Assembly (NCBI GenBank): GCA_965219415.1 | Contig: CBDCNP010000002.1 | Span: 1,344,001-1,408,000, forward strand | Direction: 5' to 3' | Origin: Candidatus Marinacidobacterales bacterium | Lineage (GTDB): Bacteria; Acidobacteriota; Vicinamibacteria; Marinacidobacterales; DATDRI01 | DNA: 64,000 bases | Shown: in pieces, positions 1 to 64,000 of the stretch | Layout of the letters: every line of letters begins with the position of its first letter | How positions within the stretch are numbered: the first letter of the stretch is position 1 | Position numbers and translations under genes: made by a program | Notes under the pieces: model-generated | Database searches by the model: none | The model's input: the letters and a program-made list of their open reading frames with translations, nothing else | Told to the model about the DNA's origin: nothing

Positions 1-10
1 ATCAAACGCC

Positions 11-415
11 ATGCTGTACTCCGAAGCCGACGTCGATAAGGCCGCGGTCGAGGCTTTGATCGAAGGCGCATACATCAACGGCGCTTTCAACGACCTCGAC
101 ACCGAAGCGATGCGTGCCGGTTTCCATCCGGTTTTCAAAATCCATGGGGTTAGGGATGGTGCTCTTGGTGAGTACCCGATCGATGACTGGATCGCTAGCA
201 TCGACAAGAAAAAAGCGGCGCCCGACTTCGATCCCGCGGATCAAAAGTGGGATCACAAGTTCGTCTTCGTGGATGTCACTGGAAACGCCGCCGTCGCAAA
301 GATCGAGCTCTTCAAGGACTCGATGCACGTCTATTCCGACTACCTTTCGCTGCTGAAGTTCGGCGACGGCTGGTTGATTACCGATAAGGTCTACTTCCGC
401 CACGGGGATACCTAA
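11..415 (+). CDS. NTF2-like (putative lumazine-binding) protein; may start upstream of the window
   Basis: FHP motif, 'VDVTGNAAVAKIEL...YSDYLSLLK...WLITDKVY' typical of the lumazine-binding/NTF2 family. Confidence 0.8.
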   Translation: MLYSEADVDKAAVEALIEGAYINGAFNDLDTEAMRAGFHPVFKIHGVRDGALGEYPIDDWIASIDKKKAAPDFDPADQKWDHKFVFVDVTGNAAVAKIELFKDSMHVYSDYLSLLKFGDGWLITDKVYFRHGDT

Positions 416-428
416 TCGCGGCGTTGAC

Positions 429-463
429 AAAGGGGAGCGACCGAGTTCGCTCCCCCTTTTTTT
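429..463 (+). terminator. Rho-independent terminator
   Basis: GGGGAGCGA-ccgagt-TCGCTCCCC stem followed by a T-tract just after the stop at 415. Confidence 0.85.
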
Positions 464-571
464 GCTTTCTCCGCCGCTTTGACACCTACCGGGGAGCATG
501 GCATTCTAGCCGATATCGATTCTACCATTCGAAATCAAAGCGCTCGTGCAAAACGAGCGAGTGTTCCGCTA

Positions 572-1504
572 ATGGTCTCCCTGTTTCGGCTCTTCCTCCT
601 GCGACCGGTGATTGTTCTATCATTCCTGGCAGGTTGCAGCCAAGGCGGCGGAGAGCCCTCCTCGGTAGCCGCAGAAAACGACACGCCCTCTCTCGCTCAT
701 CGGCCGCTTCTCACTTTGGCGTTCCGACAACCGATTGGTATCGTGATCACAAACCGGTACCGCCAGCCGCTGTTGGACTACCTTACCGAGCATACCTCTT
801 ATCGATTTCGGGCCGTGTTCAGTCGTGAGTCCGAGAGAACCGTGGGGATGCTCGAGCAGAGAATGGCGGAAATATCCCATTTGGGAGTGGTGAGCTATCT
901 GGAAGCGCACCGTCAATTTGGAGCGGTACCGCTGGTGAGGCCGTTGAACCGAGATCGCGAGGCGGTCTCTCGCAGCGTGTTCCTCACACGAAAGGACAGT
1001 CCTGTGAGAGGTCTAACCGATCTCGAAGAGCGCTCACTGGCTCTGGGAGCCTTTCACTCCACATTGAGCAACCTCATCCCCCGCCATGAGTTGATCCGCG
1101 CCGGTGTGCGCTTGGAGACTCTCAAAGACGTCGTGCATCTCGCCAACGACGAGGAGGTGGCGGCTACGGTTGCGGCGGGCCGCTTCGATGTGGGGGCGGT
1201 CGAGGATGTCGTTGGCGAAAGATATGTGGAAAAGGGCCTCCGCGTGCTCCACACTTCCGATCCCGTTCCCAGTGCGCCCCTAGTGATGCGCGACGACTTG
1301 CCGCGGCACGTCTCCGAGGCGTTACGGGAGGCGTTGTTGAAGCTCGATTTCAAAGAGTCGGACAGTCGGGAAGATTGGGACGAGGAGTTCCGCTACGGGT
1401 TCGCCCCCGCCAAGGACAGCGACTACCAACCGGTCCGAGAGATCATCGAGACCTCTCTTACACAATGCGCGAGCTCGTGCCACGGAGAGCTGGGAATCGA
1501 ATGA
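572..1504 (+). CDS. PhnD/SsuA-like phosphate/phosphonate substrate-binding lipoprotein
   Basis: Lipobox LAGC; 'SPVRGLTDL', 'STLSNLIPR', 'FDVGAV', 'GFAPAKDSDY' motifs; start moved to ATG 572. Confidence 0.8.
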   Translation: MVSLFRLFLLRPVIVLSFLAGCSQGGGEPSSVAAENDTPSLAHRPLLTLAFRQPIGIVITNRYRQPLLDYLTEHTSYRFRAVFSRESERTVGMLEQRMAEISHLGVVSYLEAHRQFGAVPLVRPLNRDREAVSRSVFLTRKDSPVRGLTDLEERSLALGAFHSTLSNLIPRHELIRAGVRLETLKDVVHLANDEEVAATVAAGRFDVGAVEDVVGERYVEKGLRVLHTSDPVPSAPLVMRDDLPRHVSEALREALLKLDFKESDSREDWDEEFRYGFAPAKDSDYQPVREIIETSLTQCASSCHGELGIE

Positions 1505-3280
1505 ACGCTTTCAAGCGACGCGCCACCGCCCTCCTCTCGCTGGCAACGACTCCCTTGCTCCTGTTCATCTCGTCGGCCATCGACATATACGTGAAGAACC
1601 AAAACCTGATGCAATACCAGTACGAAGTGTTGGCGCCGTTCGTCAAGCTTTCCATTCGTGACGATGTTCGTTGGCGTCCTCATTAGCGCCCTGTCCAAAT
1701 ACTGGCGGGCCTTCTCCTACGTCCTTTGGGCGTACTACGTAGCGGGCCCAGTTTTTCTCGTCTTCGCCTTCTTTCGCCCACTCCAATTTGTAGTGCCGGG
1801 CCTTTCACTTTGTGTACCAAACGGCGGCGGGCCTCACATTTTGGGCGATCTTGCTCCTCGTGGCGACGGTCGTCCTGGGGCGCCGGATGAGCCCGAAGGC
1901 TGCCATCCCCGCCTTCGCGGTTTTCGCATTCGCCTTGCTCGCCTTTGAGGGTGAGACGCTGCTCTACAATGTCCTACTGCAACCAGACGCGACACCGAAG
2001 GCGGTCGACAAGCGCGAACACTCGTCGGTGAACCCTTCCCGGCCTCTTCCCAACATCTACCACCTCATCTTCGATGGCTATCAGACCGATTTGCTCGAGC
2101 ACACTCTGTCCCCCGAATCAGAAGAGGCCTTGGGCGGGTTCGTCTACTTCCCGAAGAACACCGCCGTCTGGCCCTACACACCGGTATCGTTGGCAACGAT
2201 CTTTTCCGGCAGACGTTATTCTACGACCGACGGCGCGAAGACTACGTCAGGGCTGCGTTCGATTCCCGTGCCTCATTTGTCTACTGGCTCAAGTTGCAGG
2301 GATACGAGACGGTGGCCTACGTCCCCAACTCGTGGGAGGGGCGGGAGGCTTTTTTCGATCGCATGGTGCATCATGGAACCGCCGCCAGGGCCGAGCTCCT
2401 TACTCTGAACACAGAATCGCTTTGGAACACGTGGCTCTACAGTAATACTCCCGCTCCGTTGCGACCCACGCTCAGGCGTACCACTTGGTTCTCTGGCCTC
2501 GACGAAGAGGATTGGGACCGACTCGGGCGGCAGAGACTGCTTCCCCAGTCTGCTCCCGTGATCTCCTATCTCGGATTTCAAGGAATGCTGGCAGAGGAAG
2601 CGGCGCAATCTTCGTCGGGCCGGTACACCGTCGTGCACGTGTTGATTCCGCACGACCCTACCAAGCTGCGGGCCGATTGCACCTACGGCGTGGGATCCTC
2701 AAAGACCGGAGTCATCGACCAGTCTCGATGCGCGCTGAAAATGATCCTAGACTTCCTCGATCTCCTCAAGGACTTGGGCCGCTTCGACGACGCCCTCATT
2801 CTTGTCCACGGCGACCACGGAGGTTTCTATCGCACCAGGAACGGTGCGTTGGTGACGAAGGCCCGGTCCCGATCCCTGAACACTGTCCTTCTCATCAAAC
2901 CGGTGGCAGTGTCTGATGACGGCAGGGTCGAATTCATGGAACTAAGTACCAGCCTCTTGGACATCCCTTCGATTGTCATCGGATCGGTTGTGGACGCAGA
3001 CTCTGATCGGCCCAGCCTGGCGCCATGGGATCGTCGGCGCGCGTTCGTGCCGCTCCTCGAAGGTGAGCGGCTGGAGTCCGCCCGGCTCATTCTCGAACAG
3101 CAAGGCTTCCTGCTCGGAAGGGTCGACAAGGTCTATCGCGATGGCTATCCAGCCGGGACGGTGGTCTCCCAAGTCCCTCCTGCTTACGAAGGGTCGGGTG
3201 ACACCGAGGAAATCGCGGTGGTCATCTCCTTGGGTGCTCAAGACGGAGGACGGGCTCCACACGCGGATGCTGACAACTGA
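1501..3280 (+). pseudogene. Membrane sulfatase/alkaline-phosphatase-like protein with C-terminal PASTA domain, three frameshifts
   Basis: TM helices, 'PNIYHLIFDGY', 'HVLIPHDP', 'HGDHG', PASTA-like 'VPLLEG...GTVVSQVPP...VVISLG'; frame changes near 1657, 1812, 2220. Confidence 0.7.
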
Positions 3281-3324
3281 GGCTTATACGCCCCGCTCTC
3301 GCGCATCTTTAATTTTGGTCGGGT

Positions 3325-4305
3325 CTACTCCGGTAGATATTTCTTCGGAAACTTGGCCAACACGGTGTACGCGGGATCGACGATGTTGGCCACGCTGCTC
3401 TCCGCCAATTCCCCGAGCAGAAGGTAGGCGTCCAAACGTCCGAATCCGTAGTCCTCTTCCAACCACTCAATGAGCTCCACGTGCGCCAGGCGAAACGCAT
3501 CGATGAGCGGCCGGGCGCTCCCCGCCACCATGATGTAGTTGTCGTCCTCGAGGCGCGGCCAATCGATCTTCTGGCCCTTGATCAAATCGATCTCGAGAAT
3601 GACGTCCATGGAAGTTTCGAGCCCGGTGCCACTCACCTCGCCTTGGCCTTGCCGAGCGTGCCCGTCCCCGAAGTAGAAATAGGCTCCGTCGTGAAAAATG
3701 GGTAGGTAGACCGTCGTCCCCGGCCGCACCTCGGGGGCATCCAAGTTTCCGCCGAAGTCGCCCGGCCAGAGGCCGCCGAAGGCCTCCTCGCCTCTCGGCG
3801 CCACCGCCACTCGGCCCAGCATGGGCTTGAGCTCAATCTCGATCTCCTTCATCCTGCTATCCGGAAGCTGAGTAGTGCCGGTCATCTTCTCTCGATCCAA
3901 GCGCCAAACGTAGCGACGCGGTGTGATGCGCTCGTTCAAGAGCACCACCGTCTTATCCATCGCCAAACCCCCGAAGTCGGAGTAAAGGCGCGAGGCCGCG
4001 AGGTCGTGATTGGGCTCGACTTTGATCACGCGAACCACCAGGGTGTCCTCGGTAGTGGCGCCGTCGATGTAGAAAGGACCCACTTCTCCCGGAAAGTCGC
4101 CACCCTCCTCGGTGTAGTAAGCGCCGAAGTTGGTGTTCGAGACGAGTCTCGTTCCCGGCTTCAAATGCATGACCGGCTCACGAACCGCGTAGGTGGGGTG
4201 CCCCACCGTGGGGGTGAAGTGGACGGTGTTTTCCTGTGCCTGCACCGGCGCGACCAATACCAGAAGACCCAAGACGAACCAGAAAGACGATCCTATGAAG
4301 CGCAT
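3325..4305 (-). CDS. Acetamidase/formamidase family protein (secreted)
   Basis: 'GGNLD...GTTVYLPI...GAYFYFGDGHARQGQGEVSGTGLE' motif; signal peptide. Confidence 0.9.
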   Translation of the reverse strand: MRFIGSSFWFVLGLLVLVAPVQAQENTVHFTPTVGHPTYAVREPVMHLKPGTRLVSNTNFGAYYTEEGGDFPGEVGPFYIDGATTEDTLVVRVIKVEPNHDLAASRLYSDFGGLAMDKTVVLLNERITPRRYVWRLDREKMTGTTQLPDSRMKEIEIELKPMLGRVAVAPRGEEAFGGLWPGDFGGNLDAPEVRPGTTVYLPIFHDGAYFYFGDGHARQGQGEVSGTGLETSMDVILEIDLIKGQKIDWPRLEDDNYIMVAGSARPLIDAFRLAHVELIEWLEEDYGFGRLDAYLLLGELAESSVANIVDPAYTVLAKFPKKYLPE

Positions 4306-4329
4306 TAGAAGAACTCCTTTCTCGACCCT

Positions 4330-5586
4330 CTACTTCGAGTGTTTGATGACGTCCCCGTCTTTCATCACGAAGTGCACATCGCGCAAGGTGTGAATATTCT
4401 CCAAGGATTCTCCGGCGTAGCCACGATGTCCGCGGCGAGGCCCGCTTTCACCGCACCCCGCTCGTCGTCAATCCACAAGAGCTCGGCAACGTTGGTGGTC
4501 ATGCATTTCAGGATCTTCGGCGCTGGGATCCCGGCCTCGATCCACACGTCCAGGTAGTCCAACATCTTGTCGAGTCGGGTGCGACCCGGCGTATCAACCA
4601 CCACGTCTGTCCCGAAGGCCATCTTCACGCCCACACGGTGGGCTCGTCGTAGCCGATCGAGAATGGTGTTGGCGGTCTCCTTTTGATCGCGAGGAAGCGT
4701 TTGGCCCGCTTGCATGAGATGCTCGTACGGAAAGTCTGTTCCTACCAACACGGTTCCTTTTTCCTTCATGAGTCGAAGAATTTCATCAGACAATCGAAAC
4801 CCATGCTCTATGGAGTCGGCGCCACCGAGGATAACGCTCCTGGCGGCATCGTCGATATAGACGTGGACTCCGACGGTGATCCCGGCCCCATGTGCCTCCT
4901 CGACTCCGGCACGGATCTCCTCCTCGGAGTAGTGAAAAGCGCTATTGTCGGCAACCATCTTGATCGCGTTGGCTCCGTAATAGATGTTTTGCCGTACCGC
5001 CTTGCGGATCTCGTCCGGAGTGTCGGCATCGAAATACTCGTAGTGCCAAAAGGGCCCCTGCTCCGGCGCGATGCGGTAGGACTGTCCTCCGAACGGGGCG
5101 ATGATCTTCCCCGCATTGAAGATGGTGGGTCCTCTTACCCAACCCTTGGCCTCAGCCTGCCGCACCGCGGTCATGGCAAAGTCGCCTTCGTTGCCGATGT
5201 CCCGCACGGTGGTAAAACGACCCTCCAGCAGAACCCGCCCATGATGAATCGCGCGCCGTACGAAAGGCAGTGCTTTCTTTGAGCAGGTAGATCTCCCAAA
5301 GGGACTCACCCGGTGGGGCGGGTGGCAGGCCCATGGCGAGATGGGTGTGTGCATCCATCAAGCCCGGAAACACCCATGCGTCGCTCAGGTCGACGACTTT
5401 GGCGCCTTCGGGGATCTTGACTGACGGGCCCACCTCGACGATCTTCCCGCCCCGAACCAGAACCATTTCATCGTCGGTCACCCGGCCGTTCGCCGGGTCG
5501 ACCAAATGGCCGGCGCGGATGACCACCGTATCGGCGAGCATCGGCGTGGAAAGTACCAGGAGTAACGCTACCAAACTTCCAAGCAT
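4330..5586 (-). pseudogene. Amidohydrolase (Xaa-Pro dipeptidase-like), two frameshifts
   Basis: 'PGLMDAHTH', 'FTTVRD', 'SIEHG', 'AFGTD', 'ADIVA'; frame changes near 5250 and 4405; C-terminus 'VHFVMKDG' in another frame. Confidence 0.85.
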
Positions 5587-5676
5587 CCGTCTCCTCCTGG
5601 AATGCGGCACGGCGCGGAGTCTATCACAGCCGTGAACGCTGTCGGAACGGGCCAGTTGATGTAACCTGAGCCCAAC

Positions 5677-6744
5677 ATGCAGCAACTCGGGACTCAGCTA
5701 CGGTCGCCGGCGCTCGTCGGTCTCTGCGTTTGCGTCGCCCTCGTCGGGGCCGGTGCCTGCCATCGAGCCGGGGATGCCCCCAGCTCTTACACCTTCGAAG
5801 GCTCGACCATGGGAACGACGTTTACGGTCAAGGTCGTGGCGGACAACCTGACAGAAGCGACAGAAATCCGGCTCCAGCGTTTAATCGAAGACGAGCTTCG
5901 GGCCGTCAACGATAAGATGTCGCACTATCTCGACGATTCCGAGCTCTCGCGATTCAATCGCTCCCGGGAGACGACACCCTTCGTCATCTCTCAGTCAACG
6001 CTCGAAGTATTTCGCCATGCGGTAGAGGTGAGCGCCTTGACGGGAGGCGCATTCGACATCACGGCTGGTCCACTGGTCAACGTCTGGGGTTTCGGTGCAG
6101 AGGAGCGCTCGGAGACGCTGCCTTCGGATGCCGAGGTCGCTCAGGCACTCCAGCGCTCCGGCTATGACATGCTTGAAATCGACCTTGACAGTTCGACCGT
6201 CCGCAAGACGACGCCCGATCTTTACTGCGATCTCTCCGCCATCGCCAAAGGATATGGCGTCGACCGTGTGGCAGAGAGGCTAGAAGGTGATGGGCTCACG
6301 AACTACATGGTCGAAGTCGGCGGTGAGGTTCGAACGCGCGGCACCAACGCTTCTGGAAACGCTTGGCGCATCGCTATCGAACAACCGGTCCCTGGACAGC
6401 GAGCCGTTCAAAGGATCGTCCCGCTGAACGGTATGGCCCTGGCCACCTCTGGCGGTTACCGGAACTTCTACGAAGTCGATGGCACTCGCTTCTCCCACAC
6501 CATCGATCCTCGAACCGGTCGGCCCATTACCCACCGCTTGGCTTCGGTGAGCGTCGTGGATGAACTCGGCGTTCGCGCCGATGCCTTGGCCACCGGACTT
6601 CTCGTCCTGGGTCCAGAGAAGGGTTTCAAGCTCGCCGTCGGTCGGAACCTTGCCGCTCTCTTCCTGATCGAGGAAGAAGGAGGAGGGCTCCGAGAGTTGG
6701 CCACCCCTGCCTTCCAACGCCTCTTGGACGTAGCACTGCACTGA
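5677..6744 (+). CDS. apbE: FAD:protein FMN transferase
   Basis: 'TMGT', 'GAFDIT', 'DLSAIAKGYGVD', 'ATSGGYRN', 'SHTIDPRTG', 'ADALAT'. Confidence 0.95.
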   Translation: MQQLGTQLRSPALVGLCVCVALVGAGACHRAGDAPSSYTFEGSTMGTTFTVKVVADNLTEATEIRLQRLIEDELRAVNDKMSHYLDDSELSRFNRSRETTPFVISQSTLEVFRHAVEVSALTGGAFDITAGPLVNVWGFGAEERSETLPSDAEVAQALQRSGYDMLEIDLDSSTVRKTTPDLYCDLSAIAKGYGVDRVAERLEGDGLTNYMVEVGGEVRTRGTNASGNAWRIAIEQPVPGQRAVQRIVPLNGMALATSGGYRNFYEVDGTRFSHTIDPRTGRPITHRLASVSVVDELGVRADALATGLLVLGPEKGFKLAVGRNLAALFLIEEEGGGLRELATPAFQRLLDVALH

Positions 6745-6783
6745 AACCACCCCGCTCCCTGTCGTAGGCTCAGCTTTCCTGAC

Positions 6784-7248
6784 TCACCGCACATGGAGTC
6801 GAGGATCTAGATCGGGCAACCCGCTCGCGGTGATGTCATATTTGTAGCAAGTCTCATCGGCGTTCTTCTTGACCACCACAGCGATGATCCCCGTCCCTGG
6901 CTCGCCGTTTTCGGCTCCCTCCACATTCCGGTCCTCCAGTCGTCCACGAAGGGGAGGTCGGTTCATTTTTTTTAGGTTTGTACACTCATCGCCCGACGTT
7001 GTACCGATTTGAAAGTTCGTCAGTTCCACCGCCTTCTCGTCCGTGTAGTGGTTTTCGATCCACGACACGATCGCCTGCCTTCTCGAAGCGCTGACCTCAC
7101 CCTTGTCGATTTCGATCTTCCCCCCGGCCAGCGTGATCTTGGCGAGCGGTGGAGGCGGCACCAGAGCCGGTAATCCTGGAGCCCACGCGAGAACGAACCC
7201 TGCGCAGAAAACGGTCGCCATCAGCCTCAAAATTCTCAGTGTCTTCAT
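6784..7248 (-). CDS. Small secreted hypothetical protein
   Basis: Signal peptide, two mature Cys, C-terminal 'YKYDI...LDPRLHVR'; RBS GGAGG; directly downstream of kinase. Confidence 0.75.
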   Translation of the reverse strand: MKTLRILRLMATVFCAGFVLAWAPGLPALVPPPPLAKITLAGGKIEIDKGEVSASRRQAIVSWIENHYTDEKAVELTNFQIGTTSGDECTNLKKMNRPPLRGRLEDRNVEGAENGEPGTGIIAVVVKKNADETCYKYDITASGLPDLDPRLHVR

Positions 7249-7265
7249 AGAGCGTCCCTCCTCCT

Positions 7266-9867
7266 TTAGCCAGTTGTTTGGCCATCCACCAGTTCTTTGA
7301 ACGCTGGCAGCTCCCAGAGCGTAGCCAGGTCCTCATCCTCACGTACTTCTGTCACGCTGTATCCATGAGCGATCGCGTCTTTCAAGGCGACCATCGCCTC
7401 CTCTGTCTGACCGGTGAGCGCGTACACAACGGCTTTGCTGTAAAGCGCCTGGCTATCCTCGGGTGCCAGTTCGACGGCTTCGGCGGCAAGACGTAACGCC
7501 TCGGCGGTTCGCCCCAGCTTCGCTTCGACGACGGCAAGCATTTCCATCGCTCGCACATCATTAGGATTCACCGCAAGCCGGTTACGGTCGAGCTCCGCCG
7601 ATGTAAGGTAAGACTTGCGGGCATCCTGCGGGCGATTCAATTTCTGAAGAGCGTCTCCCAGATTGCGATGGTGATTCGACGAGCTCGGATCGAGCTTTAG
7701 CGCCTCCTCATAGGACTGCGCCGCCTTCGAGAACTTGCCCTGGCGATAGTAGATCGTCCCCAAGTTGGAGTGAGCCGCCCAGGCAGGCCCTTGCTCGATG
7801 GCCTTCAAGTAATTCGGCACCGCTCGATCGAGGTCCCCCATCATGTGATAGGTGACTCCGAGTGTTTGAAATCCAACGGGCAAGTCCGGCTGAAGCTCGG
7901 TCACGCGTTGAAAGGCAAGCGCGGCATCTGCCAATTTTCCAGCATTCAGGTACGCGCGGCCAAGCGAGTAATAGTGCCCCCAGAAGTTGAGTCGGATCGC
8001 GATGGCTCGACGAAACTCCTCGGCGGCATCGTCGATTCGGCCACTCCCGGCGAGAATCTCTCCGAGCAGCCGGTACGAATCGTCGCTGTTGGGCTGTAGC
8101 GTAAGGGTTCGGTGAAGCTCCTCCACCGCCTCATCCGTTCGCCCCGATCCCTCGTAGATGACTGCCAAGGTATAAGTCACCGAGGGATGATCGGGGTCCA
8201 AGCGACGCGCCTCTTCGGCGGCGATACGAGCCTTGTCCGCCCAGCGTGAGTCGGTGGTCTGTTCGAATTGGGCCCAATAGGCCTCGCCCAATCCGGCATG
8301 CGCCTGAACGAAGTTGGGGTCTTTGGCCAGAGCGCTCTCGAAAAGTGCAACGGCCCGCTCGAGGTTATCGGCGTCGTGGGGCCGGTCCAGGAAGTCACGG
8401 CCCTGAGAAAACTCCGCGAAGGCGTCTATGTTCGACGTAGGAGAGACCTCGAGTCGTCGCGCCTCGGTGGGTGTCAGGTTTAGATGAAGTGCCCGAGTGA
8501 GACCACTGGCTAGCTTCCGCTGAAGCTCGAAGAGCTCACTAAGCTTTCCGTCGTACTCCCCGCCCCAAACCACCGAATCGTTAGAGCGAACGAGGTTGAC
8601 GGTGACGTGAAGCAAGTCATCTAAACGCTGCACCGAGCCGTTCACGACAAAGGAGGCTCGAGAGATTGGCGGGTGAACTCTCCGAGCATCCGACTTTGGG
8701 CAGGTTCACTTCGAGTGTGGATACTCGTACGGGAATCGACCAGCGGCGTTCACCGGCGAGCATACCTTACCGCAAGGCAGCGGTCGCCGCGGGTCTGCTA
8801 ACCGTGGCGGCGGCGGTGTGGTTGATAGTCGCGGGTGAGATACGCATGCCCGGTCGTGGTAAAGATGGACCTCCGGTGATTGCGGTGCTTCCTTTGGCTA
8901 ACGTTAGCGGCGGTCCGACGATCGAGCACGTTGGGGTGGGGATTGCGCACACCCTCATCACCAAGCTGTCGGCCATACCGTCGGTAACCATGATCTCCCG
9001 GTCCGCCACCCTCGAGTACATCGGGGAGAGTCAGGACACACGAAGGGTCGCCAAAGACCTCGGCGCCTCTCCGAGCTCCCTCGCCGACTGTTGACGTTGC
9101 TGAGGTTCTGGAGACATTGCCCGGGACACCACCGCGCTCAGCTCCTCCGGGATACTCGCGTCGAAATCCGTGACCCCGTGGAGTGTGCTTCTTCATCGCT
9201 TCGAGCGTCCAATCCTTCGAATCCCGATCTTCGAAAGGCCAGCGCCCGGTCAGGAGCTGGAACAAGACGACTGCCAGGCTGAAGAGGTCGGAGCGGTGGT
9301 CAGCGCGGTAGCCCAACATTTGTTCCGGGGCCATATAGGCTGGCGTTCCGACGACGCGTCCGTCGGTGGTGGCCGAGACGTCCTGCGCAGCAGGCGCCTT
9401 TGCCAGGCCGAAATCTAGAATCTTAGCCTTGCCGTCAGGGGTCAGCAGGATGTTCGCTGGTTTTAGATCCCGATGAATGATTTCGTGCGCGTGTGCTTCC
9501 GCCAGCGCACTGGTTAGCTGGATACTTATGTCGATGACTTGCTCCGGGGAGAGTCGACCGCGAAGGACCCGTCGCGCTAGCGTCTCTCCCGCCACGTATT
9601 CCATGACGATGATGGACTGCTCGCCGTCATCTATAACATCGTAAACAACCGCGATGTTCGGATGGTTCAGAATGGCCGCTGCCTGGGCCTCACGAAGGAT
9701 CTGTCGTCGCGCTTCGGGAGTCGACAGTTGTGAACCGCTGAGACGCTTGAGAGCGACTTTGCGATGGAGTCGGGTATCCTCGGAGAGATACACTTCGCCC
9801 ATCCCACCAATGCCCAATTGTCGAAGAATGCGGTATGGGCCCAATGGTCGAGATATCCATTGTCCAT
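7266..9867 (-). pseudogene. Membrane Ser/Thr kinase with TolB-like and TPR domains, disrupted by an internal inversion and frameshifts
   Basis: GxGGMGEVY, VALK, HRDLKPAN, DFG, GTPAYMAPE on minus strand; TPR part 7266-8650; middle TM segment on the plus strand; frame changes near 9845 and 9175. Confidence 0.9.
8653..9069. other. Inverted segment within kinase gene (linker, TM helix, start of TolB-like domain)
   Basis: Plus-strand ORF 'LERLAGELSEHPT...TM...VIAVLPLANVSG...AKDLGA' joins the minus-strand flanks 'SARELGEA' and 'SFVVNGSVQR'; GAGGC/GCCTC at the ends. Confidence 0.9.
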
Positions 9868-9967
9868 CTCCCGCTAGGAATGTAGCAGTACCGGTCTACC
9901 TGGTCAAAGCGAAAATCCTCTTCCCTCCCAGATTGGAGGTCGGCAGGTTCCGCCGAAAGTCGCTAGA

Positions 9968-10159
9968 ATGGACTTAGCCATGGGCGTGTTCCTTATCACC
10001 GTTCTGTTCATCGGCCTGGCGATGCTCGCCATGGCGGTGGGTGTGCTCCTCAGCAACCGCTGTCTCCGCGGCTCCTGCGGAGGAGAAGCTGCCCTCGGTC
10101 CCGATGGCGAGTCCCTGACCTGCGAAACCTGTCCGATGCGTAAGGAAAGCAACGCTTAA
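9968..10159 (+). CDS. nqrM: NqrM/DUF539-like small Cys-rich membrane protein
   Basis: TM helix then 'MAVGV...LRGSCGG...CETCP'. Confidence 0.7.
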   Translation: MDLAMGVFLITVLFIGLAMLAMAVGVLLSNRCLRGSCGGEAALGPDGESLTCETCPMRKESNA

Positions 10160-10172
10160 TAGGAGTGCACTC

Positions 10173-10616
10173 ATGGGAAAAACGATTGGCGAAATCATCG
10201 AAGGGCGTTCGGACTATTACTTCGTGCTGGGAAGTGATTCTGTTCGGAAGGCCTGCGAGTACATGACCGCGCACAAGGTAGGAGCGGTTGCCGTCCAAGA
10301 CGACGACGGGAATTGCTGTGGGGTCTTCTCGGAGCGCGACCTACTCAATCGGGTCGTGGCTAGGGACGTCAATCCCAAATCCACCCAAGTGAGTGAGGTG
10401 ATGAGCCCCGATCTGGTGACGGCGCGCCAGGAAGAGACTTGCCTAGTGGCGGCGGAACGGATGAAAGACCACGCGACTCGGCACCTTCTGGTGTTGGACG
10501 GCAACGATTACTCGGGTATGGTGACTCAATCCGACCTCACTCGAGCCTTCTTCGATGAAGTGAGCGAGGAGAGAGACCTGCTGAAGCACTACGCCTTCCC
10601 GGAGCTACCGAGTTAG
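10173..10616 (+). CDS. CBS-domain protein
   Basis: 'VGAVAV...GVFSERDLLNRVV...VSEVM...RHLLV...GMVTQSDL'. Confidence 0.9.
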   Translation: MGKTIGEIIEGRSDYYFVLGSDSVRKACEYMTAHKVGAVAVQDDDGNCCGVFSERDLLNRVVARDVNPKSTQVSEVMSPDLVTARQEETCLVAAERMKDHATRHLLVLDGNDYSGMVTQSDLTRAFFDEVSEERDLLKHYAFPELPS

Positions 10617-10626
10617 ATTGTCGAGG

Positions 10627-11028
10627 CTACACTTGGACCGTCTCTGCGCGGTCGCCCCTCACGTAGCGGGTGACGTCGATGACGTCGATGACCACAGACA
10701 CGGTGTTGACGACCATCAGAAAACGAATCCAAATCCCGAACGGTTCATCCGGCGCGTGCTGCCCGAGTCTGGTCCATAAGTAGAAGACCAAGGGGATCCA
10801 CAGAACATGTCCTAACCCCAGGATGCGTGTGAACCCGAACTTGCCGGTCATCGCCATCATGACCGTGGCGCTGACGATCATGGCTACCAGAACCACCCAA
10901 GCCTCTATCCGGTCGAGGAAGAAAAACGGCACGATCAGGTTCACGGCCATCAAGAGCATCAGCCACAGGCGCCATAGGATGGGCATCTTGAAAACAGCCC
11001 GATTGAACTTGACGATCCCGTCGATCAC
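10627..11028 (-). CDS. Hypothetical membrane protein
   Basis: Four hydrophobic segments, 'GFTRILGLGHVLWIP'. Confidence 0.75.
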   Translation of the reverse strand: MIDGIVKFNRAVFKMPILWRLWLMLLMAVNLIVPFFFLDRIEAWVVLVAMIVSATVMMAMTGKFGFTRILGLGHVLWIPLVFYLWTRLGQHAPDEPFGIWIRFLMVVNTVSVVIDVIDVTRYVRGDRAETVQV

Positions 11029-11056
11029 TTTAGAAACCTTTCGTGAACTTGTCTTT

Positions 11057-11100
11057 CATAAGCTTTGGCATAAGCTTGGCATGAGCTTGGCTTGAGCTCC
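11057..11100. repeat. Four tandem ~11-bp repeats (CATAAGCTTGG-like)
   Basis: cataagctttgg / cataagcttgg / catgagcttgg / cttgagctcc. Confidence 0.75.
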
Positions 11101-11106
11101 CCATGG

Positions 11107-11763
11107 CTAGGCACAACTCTGGGCCGAGCGGATGAAGCCCTCGAGCTTTGTTTCGTCCAGCTTGCCGTCTGTGCGGACACCACTGCAGACGTCGACTCCG
11201 AAGGGTGAGACTTCCTCAATGGCGGTGCGCACGTTGGACGCGTTGAGGCCACCGGCCAGAAAAACCGGCTTCGGGACCGCGTCACAGATCTTCCGGCTGA
11301 GTGCCCAGTCGTGGGTTCGCCCAGTACCCCCGAGCTCCTTCACCGCAAGCTTGGGATTCCCAGAATCCAGAAGAAGCGCATCGACATAGGGAGCCACCGC
11401 GGTCGCCTCGTCCACCGAGCCTTCATCCATGACGTGGATCACTTGGACGAACCGGATCCCGGGCAGGGCTTCGCGAAGCGCTTCATGCGAGCCGGGAGAA
11501 ATCTCGTCCACGATCTGGATCGTGCTCACGCCGGTACGTTTCTGCTGGGCCACAATGGAGTTGACGTCTTGACGGCTGGTCAGAAGGAACGAAGAAACGG
11601 CCGGGGGAACTCCGTCGGCGATCCGGCGAATCGTCTCTTCGTCGATGACCCCGGGGCCGCTCGGCATTTCCGAGACGAGCCCTAGCGCGGACGCCCCGAG
11701 ACTAATAGCGAGAGATGCCTCGGCTTCACTTGCGATACAACAGATCTTGACTCGCGGTACCAT
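11107..11763 (-). CDS. trpF: Phosphoribosylanthranilate isomerase
   Basis: 'RVKICCI', 'LLLDSG', 'GGTGRTHDW', 'FLAGGL', 'GVDVCSGV'. Confidence 0.9.
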   Translation of the reverse strand: MVPRVKICCIASEAEASLAISLGASALGLVSEMPSGPGVIDEETIRRIADGVPPAVSSFLLTSRQDVNSIVAQQKRTGVSTIQIVDEISPGSHEALREALPGIRFVQVIHVMDEGSVDEATAVAPYVDALLLDSGNPKLAVKELGGTGRTHDWALSRKICDAVPKPVFLAGGLNASNVRTAIEEVSPFGVDVCSGVRTDGKLDETKLEGFIRSAQSCA

Positions 11764-11811
11764 CGTTCGGCCCGAGTATATCGCGAGGCCGGGAACGATC
11801 TATGGGGAAGA

Positions 11812-12468
11812 TTACGCCTCAGGGGGAGGCTCGGGATTGTAACTGAACGCGTACTCCTGCAGCCCGTTTCGCAGTAAGAACGTGTTCTCCACTTTGAAGC
11901 CGCGTATCAGCCGACGAAGATCGGGCTCCTTGTAACGGGGCGAAGGCCGAGACCGATCTGATTTCGAATCGTAGTCGAAAGTCGCGGCGTCCACGATCCT
12001 AAAGCCGCACGGCCGCGCCGGGATCGATTGGTGGATGGCGATCATGGCGAACATCGCCGTCCCTTCCTTCGAGAAACTTGCAAGGCGACGACTCATCGTC
12101 TCGATCTGCTCAGGCCGTAGGTAGTTCAGGAGATCCCACGCCAAGATGAGATCGAAACGCGTGTCTTCGGGGTATGGAAGCAACTCCTCGAAGACTTCCG
12201 AGAGCCGGGATCCATCGTCTTCGGCAGGTGCCAGGGTATAGGATTGTAACGTGCGGTAGAGATCGGCGACCCAGAACGTGCAGGAGAATTGAGAGAAAAA
12301 CTCGACGTTGGGACCGTACACCCGTCCGAGATCGAGGACCTGGTATTTCTGATCCTCGCCGAACTTCTCCACCACGCCGGGAAAGGCGAGAGAATGATAC
12401 TCGCCGTTATCCGCGGCGGGTGCTTGCCCCCAGTAACGCTCTTTCGTCCAGGGTGAAGTGAGCTGCAA
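11812..12468 (-). CDS. Class I SAM-methyltransferase-like protein
   Basis: 'VLDLG', 'FDLILAWDLLNYL', 'FLLRNGLQE'. Confidence 0.65.
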   Translation of the reverse strand: MQLTSPWTKERYWGQAPAADNGEYHSLAFPGVVEKFGEDQKYQVLDLGRVYGPNVEFFSQFSCTFWVADLYRTLQSYTLAPAEDDGSRLSEVFEELLPYPEDTRFDLILAWDLLNYLRPEQIETMSRRLASFSKEGTAMFAMIAIHQSIPARPCGFRIVDAATFDYDSKSDRSRPSPRYKEPDLRRLIRGFKVENTFLLRNGLQEYAFSYNPEPPPEA

Positions 12469-12482
12469 CGTTGGACGCTCCC

Positions 12483-13002
12483 CTAGGCTGGTGCGGAGCT
12501 CCCGCCGCGCAGCGACGAGCCCTGCGTGGCGAAGCTGCCGTTCTCCGGAGATTTTGTCGACTTGGATACGTCGGCGTCCCGGGTACGTTCTTTATCTTCC
12601 GGTTTGGGCTCCATGTCGATGCTTCCCTTGAACTTGGAACCGTTCTCCAATGTCACCCGAGAGGCTTTGGTATCCCCTTCGACGCGGCCGGACCGCAAGA
12701 TCACGACTTCATCCTCGCCGAAGAGATTCCCCCTTCACTTCTCCACCGATCTGAATGCTCTTCGCATGGATGTCCGCCTTGACCCGACCGTTCTCACCGA
12801 CGGAGACGATGTGCTTCTTGAGCGAGATCGTACCCTCAACCTTTCCCTGGACTTCGAGATCTTCTTTGCCGACGAGCTCGCCCTTGACGGTAATCGAGGG
12901 GCCGATGGTCGACAGCTCTTTCTTGTCCCGTTCCGGTTGTTTCACAGGAGCCGGAGTCGGGTTCTGAGGAGTATACGTCCTGGCTTCGTTCTTTTTCCAC
13001 AT
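12483..13002 (-). pseudogene. Bactofilin (polymer-forming cytoskeletal protein), one frameshift
   Basis: 'TIGPSITVKGELVGKEDLEVQGKVEG' and 'RVTLENGSKFKGSIDM' in two frames, shift near 12722. Confidence 0.85.
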
Positions 13003-13239
13003 GTCTTCTCTCCTAATGGCTGACCTGCACGAGGTAGATCACGGCAGCCAGGCCGAAAAAGGCAATCGCGAGAATCTCTTGCATGGGCTCGACAATCCTC
13101 CACAGTCACGGCGCTACCTATGGTTATATACGAGCCGTCCGGGAATGGAAGTGAGCCCGTGTGATGGGTTTTCCCCCCAGGAAGACTGTGGGATAAAACC
13201 CTCAACGTCTGTCGGCGGCAAGAGGTGAGCCGTACTACT

Positions 13240-14970
13240 ATCGGGCCACAACAGTCGGGCCATAGTCTCGTTTATGACAGCAACCGGCGGTGCCGAAGCC
13301 TGGTCACCGCTCTCCAACACCCTTCCACGGAGCAGCGGAATTTCCAGCGTTCGCAAGTATCCGGGAGTGACGAGGCGATAGTGTACGGCGGTTTCCAGTG
13401 CGCGGGGGGCAGCCTCTCCTTCGATTGTGAACGCGGTGCGATTGTCGCGACCGGCCAATGGGAGAGTATTCACGACCGCCGCCGACTCGACACCCGGGAG
13501 CGCCTCGATCTGGCGAACCGCCTCCAAGTTGAAGGCGGCTGTCTGCTTCGCATCACGATACTTCAGAGGGGAGAGAGAAACGTCCAAACTAAGCACGCGT
13601 TCCGCCTGAAACCCCGGGTCGACTCGAGACAAAGCAAGAAAACTCTTGATCAGAAGACCCGCTCCGATCGTCAGAATCAGGGCAAGCGCCAGCTCGGCAA
13701 CGACTAGGAAGCTCCGCGCTTGGCGCGACCTTGCCGGCGCCGACCGGGCCCCGGTCTTCAACCCCTGTTGCAGATCGATTCGCGCCGATTGAAATGCAGG
13801 CAGAATTGCCGAAAGCAAGCCAACGAGGATGGAGACACCGAACGTGAAGGCCAAGACGCGGCCATCGATACGAACTTCATCGAGGCGCGGTACTCCCTCG
13901 GGGGCGACTGCCCGAACCGCATCCAAACCCAAGTAGGCTACCAGCAGGGCGGCCCCTCCGCCCACAACGGCTAGCAGAACGCCTTCCGTCAGAAGCATAC
14001 GAGTGAGACGCATTCTGCAGGCACCGAGCGCAGCCCGAACCGCGAGCTCGCCTTGCCTCGCCGCGGCCCTCGCGAGTAGCAGGCTCGAGACGTTGGCCGA
14101 GGCAACCAGGAGCACCAGCGTCACCGAGCCGAGCAAGATGGCCAGGGGCGTGTGCACCGAGCCGGTGAGGTGCTGCAGGATCGGAACTAGGGTTACCTTC
14201 CAGGGATGTCCACCTTCATAGAAATCCGCATACTTTCGTTGGAGTTGCCTCGCCGTTAGATCGATTTGATCCTGTGCGCGGGCCAAACCGACGCCTTCTT
14301 GAAGTCGGGCTATGCCGCGCAAGAATTGCTGTCCCAGCCCTTTCCGCCCGAGTTGTGCCGGCGAAAAGACGCCGAGAACCCACAGATCGGCCTCGCCAGG
14401 AAAATCGAAACCCCGTGGCATCACCCCGACGATCGTTCGAGATGCATCGTTGACAATGAGCGTCTTCCCCACGATGTCGGGGGCCGCCCCGAAGAGACGA
14501 TTCCAAAGCGCGAAGCCGATCAGAACACTATTGCCATCCGTGGAGTCACCGTCCGCGGTGACGAAGGTTCTCCCGAGGGCCGCTTCCACCCCCAAGAGAC
14601 CGAATAGATTCCGGGACACCGCGGCCCCGGGGATCCTCTCTGGCACATCCCGGCCGGTCAAGTTGTAGCTTCGTCCGTGAACGACTGCGAGATCCTCGAA
14701 AGCCTTGGTGTGTTCGCGGTAGTGGACGAACTCCGCCGGGGAAAGCGGGAAGGCCTTCACGTTGGCGCTTGGGATGCTGTTCCAGAGAAAGACCAGCTCC
14801 TCCGACTCCTCATACGGGAGTGGATTTAGCAAGACCCCGTTGACCACGCTGAAGATGGTGGTGTTGGCCCCGATTCCGAGTGCGAGGGTCGCAACAGCGA
14901 TGACGGTGAAGAGAGGTTTGGCGACCAGCATCCGAAAGCCGCCGCGCACGTCCTGGATAAAGGAATCCAT
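13240..14970 (-). pseudogene. ADOP/MacB-type ABC permease, 3'-truncated
   Basis: 'LALGIGANTTIFSVVNGVLLNPLPY', 'ELAVRAALGA'; similarity stops at 'TMARLLWPD'; second FtsX domain absent. Confidence 0.8.
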
Positions 14971-14973
14971 GGC

Positions 14974-16236
14974 TCACTCGGTCGCTTGGAGCTGCTCCGC
15001 TCTCTTCTCCACCTCCGACCACACGCGCAGCACGTTCCCGGAGCAGATCTTCGCGATGTCCGCCTCGGAGTACCCCTTCTTCAGGAGCTCATAAATAAGG
15101 TTGGGATAGAAGGAGACATCCTTGAGACCCGTTGGGAGGGAGTCTCCTACTCCGTCAAAATCTGAGCCTAGCCCTACATGGTCAACCCCTGCGAGTTTGA
15201 CCACGCGATCGATGTGCGCCACCACGTCGCTGACATCGGCGTAGCCGAGTCCCGTCTTCTCCCGATACCTTTGGACGTACTCTTTCCCTTCGTCGGAATT
15301 GGGACGCACGTTGTTCTCCTGGAAGTACTTCCAGATCCCCGCCTCGCCCCGCCGAATCGAATCGACGAGGAACGAAGAACCGAAATTGATGTCGATGCTC
15401 CCACCGTCCTCGCCAAGCTTCCGGATCATCGCATCGCTCATGTTGCGCTCGAAACCTGGCGTGAAGTGTCGACTCGAGGAATGAGATGCGATCACAGGGG
15501 CCGTCGAGAGCTCGATCACCTGATAGAACGCCTCGTCGGAAACATGCGAGACGTCGACGATGATGCCGAGGCGATTCATTTCCGCGACAACTTCCTTGCC
15601 GAGCGGGCTCAGCCCATTCCACTGGCGGTTGGCGTCAAAAGAGGAATCAGAAAGCTGGTTGACTTTGGAGTGGGTGAGTGTGACGTAGCGAATTCCCCGG
15701 TTGTAAAAATGAAGGAGATCTTCGAGGGTCTCTATAGGCGCGCCGTTCTCCATTCCCAACGCGAGTGAAATCTTACCCTGAGCGAACTGTTGTCTAGCGT
15801 CGGCGACCGAGGTCGCGATGGCGAACTTATCGGGCCAATCGGCAGCGAATTTCTCCACCATATCGATGAGCTCATCCGCGACCTGCTTGGCGTCGCCGGT
15901 CTCCTGATGGCTGGCGGGGACGTAGATCGACATGAAGACGAGATTGAGGCCGCCCTCTTTGGCCCTGGGGTAGTCGAAGTCGCCCCCCTCGGTTCTCATC
16001 GAGATGTCTTCCATCTTCTCGGCCAAGCGGTAAGGTACGTCGATGTGCGTATCGGCGATGACGATCTCATGAGCCAGCTGTCCGGCTCTCTCCTTCTGAC
16101 TGAGCGGTGGAGCCACCTCGGAGGTCGAGATCTCCATCTCGCTCTCGGGCTGGCAGGCCTCCAATCCCATACCAAGCGCGGCGAAAAGCAGAACGAGTCG
16201 GCACCAAGAGGGTCGAAGAGGCGCTGCCTTGCTCAT
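14974..16236 (-). CDS. Membrane dipeptidase (peptidase M19) lipoprotein
   Basis: 'DTHID', 'GMENG', 'DVSH', 'IASHS', 'GLGSDFDG'; lipobox-like LEAC. Confidence 0.92.
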   Translation of the reverse strand: MSKAAPLRPSWCRLVLLFAALGMGLEACQPESEMEISTSEVAPPLSQKERAGQLAHEIVIADTHIDVPYRLAEKMEDISMRTEGGDFDYPRAKEGGLNLVFMSIYVPASHQETGDAKQVADELIDMVEKFAADWPDKFAIATSVADARQQFAQGKISLALGMENGAPIETLEDLLHFYNRGIRYVTLTHSKVNQLSDSSFDANRQWNGLSPLGKEVVAEMNRLGIIVDVSHVSDEAFYQVIELSTAPVIASHSSSRHFTPGFERNMSDAMIRKLGEDGGSIDINFGSSFLVDSIRRGEAGIWKYFQENNVRPNSDEGKEYVQRYREKTGLGYADVSDVVAHIDRVVKLAGVDHVGLGSDFDGVGDSLPTGLKDVSFYPNLIYELLKKGYSEADIAKICSGNVLRVWSEVEKRAEQLQATE

Positions 16237-16250
16237 GCTCGGATCCCCTT

Positions 16251-17324
16251 TCAATAGTCAGTCGTGATCGTCAGGTGATGAGGCCAGTGAGTCTCGTGAT
16301 AGTGAGTCCAAAGCCGTCCGTCGACGACCGGCTCGATGACTTGCAGCTCTGGCGGACGGCGCTTGTTGATCTCCTGGGTCAATCGATGTCCTCCCCAAAG
16401 CGTGAAGGCTCGGATTTCGATTTCCTCTTCGCTGTCCACGGGAATGACCTTTCGCGCGTTGATGGCCGCCTCTAGCTCGGGCGAGTACGACATCATGCCG
16501 AACAGCCGAAAAGCCACCGGGACGATGTAGTCTGCGAAGATGGTCGACTTCTCCGGATCTTCCAACTTGAAGAAGCCGCTCTTCCGAAACCGTCCGTGCA
16601 ACTGCCACCACAAGAGCTGTGCACGCTTTTGGAAGCCGACCTCGGAACCTCGATACATGCTGGTATCACGGAATGACGGGAATTCGGCCAATAAGCGCTC
16701 TAGCAACCCGTTACCATCTGCGTAGAGCCGGGGCGGACCGGCCTTCGCAAAATTGTAAAAACGCCCGTCGTAGCGTTCATCCAATACTTTGCCCACTTCA
16801 CGAAAGATATCCAAGCGCTCGCCCAACATTGGAATAGTAATGTTGCCACGGAAGATCCCTTCCAAGTCGACCCGCTTCACTTTCGCGAGGTAGCTTCCCT
16901 CCAAGATTGGAATCCCGTTGTCGTAGGCCCGCTTCACGCCAGCCGCCATGCCCAAGGAGTCCCACTGCTCCGCACCGGCGTAGTCGACCTTATATGTGGT
17001 GTGGGTCTCGAAATCGGTAAAAGCAAAATTGATGGTCGACGTAAGGAAGATGAAGTCCATCGTGTCGTGATCGTTTCCCTCCGGATTGAGGGGGGATCGG
17101 AAATCGGGCCAAGGAAGAGGCTCGTACGCCATCCAGTCGGCGACCTGACTCACTTTATCCTCGTGAAAACTCACATGCTTGGCACCGGTGATCACCGGCT
17201 CCAGACTGTCGAGGATAGGATTACCGGTTGGAACGAACTCGGTTTCACGAACCCGACTCCTACCGAGTGGACCGACAAGGGCGGGAACTGCCAGCAACCC
17301 AATGAAACTTCTACGGGAAGGCAT
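16251..17324 (-). CDS. Queuosine salvage hydrolase (Qng1/DUF2419 family) with Tat-like signal
   Basis: 'INFAF', 'FPSFRD', 'FQKRAQL', 'IFADYIVP', 'EEEIEIRA', 'HHLTITTDY'; N-terminal SRRSFIG. Confidence 0.85.
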   Translation of the reverse strand: MPSRRSFIGLLAVPALVGPLGRSRVRETEFVPTGNPILDSLEPVITGAKHVSFHEDKVSQVADWMAYEPLPWPDFRSPLNPEGNDHDTMDFIFLTSTINFAFTDFETHTTYKVDYAGAEQWDSLGMAAGVKRAYDNGIPILEGSYLAKVKRVDLEGIFRGNITIPMLGERLDIFREVGKVLDERYDGRFYNFAKAGPPRLYADGNGLLERLLAEFPSFRDTSMYRGSEVGFQKRAQLLWWQLHGRFRKSGFFKLEDPEKSTIFADYIVPVAFRLFGMMSYSPELEAAINARKVIPVDSEEEIEIRAFTLWGGHRLTQEINKRRPPELQVIEPVVDGRLWTHYHETHWPHHLTITTDY

Positions 17325-17410
17325 CGCGCGTGTAACCTCCTCATTCAAAGTTAACGGTCATCCTATCAGGGCTTGGCGTCATCCCCAACCGAGGAGTAAC
17401 ATGGCCCACC

Positions 17411-18106
17411 ATGGACCTCCTCCATACGATCTTCGGTGACATTCGCGAGGTGGTTCCCGCTCCGTTCTCGGAGTTTATTCTGGTAGTCGTTTCCATCGTC
17501 TGTGGAACGATCGTAGGCGCCGAAAGAGAACGGGCCGATAAGCCCGCTGGGCTCCGTACTCTGACGCTCATCTGCCTGGGCTCGACGGTCTTTACTCTGA
17601 TGTCCATCGACGCGGCCTTCGGAGCGCTCGATCGCTCACGCATCGCGGCGCAGATCGTAACTGGGGTGGGCTTCTTAGGCGCCGGCGCCATCCTTCGAGA
17701 TCGGGGCAGCATCATCGGCTTGACCACTGCCGCCTCCATCTGGGTTATTGCCGCAGTGGGAATGGTCGTAGGAGTCGGATACGCAACCAGTGGTCTGGCC
17801 CTGGCCGGTGTCATTTTCCTCACCCTCACACTTTGGCATCGACTGGAGGTACGGTATCTCGGCACCTGCGACTTGGAAAATCTGCACGTCGTCTTTCGAG
17901 CCGGCCGCGGGAAGAACCGAGCCCATATCCAAAGCATCCTCGACCGCCACGCCATGCCGGTCGAGATCGCTGAAGACCGAGAGCTGCCCGAAGGTCAGCG
18001 AGAGCTAACAATCCGTTACTGCCAAGCCCACAAGTCCCATCGGGCGTTTCAAGGTGATCTCGCGACACTCGATTGGATCGAGATCATGGAAACGCGGGTG
18101 AAATGA
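17411..18106 (+). CDS. MgtC/SapB family protein
   Basis: 'GAERE...KPAGLRT', 'RIAAQIVTGVGFLGAG', 'GLTTAASIW'. Confidence 0.92.
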   Translation: MDLLHTIFGDIREVVPAPFSEFILVVVSIVCGTIVGAERERADKPAGLRTLTLICLGSTVFTLMSIDAAFGALDRSRIAAQIVTGVGFLGAGAILRDRGSIIGLTTAASIWVIAAVGMVVGVGYATSGLALAGVIFLTLTLWHRLEVRYLGTCDLENLHVVFRAGRGKNRAHIQSILDRHAMPVEIAEDRELPEGQRELTIRYCQAHKSHRAFQGDLATLDWIEIMETRVK

Positions 18107-18465
18107 TCTGGGTGCGGGTAGGGAGCATACTCATGTTTTTCGCCGTCGGGTTGGGGGCGTTCGGAGCACACGCTCTGCGCGCTCGCCTGTCGGCCGATAT
18201 GCTCCAAGTCTTCGAGACCGGTGTCCGGTATCACTTCTATCACTCGCTCGCCCTCTTCGTGGTGGCCTGGCTCTCCGAGTCACACCCGAGCCAGTGGGTC
18301 ACGAACGCCGGCGTCGCTTTCACCTTCGGTGTGCTCGTATTCTCGGGCAGCCTCTACATACTCTCGATATCCGGTGTCAAGTGGTGGGGTGCGGTGACAC
18401 CGCTCGGTGGTCTCGGTTTCCTAGTAGGTTGGCTGCTCCTCGCGGTCGGCTCGTTTCGCTCCTGA
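18103..18465 (+). CDS. DUF423 membrane protein
   Basis: 'GAFGAH', 'YHFYH', 'FSGSLY', 'TPLGG'. Confidence 0.9.
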   Translation: MIWVRVGSILMFFAVGLGAFGAHALRARLSADMLQVFETGVRYHFYHSLALFVVAWLSESHPSQWVTNAGVAFTFGVLVFSGSLYILSISGVKWWGAVTPLGGLGFLVGWLLLAVGSFRS

Positions 18466-18476
18466 TAGAAGGCACT

Positions 18477-18689
18477 TTGCCCGGCACCGATTTCGTCTGC
18501 GTCGCGGACCCCATGTGCTCCTGGTGTTGGGTTTCACTCGCGGACTTCCGCAGCGCAGTCGAGATGGGTGCCCGAGGGTTCCCCTCCACCCTCCTCCGCG
18601 AGGGCGCGCGGTTTACCACGGTAAGCCGAGGGTGGCTCCCGCTCGAGGAGCTCGAAAGCGCGCTGGCACCTTGGCTCGCCATGGCTTGA
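18477..18689 (+). pseudogene. DsbA-family protein remnant with large internal deletion (70 aa)
   Basis: 'VADPMCSWCW' directly followed by 'DF...MGARGFPS'. Confidence 0.7.
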
Positions 18690-21199
18690 TGGAAACACTA
18701 GTCGACCTCATCCCCGAGATTGAGCGCCTCGGCAACCGCGAGGCGGTCCGGTTCCACAACGGGTTCCGAACCTGGACGCTTTCCTACCGAGCGCTCCATC
18801 ACGACATCGCTGCATTCGTCCATTTCCTTGACAACCAAGAAGCTGTGAAGGGCGATCGCCTGCTCTTGTGGGGCGAGAACCGGCCCGAGTGGGTCGCCGT
18901 TTTCTGGGCGTCGATTGCCCGAGGCGTGGAGGTCGTCCCGCTCGACTTCAGATCCTCTCCCGAGCTGATGAACCGGATTCAACAAAGGGTCCGCGCCCGA
19001 TGGCTGGTGCATGGCTCTCGGGTCAAGACGGACGGCGCAGAGGACGCAAAGCTCCGGAAATTTTCCTTCGAGGACCTGGACGCGCTGGACCATCACGACT
19101 TCAAGCCAATGACGCGTTCGAAGGATGATGTCGTTCAAATCGTCTTCACATCGGGCACCACCGGCGAGCCTAAAGGTGTCGTTCACCGACATCGACACCT
19201 TTGCGCCAACCTGACGCCCGTCGCTAGGGAGATCGAAAAATACAAATGGCTCGCCCGCCCCTTTCAGCCGATTCGCATCCTCGACCTGCTTCCCCTGAGC
19301 CACCTTTTTGGGCAGTCGCTAGGACTCTTCATTCCCGTCGTCCTCGGAGGATCAGTGGTCTTCGCGCAAGATCTTCAACCTGGCGCGATCTTGGAAACTT
19401 TGCGCCGCGAGAGAGTCTCGGTGCTGGTGAGCGTCCCCCAGCTCCTCAGGAACCTGCGTCACCACGTGGAGCCGCGACTCCCGTCGCCTGCAAGAAAGGG
19501 CTGGTGGAAGAACCGCTCACTACACCGCGAGCTCGGATGGAAGTTCTGGGCTCTCGTGGTAGGGGGGGCGCGACTTGCCACCGAAGACGAATCCTTCTGG
19601 CGACGATTGGGCTTCGTGGTTGCCCAAGGCTACGGGCTGACCGAAACGAGTCCCGCGGTAACCGTGAACCACCCGTTTCACACGACGGCCGGCTCACTTG
19701 GGAAAGTGGTCGGCGAACAGGAAGTCAAGATTGCGCCGGATGGTGAGATCCTGGTTCGAGGGGCGACGGTGGTCGCGGAATACTTGGGCGGCCCTACGGA
19801 CGGCGCGAGCAGCATGGACACATTCGTCGACGACGAGGGATGGCTGCATACCGGCGATCTTGGTCGCATCGACGACGAACGACGGCTCTACTTTCGCGGC
19901 AGAAAGAAAGACGTCATCGTCACCGCGGACGGCCTCAACATCCTTCCACAAGACGTCGAGGCAGTCCTCAACCAATTTCCGGAGGTCAAAGAGAGCGTCG
20001 TGCTTGGCCGAACCCACGAGGGCCGGGAGCGAGTCCATGCCGTCCTACTCTTGAACGATTCGAAAGCAAGCGTCCAACGACTCGTCAGCCAAGCCAACGA
20101 ATCGCTGGAGCCACACCAACGCATTCGCTCGTGGAGCATTTGGCCGGACGAAGATTTCCCTCGCACCGCTTCAACGCTAAAGATCAAGCGCCGTGAAATG
20201 TTTGATCGCCTGCAGGCGTTCGAGACTTCTCAGTCGGAACCGAAGCCAGCCACCGAAGTAATGGGAATCTTGGCGAACGTCTCGAGCCGCGACGTAGCGA
20301 CGCTGCGAGACGATCTCCGCCTTTCCGAGGACCTTGGTCTCTCCTCGTTGGAACAATTGGATCTCTTGTCGCGATTGGAGGAGGTCTATGGCGTGACTCT
20401 CGACGAGGAGGCCCTCTCCGAAACGGAAACCGTCGGCGAGTTGAGGGCCTGGCTCGAACAAGATCAACTCCCAGCCCCTCTTTCTCTGGAGACTCTTAGC
20501 CTCGAGACGGTGCCCCGATGGGACCGTTCGCGACCAGTTCGGTGGGCTCGCACCGCGATCTCGGAGCTCGTGTTCTGGCCGCTTCTACACCGTTATATCG
20601 AGCTCTCTGTCGACGGGCTCGAGAATTTGCAGGGCCTACGGCGGCCCGTGCTTTTCGCGGCCAACCACAGCAGCCATCTCGATACGCCAGCCATCATCGC
20701 CTCACTCCCATTCGCATGGCGTAACCGCGTCGCACCGGCCATGATGCAGGAACGATTCCGCGCCTACTTCGACCCGCGCGGCCAGCCGTTGAAGGCTCGT
20801 TGGCGAAACCGGTTCGAGTACTATCTGGCTACCTGTCTCTTCAACGCCTACCCACTACCTCACGAGATGAGCGGTGTGCGAAGCGCGCTCAAATTCACCG
20901 GTGAGCTCGTCGACCACGGTTTTTGTCCCCTGGTTTACCCCGAGGGTGAACGCTCCCCGGACGGCACCCTGAAGCCATTCAAGAGCGGTATCGGACTCAT
21001 GGCGGTCCGACTGCGGCTTCCGGTAGTCCCCATTCACCACCAGGGGATGTTCGAGATCTACTCGCTCCACGACAGTTGGCCACGAACCGGCCGGGTGCAT
21101 CTGCGAATTGGCACCGCGTTACGTTTTTCAGAGGAGGACGACTACCAGAGCACAACCGAGGTCATAAGAGAGGCGATCGAAAAACTAGGCCACGGGTGA
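18689..21199 (+). CDS. AMP-binding acyl-CoA ligase / ACP / PlsC-like acyltransferase fusion
   Basis: 'FTSGTTGEPKGV', 'GYGLTE', 'WLHTGDLG', ACP 'DLGLSSL', 'NHSSHLD', 'YPEGERS'. Confidence 0.9.
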   Translation: METLVDLIPEIERLGNREAVRFHNGFRTWTLSYRALHHDIAAFVHFLDNQEAVKGDRLLLWGENRPEWVAVFWASIARGVEVVPLDFRSSPELMNRIQQRVRARWLVHGSRVKTDGAEDAKLRKFSFEDLDALDHHDFKPMTRSKDDVVQIVFTSGTTGEPKGVVHRHRHLCANLTPVAREIEKYKWLARPFQPIRILDLLPLSHLFGQSLGLFIPVVLGGSVVFAQDLQPGAILETLRRERVSVLVSVPQLLRNLRHHVEPRLPSPARKGWWKNRSLHRELGWKFWALVVGGARLATEDESFWRRLGFVVAQGYGLTETSPAVTVNHPFHTTAGSLGKVVGEQEVKIAPDGEILVRGATVVAEYLGGPTDGASSMDTFVDDEGWLHTGDLGRIDDERRLYFRGRKKDVIVTADGLNILPQDVEAVLNQFPEVKESVVLGRTHEGRERVHAVLLLNDSKASVQRLVSQANESLEPHQRIRSWSIWPDEDFPRTASTLKIKRREMFDRLQAFETSQSEPKPATEVMGILANVSSRDVATLRDDLRLSEDLGLSSLEQLDLLSRLEEVYGVTLDEEALSETETVGELRAWLEQDQLPAPLSLETLSLETVPRWDRSRPVRWARTAISELVFWPLLHRYIELSVDGLENLQGLRRPVLFAANHSSHLDTPAIIASLPFAWRNRVAPAMMQERFRAYFDPRGQPLKARWRNRFEYYLATCLFNAYPLPHEMSGVRSALKFTGELVDHGFCPLVYPEGERSPDGTLKPFKSGIGLMAVRLRLPVVPIHHQGMFEIYSLHDSWPRTGRVHLRIGTALRFSEEDDYQSTTEVIREAIEKLGHG

Positions 21200-21206
21200 A
21201 TCTAGA

Positions 21207-23588
21207 CTACTCGCGCTCCCAGATCTCGGACTCGTTCAGAGCACTCCACTCGTTGCCCCGCCGCGAACGCCCCTTGAGGTTGGGAGAGAAAGGCACCGTC
21301 GCAACGGCTTCACTGAAACTGTGCGCCCCGGGGCTTCGTGGATCACTTCCATCGAGCGTGTAGTAGACCCGTTCCGCACCCTCCGGGCGAGCGATGGTGA
21401 CGCCGTCAGGAGTACGCTCGAACACCGGAGGGTCGATCGAGGGGTAGTAACGATGTTCCCGAAGCGCCCGAATGAACCTATCGACGTTGCCGTCCATCAA
21501 TTCGAGGACGTAGTCCCTCGACCGCTTCCAATGCACCTCCCGGGTGCGGGGGCGATTCTCTCTGCCAGGACTCGCGTCCCCCCATCGGGCAGACTCACAA
21601 AGCATTGCGGACTCGATATAATCCGCTAGCCTTCGAAAATTCGCCTTGTTGGCTCTGTCCGCGAGTGGGCCGCCGTCGTAGCAGGCGCGGCAGACGCGGT
21701 CTGCAAACTCCAAACTGAACTCCGGGCTGTCGTCCAACGCCATCCATAGTTGGTGTAGTGCCGAGGTCCCGCCGGACACGAACTTGGGCGGAACCCATGC
21801 CCCAGCGTGGCCGTAGTTGGAGAGTAGTCCGTACGTGATCTCCGAATCCCAGCAAAAATACAATCCGACGCCGGGAGGGTGAATCCGAATTCCTCCATAC
21901 CAATTCCGTCTTCCCCAATCTCCCATGCCGGAAAACCAATTGAGCAAGATGTAATCGCTAAACTGGGCCGTATCCAATAAGGCTTTCATCTTCTCGTACT
22001 TCACAGGCTCCGATAGGTCGTTATCACGTGCATAACCGTGCATCGCGTACCACCGGGGGTTCGGGTTGCCAACCGCGCCGGACTGGTTGATGGCAAACCA
22101 GTCGGCGTCCGCATCGCCACCATAATAGGATGCGAGGAATCGCCGATCTGGACGCTCCACCGCGTTGTACACCCCCCAGTAAATTCCGTTCAGATAGACA
22201 TGCACAAAAATGCCGTGCGCAGCAGTCCCACTCAAAGAAAGCTGCGAGTCTCGAGCGTGTTGGTCGCGGACATAGACCGCCAACTCGCCGATCTCGCCGG
22301 CTCTCGACCAATTGGCTTGCCCCCCCGCCCGAAGAACGATGGTGTTGAACTCTCTCACGGCAGATTCGGCATGGTGCACCGCGCTCTCAAAAAAAGGGTA
22401 TCTCAGCATCCCTGGGCCGTAGTCTTTACTGAAACTCAGGCGAAACGAGCGCTTTTCCCTTGCTTGGGTCACGCTGTGGGCTCTAATTCCACAATCGATC
22501 TGGAAACCTTCGAAGTCGGGAAATGTCTCGGGGTAAAGGAGCTCAACCGATGCGGGACGGGTTAGTGCGCCCTTTTGAAAGTAGAGCCCTCCGCTCTCAC
22601 TAAAGAGATGATCCTCGTCCATGACGACGGAGAGGGTCGGAATCGACGTCAGTCCTTCCACAAACTCCCGCTGGTTGCTCGTATTCACGACATCGGGATC
22701 GATCTCGAGGTCGAGATCTCGGCGGGGAGCCATGTTGAAGGAGCGAAACGGGGCCGGATAATCGAATGGCAACGTCGCCTGTTCCTTCACGTTCGTTGGG
22801 AAAATATAGGTATGGGTGTCGACGTTCGTGCTCTTCGAGCCACGCTTGTACGCCATGGCCCGAAGGACGGTCGTGGAATCCACAAAGACCTTGTCGCCGA
22901 TCGTTCCATTGCTAGCACTCGGTTCACTGCCGTCGGTGGTGTAAACGATCGTCGCGCCCGGAGTGGCGGTGGCGATGGTCACTTCGAAAGGGCTCTCGTA
23001 AAAGCCACGATCGTGGCTGAATTTCGTATCCCCTACCGACCGCGTTCGGCCGGCTCGGCGATGCCATTCATTGAAAAGATCGACCGCTTGCCCAACCGGC
23101 TCCGCCTGTACGCTCGTAAGAATGGGTTCCCCCAAAATCGGAACGAGTTGCTCCGGATGCGTGCCGCTCGAGGCGTCCAGCAGAGGCCGCGCCGTGAAGG
23201 TCAGCGAGACCTCTATCCCCGCCAATGGAGTGAGGTCAGCCATGCGGTCATGCCAACGATTCCCGCCATGGGCGGCAAGGGTCTCGCGAAAGGCCCGGCT
23301 CCGCCTGCCATCGGCGTCGATCTCAATCAGGAACTCTGTATCAGGCATGTCCCGGTTGGGCGTACCCAATACGGCCATCGAGAATTGGAGCACCGCGTTT
23401 TGGGGTACCCGAAGCGCGAAAACCCACTCCGAGCCCTCTAGAGCGGCCCGGGACTCTCCCTCCAACATCACATCCCGAGGAGCCTGAGAAGGATCGAGAA
23501 GCGAAACAGGCTGCGAACTCGGCAACTCGCTGCAAGCCGCCACGAATGCTAGCAGCATCGGGACAAGCGTGACGCCCCTTCTTCCCAT
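21207..23588 (-). CDS. CotH kinase family lipoprotein with chitobiase/FN3-like domains
   Basis: 'IVYTTDGSEP', 'HVYLNGIYWGVYNAVER', 'DWGRRNW', 'WDSE', 'ESARWGD'. Confidence 0.85.
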   Translation of the reverse strand: MGRRGVTLVPMLLAFVAACSELPSSQPVSLLDPSQAPRDVMLEGESRAALEGSEWVFALRVPQNAVLQFSMAVLGTPNRDMPDTEFLIEIDADGRRSRAFRETLAAHGGNRWHDRMADLTPLAGIEVSLTFTARPLLDASSGTHPEQLVPILGEPILTSVQAEPVGQAVDLFNEWHRRAGRTRSVGDTKFSHDRGFYESPFEVTIATATPGATIVYTTDGSEPSASNGTIGDKVFVDSTTVLRAMAYKRGSKSTNVDTHTYIFPTNVKEQATLPFDYPAPFRSFNMAPRRDLDLEIDPDVVNTSNQREFVEGLTSIPTLSVVMDEDHLFSESGGLYFQKGALTRPASVELLYPETFPDFEGFQIDCGIRAHSVTQAREKRSFRLSFSKDYGPGMLRYPFFESAVHHAESAVREFNTIVLRAGGQANWSRAGEIGELAVYVRDQHARDSQLSLSGTAAHGIFVHVYLNGIYWGVYNAVERPDRRFLASYYGGDADADWFAINQSGAVGNPNPRWYAMHGYARDNDLSEPVKYEKMKALLDTAQFSDYILLNWFSGMGDWGRRNWYGGIRIHPPGVGLYFCWDSEITYGLLSNYGHAGAWVPPKFVSGGTSALHQLWMALDDSPEFSLEFADRVCRACYDGGPLADRANKANFRRLADYIESAMLCESARWGDASPGRENRPRTREVHWKRSRDYVLELMDGNVDRFIRALREHRYYPSIDPPVFERTPDGVTIARPEGAERVYYTLDGSDPRSPGAHSFSEAVATVPFSPNLKGRSRRGNEWSALNESEIWERE

Positions 23589-23745
23589 CGCAGTGTTGCA
23601 GGCCTAACCAACGCCTTTATAGGCCCCAGGAATAAACTCGTTTCCAGACGTAACCAATCGGCCACGTCGGAATCCTACTCTATGTGGCTGTTAATCAAGA
23701 CCCCAAACGGGGCTCGGCAGACCACCAATTAAGGGGGAATAAGCG

Positions 23746-24460
23746 ATGAAAAGCCGACGCTTTACGAGTCTTACCTTTGTGGTCGCCGCCTTTGTGATGA
23801 CTTCCAGCGGTTACCTGCTCCATGCTGGCGACGACGCGAGCGCGACGACGTCTTACCAGGTTGTTTTCGTTCCTTCCTGGAACCCCGATACCCATCCCCA
23901 GGACTACCCCATTACCCATGGGAAGAAGGGACTTCTGACACCCATCATTGGAGCCACCCATGGAACTGACTACCGCCTCTTCGCCTCTGGGAAGCAGCCA
24001 ACCGCTGGACTTGAGCGCCTCTCCGAAATGGGCAAGCACGATCCGCTCGGATTCGGAGATCAAGGCAGCCATTGCGGCTGGTAAAGCTGGTGCACTCATC
24101 GAGTTTGCCGAAGCCAGCGAGGGTCCGGTCCACGCCCCGGTTGCCCACCGTTTCGAAATCGACGAAAGCTACCCTCTCGTGTCACTGGTGGGGATGATTG
24201 CACCTGGCCCAGACTGGTTCTTCCGTGTCTCAAACGTGGAGCTACGGCAAGATGGTCGCTGGGTGTCCTCTATCACCGTCGGAGTCTTCGCCTGGGACTC
24301 GGGTGGAGATGCCGGGACAACCTACATGGCGGAAGATGCCGACCTCGACCCCAAGAAAGCATCTCAGCTGCTCGACAATCCGATTTTTCTCCAGAACGGA
24401 AACCGTGTTTCCGTGGGTACGTTCATCTTCAAACGTGTGCCGTCGATGGCAACCGAATAG
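23746..24460 (+). pseudogene. Spondin-domain secreted protein, one frameshift
   Basis: 'IGATH', 'GLERLSEMG', 'VGMIAPGPDWF', 'AWDSGGD'; shift near 24049. Confidence 0.8.
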
Positions 24461-24538
24461 GGATCGCAATCCTGCTCCTTCGCTCCTGTCTGAGGACAGC
24501 GGGGGAGCAGGACCGAACCTTACCGAGGCGCGCCTGAC

Positions 24539-25517
24539 ATGAATGACATGAAGAAAAACGCTAGAACCGCGTTGACCTTCCTGGGGTTGGCCACCATTCT
24601 CTTCGCTCTGGGACCGGCTGTCTTGAAGCTCTTAACTACGATGGGGGGACGCTTTGGCATCTCGAACCCTGGCGCCATTTCCTTTTGCAATGTTCTCTTC
24701 GTCGGAAATTTCTGCGCCGGTCTCGTGACGTTAGTGATCTACGGCGTCCGCCCCATCGCCGGCGAGCTCCTTCGCTTGCCAAGGAGGGCAAAGTTGGCGC
24801 TCACCCTGGGAGCCATCGTTTCCACCATCTACCCTGCCCTCCTCTTTACGGCGCTCGAGCGTACCCCTCGGTAATCAACATCGTTCTCCTGTCGCGGTTC
24901 AACGGCATCGTCTTCGTCGGCTTGGCCTATCTCTTCTACCGAACGATGGTCCGGAAGGCGGATGTGGTGGGTTACGGAATCATCGCGGTCGGCGTGGCGA
25001 CCCTGGTGGTCATCAACAACGGTGGCCTCAATCTCAGCTCCTGGTCCTAGCCGCCACGGTCTTTTTCGCTCTGACCGAGCTCATCAGCAAGACGATCCTT
25101 CGGGATTGTTCCATCGAAGCCTACGTGTTCTTCCGCAATGCGGTCTCTGCCCTAATCTTCTTCGTCCTCGCGGTGTACTTCTTCGGCTTCCACCATTTCA
25201 TGGACGCTTTCGCCGGTGAGCTCTGGATTCTGATGGTAATCTACGCCGGCTTCGCGGTAGTTGCCGCCCAACTCTTTTGGCTGAAGGCGACGCGGGTCCT
25301 ACCGGTAAAGACGGTTGCCAATAGCCAACTCCTCAACCCGGGCTTCAGCATTCTTTTCGCTTACCTGTTGCTGCACGAGGTTCCTTCGGCGCTCGAATGG
25401 ACGGTGATGGAGGTCATTCTCGTGGGGATGTTGATTCCCAAGCTTGGAGTCTGGGAGCGCGGCCGGCAGGAAGTCCGGCCGGTGGCCCTCGGTGCGGGCT
25501 TGGTCGGGATGCACTAA
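24539..25517 (+). pseudogene. DMT/EamA transporter, two frameshifts
   Basis: 'ISFCNVLFVGN', multiple TM helices across three frames (shifts near 24866 and 25040). Confidence 0.75.
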
Positions 25518-25531
25518 GAAAGGAATTTCCC

Positions 25532-26027
25532 ATGATCCAAGAAACGACCCGCCGCGTTTCCACCGCGTTTGTTTTGTTGTCGCTGGCAGTCTCTTCGACG
25601 CCCGTCGTCGCACTCGGCGAAACCCCTGTCGTCAAACGACCCGAGGACCTCCGTATGGATGGAGCGGCCTTCCGGAGTGCGGGTCGCGGTTCTCCAAGGC
25701 GATCCGGAAAAACCCGGCCCATTCACGCTACGCTTGCAGTACCCGGCGGGATACTGCAAAGGACCGCATTTTCATCCTCGCGACGCCTACGTGACGGTTC
25801 TTTCGGGGAGTTACTTCCGTGGCTATGGAGCTATTGTCGACGAGCCCAATGCGTTCGAGCTCACTCCGGGAACCTTTTCCGTGAACCCGGGAAGAGTCAG
25901 CCACTACGAATGGACTCTGGTGCCGGCCGAGCTTCAGGTCCACGCCACCGGCCCTTGGGAGACCGTCTACGTGGATGCCGAAGGCGACCCACTCAAAGGC
26001 AAGCGGGAGACGGGAATGCCGCAATAG
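25532..26027 (+). pseudogene. Secreted cupin-domain protein, one frameshift
   Basis: Signal peptide; 'VLQGDPEKPGPF...PHFHP...TVLSG...GPW'; shift near 25652. Confidence 0.75.
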
Positions 26028-26140
26028 ACCTGTTCGAGATCCAACTCTTATGTTATCGCGAGCTCTTTTCTAATGAGGGATTGTTGTAGTGACACGGTGA
26101 AAATTATCCAATCAGTTGGCGCTGTGCTAGCGTCGGCGGC

Positions 26141-26776
26141 ATGGGAGTCTCCGAACCGCCGGCGGGCGACCGCTCGCCTAGTCTTGAGGAACAAGAACGA
26201 GAAACCGCACTGATTCGCGCGATCCGAGCCGGCGATGAGGCGGCTTGCGAAAGAGTCGTGCGGCAGCAAAGTGGGAGAATACTGGGAACCGCCAGAAGAT
26301 TATTGAGCAATGAAGAAGACGCTCGGGACGCCGTCCAAGATGCGTTCTTGTCTGCGTTTCGCTCCATCGAAGGCTTCCAGGGAGCCTCACGGCTTTCTAC
26401 CTGGCTTCACCGAATCGTTGTCAACGCCGCTCTGATGAAACTACGAATGAGGCGCCGAAAGCCCGAACAGTCGATAGACGAACTGCTGCCCGAGTTCTTG
26501 GAAGACGGTCACCAAACTCCGAGATCGGTAAAATGGAGTGAGCCGTATGCGGAGCTGGAAAGACGGGAGACACACGCCCTGGTTCATCAGTGTATCGACC
26601 AACTTCCCGTCTCCTACCGCACCGTTCTAATCCTCCGTGACATCGAGGAGCTGGATACAGAGGAAACCGCAAAGTTATTGGGCGTGACCCAAAACGCCGT
26701 CAAGATTCGTCTTCACCGAGCCCGGCAGGCGCTGCGCACGTTGCTGGACCCGCATTTTCGTGGAGAAGCGGCATGA
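26141..26776 (+). CDS. ECF sigma-70 factor
   Basis: 'DARDAVQDAF', 'STWLHRIVVN', 'VKIRLHRAR'. Confidence 0.93.
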   Translation: MGVSEPPAGDRSPSLEEQERETALIRAIRAGDEAACERVVRQQSGRILGTARRLLSNEEDARDAVQDAFLSAFRSIEGFQGASRLSTWLHRIVVNAALMKLRMRRRKPEQSIDELLPEFLEDGHQTPRSVKWSEPYAELERRETHALVHQCIDQLPVSYRTVLILRDIEELDTEETAKLLGVTQNAVKIRLHRARQALRTLLDPHFRGEAA

Positions 26777-27021
26777 TTGCATGTCGCGAGTTCATCGAGT
26801 TCTTATCGGCGTACCTCTCGGAGGAGCTTCCCGAATCACAGCGGTCACGCTTCGAAGCGCACCTCGCAGGCTGTAAGTCGTGCGTCGCCTACATGAACTC
26901 CTATATCGAAACGATGCGTCTAGAAAAAGCTGCGCTCGCCGATCCCGATGAAGGCGTTCCCGAGGACGCTCCTGAAGATCTCATCAAAGCCATTCTCGCC
27001 GCCAAAGGGAAACAGAAATAG
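26773..27021 (+). CDS. zf-HC2 anti-sigma factor
   Basis: C...HLAGCKSC motif; ATGA overlap with sigma gene. Confidence 0.9.
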   Translation: MIACREFIEFLSAYLSEELPESQRSRFEAHLAGCKSCVAYMNSYIETMRLEKAALADPDEGVPEDAPEDLIKAILAAKGKQK

Positions 27022-27066
27022 CGCTTCGGAGCCCGGATCGCCAAACTAGAGCGAGCGAAGGACCAA

Positions 27067-27678
27067 ATGAGTCGATACTTACTCCTGTACTTGTCCTTCC
27101 TGCCCCTGCAAGAGGTGGAACCTCTACCGCCCGATCCGACGCCACTACCTTCTGGTCTCCATTGCCCGGTGGACAACGACACCGTTTACAACCGAGAGTT
27201 CGGCGCGCGGTTTCGAGGACGCCGTTACTACATGGACCGCGAGGATTGCCAGAAGATGTTCCTTGCGGATCCGGAGCGATTCGCCAAAGAGATCGAACCG
27301 CGAGCCGCTCTCTTCGCTTCGCCTCGCCCCGATCGTACGTCTTACGGTCCCTTCTTTCTGTACTTCGGCATTCTGATCGTGGTGGATCTCTTTTTCGGGG
27401 CCATGACGTCGTACGTCGCCATTCAAAAGGGACTCGACGGACAGAAGTGGTTCTGCGGAGGTTTCATCCTCAATGTCCTTGGCTTCGCTCTCGTACTGAC
27501 TCGTGGCAGCAAGGAGATGCTGTTTCGCAGTGAGGGAGTGCGCAAGACACCCGCTACCTACGAGCCCGGTGCCGGTCCGAAATGCGGAAATCTGAACCAC
27601 CCCTCGGCGAACCGTTGCAGCCGCTGCGGTCAAGCTCTCGAAGCCGGTGTGGAAAGCGACGTGGCGCGGGCGGGCTAG
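27067..27678 (+). CDS. YHS-like domain, two TM helices, zinc-ribbon protein
   Basis: 'CPV...YYMDREDCQKMFLADPERF'; C-terminal 'KCG...CSRCG'. Confidence 0.65.
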   Translation: MSRYLLLYLSFLPLQEVEPLPPDPTPLPSGLHCPVDNDTVYNREFGARFRGRRYYMDREDCQKMFLADPERFAKEIEPRAALFASPRPDRTSYGPFFLYFGILIVVDLFFGAMTSYVAIQKGLDGQKWFCGGFILNVLGFALVLTRGSKEMLFRSEGVRKTPATYEPGAGPKCGNLNHPSANRCSRCGQALEAGVESDVARAG

Positions 27679-27682
27679 GACT

Positions 27683-28855
27683 ATGAGATTGCCGTTTCTA
27701 GATAACATCCTGCAGTCGGGGACGGGCACGGCGCAACGTCCTCAAATCGACAAGAACCATCAGAGCAATATCCCCGGGCTCTATATCATCGGAGACTTGG
27801 CAGGTGCGCCGGTCATCAAGCTGGCGATGAGCGATGGAGCAAGGCTACAACGTCATCGAGCACATCGCCTCGCTGAGCGACGCGAAGACCACCGAGCCCA
27901 ACGCACTAGATGTGCTGGTCGTCGGTGCGGGAGCTTCTGGTCTCAACGCCGCACTCCAGGCGAGTGAGCGCGGCTTGAGCTGCGCGGTCCTCGAGAAGGA
28001 AAAAATCGCCAACACCATCGAGAACTTCCCCGAGGGCAAATGGGTCTATGCGGAGCCTGACACTAAGCCTTCCAAAGGCAAACTCTGGTTGGACGGAGCC
28101 ACCAAAGAAGATTTGATCAAGCGATGGCAAGACATCGTGCGCGAGAACCGTCTCGACGTACGTACCGAGTCACCGGTCACCGCGCTGAAAAAAAAGGGTG
28201 GCCATTTCGAAGTCGAGGCCGGTGGGAACACGCTGAAAGCCAAGCGTGTCATTCTTGCCATCGGCCAGCGCGGCAACCCACGAAAGCTCGGGGTACCGGG
28301 CGAAGACCGCGAAGAGGTCTATCACCGGCTGTATAGCCCTCGGCACTATCGAGACGAAGACATCATGGTGATTGGGGGCGGTAATAGCGCCGTCGAAGCC
28401 GCATTGGTCTTGAGTGAGAAAAATCGCGTTGTGCTTTGCCACCGGGGAGCCGAGCTCACACGCATCTTCAAAGACAACGAGCGAAAACTGAAATGAGGCC
28501 GTTTCCGAAGGGCGCATCACTCTCCATCTCGAAAGCAACATCAACGAATTCGGTGACGGAAAGATCACTGAGACGATCTCGCGGGACGGCAAGTCCTTCG
28601 AGGAGGTCGTCCCCTATGACCACGCGTTTGTACTGATCGGCGCCGAGCTTCCGGTCAAGTTTCTAAAGTCCCTCGGGATCAAGCTCGAGAACGAGTGGGA
28701 AGGCAGCTTTCTTCGCGCCGCGATGTTGACTCTCGCTACCCTCGCTGGAGTTGGGTTCGTTCACGGCCAGACGGGTGCAAGCGGTTGGGGTCTCGCGATG
28801 CTCTTCGCAGGAACCGCGGCGCTCGTCGGGATCGCAGTGTACAAGGGCGATCGTC
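27683..28855 (+). pseudogene. TrxB/YpdA-like FAD/NAD(P) oxidoreductase, frameshifted and 3'-truncated
   Basis: 'GLYIIGDLAG', 'VVGAGASG', 'LAIGQRGNPRKL', 'GGGNSAVE'; shifts near 27830 (7-bp duplication) and 28492. Confidence 0.8.
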
Positions 28856-30638
28856 CGCTTCGACGCTGATAGTCGAAAAATAGCTACTCCGGAACGAAAA
28901 GCCGGGGCTGCTTTGCGGAAAGGTTCGATTGTCGAGAAGGACTGGAAAATCCTTGGGGCGCAGCACTTCTTCGGTTCGGTCGTAGAACACTTCGAACGAC
29001 GTTTGTCCTGCGAAATTGAGGTCGAGCCCCAAATCGAAGCCACGATCGAGAAGTGTCCCCCTCTTGATCCCAAGCGCCCTGAAGACCGAGCGATGGTCCC
29101 CAAGAGAGGAGCGTCTCGCCTTCGGGCCAGAAGGAGTATCGATTCCACGAGCGAACCTGACGTATGTCCCGGCGGTTGATGAAACCGGGGACGGACCGGA
29201 AGCTGTCGCTGACGTCGGTGTAGCCTAAATGAGCGGAAAGGCTGCGCCCGGAGCGATTCAGCTCCATTTCGTACGCGGGGCCAGCCACGTTGGTCCCGTC
29301 CGGTAACGTTGTGGTGCTGGTGACCGCCTGCCCCTTCCACGACCAGTTCGGGGCGAGCTTGAAACCCGCGTCCACACCGGCGACCTGGTTGGAGCTCTTC
29401 TCGAATTGCCAGCCGGTATAGATCGCGCCGACACTCCCTTGTTCGAAAACGTCCCGGTTCAAACGAAAGAGTCCGTAGTAGGCACGCTTCCCGAAAAGAG
29501 CGCTCTCCGGCAGGGCGCTCCTTCCCGGTGCCCGGTCGTCTGCTAGCAAGGCTCCTATTGCCCAGGGACCCGTCTTGCCAGTGAGCCGGGTACCGATCAG
29601 AGGGTCCGCGATGCGGCGGGTAAAAACCAAGTTGATGGGCGTCTCGAAAAAACTCGCGTTTTCAATGAAGAATGGACGTCTCTCGGGGAAGAAGACTTCG
29701 AAGCGTTCGTTGACGGTAATCTGTGGCTCGTCCGATTCCACCTGACTGAAATCCGGGTTGAGCGTTGCGTCGAGCACCATGCTGTCGCGGAACACGAACT
29801 TGGCATCGAGACCCACGTTCACGTCTCTCAAATCCTCCACGAAGTCGGGACCGTCCGGGAGATCGGGGTCCAAGGCACGAAAGGAACGCGAGGCTGCATA
29901 GGGGATGAGCTGGATGTTGCGTCCGGGCGATATATTCTCCAACTGAACGCGGCCGGTTTGGTTGAGGTAACCCTGCACGCGGTTTGTTGCCTGCGGCCAA
30001 AAAGACCAATCGGTCAAATGGGGAATCCAGCGCTCTAGCAGAAGCCCCCAGGTCTGCACGTCCTCGTCGGCAAAACGCAAACTCTTGAAGGGTATGGCGA
30101 ACCAGACGACGTAACCTCGGCCGGTGCGCTCACCATGCGAATACCAAAGCGTGTCGAACGATGCGTCCTCATCATCGAGGACTTCGCTGTAGAGAGCATC
30201 TCGTTGTATGCCAAAGGCATTGGCCACGAATACGAACGCTCGACGCTCATCATTGAAAGTGTCGATGTTGACGTAAACGAGATCATCGTCCCGCGAAATG
30301 GCCTCGCGCGCCGTCATCCGGGCGCGGACTTTTTCCGGCTCGTCGTCGAACGCCACAAACACAACATAGAGTTTCTCGTCGTCATAGCCTAGATAGACCT
30401 CGGTGAGCTGGCTCGAGGGCTCACCGTCATTGTTCTCCCTTTGAATGAAGCCGGACACCTTCGCCATCTGCCCTACGATTCGAGCGCTCGGCGTCATCTC
30501 GAAGAAGTCGTCGAGCGTGGGGGCGATTCGCACGCGCGGGATGGTGACATCCGGGCGGCGGATCAGGGGCTCGCTTTCGGCACGCAGCACGGCCGGAGCC
30601 ATCAGGAACAGCGCCCAAACCCACAGAACTCGCGACAT
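28855..30638 (-). pseudogene. CBM9-like/DUF5916 outer-membrane protein, paralog 1, truncated
   Basis: 'NPDFSQVESD...RFEVFFPERRPFFIE', 'FTRRI'; shift near 29060; C-terminus missing. Confidence 0.8.
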
Positions 30639-30749
30639 CGGTCTCCAGCCCAAAAAACAGGGATTTACCGGTTGAACCCGGAAGGAATTGTCTCTAAATT
30701 TAGGGAAAACTAATGATACCCTGTCGGGCCGTGGATGGCAAATTTCCCG

Positions 30750-33047
30750 TTAGAAACGGAAAAGATAGGAAAACTTGACAAAGATCTGCCACGCGTCGTT
30801 CCGGAAAGCACTGCGCGGGCGGATGAGACGGCGTCCGTTAGGGGTATCGATGAGGTCGATGTTTTGCGCGTTGCCGTTGTAGCCGACGTAGAGCGCCGTC
30901 CACGGGTTCACTAAATACGTTACCAAGGCGTCGAAATTGAAGTTCTTAACGGTCGGAAGCGACGTCAAACTCTCGTTACTCAACAGCGCGTCGTACTGAC
31001 CGATGAGACGCAGCGACAGCTCGCGGTTGAACTGCCAGTTCCACCTCATACGTAAGATGTGATTGTCGAAGATCCTCGCCCCGTTCGATGGCTCGGTGAG
31101 TCGCGTGAGGAGGTACGTGGTGTCGATCCGGTGCGCGTTGGCAGGCCGAATCGTAAACTGAGCTCCGTACCGGTCTGATCGGCCTCCGCGGGCTCCTCGC
31201 CGGCGGGTGGATTGAAGTTGATAGTGGTCCCTCCGGTGTACTCGAAGTTGACGGTCAGAGCCGGAATCAAGCTGCTTCTGAACTCGATGCTAGGGTCGCT
31301 CTGGGGAAAGATCCGGTTATCGATAAGCACCGGGAAATCCTTGGGGCGTAACGTCTCGTTCTTCCTGGTGAATTCCACCTCGACTCTCGTCTGTCCCACG
31401 AAATTCCAAACGAGACCGGGGTTGTAGATCTCGTCCAAGAGGACCCCGTTGTGATCCCACACGCCCTCCACGAAAAACGTGGGTCCCCAGGAAATGAGCG
31501 TTCTCTCCGGACGGAACAGATAACGAAACGAATAGCTGAGCTCGCGGATGTCGCGCCGGGCGACGAAACCGGGCACCGAGCGGAAATCCTCGCTGATGTC
31601 CGTATAGCCAAAGAACATCCTCAGTTGCCTTCCGGATCGCCGCAGTTGAACATCGTAGGCCGGCCCCGCTACGTTGAGCTCGCCTTGCTCCCCTTGTAGT
31701 GTCGTCGAGCTCGTTCACCGCCTGGCCGGCCAACGCCAGGTTTGGCGTGAGCAGGAAGCGGAAGTCGGCACCACCGACCCGGTTCGAGCTGCCATCGAGA
31801 CTCCAATCGGTATAGATCGCTCCCACCGACCCTTGTTCGAAAACGTCTCGACTGACCCGGAAAATACCGAACAGAGAGCCCTGACCGCGGAGCGGTGAGC
31901 CTGGGAGGGCGCGCTTTCCCGGAGCTTCGTCGTCGGCGACGAGGGCACCGATCGCCCAGGGCCCTACCTTCCCTGTCAACCGGGTGCCAAGAAGCGGATC
32001 GGCGATGCGACGAGTGAAGACGAGGTTGAGGGGTGTCTGGAAGAATTGAGCGTTCTCGATGAAGAACGGTCGCCGCTCGGGGAAGAAGACTTCGAAGCGT
32101 TCATTCACCGTGACTTGCGGCTCGTCGGATTCGACTTGACTGAAATCTGGATTCGCAGTGGCATCGAGTGTGAGGCTGTCCTGGATCACGAACTTCGCAT
32201 CCAGCCCCACGCTTATGTCCCGGAAGTCCTCGATAAAGTCCGGACCGTCCGGGAGCTCGGGGTCGAGAGCGCGGAACGAACGCGACGCCGCGTAAGGAAT
32301 GAGCTGAATGTTGCGCCCCGGGGAGATATTCTCCAACTTCATGAAGGCGGTTTGATTGAAGAAGCCTTCGATGCGACTCGAGGCTTGAGGCCAAAAGGAC
32401 CAATCGTTATTGCGCGGAATCCAGCGCTCGAGGAGGAGCCCCCACGTTTGCTGATCTTCGTTAGAGAAGCGAAGACTCCTGAAGGGTAGGGCGACCCAAA
32501 CGACGTACCCTTGAGCGGTACGCTCACCCCTTGAGTACCATAGCGTATCCCAAGACTCGTCCTCTCCCACGCCAGAAACAAAGAGCGAGTCGCGCTGGAT
32601 GCCATATGGGTTGCACTGGAAGACCATGCCGCGCCGCTCGTCGTTGAACGTATCCAGGTTGATCCATACGAGGTCATCGTCACGATCGATGCTTTCCCGC
32701 CGGCCCATGCGAGCTCGAACTCTCTCCGGCTCGTTATCGAACGCGACGAAGATGACGTAAAGATTATCGTCATCGTAGCCCCAGTAGACATCGGTGAGCT
32801 CCTTGGAGGGCTCGCCGTCGTTCGGCTCACGCTGGATGAATCCAGAGACCTTGGTCAGCTCGTCTACCAGATCCGAGCTGGGCTTCATGTCCAGGAAATC
32901 CTCGAGCGTGGGCTCCCTCGACACTCTATTGATGGTGACCGTCGGACGCCAGGGGACGAAGGCTTCCTGCGAGGAAAGTACGGAAGGAACAGCGAGTAAC
33001 CCTGCAGTGATGCAGAGAACGACTTTATGAGTGGTGCTCAGTTTCAT
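30750..33047 (-). pseudogene. CBM9-like/DUF5916 outer-membrane protein, paralog 2, several frameshifts
   Basis: Same motifs; beta-barrel C-terminus 'FVKFSYLFRF'; split over ORFs 31317-33047, 31046-31618, 30750-31049. Confidence 0.85.
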
Positions 33048-33166
33048 CCAGCGGCTTAGAAAGGGGGGGACTCAGACGATTGCTCTATCTCCCATTACCA
33101 CGCATACCCTCCTAAGGTCGCTGACGGAGTGATCCTATTGCGAAGAGAGGCGAGGCGCAAGTATTC

Positions 33167-33553
33167 CTATTTGACGGGAACAGCCAAGGTGTCGTGGTGC
33201 TCGGCCATCAGGCTACGGAGATACGCGCCGATCCGATCCGCGCCCTCGAAACCGGCGGCCTTCGCCGCCGCCTCTTGGTCCTCCGCTGACAAATCTGCAC
33301 TCTCGGCATAGTAGAACTTGGTAAAGCTTTCGACGGGATACACGAGGAGCAGATCCCATTGATCGCCCTGGCTGTGCCGCATCCAAAACGGACGCTCGTC
33401 GGGGGGGATGGCCGGCATCGTCTCCTTGAAGAGATCGATGAGCTCGGTTAGCCCACCCGGAGCCGCGCGGACCATCATGATCCGATAAAGGTAGGCCGCC
33501 TCCGCCAAAGAGGCGATGAAAACCAAGACAAGAGTCAGAACTACACTACGCAT
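33167..33553 (-). CDS. Secreted hypothetical protein, possibly internally deleted
   Basis: RBS GGAGG, signal peptide, 'RAAPG', 'MRHSQGDQWDL', 'HHDTLA'. Confidence 0.6.
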   Translation of the reverse strand: MRSVVLTLVLVFIASLAEAAYLYRIMMVRAAPGGLTELIDLFKETMPAIPPDERPFWMRHSQGDQWDLLLVYPVESFTKFYYAESADLSAEDQEAAAKAAGFEGADRIGAYLRSLMAEHHDTLAVPVK

Positions 33554-33647
33554 ACTCGATCCTCCGCGGCGGACTATATCAGGTGACCCACAGCAAGGGA
33601 ACAATTGTCCGAGGAATTACGTATTATTAAATGAGGAGGTAAAACTG

Positions 33648-33848
33648 TTGAAGTTTCTGCTTTGGCTCATTCTCTTCGTGCTTTGCTGGCCACTGGCTCT
33701 GCTGGCTCTTATTGCCTATCCCTTCGTTTGGCTGCTGCTACTGCCGTTCCGACTAGTCGGCATCACGGTGGACGCGGTTTTCGATCTTCTGAAGGCTCTT
33801 CTTCACTTGCCCGCTCGTCTACTCGGAGGACCCCCCGTACGCGCGTAA
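33648..33848 (+). CDS. Small hydrophobic membrane protein
   Basis: RBS GAGGAGG; 'LCWPLALLAL..YP..WLLLLPFRLVGI'. Confidence 0.75.
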   Translation: MKFLLWLILFVLCWPLALLALIAYPFVWLLLLPFRLVGITVDAVFDLLKALLHLPARLLGGPPVRA

Positions 33849-33865
33849 GGTAAAATGCCGATTCG

Positions 33866-35224
33866 ATGGATCGGCGAAGCACGCTCCTAACTCTCGCTTT
33901 TCTTGTCGCCGCGGTCGGCTGTACGGATCGGCCTCGGCTTCCCAACGTCATCCTCATCTCTCTGGACACGGTGCGAGCCGACCACCTCAGCGTTTACGGC
34001 TACCACCGCCCCACCACTCTCAATTTGGCTCGACTCGCCCAAGAGGGTGTGGTCTTCGAGCAGGCCTTTACGCCGACTCCGTGGACGGTACCCGCCCACA
34101 TGAGCCTCTTCACCTCTCTTTATCCGTCGGTCCATTTGATCACCCACCTCACACCGCAAAGCGACATGAGCAAGATGCTCTCCGAGATGCTCAAGGACGC
34201 CGGTTATCAGACGGCGGCGTTCGTGGCTCCGGTCCTCAGCGAAGACTACGGGTTCTCCAAGGGCTTCGACCATTACTTCCGAGCTGAACGTGTGCGGCCA
34301 GCTGACATCATGGTGGATCGTGCGCTCGAATGGCTGGCTCAGAATCCGAGTAAGCCGGTCATTCGCACACAGCCTTTTTTCTTGTTCCTACATTTGTTCG
34401 ACGCTCATCATCCCTACCAACCCCCCTGGCCCTTCGACACCGCCTACGCTCCCGCCTATCGATCGAATATCCGAGAGATCAGCCGCTCCCATCCCTACGA
34501 ACAGGATAAAGACCTATCCGCGGAAGAGCTCACCGAGGTGGTCGCTCTCTACGACGGCGAGATCGCCTATGCCGATTTCGCCATTGGCCGGTTCCTCGAT
34601 GAGCTCGAGGTGTTGGGCCTCTACCACTCGTCGCTCATTGTCGTGTTGGGCGACCACGGAGAAGGATTCTTGGAACATGGACTGATGAACCATGGGAACT
34701 CTGTCTACGACGAGTTGATTCGCATCCCCCTCATGGTCCGATTCCCGGGAGCGCGCCATGCGGGCGAGAGAATCGGAGAGCCGGTTCAGCTCATCGACGT
34801 GACCCCAACGATCCTCGAGGAAGTCGGAATGATGCCGCAGCCCTCAATGCAAGGCGCGTTGTTACTGGACCCGCTTCCGGCGACCGGCTCTCGGCACTTC
34901 GCCTATGCCTCGGAAGCGTTTGCGGCTTGCCTGCGTACGAGCTCTTGGAAACTCATCGAGAACCCTCCTAGCCGGTTCGAGAAGATTCCCAGGGCAAAGC
35001 GGGTGAAGTACGAGCTCTATGATTTGGAAGAAGATCCGACGGAGCAGAACAACCTGGCGGCGGCGCTTCCCGATCGCGTCGGGTCGATGGCTCGCAAGCT
35101 ACACGCTCTCGATCAAGAGAATCGAGAACTACGGAAACGCATCCGAGAAACCCTCGACGTGAAGGAGCTCGAGCTTACGGAACAACAAGAAAGAGAGCTT
35201 CGGTCGCTCGGTTACATCCAATAG
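33866..35224 (+). CDS. Sulfatase-family lipoprotein (Thr-type motif)
   Basis: 'PNVILISLDTVRADH', 'PWTVPAHMSLFT', 'YDGEI', 'GDHGE', 'LRSLGYI'. Confidence 0.9.
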   Translation: MDRRSTLLTLAFLVAAVGCTDRPRLPNVILISLDTVRADHLSVYGYHRPTTLNLARLAQEGVVFEQAFTPTPWTVPAHMSLFTSLYPSVHLITHLTPQSDMSKMLSEMLKDAGYQTAAFVAPVLSEDYGFSKGFDHYFRAERVRPADIMVDRALEWLAQNPSKPVIRTQPFFLFLHLFDAHHPYQPPWPFDTAYAPAYRSNIREISRSHPYEQDKDLSAEELTEVVALYDGEIAYADFAIGRFLDELEVLGLYHSSLIVVLGDHGEGFLEHGLMNHGNSVYDELIRIPLMVRFPGARHAGERIGEPVQLIDVTPTILEEVGMMPQPSMQGALLLDPLPATGSRHFAYASEAFAACLRTSSWKLIENPPSRFEKIPRAKRVKYELYDLEEDPTEQNNLAAALPDRVGSMARKLHALDQENRELRKRIRETLDVKELELTEQQERELRSLGYIQ

Positions 35225-35232
35225 CCGATCGA

Positions 35233-35790
35233 TCACATCCCCGGCTCGATCTCGGTCACGATCCACTCGGCGGGTGGCCGAGTCCCGGTTTGCGGATTCT
35301 CGAGAGAATATTTCTTCATCGTCAAGGAGAACGTTCTTTCGTCACTTTGCTTCGATTGGACATTCACCTCGACCTCTACCACTTCAACCCTTCCTTCGAG
35401 CGCATCGATCGGCGACCACGTGCGAAGCGACTTGCGGGCCGCTTCTCGTTGCTCCTCGAGCTCACGTCGAAGCCGGTCGATGCGAAACTGGATACGTAGC
35501 CGTTCTGCTTCGTTGTTCTCGGCCAACGCGGCATTTCTGGCCGCTCGAGCCTGATTTAACTTTCGTTGAATCTCCTCGCGGTCGAAGGGCTCCTCGCGTG
35601 GCGTCGTCGTGCGAGTGATACGCCACGAGGCAACCTCGAACGGAAGAGGGACGATCGATATCTTGGCAAGGGTCACCAAGTCTCGATTCTTGGTGGCGCT
35701 GACAAACTCGTTGGCTACGTCCTGCTGCGATCTGCCACATGCCAAAACCATCAACACAATGCCCGCGACGACCGGCCAGGGTCCGCGCAT
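35233..35790 (-). CDS. Hypothetical lipoprotein with coiled coil
   Basis: Lipobox VLAC; charged helical segment. Confidence 0.7.
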   Translation of the reverse strand: MRGPWPVVAGIVLMVLACGRSQQDVANEFVSATKNRDLVTLAKISIVPLPFEVASWRITRTTTPREEPFDREEIQRKLNQARAARNAALAENNEAERLRIQFRIDRLRRELEEQREAARKSLRTWSPIDALEGRVEVVEVEVNVQSKQSDERTFSLTMKKYSLENPQTGTRPPAEWIVTEIEPGM

Positions 35791-35810
35791 CGGTTGCAAC
35801 ACTCGCAACT

Positions 35811-38360
35811 CTACCCGGCGCGAAGAACCGCGAGAGGCTTCTTCCGGAGGATGTCCATCGTGGTGACGATCCCGACGAGGCTGACTCCCAGCGCGGTGAG
35901 CGGTATTCCGGCAAGGCTCAGCCAGAAATTGGGTTGCCAAGGGATTTCAAACAAGTAGCGACACAAGACCCACGTCAGTAAAGGTGCGCCTAGGCCGCCG
36001 ACCGCCCCGGCCAAGGCACCGAGCGTTCCGTACTCGAGGAGGACCATCGTCCTTATGGTTTTTCCACTCGCTCCGAGCGTCCGCAGTATCGATGACTCGT
36101 ACTGGCGTTGAAACTTCGTCATGGCCACCGATCCAACGAGGATCATGGCTCCGCTGAGGAGTGCGATCGCGCCTACCAGCGTGATGGCGAGCGCGAGTTT
36201 CTCGACGAGACCATGGAGAATCAGCAAGATGTCTCGGAGATCGACGACCGATACATTTTGGAACTCAGAAATCACGTCACGCTGCATCCGTGCACGCGCC
36301 ATCGTATCGAGTGGGGCCTTCACGAACCCGAGGAACGTGTGAGGCGCATTGGCAAGTGCGCCCGGTCTAAAAACGAACATGAAGCCGCCGTTGCGCGCAT
36401 CGTTCCAATCGACTTCACGAATGCTGGTCACGCGGGCACTCACCGCCCGACCCAGTATGTCGAAACGCATCGTGTCGCCGACCTGAATTCCGAAATCTTC
36501 CTGTAGGCCCGGCTCGACCGACACTTCGGCTTCGGTGGAAGGCGTGGCATCCCAAAAGCGGCCTTCCACTACCTGTTCGTTGGGATCCAAGTGATCCCGA
36601 TAGGTGACGGTAAACTCACGCCCCAACCAACGGTGCTCGCGAACCTCCTCGTACCCCTCCAGGTTGAGCTCGGCACCCTGGACTGCGGTCACTCGAGCCC
36701 GCAGAACCGGCACCATCCGGACCTCGCGTGCACCGAGAGACATCAGCAGTTTCTCCGCCGGCTCGGCCTGATCCGGTTGAACGTCTATCAGGAACATGTC
36801 CGGCGCATCGTCTCGAAGCTCCAACGTGAATTGTTCGAGGAGATTCGTTTCCGTACCCCGCGTGCCGAGGATGAAGAACGTACCGAGCCCGACCGCGAGC
36901 AATACCATGCGCGTTTGGTTCCCCGGTCGACTCAGACTTAGGACCGCATGACGTAAAGGAAACCAGCCCCTCCGCCCCAGGGGCCTCACCAGCCCGACAA
37001 GCAGGCTGCCAGTGAGATGGAGAACGAGGGCCACCGCGGCGAACCCGATGGTCACGAAAAGCCCCACCCGAAGCGATCCAGCCTGCCAGCTAGCGAGCGC
37101 AAGGAGAGCGAGCAGCACGATTGCGGCAGCCCCTAGCTCCCAGCGATCGACCGCCTGCCATCGGCTCTTCCCCTGGATAACCGAGCGGTCCACTTCTTGC
37201 CGAAGAAGGAGAAGCGGCTTGATGTGTCTCGACTCCATCAGCGGAATCAGCGAGAACAGGACCGAGACAAGAATACCGATGCCGATCCCCTGGAGCATGG
37301 CCGAGCCGGTGAGGCCATAGTCGTCCATCCTGAGCCCCGCCACCACGCCAGGCGGAACCGCCTCCACCCCAAAGTGAGCAATGACCAGCCCGAGAACGCT
37401 GCCGCCTAACCCGAGGAACAATACCTGGAGTAGATAGATGCCGAAGATCTGTTTGGTGCTTGCCCCAACGCACTTGAGGATGGCGATGCTTCTGAGCCTC
37501 CTCCGCATGAAGACGCCCACCACGCTCCAGATCCCGATCCCTCCGAGGATTACGATCACGAAACCCACCAGGCTCAGATAGTTCTCCGCTCGTTCCAAGC
37601 GGCGTCCTATCCGATCACCGTTCTCTCGATAGGAACGCACCCACGCGTACTCACTTGCTATCGCCTGCTCCAGGGTCTCGACCAAGGGCTCGATGCTCGC
37701 CTCGTAAGTACGAAGGAGAATCTGGTAACGCACTCGCCCTCCGACACCGAAGAGCTCCGACTTCGTGAAGTCGTCGTAGTCGACAAGCACCCGCGGCCCG
37801 AATCTGAAAACGCCCAATCGCTGCCCCGGCTCCTTGGCGATCACGTCACGAACGGTGTACCTCTGGCCACCGATGGTCATCCCGTCGCCCACATCTATAC
37901 CGAGCCGCGTCAATAGCTCGGGGCGCACCACCGCGCCCCGCTCTCTAAACAGCTCGTGAGAGTAAGGCCGACCGCTTTCGAGCAGAAGCTCACCGTAAAG
38001 TGGGAACTCAGACTGAAGAGCCCGCAGCTCGATCATGGTGGCCACGGCATTTTCATCGTTTACCGGGCGGGCCATCGTCGCCGTCTCGATGGCTTCGGTC
38101 CGCCCAAGGATGGTGTAGTCCGAAAGCCGTTCGTCAATGAGCGCCCGAGTGTCGTTCGCCCAAGGTTGGCTGCTTTGAACGATGACGGCGGCGGCGGTGA
38201 GCGTTTTCGCCTCTTTCACCAGCGTGGCGCGGATGTTTTGGATGACAGACCGAAGGGCGACGATGGCGGCCACACCGATAGCCACGCAGATGAAGAAGAA
38301 GAGCAAACGCCTCCAGGAGGCACGCATCTCACGAGCCGCCATGCGAAGTACGAACTTCAC
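35811..38360 (-). CDS. ybbP: YbbP-like ABC permease
   Basis: Double FtsX architecture; 'APDMFLIDVQPDQ', 'VDW...FMFVF'. Confidence 0.85.
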   Translation of the reverse strand: MKFVLRMAAREMRASWRRLLFFFICVAIGVAAIVALRSVIQNIRATLVKEAKTLTAAAVIVQSSQPWANDTRALIDERLSDYTILGRTEAIETATMARPVNDENAVATMIELRALQSEFPLYGELLLESGRPYSHELFRERGAVVRPELLTRLGIDVGDGMTIGGQRYTVRDVIAKEPGQRLGVFRFGPRVLVDYDDFTKSELFGVGGRVRYQILLRTYEASIEPLVETLEQAIASEYAWVRSYRENGDRIGRRLERAENYLSLVGFVIVILGGIGIWSVVGVFMRRRLRSIAILKCVGASTKQIFGIYLLQVLFLGLGGSVLGLVIAHFGVEAVPPGVVAGLRMDDYGLTGSAMLQGIGIGILVSVLFSLIPLMESRHIKPLLLLRQEVDRSVIQGKSRWQAVDRWELGAAAIVLLALLALASWQAGSLRVGLFVTIGFAAVALVLHLTGSLLVGLVRPLGRRGWFPLRHAVLSLSRPGNQTRMVLLAVGLGTFFILGTRGTETNLLEQFTLELRDDAPDMFLIDVQPDQAEPAEKLLMSLGAREVRMVPVLRARVTAVQGAELNLEGYEEVREHRWLGREFTVTYRDHLDPNEQVVEGRFWDATPSTEAEVSVEPGLQEDFGIQVGDTMRFDILGRAVSARVTSIREVDWNDARNGGFMFVFRPGALANAPHTFLGFVKAPLDTMARARMQRDVISEFQNVSVVDLRDILLILHGLVEKLALAITLVGAIALLSGAMILVGSVAMTKFQRQYESSILRTLGASGKTIRTMVLLEYGTLGALAGAVGGLGAPLLTWVLCRYLFEIPWQPNFWLSLAGIPLTALGVSLVGIVTTMDILRKKPLAVLRAG

Positions 38361-39058
38361 GGCGAGTTGCTCGTGGTAACGCTTTTCGAAAGCTCCCGAC
38401 GGTTTTCCGCTCGGCCGCCCCGCAGCGTCAAGATCACGTCGCCTTGATCGGCGAGCTCGGCGTCATGTGTGGCGAGGACAATAGTAGTCTTACGTGACCG
38501 GTGCACTCCCACCAGTAGATCGATGATGTGGCGCCCGTTGGCACTGTCCAAGTTCCCGGTCGGCTCATCGGCCAGGAGTATGGGTGGATCGTTCGCCAGT
38601 GCGCGGGCGATCGCCACCCGCTGCTGCTCACCACCAGACAACTGGGCGGGGTAATGATGCCCGCGGTCGGAGAGGCCCACCTCATCCAAAAGCTGGTGGG
38701 CTTTCTCCGCCGGGCTCGCAGCTTCGGCCAACTCCATGGGCACCAGCACGTTCTCGTAAGCAGTCAGCGATGGAATGAGATGAAAGAACTGAAAAACGAA
38801 TCCGATTTTGTCGCCGCGAAGACGGGCCAAACGATCTTCGTCCAACGCGGTGATGTCCTCTCCATCGATGAGGACATCGCCCGCAGTTGGGGAATCCAAT
38901 CCGGCGATGAGCCCCAACAGCGTCGATTTTCCGCTGCCCGAGGGGCCAACCACCGACAGAAATTGCCCTGAAGGCACATGAAGATCGAGCGTGTGAAGTA
39001 TGGTGAGCTGTTCGGAGCCGCTGGCGACGGTCTTGGAAACGCTTTTGAGCTCGATCAT
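38357..39058 (-). CDS. ybbA: YbbA-like ABC ATPase
   Basis: [25 protein letters not shown]. Confidence 0.88.
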
Positions 39059-39756
39059 GGATGGGCAAGGGTCGCCAACATCGGCTCGAGGATCGTCCAA
39101 ACGTTATCGGCAATCACGCGCGCGCCTTTCGAATTGGGATGGATACCGTCGGGCTGGTTCAAGGTGCGGTGGCCGGCGATATCCTGCAGTAGGAACGAAA
39201 GGACAGCAACGTCGTACTCCTCTTCCAACTCACTAAACACTTGCCGAAATTCAGCGGTATAAGACGTACCCAAGTTAGGAGGGGCTTCCATACCCGCCAG
39301 AAGCACCGCAACCCCGCGCGACTGGGCGCGCTCGATCATGGTGGCTAAATTTCGCTTCATCTCCGCCACCGGTAGGCCTCGAAGTCCATCGTTACCACCC
39401 AAAGCGATTATCAAAACGCGGACGTCTCCTTCTAGGACCCAATCGAGTCGTCGAAGACCACCCGCCGTTGTATCCCCGGAGACGCCAGCGTTGACGACTT
39501 CGAACGGGTAACCCCGTTCGTCCAGTCGCTCTTGCAGAACTGCTGGATAGGCCTCGTCTAGGTGCAAACCGAAACCAGCGGTCAGGCTGTCGCCCAAGGC
39601 GACGATTTTCGGCCCACTCGGGACCACGGTGACTTCTGATGGCAGGGTTTCTGTTTGCCCCGGCTTTGGCTTGCCAGTTTTACATCCTGGACCCGTCGTC
39701 GACCAGAGGCCGATAGAGAGGATAGCAACGACCAACCGCAGAGACGCCGGCAACAT
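39055..39756 (-). CDS. tesA: TesA-like arylesterase (SGNH/GDSL)
   Basis: 'GDSLTAG', 'NAGVSGDTT', 'LGGNDGLRG', 'DGIHP'. Confidence 0.9.
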   Translation of the reverse strand: MLPASLRLVVAILSIGLWSTTGPGCKTGKPKPGQTETLPSEVTVVPSGPKIVALGDSLTAGFGLHLDEAYPAVLQERLDERGYPFEVVNAGVSGDTTAGGLRRLDWVLEGDVRVLIIALGGNDGLRGLPVAEMKRNLATMIERAQSRGVAVLLAGMEAPPNLGTSYTAEFRQVFSELEEEYDVAVLSFLLQDIAGHRTLNQPDGIHPNSKGARVIADNVWTILEPMLATLAHP

Positions 39757-39877
39757 GCGCCCAGCTTAGCACAGCGGTATGCTACACTGAGGTCAATCGG
39801 GATCTCTGTAAAGACTAACCCGCAAAGACTTCAAGGCAGGAGTCCATTCTTTCAAAAACTGACAAAGGAGGTACACC

Positions 39878-40192
39878 GTGATCTTGAGTAACACGGAAAC
39901 CATCCCCGGCAAGACGATCCGCGAGTTCTACGGAGTCGTAACCGGAAGCACGGTTCGAGCGAAGCACGTGGGGCGGGACATCATGGCCGGCCTCAAGAAT
40001 ATCGTCGGTGGAGAGCTCACCGGCTACACCGAGCTCCTCAACGAGGCTCGCACGGAAGCGTTGGAGCGAATGAAACAGCAGGCGCAGTCAGTGGGCGCCA
40101 ACGCCGTCGTGAACGTACGCTTTTCCACAAGCTCCGTTGCCCAGGGGGCCGCTGAGCTCTTCGCCTATGGAACCGCCGTCAAGGTGGAGTAA
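39878..40192 (+). CDS. YbjQ/UPF0145 family protein
   Basis: 'GRDIMAGLKNIVGGEL', 'GANAVV', 'AYGTAV'. Confidence 0.92.
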   Translation: MILSNTETIPGKTIREFYGVVTGSTVRAKHVGRDIMAGLKNIVGGELTGYTELLNEARTEALERMKQQAQSVGANAVVNVRFSTSSVAQGAAELFAYGTAVKVE

Positions 40193-40194
40193 CC

Positions 40195-40668
40195 ATGGAA
40201 GCCTGGATCCAGATCATCTTTAATCTGGGGCTCCCTCTCCTTGTGTTCGTGGGGGCGTACTTCACGGGAACGGCTATCGAGCGTCGTCACTTTCGGAATC
40301 TCAGAGTTCGAGAGAACGCCTTCCGACGTTTCCTCACCGTCACATTCCCGTACGTTCCCGAGGACCGCGAGGTCGTAGCGTCCGAGCTCGTAACTGGAAG
40401 CGTCGTTGTCTCCATCGACCACTTCAAGCGGTTTCTCGCCGGACTACGTATGTTGTTCGGCGGACGCATCACGGCCTATGAAACGCTACTCGATCGAGGA
40501 CGGCGCGAAGCCATCATGCGTCTCAAAGAAAACAGCAGGCAGCGCGGTTTTCAGGCGGTGATCAATCTGAGGCTGGAGACGTCGCGGCTCGCAAGCTCCC
40601 GAGGGGATCGGGGCACCGCCGGAGTCGAAGTCCTCGCGTTCGGAACCGCATTGAGATTTGGTAAGTGA
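40195..40668 (+). CDS. Membrane-anchored YbjQ-like protein
   Basis: TM helix, 'GGRI.AYE.LLDR.RREA', 'AFGTA'. Confidence 0.85.
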   Translation: MEAWIQIIFNLGLPLLVFVGAYFTGTAIERRHFRNLRVRENAFRRFLTVTFPYVPEDREVVASELVTGSVVVSIDHFKRFLAGLRMLFGGRITAYETLLDRGRREAIMRLKENSRQRGFQAVINLRLETSRLASSRGDRGTAGVEVLAFGTALRFGK

Positions 40669-41497
40669 CACTTTGAACCACAAGCCTCGCCTGCCCCGAG
40701 AAGACGTCAACTACTCGCGCACGAGCGTGGGCCGCGAGACGGTCCTCCTCGTCGGTGGCTTGATCGGGGCGGCCGGCGTATTCGTCCTCCTTATCGCCCT
40801 CACCGTGGATCTCATCGTGCCGCTCATCCCGATTTCGTGGGAAGCGAGAGTCTTCCCCGGCTTCTCAACGCTTTTCGCACCCGAGGCAACGGACGAAGAC
40901 CGTGAGCGTCGTGAGAAACTACAAACGTTGGTGGACCGGATCGCATCCCATTGGCCCGACAACCCCTACGAGGTCCGTGCCGACGTGATGGAAGAGGGGC
41001 AGGACAATGCGTTCGCGTTTCCGGGCGGGCTGGTGCTCGTTACGTCCGGGATGCTGGACCATGTCCAAAGTGAGAACGAGCTCGCCTTTATCGTGGGCCA
41101 TGAGCTGGGACACTTCCGCAATCGCGACCACCTGCGCCATCTGGGCCGGGGCGTGGCCCTTGGTCTTTTGGTCGCAGTGATACGGGGAACAGGTGGAGGT
41201 GAGTCGGCCACCGCTCTTGTCGCTCTCGCGGGGAGCTTCACGACGCGGAGTTTCGGAAGGGCTCAGGAAGAAGCGGCCGATGCGTTTGGACTGGAGCTCG
41301 TCCATGAAGAGTACGGCACCGTCGCCGGCGCGTGGGACTTTTTCGAGCGGCTCCCCCAGTCGAAGCCGAGCGTCGGACGCCATGTCGCGAGCTATTTATC
41401 GACCCACCCTCTCAACAACGAGCGCATCGAGGCGATGGACCAACTTGCTTCCGAGCGCAGTTGGTCTACCGAGGGCGATGTGCAACCACTCAACTAA
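40658..41497 (+). CDS. M48 metallopeptidase
   Basis: 'NAFAFPGG', HELGH, 'EEAAD', 'LSTHP'. Confidence 0.9.
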   Translation: MVSDTLNHKPRLPREDVNYSRTSVGRETVLLVGGLIGAAGVFVLLIALTVDLIVPLIPISWEARVFPGFSTLFAPEATDEDRERREKLQTLVDRIASHWPDNPYEVRADVMEEGQDNAFAFPGGLVLVTSGMLDHVQSENELAFIVGHELGHFRNRDHLRHLGRGVALGLLVAVIRGTGGGESATALVALAGSFTTRSFGRAQEEAADAFGLELVHEEYGTVAGAWDFFERLPQSKPSVGRHVASYLSTHPLNNERIEAMDQLASERSWSTEGDVQPLN

Positions 41498-43210
41498 TGC
41501 TCAACCTCGAGCTTCGTCGCTTCCTCGAAGTGCTTTCGTGCCTCTTCGGTTCGCCCGGCGCGCTCGAGCAACACGGCAAGCCGGTGATGATATCGGCCGA
41601 CTTCCGGTTCTAGCTCGATCGCCCTACGGTAAGCGTCGATCGCCTCCTCGCGGCGACCGGCCTTGTCGAGTGTCGCTGCGTAGTCCGCGGTGATCTCCGC
41701 CTCGTAGGGATCGAGCGATTCAGCCTTGTTGAACATAGCGAGCGCCTGCTCGAGTCGCCCGCCGCCGGTGTAGGCCCTGGCCATCGAGGCGTAGATCTCG
41801 GCGTCCTCGGGAAGTCCGGCTCGAATACTCTCGAAAGCCTCAATCGCCTCTTCGTATCGTTCGAGTGCGACGAGCTCGGTCGCCAGCGGTAGCAAAAACC
41901 CGGAGCTCCCGGGAGCCAGCTCCAGAGCCCCACGAAACGCAATGACGGCTTCCTCGGCCGCGCCGGCCTCTGCGAGGACCGCACCGAGCTCCGCTAGCAA
42001 GACGGGCGAGCGAGGCTCGAGCGCAATGGCGTTTCGATAGGCTCGTGCCGCCTCGACGAGCTCTCCTCGCGCCGTCCTCACGAGCGCCAGGGCTCGACGC
42101 GCCGCGGCCGATCGCGGGGCCAACCCGAGCGCACGCTCGGCGGAGGCGAGGCCCGCATCGAGCTCTTTCCTCCATTCGCTCGCAAGCTCGGCGAGCATCA
42201 AATGAGCGGGCACGAAGTCGGGATTCAACGAAATCGCCCTTTGGAGCCCGTCGAAGGCCTTAGCGATCGGACTTCGTGTTTGGAGCACCAGCACGGCGTG
42301 GTGGTAGTGAGCCAGAAAGCTCTCCGAACCAAGCGCGATGGCTTTCTCCAGAGCAAGGAGCGCTTGCTGGAGCTCCTGTGAAGCGAGAAAGTAGTAGGCC
42401 TCGACTTCGTGACCGAGCGACAAGCTGGGCTCGACTTCTAGCGCGTGTTCGATGAGCGGCAGGGCCAACTCGCGCGAGCCTCCGCGATTGAGGAACGCTG
42501 CTTTATGCGCCAGAACCTCGGCGTGGCTGAGCGGGCGTGCCTCGAGCACATCATCAGAGACCGGCGCAGGCCGTCCTCGGCGGTAGCCGCTCAACTCGCC
42601 GCCCCGTAAGTAGTCCGCTAGGAGTTTCTCGAGCACCCCGACATTCGGGAAGGCCTCAGACCAAGCCGACTCGGGCTCTTGGTTTTCCCGAAGAAGAGCC
42701 AGATATCGCGAAAGCTTCTCGGGCCCAAGCGAATTGCCGAGCAACAAGTAGTGGATGACGGCCCAGGACTGGGCGTAGAAGATCGAAGCCTTGTCCGCAT
42801 CACCATAGTAGGGCGATTCGTGATCGACCGCGAAGAGCACCGGTAGGGGAAGCAATGATTCCCGTCTCAAGATGCCTAAGTAGTCCGCATCGACTCCACC
42901 GATGTGCACATCCTTGGCCCAGATCTCGGTTGTCGCCCAGAAGCTGGCGAGGCCTTCGTTCAACCAGAGCGGAATGTCTCCGAAATTCACCGTTACCAGA
43001 AGATGGAAGTACTCGTGATAGATCGTGGCGTAGGGTCGGGCCCCGCCGGTATCTAAGAGCAGCGCGACGTAGTTGCGATCTGTCCCCTGACGGAAGAGCC
43101 CTATCGGCTTGGCCCGTGTCTGGTCTTCCCAAATACGAGGAAGCAACTCGGCCATGCCTGTTTCTTCCTCGAGCGCGTAGATGAGATTGGTTCCGCCGGA
43201 TCGACCGGAG
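41494..43210 (-). pseudogene. DUF1570-like HEXXH domain plus TPR protein, 5'-truncated
   Basis: 'HEYFH...PLWLNEGLA', 'FYAQSW', many TPRs; no signal peptide or start, runs into the divergent gene. Confidence 0.75.
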
Positions 43211-43211
43211 T

Positions 43212-44106
43212 ATGGCCGAAGGCCTGCTGGAAGACGACGCACAATACGTCGAGCGCTCTCCGAGCGCGTGCGCGCGGTTGGGGGGACTCCGGTCGGCGCC
43301 TACCGGGAGCCTTTTTCCGGCAAGCCTCTCCTGGTGGCGGTCGTGCCGTTCAAGGCCGTCGAGCCGACGCCGTTTCAGCGGGATCTCTCCCCGACGCACA
43401 CGAAACGCCTAGCGCAGAAAATTGAAGAGGCCGGCGTCTTCCTGGATCCTCTCATCGTCGTTCAGGCGCCGGATGGACGGCTGTGGACCCCGAACGGCCG
43501 TCATCGGCACGCAGCGGCCAAGGTGCTGGGCCTTCAGGCGGTCACCGCACTCGTCTCCCCGGACGAAGAGCTCGCTTTCAAAATCCTCGCTCTAAATACG
43601 GAGAAGGCTCACAATCTGAAAGATCGCAGCCTCGAAGTCATACGGATGGCGCGCGAGTTAGCGGCGAGGAAACCCCGCTCCAAGGAGAAGGACTTCTCTG
43701 CAGAGTTCGAGGAGCCCGCGCTTTTGACCCTCGGCATCATCTACGCAGACCAGCGACGTTTCGCAGGGAGTCCCTACTTCTCGTTTCTGCGCAAAGTCGA
43801 TCGTTTCGCCACCGGCACGCTTCCCAAGAGTCTCCAGCAACGAGAGGGCTGGGCGGCGCGCCTGGCGCAGATCGATGGGCGCGTCAAAGAGATCTGAAGG
43901 AGCGCGGTTTCAAGTCGCCCTACCTGCGGAACTACGTGGTGGCTCGAATCAACCCGGTACGATTTCACCGTGCGAAAAAAAACGCGGCCCAGCCGCCAAT
44001 GGCGTTAGGCGCGGCGCTCACGCGTATGGCGGCGTCGGCACGCAAGTTCGACGTCAGCACAGTACGACAACAGGAGCTCACGCTAGTGGCTTCCCCTCTC
44101 CAGTGA
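43212..44106 (+). pseudogene. ParB/Srx N-terminal domain protein, frameshifted
   Basis: 'PTPFQRDLS', 'PNGRHR', 'LNTEKAHN', 'SPYLRNYVVARINP'; shifts near 43258 and 43893. Confidence 0.8.
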
Positions 44107-44169
44107 CTAGGGGGGACGAGGTCCTAGGCTTGCCGGAGTTCGTTAATTTCTGCACCTCGGGAGGAGCGC

Positions 44170-44691
44170 ATGGCCAAAGAGGAACCGAGAACCCACCCTT
44201 TCGCAAAAGCCCGCTACCTCTCACTGATCGTCGTGGTCTTTTCTCTCATGGAAGCACTGATGATGTTTCTCATCGGTGCGTTGAAGTCGATCAAAGCATT
44301 CCAGGCTTTCTTTTTCGGGAGACCAGTGATCCGGGATGCCCCGGATCACCTCGACCTCACCGACCAAGCCATGGTCTCCGTCCTACAGTCGATGGACGCG
44401 TTCCTCATTGGGCTCGTCCTGCTTATCTTTGCGTTCGGCGTCTACAATCTATTCATCGCTGAAATCAAGAAACCGCTCACCCTGGTCGGTGCGCAGTGAG
44501 CCCAAATCGGTAGCCTGGAGAGGCTCAAACAGGTGTTGGTGGAAGTCATTATTGTGATCTTGGCGGTTTTGTTCTTGTGGGAACTGCTCTTACTAGAAGA
44601 AGCAGCGACGTGGAACGTTTTGGTGGTTCCCATAGGAATCGTGCTTCTTGCTGCTGCGGTCAGGCTGGTGGACTGGCGCCGCTCGGATTAA
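44170..44691 (+). pseudogene. YqhA/UPF0114 membrane protein with in-frame TGA at 44497
   Basis: 'D.FLIG..LLIFAFG.Y.LFI' then, in frame after TGA, 'IGSLERLKQVL.EVIIVIL'. Confidence 0.8.
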
Positions 44692-44698
44692 TGAACCC

Positions 44699-46522
44699 TC
44701 AAGGCTGTCGCACCGCATCGACTCGAAGCTCTGCAATCGACCAAGGTTTGGTTCGCCGGCCGGTTTGAAAGAGTCGAAGCCCGCGCACCACCGTGGGCTC
44801 GAGAACGAGGACTTGACTCGGCCCCTCATCGTCGAGCACCTGCCGTTTGAGTCCCGGCCTCCCCATCACATAAGGGATCTCTCTCCACACCTTATCCTCC
44901 GTCAGGCCTTCGAGGCGGAGCCGTCGTGCGCTACGAAGTGGACGATCTCCGGAACTGAGCTCAATGCGCCCGACAGTCATCGGGGTCGGGAACCGGACCT
45001 GGATCCAGTTTCCAGGCCGTTGGTCACTCTCGGTCTCCCAATACGAAGAAAGACGTCCATCGATAAGTTTCGGTATTCGTTCCCGACCCTCCGAAGCGGA
45101 GGCCCAGGAAAGCTCGAGCGGAATTCTCTGGTATTGAGAACGAAATCGGTCGGGGATTGCGTAGAGTCGCAGAGGCGGGCCGGAATAAATACTCTCCGGC
45201 TCGATCGCGGCGGTGAGCGGAAGCTCGACGGCGTACCGTTCCTCATCGGCGGGTCGCAGCAGCAAGAGATCGGTGTTGGTTGACTGCAGCCGGAACCGCG
45301 CTGGCGAGCTGCTCGCTTTGAGAATCTCGAACTGGATCCGCTGACCTCCCACGTCAGTAAGCGGGCTCAACACACGAGCCCCCGGTGCGAGATTAGCCTC
45401 CATCCAGTCGAGCGCCTGATCCCGCGTACTAGGGCGTGAAATATCACGGACATAGGAGAGCGATGAGTAAAAAGGAAACGCCAACGCCAAAAGGGTCAGC
45501 GCGATCGTGGCCGGGGCCTGCCTTTGGTAAAGGTGTGCCGCGGCTCGACCGACGAGCAAGGTCAGGACACCAAGCGTCGGCACCAGAAAACGATCGTGGT
45601 GAACCTCGGCGGTCGAGAAAGCAACCACGACCACAACCGGGAAAAGCAGAAGTGGGATCCACTTCCGCCATTCTCTCGACGCGGGAAACACCCCCACCAG
45701 CATGAGCAGCATGCCAAGGCTCCCCAATGCCTTGCGAAGAGTACCTTCGGGATGCCCCAAGTAGATCCAAAGCATCCCTAGGTAATCCGTGCCGGCTTCG
45801 GAGCGGTCGACGTAGTGGTAATCGAATTGAGTGAAGACGCCATCCATGAACCCTCGGACGTTGAGCAGGGTATATGGGGACAACACCAGAAACGTCAGCA
45901 GAGAGAGTCCTCCGGCCAAAAACATGCGACCAAGACGAGGTCCGGGAGCGAGAAGGCGATAGACGATGTAAGAAGGGACCAAGAGAATTCCAGAAAACTT
46001 CACCGCGGTCGCGGCGCCCAAGGCCATTCCCGAGAAGACATCCTGCCGCCTCGTTTCACCCACACTGCGGAATACGAGAAAGGCGAGAAGGACGAAGGTT
46101 TCGAGCACTACGTCGGGCCGTACGCTGTGGGCGGTGTGGACTTCAACTGGCGACACCGCTAGGAATAACGCGGCCACCAGCCCCGTTGTCGGACCGGCGA
46201 GCCGCATGCCGAGAAGGTAGACGAGGGCCACGCTCGCCACACCGAACGCGGCCACCACGCCGCGGGCCGCCAAGTAGGCCCCCGGACCAGCGGGAATATC
46301 CGAGTCCACGACGGCAAGAACCGGATATAGAAGGTAGAAGAACAGTCCGGGATATTCGTAGAAACGGTAGTCGAGGTCCCCTTCCGACAACATCACCGCG
46401 ACATTGTCGACGAAATAGCGTTCGTCTACATGGGGAGTGTGTTGAAGACCCCAGGATAAGCCGGTGAATCGAAGGGCGGCGGCCAAAAAAAGAACCGTCC
46501 CCAAAGCGAGGCGGAGACGCAT
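44699..46522 (-). CDS. GT-C (family 39/PMT-like) glycosyltransferase with C-terminal discoidin-like domain
   Basis: 'HVDE', 'YPGL', 'RPD', 'ATAVKF'; 'DG...SYW...Q.PG.WIQV'. Confidence 0.82.
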   Translation of the reverse strand: MRLRLALGTVLFLAAALRFTGLSWGLQHTPHVDERYFVDNVAVMLSEGDLDYRFYEYPGLFFYLLYPVLAVVDSDIPAGPGAYLAARGVVAAFGVASVALVYLLGMRLAGPTTGLVAALFLAVSPVEVHTAHSVRPDVVLETFVLLAFLVFRSVGETRRQDVFSGMALGAATAVKFSGILLVPSYIVYRLLAPGPRLGRMFLAGGLSLLTFLVLSPYTLLNVRGFMDGVFTQFDYHYVDRSEAGTDYLGMLWIYLGHPEGTLRKALGSLGMLLMLVGVFPASREWRKWIPLLLFPVVVVVAFSTAEVHHDRFLVPTLGVLTLLVGRAAAHLYQRQAPATIALTLLALAFPFYSSLSYVRDISRPSTRDQALDWMEANLAPGARVLSPLTDVGGQRIQFEILKASSSPARFRLQSTNTDLLLLRPADEERYAVELPLTAAIEPESIYSGPPLRLYAIPDRFRSQYQRIPLELSWASASEGRERIPKLIDGRLSSYWETESDQRPGNWIQVRFPTPMTVGRIELSSGDRPLRSARRLRLEGLTEDKVWREIPYVMGRPGLKRQVLDDEGPSQVLVLEPTVVRGLRLFQTGRRTKPWSIAELRVDAVRQP

Positions 46523-46556
46523 TCGAGGAGATTCTAGGGTGAGCCGTGTGATGGTG

Positions 46557-47774
46557 TCAAAGACCGAGGATGTTCTTGTACTCCTCAGCCAACCGTTCCG
46601 CTTCTCGCTTATCTCTGATCTGTTCACCGGCTACCACGTCGCGGCCCGATCCCCGCACCAGACGGATTTGGTAGTAAGCGGTCCCGTTTCGTCCACCCGA
46701 CTGCATGCTGATCTTCTTTTTGACGTCGGCGAACTCGGAAGGCAGGTATCGGCGTGTATTGCCCAATCCGAGAACGGCGTTTCTGATGCGAACCTCGTCC
46801 GCGTTCATGACCACACGGGTGGTACCGAACCAGAGATCGAGGACAAGCCAAAATATCAGTAAACCGCAAGCACCGGACACGATGGGAAATAACATCGGCG
46901 CGCCTAGATAGAGTTGAAACCAGATAGCGCCCACCCAGATCAACAGAAAGACGCTTAGCGATGCCGCGGCAGATGGATTCCGGCCGGCTGGAAAGTAAAA
47001 CTCCTTGCCTCCTACCGACGTGGTTCGGACTCGAATCTTGGATTGGGCGACATGATTTCCGAGCTCGCGAGATGGGAGGCTCCGTCGCGGCGGTGACGGG
47101 CCCGGTTCGGGCGAGCTTTCTTCGGTCCGGAAAACGGGAAGCTCAAATTCCGCTTGGTAGTCCACGCCGGGAACGCTTGCGGTGAGCGTAAGAATCCAAA
47201 GAATCCGATCGTCCGAGTCTTCATCGCTTGTTTCTAGACACTCGAAGGGTACGTGAAACGAAAAGGGCACGGCGGCACCCATCTTGCCAACAGAAAGCTG
47301 CTCCTTTGAGATTCCTCAGTGCTCTTCCCAGACGATCTTCTCATTCACGTCCCGCTTGCGACGCCTTCTCCTAACGTTGCGGTTGATCGATCGGAGGCTC
47401 ACCCGCACGCCACCGACTGTCTCCCTCTGCAAGCTGGTATGGATGATGCCAGCCACCGATCCTCCGATCAATCCGGGCACGCGCGAGAGCTCTAGAACCG
47501 ACTTACCAAACCGCAACCACCGGATGGTGAGTCGAATCGCCTGAGTCAGAAGACCGATTCCGAGGATTGGGAACACGAGTCCAACCAGGACAATGTAATT
47601 TTCCTTTTCGAGGATCTCTTCACGGAGACTCGAGACCAGTGGCGAGGACATCAGAAGAACCACCAGCGCCATCACCCAAACGGCGATCATACTTCCCTTG
47701 CTGGAGTATTCGATTCTTCCCGCCGCCCAGTCCGGACGCCGGACCCATGGTTGCTGTCGGTTCTGCACCGTCAT
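46557..47774 (-). pseudogene. Hypothetical membrane protein, frameshifted
   Basis: 'PW..RPDWAAGRI', 'FGKS.L', 'PGVDY.A.FE.PVF'; break near 47300. Confidence 0.7.
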
Positions 47775-47902
47775 CTTCCTATCTAGATTGTTAGGTTTAG
47801 TTCGGCCGAAGCCGTTCTTTCAATAGTAGCATGGGATTGCAAAGCGGCCGTTGCAGAGTTATCATGCGCCCCCGACTCAGCACACAGAAAGGAGATGAGC
47901 GC

Positions 47903-48313
47903 GTGGCTACTGAACTCAAAGAGGCGGAAGACCTACGAACCCAGCACCAAGTGAGGCTGGTGACCGAGGAAGAAGACGGGACCGGAATCGACCGGCTTCC
48001 CACGGGCGTTTACGGATTCACCTACTCCCCTGCCGCCGACAACTTTCCGCTGTTCAACAAAAACAACCTGAATTGCTACGAGGCGCACAAGCTACCCAAC
48101 GGGAGCGCGTTGTTGGTCGGGTACTTGAACAAAGAAGAGGCGAGTCAGCTCGCGTCTAATGACAAAACAAGACTCCTTCACTTGTTTCCCAATCCGAACG
48201 ACAATGCGACCGAGCTGGCGATTCTACCAATGGCTCGGGTGGTCGGACATGAAGAGAACTCCCACCGCAAGGGTAAGGGGTTCGAGATCCAGGTGGCACC
48301 ATTTGGATCGTGA
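47903..48313 (+). CDS. Hypothetical protein
   Basis: RBS AAGGAG before GTG; open frame. Confidence 0.7.
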   Translation: MATELKEAEDLRTQHQVRLVTEEEDGTGIDRLPTGVYGFTYSPAADNFPLFNKNNLNCYEAHKLPNGSALLVGYLNKEEASQLASNDKTRLLHLFPNPNDNATELAILPMARVVGHEENSHRKGKGFEIQVAPFGS

Positions 48314-48382
48314 CGGGCGCCACAGCAGGGAGTTGCTGCTATCGGAATAGCCAGGCGCCAGGGAAATAGCAGAGTCAAGCCG

Positions 48383-49195
48383 TCAAGTTGCCAGGGCCGA
48401 CTTGAGGCGTTCGAGGGAGCTCTCCATCGCCGGCTCGATCTCGTCGAGCCGGTCCTTAGCTCCCCAAGTCGATACGTCGACACCCAACACCTTCTGTGGC
48501 CCCAGGGAAAACGCCTTCATGGCCACCGCTCCCTCGATCGCGGGCCAACTCAACTGTACCTCGGTCCCAGTATCGGCTAGGACCTCTCCCGCCATCTTGT
48601 CTCCATTCTCGAGCGTGAGCTCGTAGTCGGTTCCGGGATCACCGATCCCACCAGCTTGCGTGAGCCACCTCGCCAGATTCCGCTCCTCCCGGTAGAAGGG
48701 GCGTAGCTGCGAAGACGTGTACTCGGCGGGAAGCATGGCCATCGCGTGGTGTCGGGAGCGTCCGAAGTAGTTTTCCAAATAGTGATTCAAGACCGCGAGC
48801 GCCATCGTCCATCCGGAGTTCACTCCCTGATACTCGTCGTCCCACTCCGCACCCTCGCCGAATCCGGATTGGACCAACTTCAAAACGGTGCGTCCGCCCG
48901 CCTGCTCAATGTCGATCTCAAATAGGACCGGTGACCGGCCGGGCAGCGTTGCGGTCAAGACTAGTCTTTCTTCGGGCCGCGCCTCCAAGACCTCGTAGGT
49001 GAAGCGGTAGTCGAACTTGTCGAAAATCCACGTCATACTGCCACCGGCCTTGGCCTCGCCTTCGGCGCCGTCGGTGAACCACTGCGGCACCTTCTTGGGA
49101 TCCGCCCAGGCCTCCCAGACCTGTTGAGGAGTGGCGCGGGTGATCATCTCCTTGGATAATGCGGCCCTTACGCTCCAGCGTTTGCTTCTTCTCAA
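48383..49195 (-). CDS. Tandem SRPBCC/AHSA1-domain protein
   Basis: 'ATPQQVWEAWADP...QWF', 'GW...L..L..YLE'. Confidence 0.85.
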   Translation of the reverse strand: MRRSKRWSVRAALSKEMITRATPQQVWEAWADPKKVPQWFTDGAEGEAKAGGSMTWIFDKFDYRFTYEVLEARPEERLVLTATLPGRSPVLFEIDIEQAGGRTVLKLVQSGFGEGAEWDDEYQGVNSGWTMALAVLNHYLENYFGRSRHHAMAMLPAEYTSSQLRPFYREERNLARWLTQAGGIGDPGTDYELTLENGDKMAGEVLADTGTEVQLSWPAIEGAVAMKAFSLGPQKVLGVDVSTWGAKDRLDEIEPAMESSLERLKSALAT

Positions 49196-49824
49196 CCATC
49201 GTCGTCCTCCTTCGGCATCGGATAACTCCCCATCACTAACCGGTACGGCCGTCCGGGACCGGCACGCCCATCGGAAAGTAGTGCAGGTGAACTGTGCTCC
49301 GCGATGACCTTCACTACGGCTTTCCGAAGGGCATCGCTAAATGACTCTCGTTGCTCCGCACTCTCGAACCGAAGCTCGGAAGCCATCGACAAGGTCGGCA
49401 GCCTCTTGCCCTGCTGCTGCGCGGCGCGGCTCACTTGCGAGAGCTCCCGTTGCACCAAAGAACCCAGGGCGATCAAGTACTGGGCGCTCATGGTGTCCTC
49501 GATTTGTCGCCAATCCGCCGCGAGCGGACCAAGAACTTCCGGAGCCAAGACGTAGGACCGCGCGCTGGCCTGGTAGCACCGTTCGATCAGGTTGCGCTTG
49601 CGGCGCTGCCCGGCCCGACGCAGAAAGCGAGCTCGCGCCAGCTCTCGCACGTGGTAGTTCACTTTCTGCCGCGGGAGCCGAAGCTGGCCCGCCAGTTCGG
49701 TGGACGACGCCGGACTCTTCGCCAGGTTCAGGATTCTGAGCCGCAGTGGATGCATCAACACCGTGGCCCGTTGAGGATCGTGGATGCTCTCAAGCTCGGT
49801 GGGTGTGGTCCGTCCTTGCTTCAT
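49192..49824 (-). CDS. ArsR-like winged-helix regulator
   Basis: 'HPLRLRIL...ELA...RQKVNYHVREL', 'ER.YQA'. Confidence 0.88.
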   Translation of the reverse strand: MKQGRTTPTELESIHDPQRATVLMHPLRLRILNLAKSPASSTELAGQLRLPRQKVNYHVRELARARFLRRAGQRRKRNLIERCYQASARSYVLAPEVLGPLAADWRQIEDTMSAQYLIALGSLVQRELSQVSRAAQQQGKRLPTLSMASELRFESAEQRESFSDALRKAVVKVIAEHSSPALLSDGRAGPGRPYRLVMGSYPMPKEDDDG

Positions 49825-49858
49825 GACAATTATTATTGTCGTACAATAATAATTGTCA
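49824..49858. promoter_or_regulatory. 35-bp palindromic operator overlapping the regulator promoter
   Basis: TGACAATTATTATTGT-cgt-ACAATAATAATTGTCA; minus-strand TTGACA -35. Confidence 0.8.
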
Positions 49859-49907
49859 AAAAAAATGTAAAAATATTCTTACCCTATCTAAATCAACGTC
49901 TTGCAGG

Positions 49908-51257
49908 TCAGTCGACCCGAATTTCCAATGGGAGATCCTGCCGGCGGAAGAGGCAGACACCGTTCACATCCTCGCAGACATAGTAGAGGACATAGGGCGT
50001 CACCATGGTGACACTCGATGCGCTAGCCGGGCTCTTGAGCTCGAACTCGACCCTTCGTACTTCCTGGCTTACCGGCTCGGGTGGGATGGACACCGTCAAG
50101 TAGCGTTGGTCGACCTCCCACCCCTCCGGCACATTTACCCAAAAGACCAGATCGCCGGCTTCGTTGTTCCAGTGCGCCTTGATGTCTGGGTTGGGACGGA
50201 AGACGATGTGAACCCGAACCGACTCTCCCGGCACCATGGCCGTGGGCACCACGGTTGTCTCCGCCCGAATCAATCCTTCCTCGTCTCGGCGTATGCGGCC
50301 CCCAGGATCTGGCTCCTCGCCCAACGAATCGGTTGTCGGAAAGCTCTCCGCCGGGTAGGCAAACTCGGCCCCGCCGGGCTCAGCGCCTAACGGCAAAGGT
50401 GCCTCGCCTCTAGCTTCGATCTCCTGCCGCGCTTCCGAAACCCAATCGTAGAACGAGTAAGGCTTGGTGAGCCGCGGTCCATACTGCTGAATGCGGCGCC
50501 GCCAGATATATTGATTGGGGTCGATATCGAGTGCCCGGCCCCAATGCTCTACCGCTCTCGCGAAATCGTCGTCCCGTCGATAAGCCGAGTCGTAGCGCCG
50601 ACGGTAAGCTACTCCTAGTCGAAAGTGGATGAGGCCCGCACCTTTGGTGGCTAGGGCCCGGTGGTAAGAGTCGATTGCCTCGTCCACTCGTGAGACGTCT
50701 TCCCACAGAAATATCGCGTCTCCCGGCAGTTCGATGATCGCTTGCTGGCGCGCCTCCCTCTTAGGGTGCGAGCGCTCTAGGAACTCCCGAAAATCTTCTT
50801 CGCCCGGCTGAACCGCACGGATGATACCGTGCTCGTCGACGAGGAGAGTGATCGGCACCGCCGAGACCCCCAGACGGTTCAAGGAGTCGATCATGATCGG
50901 CCAGTCCATTCTTTTCCACTGCATGAAGAGACGGGCTCGATCCGGATGCTGCTCTTGGATGATCCCTGCCACTGCTATGTCGCCGCGATCGGCAGCCTCT
51001 ATTGTTCTCGCGTGCCACCCGGGCACGTGCTTCCGGCAACCCGCTCACCAGGAGGCCCAGATGTGGAGTACGAGCTTCTTTCCTCGAAAGCTCGTCACCG
51101 AGAGGCGGCTTCCATCTTCGAGGGACGGCAGAACTAAATGCGGGAAGGGTTCGCCGACCCGCGGCTCGTATTCGTCAGAATTAGCGGGCTCAACAGGTCC
51201 CGCGATTGTCGCCACAAGCAGAAGCAGGGCCGGGACGAAGACGTTTGGTCGTGCCAT
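49908..51257 (-). CDS. Putative selenoprotein: signal peptide, TlpA thioredoxin (UxxC), TPR, DsbD-N-like domain
   Basis: In-frame TGA at 51045-51047 reads WASW-U-AG-C; frame continuous; hairpin downstream; C-terminal 'YYVCEDVNGVC'. Confidence 0.85.
51011..51027 (-). promoter_or_regulatory. Candidate bacterial SECIS hairpin
   Basis: CGUGCC-CGGGU-GGCACG beginning 18 nt 3' of the UGA. Confidence 0.6.
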
Positions 51258-51300
51258 GGCTCGCCCCATTTTTTACTGCTTATTAACGATCGGGGCAAGT

Positions 51301-51389
51301 GCGACGGACGGCGCTATTCGTAGCGTAGAGCCGCGCTCGGGTCGATCCGAGAGGCACGGCGTGCGGGAACGTAAGCCGCAGTCCGTCGC
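51301..51389 (-). ncRNA. Candidate four-way-junction structured RNA or REP-like element
   Basis: 9-bp closing stem GCGACGGAC/GTCCGTCGC enclosing three hairpins. Confidence 0.45.
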
Positions 51390-51395
51390 TCAGAA

Positions 51396-51570
51396 CTACA
51401 ACTCATGGTGCCCGCGTTGTCTTGGCTTCTTTTCGAGCCCGGATAGGAGACGTTCACGGGCCACGACCCCCATGAAGATCCCGCCGATCAGAAGCGGGGT
51501 AAAAGCGATGTGATACCACGGGAGCTTCGCGTCCCAGAATTGGACAGTCACAAAGATGGCTTCCAAAAAT
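51396..51570 (-). pseudogene. C-terminal remnant of a membrane protein
   Basis: 'FLEAIFVTVQFWDAKLPWYHIAFTPLLIGG...' with no start. Confidence 0.45.
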
Positions 51571-51776
51571 GTTACGACCTTATTTCATGCGCCACCGGGA
51601 GCTTCTAGCGGAGCTCGCTCGACTCGCATACCAAACCATCAAGGAGCTGATGCTCGAGGCCACCGGCGACGACAAAACCCGCCCCGGTATCGTGGCCGTA
51701 CCGCAGACCTCTGGAAGTCTCACCTGATAATCCTTGGTAGACAATTTCGATTGCGTTGTTAAGCAACTAACTTGGA

Positions 51777-51804
51777 TTGACATTTTCGAGCCATAGGTTA
51801 CATT
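51777..51804 (+). promoter_or_regulatory. Sigma-70-like promoter
   Basis: TTGACA-N16-TACATT upstream of RBS AGGAG and ATG 51861. Confidence 0.55.
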
Positions 51805-51860
51805 CTGGTGCCGCCGAGTATTGCAGAAGCGATGTGCGAATTCGCACAGGAGAATCGATT

Positions 51861-54281
51861 ATGAATACGGTATGCCGAAGCATGTTGTTCCTTCTTGTCT
51901 TGCTCGGAGCTCTTGTCAATAGGTGTGTAAAAAAGTTCAGGCAGCAACAACCTTCGACGACTCCGTTACCCTGTCTCCATCTTCAAATCGAACGCCCAGG
52001 TGAACCTCTCGCATCAGCTCCGGTGCGTTGAGCCGGCGAAAATTCTTCTCCGCAACCAGAAGCAGTTTGAAGATTGTCGCAGTGGCGGACTCGACTTTCT
52101 TGAACCTTTTGGCCGCATCCGTTCTCAATCTCAGTGCAGCGAACGGTGACTCCACGACGTTGCTCGTGCGAAGGTGTTGCCAGTGAGGCTTGGGAAAGGA
52201 ATAGAAGCTGACCATCCGCTCCCAGTCCTCGTCAAGCACGTGCGCGGCCCCCGGAAGACCCTTGCGCAAGCACCAATCCTGGAACTTGGCCTTCTTCGTC
52301 TCGCACTCCTGCAGGCTGGTGGGGTAGGGGATCGCCGTCAACAGCGGCTTGGCCTGCGCCTGGTCCCTTTTCGGAATCCGGTCCAGTACGTTGAGGATTC
52401 GGTGGTTCCAGCACCGCTGCTCCTCAGCTTCTGGAAATACGTTTCGGGTCGCGGCCCAGATGCCGAGATGACCGTCACCGATCACCAAACGGGGACATCT
52501 CAGACCGCGCTTCTTCCGTCTCCGTAGCAGCGACGACCATGACGCTTCGGATTCTCGATGCCCGGCCTCCAGCGTCAGGACGATTTTCGTCCCGTCGGAC
52601 AGGCCACCAACCGCAACTAGCACCGCCGCCTTGTCCTTCTCAAGGCCGGCCTTCACGTACACGCCATCTACCCACAGGGACACGAGCTCGAGTTCGTCCA
52701 GTGGGCGAGCTAGCCACTGCTCGTACTCTCCCTGCCATTTCTGTTTCAGCCGCGACACCGTGCTGGGAGAAAGTGGAGCGTCCTCCCCTAGAAGCCCGCG
52801 GAGCGCCAAATCGAAATCTCCGTGAGCTAGTCCATGCAGGTACAGCTCCGGAATCAACTCGCTCACCGTTTCGCTCCGACGCTTGAACAGCGGAAGCACT
52901 CGACTTTCGAACCTCTCCTCCACGTCCCGTACTCTCGGCCGGCGAACCGTCACTGTGCCCACGCTCATCGTCAGCTTCCGAGGCTTACCGTATCCATTTC
53001 GATAGCCCGCCGTTGTGTCCACGGGCTTCCGTCTCTCCGATTTCTCACGCCCGAGAAGCTCCGTGACTTCGGCTACCATCAGCTCCTGCACCCAATCCTG
53101 GATCTCGAGCCTCGCCGCGAAGATGATTTCCGTTCTCGAACACCAGCAGCTTGGGAAAATATGATCCGCAGAGACAGGTTCGATTTCGTACTTCCCCAAG
53201 CCATGCGAAACAACAACATTGACCTCTGGATTCAAGTGATTCAAAGCTGGGACCCCGTGGACCTAGGGGCGACCTCCGGATATGGCGTTTTTGCAGACCA
53301 AGGCGGCGATCGCATTGAACGCGCTTTGTTTTCCTATAGCGATGATGTTCAAGACGCTGGTGCCTACGATATGGTCAAGGTAGTCGAAAAATCTGATCGT
53401 CGATTTGCAGACCTAAAGGAATTCGTGGCCAAGTATGATCCCAAGCGCATCGGCGTGAACTTCTCCGAAAGACTAGCCTTTGCTGATGGGATCACGCATG
53501 AAGACTACACGCACCTGAGCGATGCGATTGGCCCACAATTCGAGAAAAGAATTCTGTCAGCTGACATTCTGATCGTGGATTTCTTGTCGGGAAAGGTCAC
53601 CAGTGAATTGGTTCGTTTCGGCCAATCCGGTGAGGAAAGGTCCGAGTACCCGGAAAGGACATTTGGAAAAATCGTGCCTGGTGTCACCACCTTGAATGAG
53701 GTGCCAGGGAATGTATTTATGCGAAATCGGGACGGACGTGAAAGCCTCCAAGGTGATTACATCATTCAGCGGGGCGACCTCGTGAATACCCCCCTCGCGA
53801 GCGCCTACGTGCTGCGAGAAGGAGAGACTGAGCTACCGCCAGAGCACCAGAGAATCTGGGACCATGCGATGGTGGTCCGTGACATTCTACGGAGAAATAT
53901 CTTCCCAGGTCGCACTGGGGGAGAAACGCTGGCTATCCTAGCGGAAAAATTGGAAGAGGCGGGGTATCTCTATACCGATGAGGACCGTTACAACAGGAAC
54001 GGGGATCCCGAGAAAACCCAGGTTCATCTTGACCTCCATACGGAGGGCGTTGCCGATGAATTGATTGGCCCGAGGATTTCACCGCTGGATCCCGATTGGG
54101 TTCGGGAATTAAGGATTCCGCTCAATCATACTTTTACCCTGGAGTACATGGTCCACATGCCGGTGCCGGAGTGGGGTCGAGGAAAGCATATCTATCTCCC
54201 CTTCCACGATTCTGGGGTTGTCACAGAACGTGCGTCGAATTCCCTTATCCCCCTATTGACGGAATCTATCTCGTTCACTGA
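51861..54281 (+). pseudogene. M24 (Xaa-Pro aminopeptidase-like) secreted protein interrupted by IS256
   Basis: Signal 'MNTVCRSMLFLLVLLG' at 51861; body resumes near 53150 'IRRDRFDFVLPQAMRNNNIDLWI', 'AYVLREGE'; terminal shift near 54230. Confidence 0.75.
51907..53120 (-). mobile_element. IS256-family element, 5' end deleted
   Basis: 'YRNG', 'VDG', 'IGDG', 'QRCWNH', 'LRTSNVVES'; end sequence GAGCTCTTGTCAATAGGTGTGTAA at 51907; other end absent. Confidence 0.88.
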
Positions 54282-54307
54282 CACCCGGTCATGCCTTTCC
54301 CGAGACA

Positions 54308-54735
54308 GATAGGCATTTCTATCCGGAGGAGCAGTCCGTGGAACGGCTAGATTGAAGCAAATTCTTCGCACGCGGAGCGTTTCGAATTTGGTCAAACACA
54401 TTGTGAGGCAAAAAAGCATCGCCGCCGGGGCAGCATCGAGGCGTCGATGACCGCAGAGTCGCTGACACGCGGTGTTGACGAACGAACGCGGTTGGCATAG
54501 GCGCCATGGAAATGAACCAGATGCTTGTTGGGCTCTGGGATGTGGATGAGCACTCGGGCGAGAATCGTCCGCATTCGGGCTCCTTCGAAGGAATCAGATG
54601 TTGCGGGGCTTCTTCGAAGGGCTGCCCACCGCAAAAACTCGAGCGTGTCGATAGGCTCGCTGTCGTCGACATCGTGGCCGGCTTTCGGCTCATAAATGAG
54701 GAGACCCGATTGCGGATGACGGGACAGGTTGACTG
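54308..54735 (-). mobile_element. IS91-like (Y2) transposase remnant
   Basis: 'LEFL...LARVLIHIPEP.KHLVHFHGAYANR.R'. Confidence 0.6.
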
Positions 54736-54975
54736 GCGCGCGGTGCCGGTGCGAACAAAGGTCTGAAACAGCAAGCACACCGCTTGTTGCACCTCGAGGT
54801 CTGGATCGAGCACGACTTTAGCATCGACATCATAAACGAGGCCGACAGGGAGGTGAGTGCGAAGCTCTCCCCGCCGCGCTTTGTTCAAAAGGCCACCTCG
54901 CAGTCGGGCCCGCATGACGTGCAGCTCGGCTTCACTCATGGTGCCCTTCAAACCGAGAAGCAGGCGATCGTTGAT
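54735..54975 (-). pseudogene. Large serine recombinase fragment
   Basis: 'NDRLLLGLKGTMSEAELH..RARL.GG..NKARRGEL...LPVG...DPD'. Confidence 0.85.
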
Positions 54976-55109
54976 TGGAGTAACTCGGCGAAAATCGCCG
55001 CTCGCTTCGCGCCACAAGAAGGACAAAGTCCCCTATGGCAGGGCTCGTCGTGGATTGCCGCCGCCGACGCCTTCATCAAGCCCTGAGTGCTTTCGTTTAG
55101 AATACGGCC

Positions 55110-55532
55110 ATGGGGGAATCGCGGGCGGGTGTTCTCTTTCTATGTGTGGCCAATTCCGCGCGAAGCCCGATGGCGGAGGGACTGGCTCGGGCGGTTGCGC
55201 CCGAGGAGCGTGAGATCTATAGCGCCGGCTCGGCACCCACCCAGCTCAATCCATTTGCCCGCGAAGTGATGCAGGAACTGGGCGTCGATATTTCCTCCCA
55301 CCGATCGAAAGCCATCGACGAGATCCCTTCGCATCGAATCGGGACGGTGATCACGCTCTGTGCCGAGGAAGTGTGCCCGGTATTCCCCGGGAACGTGGAA
55401 AGGTTTCACTGGCCCTTCGAAGATCCTGCCGCGGCGAAGGGCAGAGACGAAGAGGTACGGGAGGAGTTCCGGCGCATCCGCGATCAGATCCGGACCCAGA
55501 TCGAGGATTTCTTCAAGGCCGATTCCGCTTAG
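55110..55532 (+). CDS. arsC: Thioredoxin-coupled arsenate reductase (LMW-PTP fold)
   Basis: 'FLCVANSARS.MAEG', 'LC...CP', 'HWPFEDPA'. Confidence 0.85.
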   Translation: MGESRAGVLFLCVANSARSPMAEGLARAVAPEEREIYSAGSAPTQLNPFAREVMQELGVDISSHRSKAIDEIPSHRIGTVITLCAEEVCPVFPGNVERFHWPFEDPAAAKGRDEEVREEFRRIRDQIRTQIEDFFKADSA

Positions 55533-55537
55533 CCGGC

Positions 55538-56245
55538 CTACTCGGATTCGCTTTCGATGAGGTCCTCGGGACGGCCTTCTTCTTGGCTTCCACCCAGCCC
55601 GTAGCGAACCAAGTGATCCCCCATCTCGATCGCCTCGCGCGGGCTGTGGGTGACGAAGACCATCGGGATGCCACTGCTTTCTTGCACCTCACGGACGACG
55701 CGGCGCATCTCGCGTCGGGTTGCGAGATCGAGACTGGCAAAGGGCTCATCGAGTAGTAGTAAGCGCGGCTCTGGTGCTAGCGCCCGGGCGAGCGACGCGC
55801 GTTGCGACTCCCCTCCCGACAGACGACGCGGCATGCGATCCGCCAAATGCTCCACCCCGAGACGCTTCAGCCACTCCTCGGCGAGTCGTCGGGAACCGTT
55901 TCCGTTCCCACGGGCTCGCAGGCCGAAAGCCACGTTGTCACGAACATTGAGATGTGGGAAGAGCGCCACGTGCTGGGGCACATAACCAACGCGGCGATGT
56001 TCCGGGGCAAGGTTTCGTTGCGCTTCGCTGTCGAGAAGTGTCTCGCCGCCCACGCGAATCGTGCCGGTCGCGGGTCGTAGGCCTGCCACCGCGCGAACGG
56101 TCAAGGTCTTGCCGGTCGCGGAAGGGCCGAAGATGACGAGGATTCCCTTCGCCAGAGCGAAGCGCGCTACGACCGTGGTGCGTTCGCGCCCCGAGCCCAG
56201 AGGGATGGTAACGTCTACCTCCAGAGCCTTCGCCGTTTCCGTCAC
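55538..56245 (-). CDS. modC: Molybdate ABC ATPase
   Basis: GPSATGKT, 'ALFPHLNV', LSGGE, DEPF. Confidence 0.85.
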   Translation of the reverse strand: MTETAKALEVDVTIPLGSGRERTTVVARFALAKGILVIFGPSATGKTLTVRAVAGLRPATGTIRVGGETLLDSEAQRNLAPEHRRVGYVPQHVALFPHLNVRDNVAFGLRARGNGNGSRRLAEEWLKRLGVEHLADRMPRRLSGGESQRASLARALAPEPRLLLLDEPFASLDLATRREMRRVVREVQESSGIPMVFVTHSPREAIEMGDHLVRYGLGGSQEEGRPEDLIESESE

Positions 56246-56901
56246 CAGCGCCCTCTTTCTAAACGCGAGAACGCCAGTACCACCGCGACGGAAACAACGG
56301 TTAACGTCGCCACCAGCGCCACCGCCCGCGCGTCGTCTCCCGCCTGGTAGGAGCTCCAGATCTCGAGCGTCATGGTGTTGGTCTTCCCGGGGATGTTGCC
56401 GGCGAACATGAGCGTCGCGCCGAACTCGCCAAGGGCCCGCGCGAAGCAAAGTACCGCCCCTGCTACCAATCCGCGCCAGGCCACCGGAACCGTCACTCGA
56501 AAAAAGGTTGCGATCGGTCCCGCGCCAAGAGTTCTCGCCACCGCTTCCAACTCCGGATCCACTCCGAGGAATGCCGCTTGCGCAAACTTGATGAAGAGCG
56601 GCAACGCCACGACCACCGCAGCGATAACCGCAGCCCAGAACGTAAATATGATCGAGACGCCCAAGATCTCATAGAGCGGTCCACCGATGGTCCCGTTCCT
56701 GCCCAGAAGCAGGATCAAATAGTAGCCGGTCACCGACGGAGACAGAACGATGGGGAGCACGATCAAGACGTCCACCAGCGCACGACCTGGGTAATCACGA
56801 CGCGCCTGAAGGTATCCGAGCACGAGTCCGATGGGTACGATCACCGCGAGCGCGGCTAAAGCCACCCGCAGCGACAAAAGAAGGGGGAAGCCGACGCTCA
56901 T
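56242..56901 (-). CDS. modB: Molybdate ABC permease
   Basis: 'ARTLGA', 'FARALGEFGAT.MFAGNIPGKT'. Confidence 0.92.
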   Translation of the reverse strand: MSVGFPLLLSLRVALAALAVIVPIGLVLGYLQARRDYPGRALVDVLIVLPIVLSPSVTGYYLILLLGRNGTIGGPLYEILGVSIIFTFWAAVIAAVVVALPLFIKFAQAAFLGVDPELEAVARTLGAGPIATFFRVTVPVAWRGLVAGAVLCFARALGEFGATLMFAGNIPGKTNTMTLEIWSSYQAGDDARAVALVATLTVVSVAVVLAFSRLERGRW

Positions 56902-57662
56902 GGCGCGATGAAACCCGCCGACTCCAGCTCGCGAACGACGGTTTCGGAGCCAAGGAAATCGAAGAATTGTTGTGCCTGTGCCCGCCGGTCTTCCTCACGC
57001 GGCTCGCGGGCTACCATCGCTACTTCGTAGACGACTTCCGGTGCCGGTGGGCTCGCGGCGACCAAGATCGGCTCTAGGTCCAAGAGTTTGGCGTCCGTCG
57101 CGTAGACGATTCCCGCATCGACCTCTCCTCTCGCCACGTAACTCAAGACCTGACGCACATCGCCCGCGAGTACAGCTTTCGTTTGGACTTCGGCCCACAA
57201 GCCCGCCGCTTCGAGCCACTCGCGGGCATACTTCCCGGCGGGCACCGAGCGGGGATCTCCGATCCCCACGCGCTCAACCCGCCTCGAGCTCAAGTCGTCG
57301 AGAGTTCGGACCAGGTTTCGGTCTCCGATGAGGACGAGGCTGTTCCGTGCAAAGATCCGGCGCTTGTCTTTGTCCACCAGCCCAGCATCGGCGATCCGAT
57401 CGATGTGCTCGGTAGACGCGGAGATGAAAACCTGGACCGGTGCACCCATCTCGATCTGTTGGCGCAAAGCTCCCGAGCCCGCAAAATTGAGCTGCAATGT
57501 AATGTCGAGGTGCTCTCGCTCGAAAACGCTAGAGACTTCGGTGATCACTTCCCGCAGGCTGGCGGCCGTCGAGATTGTCAGCTCGACTCGATCGGGCGGC
57601 GATCCGCCGGCTCCGCACGCCAGAGCCGTCGACAAACAAAGCCATGGCCAGAACCGATGCAT
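56898..57662 (-). CDS. modA: Molybdate-binding lipoprotein
   Basis: 'AASL', 'GSG.L..QIE.GAP', 'VPAGKYA', 'GIVYATD'. Confidence 0.9.
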   Translation of the reverse strand: MHRFWPWLCLSTALACGAGGSPPDRVELTISTAASLREVITEVSSVFEREHLDITLQLNFAGSGALRQQIEMGAPVQVFISASTEHIDRIADAGLVDKDKRRIFARNSLVLIGDRNLVRTLDDLSSRRVERVGIGDPRSVPAGKYAREWLEAAGLWAEVQTKAVLAGDVRQVLSYVARGEVDAGIVYATDAKLLDLEPILVAASPPAPEVVYEVAMVAREPREEDRRAQAQQFFDFLGSETVVRELESAGFIAP

Positions 57663-57690
57663 CGTCGATATTATAGGCCTCAATGCGCGC

Positions 57691-59400
57691 TCACTCCTCG
57701 TTGGCGCGCCTGGCGCCTCGCTCCTCGCTCCTCGCTCCTCGCTCGCCGCACGTTTCGTCGGCCGACTCCGCCCAGGCTCGCTCCGCTCGCAGGGCCTCCA
57801 CTGCCTGCGCGAGGTCGACCGCCTCGAACCGCAATCGTTCACCAGGCATGAGCTGTGCGAGGCGGGGTATATCGGCGCCGATGACGGTCCCGATCTTGGG
57901 ATAGCCCCCCGCAGTGGCACGGTCGGCGAGCATGACGATCGGTTTTCCATCCGCCGGGATCTGCATCGCCCCCAGCACCATCCCGTCGGTCACGATCTCG
58001 CGCGCCTTCTTGTGGCGAATGCTCGGACCCTCCAAACGACAACCCATTCGATCCGAAGACGCGGCGATGGTGTATTCCGACGAGGTCAACGTTTCTTTCG
58101 CCTTCTTGGAGAAGTAATCCTCCTGCAATCCGAAAACCACACGCATCACCGTCTCGGAGCTAGCGGTCGTTGTGTCACCGCCCCAGCGGCGACCAGGACT
58201 CGCGTGGCTCTCAGAAGAAAGCGCCGTAAGAATGTCGCCGCGCTCGAGCGCACGACCCCGAAGACCTCCCAGGGCCGACGTCAGATAGGTCGACCGCGAA
58301 TCGAGCACTAGGGGTACTCCCCATCCCCCCGCTACTGACAAGTAGCAGCGGTACCCGGCTTGCCGGCCACTAAATCGCAAAACGTTTCCCGCACGAGCCA
58401 GGAACGATAGGTTGGGCGGAACTTCCCAGGGCCCGAGGTCACCGCGCTCTAGAACCGGACCGAGATTCGCACCACAGATTGCGACGAGGGTCGTTCGCAA
58501 GAATCGCAAAGAGGGTCCCATGGCCGTGCACTCGAGAGCCGCGGCGACCGGCTCATTCCCTACCAAGAAGTTGGCGGCCCGCAGCGATGCGGCGTCCGCG
58601 GCCCCGGCTACGGGTACTCCGTACCTTTGGTAGCCGACGCGTCCCAGGTCCTGAACCGTGGTGAGCAGTCCTCCATCCAACACTTCGATGGTAGGCTCGC
58701 CCCGATCTAGATTTTTCGTCGAAGCCTCCTGCAACTTGTCAGAACTGTCAGGCAATTCAGGAACGGATACGAACCGCACTCGATCGCCGGAAACGAAAAA
58801 AGTCGGAGGACTGGGCTCCGGATCGAACAAGGGGAGCGAGGCACGCCCGATGAGATTCCAACCTCCCGGAGTCGCGGAGGGATAGACACCCGTCTGCCTG
58901 CCGGCGATGGCAACGGAGCCGGCCGGCACACGAATGCGTGGTGTCGCCTTGCGTGGTCGCGCGATCGCTTCCGGGAGCAGGCCCATGTAGGCGAAACCCG
59001 GCGAAAACCCGAGCATGTAGACTCGGTACTCCGTTCCGGTGTGAAGAGCAACGACTTCAGAGCGGCTCAGTCCTGTGTCATGTGCAACCGCATCCAGGTC
59101 TTCACCATCGTAGACGGTGGGAACTTCTTTGATCGGTGCACGGCTTGGTTCGGCCCGGGCGGGCTTGCCGGCGAGCCGCGTGAGATAGGCAGCGACCTCG
59201 TCGAACTCCGCCCGCAACGGATCGAAATGGACGAGCAGGGAACGATAAGTCGGCACCGCCTCCACGAATCCTGGAAAAGGCTTTTCGAGGAGTGCTTCGT
59301 CGAGGGCTCTTACCTTCGCATTCAGCTCGAGATCGATCGCTTCGCCGAACTCCACCGATATCGCTGCTTCACCTGCGTTCAGAATTCGGGGAAAAGTCAT
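57691..59400 (-). CDS. pxpB: 5-oxoprolinase PxpB-PxpC fusion
   Basis: 'VPTYRSLLV', 'GFSPGFAY', 'TPGGW'; then 'TTVQDLGR', 'SDRMG', 'GGYPKI'. Confidence 0.9.
   Translation of the reverse strand: MTFPRILNAGEAAISVEFGEAIDLELNAKVRALDEALLEKPFPGFVEAVPTYRSLLVHFDPLRAEFDEVAAYLTRLAGKPARAEPSRAPIKEVPTVYDGEDLDAVAHDTGLSRSEVVALHTGTEYRVYMLGFSPGFAYMGLLPEAIARPRKATPRIRVPAGSVAIAGRQTGVYPSATPGGWNLIGRASLPLFDPEPSPPTFFVSGDRVRFVSVPELPDSSDKLQEASTKNLDRGEPTIEVLDGGLLTTVQDLGRVGYQRYGVPVAGAADAASLRAANFLVGNEPVAAALECTAMGPSLRFLRTTLVAICGANLGPVLERGDLGPWEVPPNLSFLARAGNVLRFSGRQAGYRCYLSVAGGWGVPLVLDSRSTYLTSALGGLRGRALERGDILTALSSESHASPGRRWGGDTTTASSETVMRVVFGLQEDYFSKKAKETLTSSEYTIAASSDRMGCRLEGPSIRHKKAREIVTDGMVLGAMQIPADGKPIVMLADRATAGGYPKIGTVIGADIPRLAQLMPGERLRFEAVDLAQAVEALRAERAWAESADETCGERGARSEERGARRANEE
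57716..57744. repeat. Heptamer tandem repeat (CTCCTCG)n in the pxpBC 3' end
   Basis: cctcg ctcctcg ctcctcg ctcctcg ctc. Confidence 0.7.
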
Positions 59401-59433
59401 CTCGGTCTGAGACGAGCCTCGCGCGGTACCTCT

Positions 59434-60198
59434 TTAGCGGCTCGCCAGGGAACGCACTTCGACTCCCGCGTCTGCGAGAGCTTGGCGAATGGCTTGTACG
59501 TTCTGAACAGCACTGGGATTGTCTCCGTGGACACACAGAGTCTCTGCTTCAAGAGTCACTTCACCACCGTCGTGCGACGTGACCTTTCGGTCGCGGGCGA
59601 CGGCGAGCGCCTGGGCGGCAGCCTTGGTGGGGTCGGTGATGACCGATCCTTCGATGCGTCGCGATTGTAGCGTACCGTCTGCGTTGTAAACGCGATCGGC
59701 GAATGCCTCGCCGGCATAGCGCAGCCCCTCCCCTTCCGCCGCCTCGCGCATCGTTGCCGACGTCGCGAGCCCGACGAAGATAAGCTCCCGGCTGAAGCGG
59801 GCGACGCCGCGAGCGATTGCTCGGGAAAGCTCGCTGTCGTTGACGGCTTGATTGTAAAGCGCGCCGTGAGGCTTGACGTGGACGAGCTGGACACCGTGAG
59901 AACGCGCGAAGCCGGCCACCGCCCCGACCTGGTAAAGAACGTCGGCTTCGACTTCCTTCGGGCTAGCCTGGATGGGCCGACGTCCGAACCCCCGCAGATC
60001 GAGATATCCCGGGTGCGCCCCCACCGAGACCCCACTCTTGGAAGCGAGGGCGATGGTTCGGTCCAGAGTCTCGGGGTCGCCGGCGTGAAAGCCGCAGGCA
60101 ACGTTGGCCGAGCTGATGAGTGGCATGAGGGCCTCATCGGCTCCCATCTGGTAGATGCCAAAGCTCTCGCCAATATCGCAGTTCAGATCGATCTGCAT
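59434..60198 (-). CDS. pxpA: 5-oxoprolinase subunit A (LamB/YcsF)
   Basis: 'DLNCDIGES', 'ANVACGFHAGD', 'KPHGALYN', 'CVHGD'. Confidence 0.95.
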   Translation of the reverse strand: MQIDLNCDIGESFGIYQMGADEALMPLISSANVACGFHAGDPETLDRTIALASKSGVSVGAHPGYLDLRGFGRRPIQASPKEVEADVLYQVGAVAGFARSHGVQLVHVKPHGALYNQAVNDSELSRAIARGVARFSRELIFVGLATSATMREAAEGEGLRYAGEAFADRVYNADGTLQSRRIEGSVITDPTKAAAQALAVARDRKVTSHDGGEVTLEAETLCVHGDNPSAVQNVQAIRQALADAGVEVRSLASR

Positions 60199-60265
60199 GG
60201 CTCTTTACATTCTATAACAGGCCGATTCTCTGCGTGGGCTTGATCCGGTTTCGTAGACGGTTTAG

Positions 60266-61170
60266 TTAAGCTGGCGAAGTCCTCATCCGTCGTTCAAACT
60301 CGGCCGGACTGACCTGGCCGAGGGTCGAGTGTCGTCGTCTCTGGTTGTAGAATACCTCGATGAAGTCGAAGAGGGCCATCTTGGCCTCGCCGCAACTGAG
60401 GAAATGCTCCCCAAGCTCGTGCTTGACCGTGGAGAACCAGCTCTCGATGACGGCGTTGTCGTAGCAGTTGCCCCGTCGGCTCATGCTCCCGGTCATGCCA
60501 TGCGTCTCAAGGAGACGTTGGTAGTCTTTGCTGGCATACGGACTGCCCTGATCGGAGTGATGCAAGAGCCCCGCGGCCGGTTGGCGACGTTTCAGTGCCA
60601 TCCGCAACGCCTTGATAACCAGGTGACGGTCGTTAATAGCACTTACGGCCCACCCAACGAGGAATCGCGAGTAGAGGTCGAGGAGCGCCGCGAGATAAAG
60701 CTTCCCGCCGCTGCCGATCACGAACTCGGTCGTGTCCCCGACCCACCGTTGGTTCGGCGCATCGGCGACGAAGTCTTGCCCGAGCACATTGGCCGCGACG
60801 GGCTGGCCATGACCGCTTACCGTCGTGCGCTTGAAGCGTTTGCGTACTCGAGCAATGAGGCCTTCTGCCTGTTTCAACCGAATCACCCGCTTCCGACTCA
60901 CTCGATACCCCTGCTCGTGCAGGTCGTGATAAATCCGCGGACTCCCATAGGTGCGGCGACTCGCCTCATGGGAGGCACGAATCAACACGCGCAACTGGCG
61001 GTCCCGGCGCGCGTGGGCCGACGGCGGCCGACGTACCCAGGCATAAAAGCCACTCCGAGAGACGTTGAGAATCTGACACAGGTGAACGACCGGTACGGTG
61101 GCCTTCTCCGCCTGGATGAACGCGAATCTTACTCGCTCTCCTTCGCGAAGAAGGCCGCGGCTTTTTTTAA
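60266..61170 (-). CDS. IS3 transposase OrfB (DDE), expressed by -1 frameshift
   Basis: 'YGSPR', 'WVGD', 'HHSDQGS', 'GNCYDNA..ES', 'YN..R.HS'. Confidence 0.92.
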
Positions 61171-61446
61171 AACGTCGCGCTCCACCCGCAACCGCCGATT
61201 CTCTTTGCGGAGCCGCCGAAGCTCCTCGCGTTCCACGCCCGTCAAGCCCGTCCGGCCCTTCGTCCGATCGGCCCGGGCCTGACGGACCCAGTTGCGAAAC
61301 GCCGATTCGGTGAGGTCAAGCTCCCGGGCCACCCGACCCACGCTCTGGCCCTCATCAAGCACCAGCCGGACCGCGCCTGCCTTAAACTCGTCATCAAACT
61401 CCCGGCGGGGTCGCCGGGGCTGCGTTGTCTTTGCCATTGTGGACAT
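61129..61446 (-). CDS. IS3 transposase OrfA
   Basis: 'EFKAGAVRL', 'LKKAAAFFAKE'; A7 slip site at 61162-61168. Confidence 0.92.
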   Translation of the reverse strand: MSTMAKTTQPRRPRREFDDEFKAGAVRLVLDEGQSVGRVARELDLTESAFRNWVRQARADRTKGRTGLTGVEREELRRLRKENRRLRVERDVLKKAAAFFAKESE

Positions 61447-61553
61447 CGTATCCGCCTTTCAGAAAGTGTCCACGAAACTGGATCAAGCCCATGCGAAGAA
61501 AAGCGACGCTTGCATCACCGCGGTGAAACCAATAACCTTCACGAAACTCTTCC

Positions 61554-61946
61554 ATGAAGGGCCCAGACGGTTTCGATTTGATCGCCCACCACATCGTGGC
61601 GGTCAAGAACCTCGGAGGGGCGGATCGCCTCTTCGGGGGCACGATGCTCGCCTGGCTGGACGACGCCGGAGCAAGCTACGCGATGATAAAGGCGCACGCC
61701 TCCGGTATGGTGACTCGACACATCGAGGCGATGGACTTCCTGGCGCCGGGTCGATTGGGCGACGTGCTAGGCATCTATGGACGAGTATCCAAAACCGGCA
61801 GGACTTCTATCTCGGTCGAAATGTGCGTACTCGCCGAGGATCCAGCAAGCGGGGCCTCTCGGGAGATCGTCCACACCACGTTCGTCTTCGTCGCCGTCGA
61901 CAAGTGGGGCAAGAAGACACCCATCAGGACTCAGCTGGAAACCTGA
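61554..61946 (+). CDS. Hotdog-fold acyl-CoA thioesterase
   Basis: 'LFGG.ML.WLD', 'GRTSI', 'FVFVAVD'. Confidence 0.88.
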   Translation: MKGPDGFDLIAHHIVAVKNLGGADRLFGGTMLAWLDDAGASYAMIKAHASGMVTRHIEAMDFLAPGRLGDVLGIYGRVSKTGRTSISVEMCVLAEDPASGASREIVHTTFVFVAVDKWGKKTPIRTQLET

Positions 61947-61977
61947 CTCTCTAGGCAAAAGTTTGAAGGAGGTAGTC

Positions 61978-62487
61978 ATGAAGTTAAGCAAGCTTGTTTT
62001 CCTTTCTTTGCTCGCCTTTTCCGTCTTTGCATGTGCACCCCCTCCGAGTCAGCAGGAAAGTGCGCCACCTGAAGTCGACCCGGCTCAAGTGCGGGCGGCA
62101 GTCGAGCAACGTAACGCGAAGTTCGAAGAGGCTGTCCAGAACCAGGATGCCGCGGCGCTCGGGGCTCTCTACACCTCGAACGCTGCTTTGCTTCCTCCCG
62201 GCGGTGAGATCGTTCGCGGCAAAGCGGGCGCCGAGGAGCTATGGGGCTCCGTGTTAAGCGGAATGGGACTCAAGACCGTGGACCTCTCGACGGTAGAGCT
62301 CGAAGTTTCCGGCGATACGGCGTTCGAGATCGGAGAGGCGACTCTGAACCTGGAGCCCGAGGGCGGAGAGGCAATGACTCAGTCCCTCAAATACATCGTT
62401 GTTTGGAAGAAAGAGGATGGCACCTGGAAGCTCCACTGGGACATCTGGAACGACAAGCCCGCTCCTAAGGAAGAAGGCACCGACTAG
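61978..62487 (+). CDS. DUF4440/SnoaL-like lipoprotein
   Basis: Lipobox FAC; '[12 protein letters not shown]...DIWN'. Confidence 0.85.
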
Positions 62488-63644
62488 ACTTCGAGGCGGG
62501 AGGAAGTCCGTTTCTCGATGAGCTGATCGAGCTCTGCACGAAGACGAGGAAGGATCTCATCGTAGGAAAAAGCGCCAACTAGCTCGGTGCGACGCTTCAG
62601 GTTAACGAGTCGCGGACCGCACCACAGCCCCAGATCGGCGTCGTCGGTCTCGCCCGGTCCGTTCACCCGGCAACCCATCACCGCGATGGTGAGCGCATGC
62701 TCTTGGGCATAAACGGTGAGGTCCCGGACTTTTTCCGCAAGCTCGACGAATTGCTCATTCTCTACGCGTGAGCAAGACGGGCAAGAGATGATATTGAGGC
62801 GATCGTTGCCGAAGTCCGGCACCGATCGAAAGCGACCCGCCTCGATGTCCTCCAAGATTTGATGCCCGACTTCGACCTCCTCGGGCTTTCGCGGGTTGGG
62901 AAGCGTCAAGGAGACGCGAATGGTGTCTCCGATGCCACGACTCAGAAGCTTTTCGAAGGCAATGCGGGTCTTGATGATTCCGTCCGGCGGTAGCCCCGCC
63001 TCGGTTACCCCGAGGTGAAGCGGTATCTCGGGACGCTCCTCGGCAAACCGCGTGTTGGCGTCGACGACTTTGGCCGGATCCGAGTCCTTTAGGGACACGC
63101 AGTAACGCGTGAACCCGAGCTCCTCCAGCAGGTCCACGTGCTCGATGGCCGAGGCCACCATCGCGCCGACCGAATCCTCGCCGAACTTCTCGGCGATCGC
63201 GGGATCGACCGAGCCACAATTGACGCCGACCCGCATCGCGCAATCGTTCTCCGCCGCAACTTCCGCGAGGTAGTGGACTTTGTCTCGGACCGGCCTCGAT
63301 TTCTCGTGGTGGTAGAGATGACCCGGGTTGTAGCGGATCTTGTCGACGAAGGGGGCCACCTCCTCCGCCAAACGATAGCTCTCTTGAAGGTCGACAGAGA
63401 GATTGGCCTCGGTCCTTTCTCGGATGACCTTGAGAGCGTCGGCGTCCTTGGAGCTGTCCACCGCGACTCGAACGACCGCAGCACCGGCTTTCCGCAAGGC
63501 CTCTGCCTGGGCGGTGGTCGCCTCGACATCCTGGGTCTTGGTGGCGCACATGCTTTGGACGGCGATCGGCTCGCCACCACCGATGCTGATCGAACCGATG
63601 CGAACGCTACGAGTCGGTTTGCGCCTCTCTATCTTGCCCATCAC
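62484..63644 (-). CDS. ispG: HMBPP synthase
   Basis: 'VQSM', 'RYNPG', '[10 protein letters not shown]', 'GDTIRVSL', CPSC, 'MGC.VNGPGE'. Confidence 0.95.
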
Positions 63645-64000
63645 TCGGTATTCTAACTCCTCTTCGTGCCGCTTTCGACTTCCCCTCTCCTTCGACGAGG
63701 CGCACGAGGGTGTCGAGATCTTGATAGTTGAGAAGTAATTCTCCTATCGTTCCGTCCGATTTCACCCAGAACATCGCCGGGAAGATGTTGACGTTTCCGA
63801 AGGCGGCACGCGTTTTCGGGTCCAGAATAGCCACCGGGTACTCGATCCCTCGCTCGGCGATGAACTCCGCCCGATCCTGGTCAGACACCTCGAGGCCCAG
63901 CGCCACATCGACGTTCAAACCCAGGATCTCGAAGTCGCTCCGAGCATATCTCTCGTAAAGCTCGACCATGTTCGGCGTGATCCTTTGACAAACTGGGCAG
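63607..64000 (-). CDS. TlpA-like redoxin, 5' end outside the window
   Basis: Window edge reads CPVCQRITP; 'GLNVD', 'FP'. Confidence 0.75.

Follow-up and report, generated by a model that had tools for sequence, protein, structure and literature searches.

Two open reading frames on the minus strand of the DNA analysed here (a stretch of 64,000 nt, called the window below, whose positions supply all coordinates) follow one another in a common frame with a lone TGA between them. The locus therefore raises the question of whether that TGA is a stop or the codon for a selenocysteine (Sec) in a single redox protein, and of what such a protein would do. The two frames, 51045-51269 and 49908-51026 (translation table 11), are separated within the minus-strand sequence TGG GCC TCC TGG TGA GCG GGT TGC, which reads WASW-U-AGC. 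Read-through from the ATG at 51257 gives 449 amino acids, with U71 and C74 within WASWUAGC. A second possible ATG lies upstream, at 51269; we favor the one at 51257 because the closest ortholog (82% identity) starts at a matching M-A-R. The preliminary description had claimed that the two frames are one, split by a single TGA, and that this TGA takes the place of the first Cys of a TlpA WxxWCxxC motif; the sequence and the ORF positions agree with both statements. The answer that we prefer, with a probability of roughly 0.55, is that the locus encodes one exported 449-residue selenoprotein in which a UxxC redox center and a DsbD_N-like Cys pair would exchange electrons. The gene and the two elements that bear on the reading of its TGA are the following.

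49908..51257, minus strand: whole predicted selenoprotein gene, 449 codons and a terminal TGA stop at 49908-49910
51045..51047, minus strand: in-frame TGA, predicted selenocysteine U71, the codon being kept in 15/15 and 78/78 loci
51011..51027, minus strand: SECIS-type hairpin with a 6-bp stem, CGUGCC/GGCACG, and the loop CGGGU

We compared this codon across homologous loci, for which the check proposed was a search for Cys or TGA at the site, and found TGA throughout. It occupies the identical codon in all 15 loci of related genomes that contain the site, and of a further 80 loci drawn from public genomes, 78 have it there as well. L151 and L169, the remaining two, are without the N-terminal region and hence do not cover the site, so Sec is found without exception at readable sites (78/78). 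A Cys codon at the Sec position was seen in none of the 15 related or 78 further site-covering loci. By record title, the further TGA loci belong to Acidobacteriota, Verrucomicrobiota, Gemmatimonadota, Planctomycetota, and others. Cys does stand at the equivalent position in related TlpA-like paralogs, for example, as WATWCPPC in L041. The non-Sec relatives that were found had lost the redox motif rather than swapped Sec for Cys, a pattern that, to our knowledge, is unusual among bacterial selenoproteins.

The presence of a Sec machinery in the genome had been named as a further check, and all of the components sought were found above their curated cut-offs: SelA (475.8 bits), SelB (375.8 bits), SelD (328.3 bits, with one TGA inside SelD itself), and tRNA-Sec (69.7 bits; assigned as tRNA-SeC(tca) by ARAGORN). 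Reassignment of TGA under another genetic code was considered separately and ruled out because the gene itself terminates at TGA.

The hairpin begins at the 18th nucleotide after the TGA, with a UGA-to-loop spacing of 23 nt, and has a minimum free energy (MFE) of -10.2 kcal/mol when folded alone. The bacterial SECIS (bSECIS) model has a loop of 3-9 nt with a G at position 1 or 2, a stem of 4-16 bp, a distance of 16-37 nt from the UGA, and an MFE of -7.5 kcal/mol or lower. Checked by hand, the hairpin fits these limits, and also the four criteria that the legend of Fig. 2 in PMC13188914 lists, with a 5-nt loop in which G at position 2 is followed by another G and a 6-bp stem. The preliminary description of a SECIS-consistent hairpin, starting 18 nt downstream with G in the loop, thus agrees with both the position and the published model. 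Folding energy does not distinguish the hairpin from shuffled sequence in its G+C-rich context: z was 0.41 when a 66-nt piece was folded and -0.98 for a 25-nt hairpin piece, which 31 of 200 shuffles equaled. A scan of the region around the gene with Rfam returned no relevant RNA family.

It is because of its conservation, and not its folding energy, that the hairpin stands above chance. Across the aligned loci, 98.7% of 456 stem cells retain standard pairing, and all six unpaired cells fall at the closing pair. Changes within the stem comprise 2 compensatory double changes (from G-C to A-U in one case and from C-G to U-A in the other) and 15 wobble-preserving ones; with so little variation in the stem, in which three of the six pairs are invariant, the covariation signal is thin. 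Among the 32 conserved four-fold-degenerate columns of the gene, the Val and Pro codons in the hairpin have the lowest third-position entropies (0.10 and 0.29 bits, compared with 1.06-1.98 bits in the other 30 columns), a synonymous-site test that covers these two codons. The nucleotide conservation of the hairpin is also partly a protein constraint because the stem encodes the conserved HVPGWH.

Might the TGA nevertheless be a true stop, whether in a pseudogene, through an assembly error, or between two genes (a 70- to 74-aa peptide and a 372-aa TPR protein)? Gene callers annotate the locus in this way, the best 120 database matches start just past the TGA, and the folding energy of the hairpin is unexceptional. 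A stop here would, however, bisect a thioredoxin fold at its active site. The in-frame conservation of both halves (54-82% identity in the flanks of the TGA among related loci), the recurrence of TGA at the same codon across phyla, the frozen synonymous sites of the hairpin, and the full Sec machinery all argue against it as well. We consider a true stop highly improbable. The conserved TGA, the fit of the hairpin to the SECIS model, and the complete machinery instead indicate, in line with the original proposal, that the gene almost certainly encodes a genuine selenoprotein.

That gene callers split the gene had been claimed previously, and each of the best 120 database matches is indeed a truncated call (120/120, 332-417 aa). 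Those among them that carry a name from their source are, with one exception, called "hypothetical" or "TPR repeat protein." A scan of one genome per species identified 542 loci that encode a relative. With its calls truncated and its names uninformative, what is probably a redox enzyme of the cell envelope, widespread in Acidobacteriota, Verrucomicrobiota, Gemmatimonadota, and other groups, therefore goes unseen in current annotation.

The N-terminal part of the product carries two features.

51183..51257, minus strand: probable signal peptide of the Sec type, as read from the sequence: MARPN, then hydrophobic residues, then small ones
50793..51158, minus strand: TlpA/ResA/CcmG-like thioredoxin-fold (Redoxin) domain by Pfam and Foldseek, with the active site WASW-U-AG-C

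A comparable hydrophobic N terminus occurs in 11 of 13 loci, the present gene included, and is absent in L028 and L032. The product probably carries a signal peptide, as had been described, and would thus be exported. The assignment of a TlpA-type thioredoxin domain was likewise borne out by the family models (of the PF08534/PF00578 pair tested, Redoxin scored 44.4 bits against a cut-off of 26.6 and AhpC-TSA scored 38.7 bits against a cut-off of 26) and by Foldseek, in which the predicted model matched ResA, CcmG, Etrx, and others with a probability of 1.00, E values of 2e-6 to 1e-4, and an rmsd of ~10 Å. AF2 confidence was low (pLDDT < 50) at residues 69-79 and 100-131 of this region. The nearest NCBIfam neighbors were ResA, StoA, TlpA, and DsbE, and the best NCBIfam match was NF041054, "ResA-like WAxxUGC motif-containing protein" (WAxxUGC_long). 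The TlpA/ResA-like selenoproteins of that family share the WAxxU motif, but the active site here reads U-A-G-C rather than UGC. Membership in NF041054 was rejected, since the match, at 62.6 bits, lay far below the cut-off of 300 and covered only profile positions 85-243 of 354. When the genome was scanned with the same model, this protein scored 56.3 bits, and non-Sec TlpA paralogs scored 68, 57.5, and 57.1 bits.

These matches bear on the substrate that the UxxC center would serve. The enzyme could be chiefly a cell-envelope peroxidase, with Sec71 as the peroxidatic and C74 as the resolving residue and with recycling built in through the DsbD_N-like domain. Such a role would be a subvariant of our preferred explanation that names the substrate class. 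AhpC-TSA and Redoxin both match, Sec is typically favored for peroxide chemistry, and the split analogue that the genome encodes (see below) is of the AhpC/TSA type. The WxxW-U-xx-C motif and the NCBIfam neighbors are, on the other hand, those of thiol-disulfide reductases and not of peroxiredoxins, and the best Foldseek matches are ResA and CcmG-like reductases. On balance, a primarily peroxidatic role seems unlikely.

The thioredoxin-fold domain is followed by a helical region that includes the most conserved part of the family.

50403..50732, minus strand: TPR-like helical region, from a TPR_2 match and AF2 helices
50442..50522, minus strand: the family's most conserved stretch, DPNQYIWRRRIQQYGPRLTKPYSFYDW, made up almost entirely of invariant columns in A1

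The presence of a TPR, part of the preliminary description, was supported by the isolated fragment, which scored 30.6 bits with TPR_2 (cut-off 27) and 29.2 bits with TPR_1 (cut-off 27.8). In a scan of the whole protein, both models were under threshold (25.2 bits for TPR_2). Only one repeat is clear. The AF2 model has helices at residues 180-282, within which residues 260-271 have a pLDDT < 50; in alignment A3, the columns of the conserved stretch are at 90% or above.

The last domain is the one on which the proposed electron exchange depends.

49911..50330, minus strand: C-terminal Ig-like beta-sandwich, a probable remote DsbD_N homolog by hhalign, with the C428/C435 pair

The C terminus reads YYVCEDVNGVC, in which C428 and C435 form a CX6C pair; nDsbD of E. 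coli has CX5C instead, and the stand-alone DsbD_N protein described below has CX4C. Both Cys residues are retained in 146 of 150 family rows. The domain folded alone gave a pLDDT of 96.1. Using hhalign, we aligned it with a set of 32 DsbD_N sequences at a probability of 84.5% (E = 7e-6, score 37.1, 115 columns), with both Cys in register with the DsbD redox pair and KAHWNNE set against GWHTYWKNPGD. Controls scored lower, at 13.1 for the reversed one and no more than 18.3 in 100 column shuffles. Other searches were negative or generic. Pfam DsbD_N (PF11412), with a cut-off of 25 bits, gave only 14.6 (E = 0.034, profile positions 4-113 of 119), and the DsbD_N family model did not pick up the domain in genome scans. 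With the shallow, 11-row profile A2, hhalign against E. coli nDsbD and the stand-alone DsbD_N protein gave a probability of < 1%, and a PDB sequence search yielded no meaningful match. Foldseek on the C-terminal model returned only generic Ig-like domains, DsbD being absent from the top 50. In a fold search, DsbD-alpha (1jpe_A) ranked 48th, with Z = 7.4 and an rmsd of 3.2 Å over 102 of 116 residues; many unrelated Ig-like domains ranked above it, up to Z = 10.7. Of the earlier claim of a DsbD-N-like dithiol domain, a remote relationship in sequence is supported by the hhalign match with the Cys in register, whereas the Pfam threshold was missed and the fold searches did not single out DsbD. 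We consider it probable that the domain is homologous to DsbD_N and that its Cys pair is redox active.

The locus could also encode a genuine selenoprotein in which the C-terminal Ig-like module is merely structural or serves binding. Its Cys pair would then be a stabilizing disulfide, of the kind common in exported proteins, and the UxxC center would be recycled separately (for example, by CcdA and a thioredoxin-like protein), which parallels ordinary TlpA/ResA recycling. This reading accords with the generic Ig-like matches that outrank DsbD-alpha and with the missed Pfam threshold. The genome also encodes a CcdA-type transporter (one CcdA-type DsbD_TM gene is present, and no full DsbD was found in the genome), and a non-Sec homolog with SxxS in place of the active site (P0255) still has the C-terminal Cys pair. 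It is opposed by the hhalign alignment, which places both Cys in register at a score far over the shuffles, and by the fate of the pair in other non-Sec homologs: three of the four family rows without it are full-length non-Sec proteins with SxxC, SxxC, and CxxS, so that the pair has gone from 3 of 4 non-Sec homologs.

The genome itself supplies a further argument against a purely structural module. It encodes an exported AhpC/TSA (peroxiredoxin-like) selenoprotein with the motif SW-U-PFC (113.9 bits), whose gene overlaps by 8 nt with a downstream gene for an exported, stand-alone DsbD_N protein (42.3 bits). The pairing of a Sec-AhpC/TSA gene with a bona fide DsbD_N gene is conserved in 25 of 26 such loci of relatives. 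Taking both sides together, we regard a structural module with separate recycling as a real possibility that we nonetheless lean against.

For the present gene, neighborhood analysis turned up no such companion: the most frequent cluster occurs in 7 of 78 loci, and no conserved neighbor points to a reductant or client. The genes that flank it in the window (an HTH_20 regulator, an AHSA1/SRPBCC protein, and an IS256/Mutator transposase) look unrelated.

Under our preferred reading, a single exported selenoprotein with two communicating redox centers, the enzyme would be made and would work as follows. SelB carrying Sec-tRNA(Sec) would bind the hairpin 23 nt past the UGA and direct selenocysteine into codon 71, as the strong comparative evidence suggests. 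The mature protein is predicted to consist of a TlpA/ResA/CcmG-type fold with U71-A-G-C74, TPR-like helices, and an Ig-like relative of DsbD-alpha, whose conserved Cys pair appears to span the final beta hairpin. The UxxC center would alternate between the selenolate/thiol and selenenylsulfide states, reducing a cell-envelope substrate, and the helices, among which RRRIQQYGP...PFYDW is invariant, may bind a partner or client. Free nDsbD of E. coli reduces CcmG, DsbC, and DsbG, and the DsbD_N-like pair may trade electrons with the UxxC center in a like manner within one molecule. We give this intramolecular relay an even chance.

The fusion of a UxxC fold with a DsbD_N-like domain, together with the parallel split operon, provides a testable hypothesis for how exported selenoproteins are recycled. 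A bolder version, which we find doubtful, is that the protein is an obligately Sec-dependent, self-recycling envelope enzyme whose selenenylsulfide is re-reduced by a dedicated DsbD_N-like domain, either fused or encoded by an adjacent gene. If this were true, the absence of CxxC orthologs would point to a reaction that cysteine cannot support. The family and the Sec-Prx-like + DsbD_N operon would then form a class that has so far gone unrecognized, the selenoprotein/nDsbD redox pairs of Acidobacteriota and neighboring phyla, and such pairs might act independently of classical full-length DsbD.

Three known systems invite comparison. The alpha domain of E. coli DsbD likewise adopts an Ig-like sandwich; its redox Cys pair lies across the last beta hairpin, and the partner with which it works in the cell envelope has a thioredoxin fold. 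Unlike E. coli DsbD, the domain here is fused C-terminally to its presumed partner, that partner contains Sec, and there is no membrane domain. In E. coli YbbN/CnoX, TPR helices come after a thioredoxin-fold domain, but the protein is cytoplasmic and lacks Sec and an Ig-like domain. CnoX carries SxxC, as do distant non-Sec homologs of the present protein; the likeness, which extends to the shared thioredoxin-TPR order, is one of description. No relevant paper on the motif or the architecture came up in literature searches (for UAGC, among the matches listed).

The third comparison is with the Sec-containing Prx-like and TlpA-like thiol:disulfide oxidoreductases catalogued in PMC13188914 and PMC2398784. 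As these sources describe them, the catalogued proteins share the thioredoxin/Redoxin fold and have Sec as the first residue of UxxC, with a SECIS that follows directly. The searched text of the two papers makes no mention of TPR. The catalogue entries are given as single Pfam/CDD domains, whereas the present protein has ~290 residues more, comprising the TPR-like region and the DsbD_N-like domain with its second Cys pair. It is by these descriptions that we set the family apart from the catalogue entries, and an entry may be a member. As far as PMC13188914 describes it, the chemistry of an exported Sec-containing TlpA/Prx-like oxidoreductase is already known; what appears to be new here is the architecture.

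The selenoprotein gene (window 49908–51257, minus strand) is split by table 11 into two ORFs, 51045–51269 and 49908–51026, which share a common frame and are separated solely by the TGA at 51045–51047. At the active site, the minus strand reads TGG GCC TCC TGG TGA GCG GGT TGC. Translating the TGA as selenocysteine (Sec, U) gives a 449-residue product that starts at the ATG at 51257 and carries U71 and C74 within WASW-U-AG-C. Both the single frame interrupted by one TGA and the position of that TGA in the motif are thus as the preliminary description had proposed. An ATG four codons upstream of 51257 is also a possible start; we favor 51257 because a matching M-A-R begins the closest ortholog.

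We searched 61 genomes (the gene's own and 60 relatives) in six frames. Near-full-length matches were found in 12 relatives (54–82% identity), and all 12 contain exactly one TGA. Relative G014 has an additional, shorter second copy, and the copies in G010, G038, and G060 are fragmented. WASWUAGC carried TGA at the identical codon in 15 of the 15 loci where a motif search located the site. Locus L038 is absent from these 15 because the pattern demanded W at the first position; its N-terminal piece, seen in the six-frame search, also carries one TGA. A scan of one genome per species (185,579 species) yielded 542 loci that encode a relative, and the site was read in the best 80. [W/F]ASWU[A/V]GC with TGA was present in 78 of these, the other two (L151 and L169) being without the N-terminal region, and no Cys codon was seen at the Sec site among the best 80. 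By record title, with the fallibility of MAG labels in mind, these 80 loci come from Acidobacteriota (including Candidatus Marinacidobacterales, Vicinamibacteria, Bryobacterales, Solibacteraceae, and Blastocatellia), Verrucomicrobiota, Gemmatimonadota, Planctomycetota, and a few other labels. Gene callers split the gene, as the preliminary description had stated: the best 120 database matches are 332–417 aa long with 74–84% query coverage, and among the 150 representatives listed, most begin at query residues 78–81, directly past the TGA. Named sources among the best 120 matches are "hypothetical" or "TPR repeat protein," with "thioredoxin family protein" as the sole exception; ESM Atlas clusters are named "hypothetical" or "TPR" as well. 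The selenoprotein is very probably genuine, and it is widespread and systematically mis-annotated.

The 8.05-Mb genome (three contigs) encodes the Sec machinery, with SelA (475.8 bits), SelB (375.8 bits), SelD (328.3 bits), and tRNA-Sec (69.7 bits) all above curated cut-offs; ARAGORN agrees on the last, as tRNA-SeC(tca). The selD gene (L012, G000:C3:3889655-3890587, where G000 is this genome) has one in-frame TGA of its own, so SelD is itself Sec-containing, and a hairpin lies ∼33 nt downstream of that TGA.

The hairpin that the preliminary description read as a SECIS element, CGUGCC-CGGGU-GGCACG, lies at 51011–51027 and does start at the 18th nucleotide after the TGA. Folding energy by itself does not set it above chance; the comparative evidence is decisive. 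For a 66-nt piece containing the hairpin, folding is no stronger than in shuffled sequence (z = 0.41), and the MFE of the 25-nt hairpin (−10.2 kcal/mol) was equalled by 31 of 200 shuffles. The accessible text of PMC13188914 gives four criteria for bacterial SECIS elements: an apical loop of 3–9 nt on a stem of 4–16 bp, a G within the first two loop positions, a UGA-to-loop distance of 16–37 nt, and an MFE of −7.5 kcal/mol or lower. The hairpin fits this model on all four points: besides its MFE of −10.2 kcal/mol, it has a 5-nt loop (CGGGU, with G in the second position and again in the third), a stem of 6 bp, and 23-nt spacing. Pairing was scored on 79 aligned sequences (76 distinct). Standard pairs occupy 98.7% of the 456 stem cells, three pairs are invariant, and the six unpaired cells are all at the closing pair; with the 3′ arm slid out of register, pairing is only 17–64%. 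Changes comprise 15 single wobble-preserving substitutions and two double ones (C-G to U-A and G-C to A-U). The covariation signal is thus thin, yet consistent. The strongest test comes from synonymous sites, where selection acts on the RNA itself. Across 78 loci and 32 columns with a four-fold-degenerate amino acid at least 95% conserved, third-position entropy is 0.10 bits for Val and 0.29 bits for Pro in the hairpin codons, against 1.06–1.98 bits in the other 30 columns. Similar small loops that begin with G lie downstream of the UGA in two further selenoprotein genes of the same genome; the loop is GUU in selD and GGC in a Prx-like gene. There is strong support for an exported TlpA-like oxidoreductase that receives Sec at codon 71 by SelB/SECIS-dependent insertion.

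Domains of the selenoprotein
Residues 1 to ∼25: predicted Sec-type signal peptide, from the look of the N-terminus
Residues 34–155: Redoxin/AhpC-TSA domain (44.4/38.7 bits, both above cut-off)
Residues ∼176–285: TPR-like helical region with one clear TPR
Residues 310–449: C-terminal beta sandwich (pLDDT 96.1 folded alone with 150 sequences)

The signal peptide and TPR of the preliminary description both reappear here. Residues 1 to ∼25 look like a signal peptide, and a comparable hydrophobic N-terminus is found in 11 of 13 loci (this gene counted). The NCBIfam models nearest to residues 34–155 are ResA, StoA, TlpA, and DsbE, all far under their cut-offs. WAxxUGC_long scored best, yet with 62.6 bits against a cut-off of 300 the protein plainly falls outside that family; non-Sec paralogs in the genome score equally with it. 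Foldseek with the full-length model (mean pLDDT 68.8), in which the surroundings of the active site are poorly modeled (pLDDT <50 at residues 69–79), returned ResA, CcmG, and related reductases (E 2e-6 to 1e-4). The TPR-like region holds the family's most conserved stretch, DPNQYIWRRRIQQYGPRLxKPYxFYDW. The predicted model of the C-terminal sandwich is very confident.

Evidence that this C-terminal domain is DsbD_N-like, as had been suggested, is mixed. Pfam DsbD_N scores 14.6 bits (E 0.034; profile positions 4–113 of 119) against a cut-off of 25, so formal membership was not assigned. Genome scans with the DsbD_N model did not report the domain, a shallow profile comparison with DsbD_N found nothing, and no DsbD entry was among the top 50 Foldseek hits to the domain model. 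A structural search against representatives placed DsbD-alpha (1jpe_A; Z 7.4, rmsd 3.2 Å, 102 of 116 residues aligned) at rank 48, behind generic Ig-like domains with Z up to 10.7. In contrast, hhalign of a deep profile (150 rows cut from the family alignment) against DsbD_N (32 domains: 30 relatives' loci, the genome's own stand-alone copy, and E. coli nDsbD) gave a probability of 84.5% (E 7e-6, score 37.1, 115 columns), with KAHWNNE aligned to the GWHTYWKNPGD motif and the two cysteines to the redox pair of DsbD. The reversed template scored 13.1, and 100 column shuffles averaged 11.5 (SD 2.4; maximum 18.3). The domain is thus probably a remote DsbD_N homolog.

Two independent lines, co-loss and a split module, suggest that the two redox centers are coupled. 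Both C-terminal cysteines (C428 and C435) are kept in 146 of 150 family rows, and three of the four rows without the pair are full-length homologs that also lack Sec: P0238 and P0251 (SxxC) and P0265 (CxxS). The pair persists in P0255 (SxxS), the fourth of the non-Sec homologs. Co-loss events are few, and P0238 and P0251 possibly represent one shared event. CxxC was not seen in any of these four full-length non-Sec relatives; judging from these sequences, the family seems either to retain Sec or to abandon dithiol chemistry entirely. The split module is exemplified by locus L072 (G000:C1:50581-53916):

ORF 1964–2506, minus strand: exported AhpC/TSA selenoprotein (SW-U-PFC, one TGA, 113.9 bits)
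ORF 1432–1971, minus strand: exported stand-alone DsbD_N protein (42.3 bits, YQVCTDVAC)

The DsbD_N gene lies downstream, with an 8-nt overlap. Among 26 stand-alone DsbD_N loci (25 from relatives and L072), 25 have a WUP[F/Y/H]C gene 470–570 nt upstream on the same strand, the only exception being L101. DsbD_N-type dithiol domains are therefore recurrent partners of exported Sec-redoxins in this lineage. Another protein of the genome with a C-terminal DsbD_N domain (31.3 bits) is encoded at L073 (G000:C3:1811152-1814442; ORF 31–1806, plus strand); it is at least 591 aa long (open frame 949 aa), has a weak glycosyl-hydrolase-88-like match, and its N-terminus is beyond the retrieved locus.

The selenoprotein gene has no conserved neighbor, the best cluster occurring in 7 of 78 loci. 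About 50 nt downstream of its stop, 49825–49857 form an inverted repeat with perfect 15-nt arms (GACAATTATTATTGT / ACAATAATAATTGTC) and a 3-nt spacer; the repeat ends at the ATG of an HTH_20 regulator gene (49192–49824, minus strand) and, from its sequence, looks like a putative operator for autoregulation. Weak, sub-threshold Rfam matches there are probably caused by the palindrome. Upstream of the selenoprotein gene, ∼680 nt from its start, is a transposase ORF, so in this genome the native upstream sequence may be interrupted or replaced:

51937–53244, minus strand: IS256/Mutator-family transposase ORF (Transposase_mut 199.6 bits)

The chemistry is of a known kind, since the catalog of PMC13188914 already includes several thiol:disulfide oxidoreductases of the Prx-like and TlpA-like types that contain Sec, and Prx-like 1–3 are listed in the GOS paper (PMC2398784), each as far as its accessible text goes. 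An entry in the former, "Redoxin family protein (PF08534, UxxC)," may belong to the family described here. The three-domain architecture is nowhere described in the literature searched, and "TPR" is absent from the main texts of the bacterial selenoprotein papers examined; as far as searched, the combination of Sec-TlpA, TPR-like region, and DsbD_N-like domain is new.

An internal redox relay is plausible. The UxxC center (U71/C74) would pass through a selenenylsulfide in its cycle and would swap electrons with C428/C435 of the fused DsbD_N-like domain. The only DsbD_TM gene of the genome is of the CcdA type, and a full-length DsbD is absent. E. coli nDsbD reduces CcmG, DsbC, and DsbG, and the proposed exchange between UxxC and C428/C435 would mirror these reductions.
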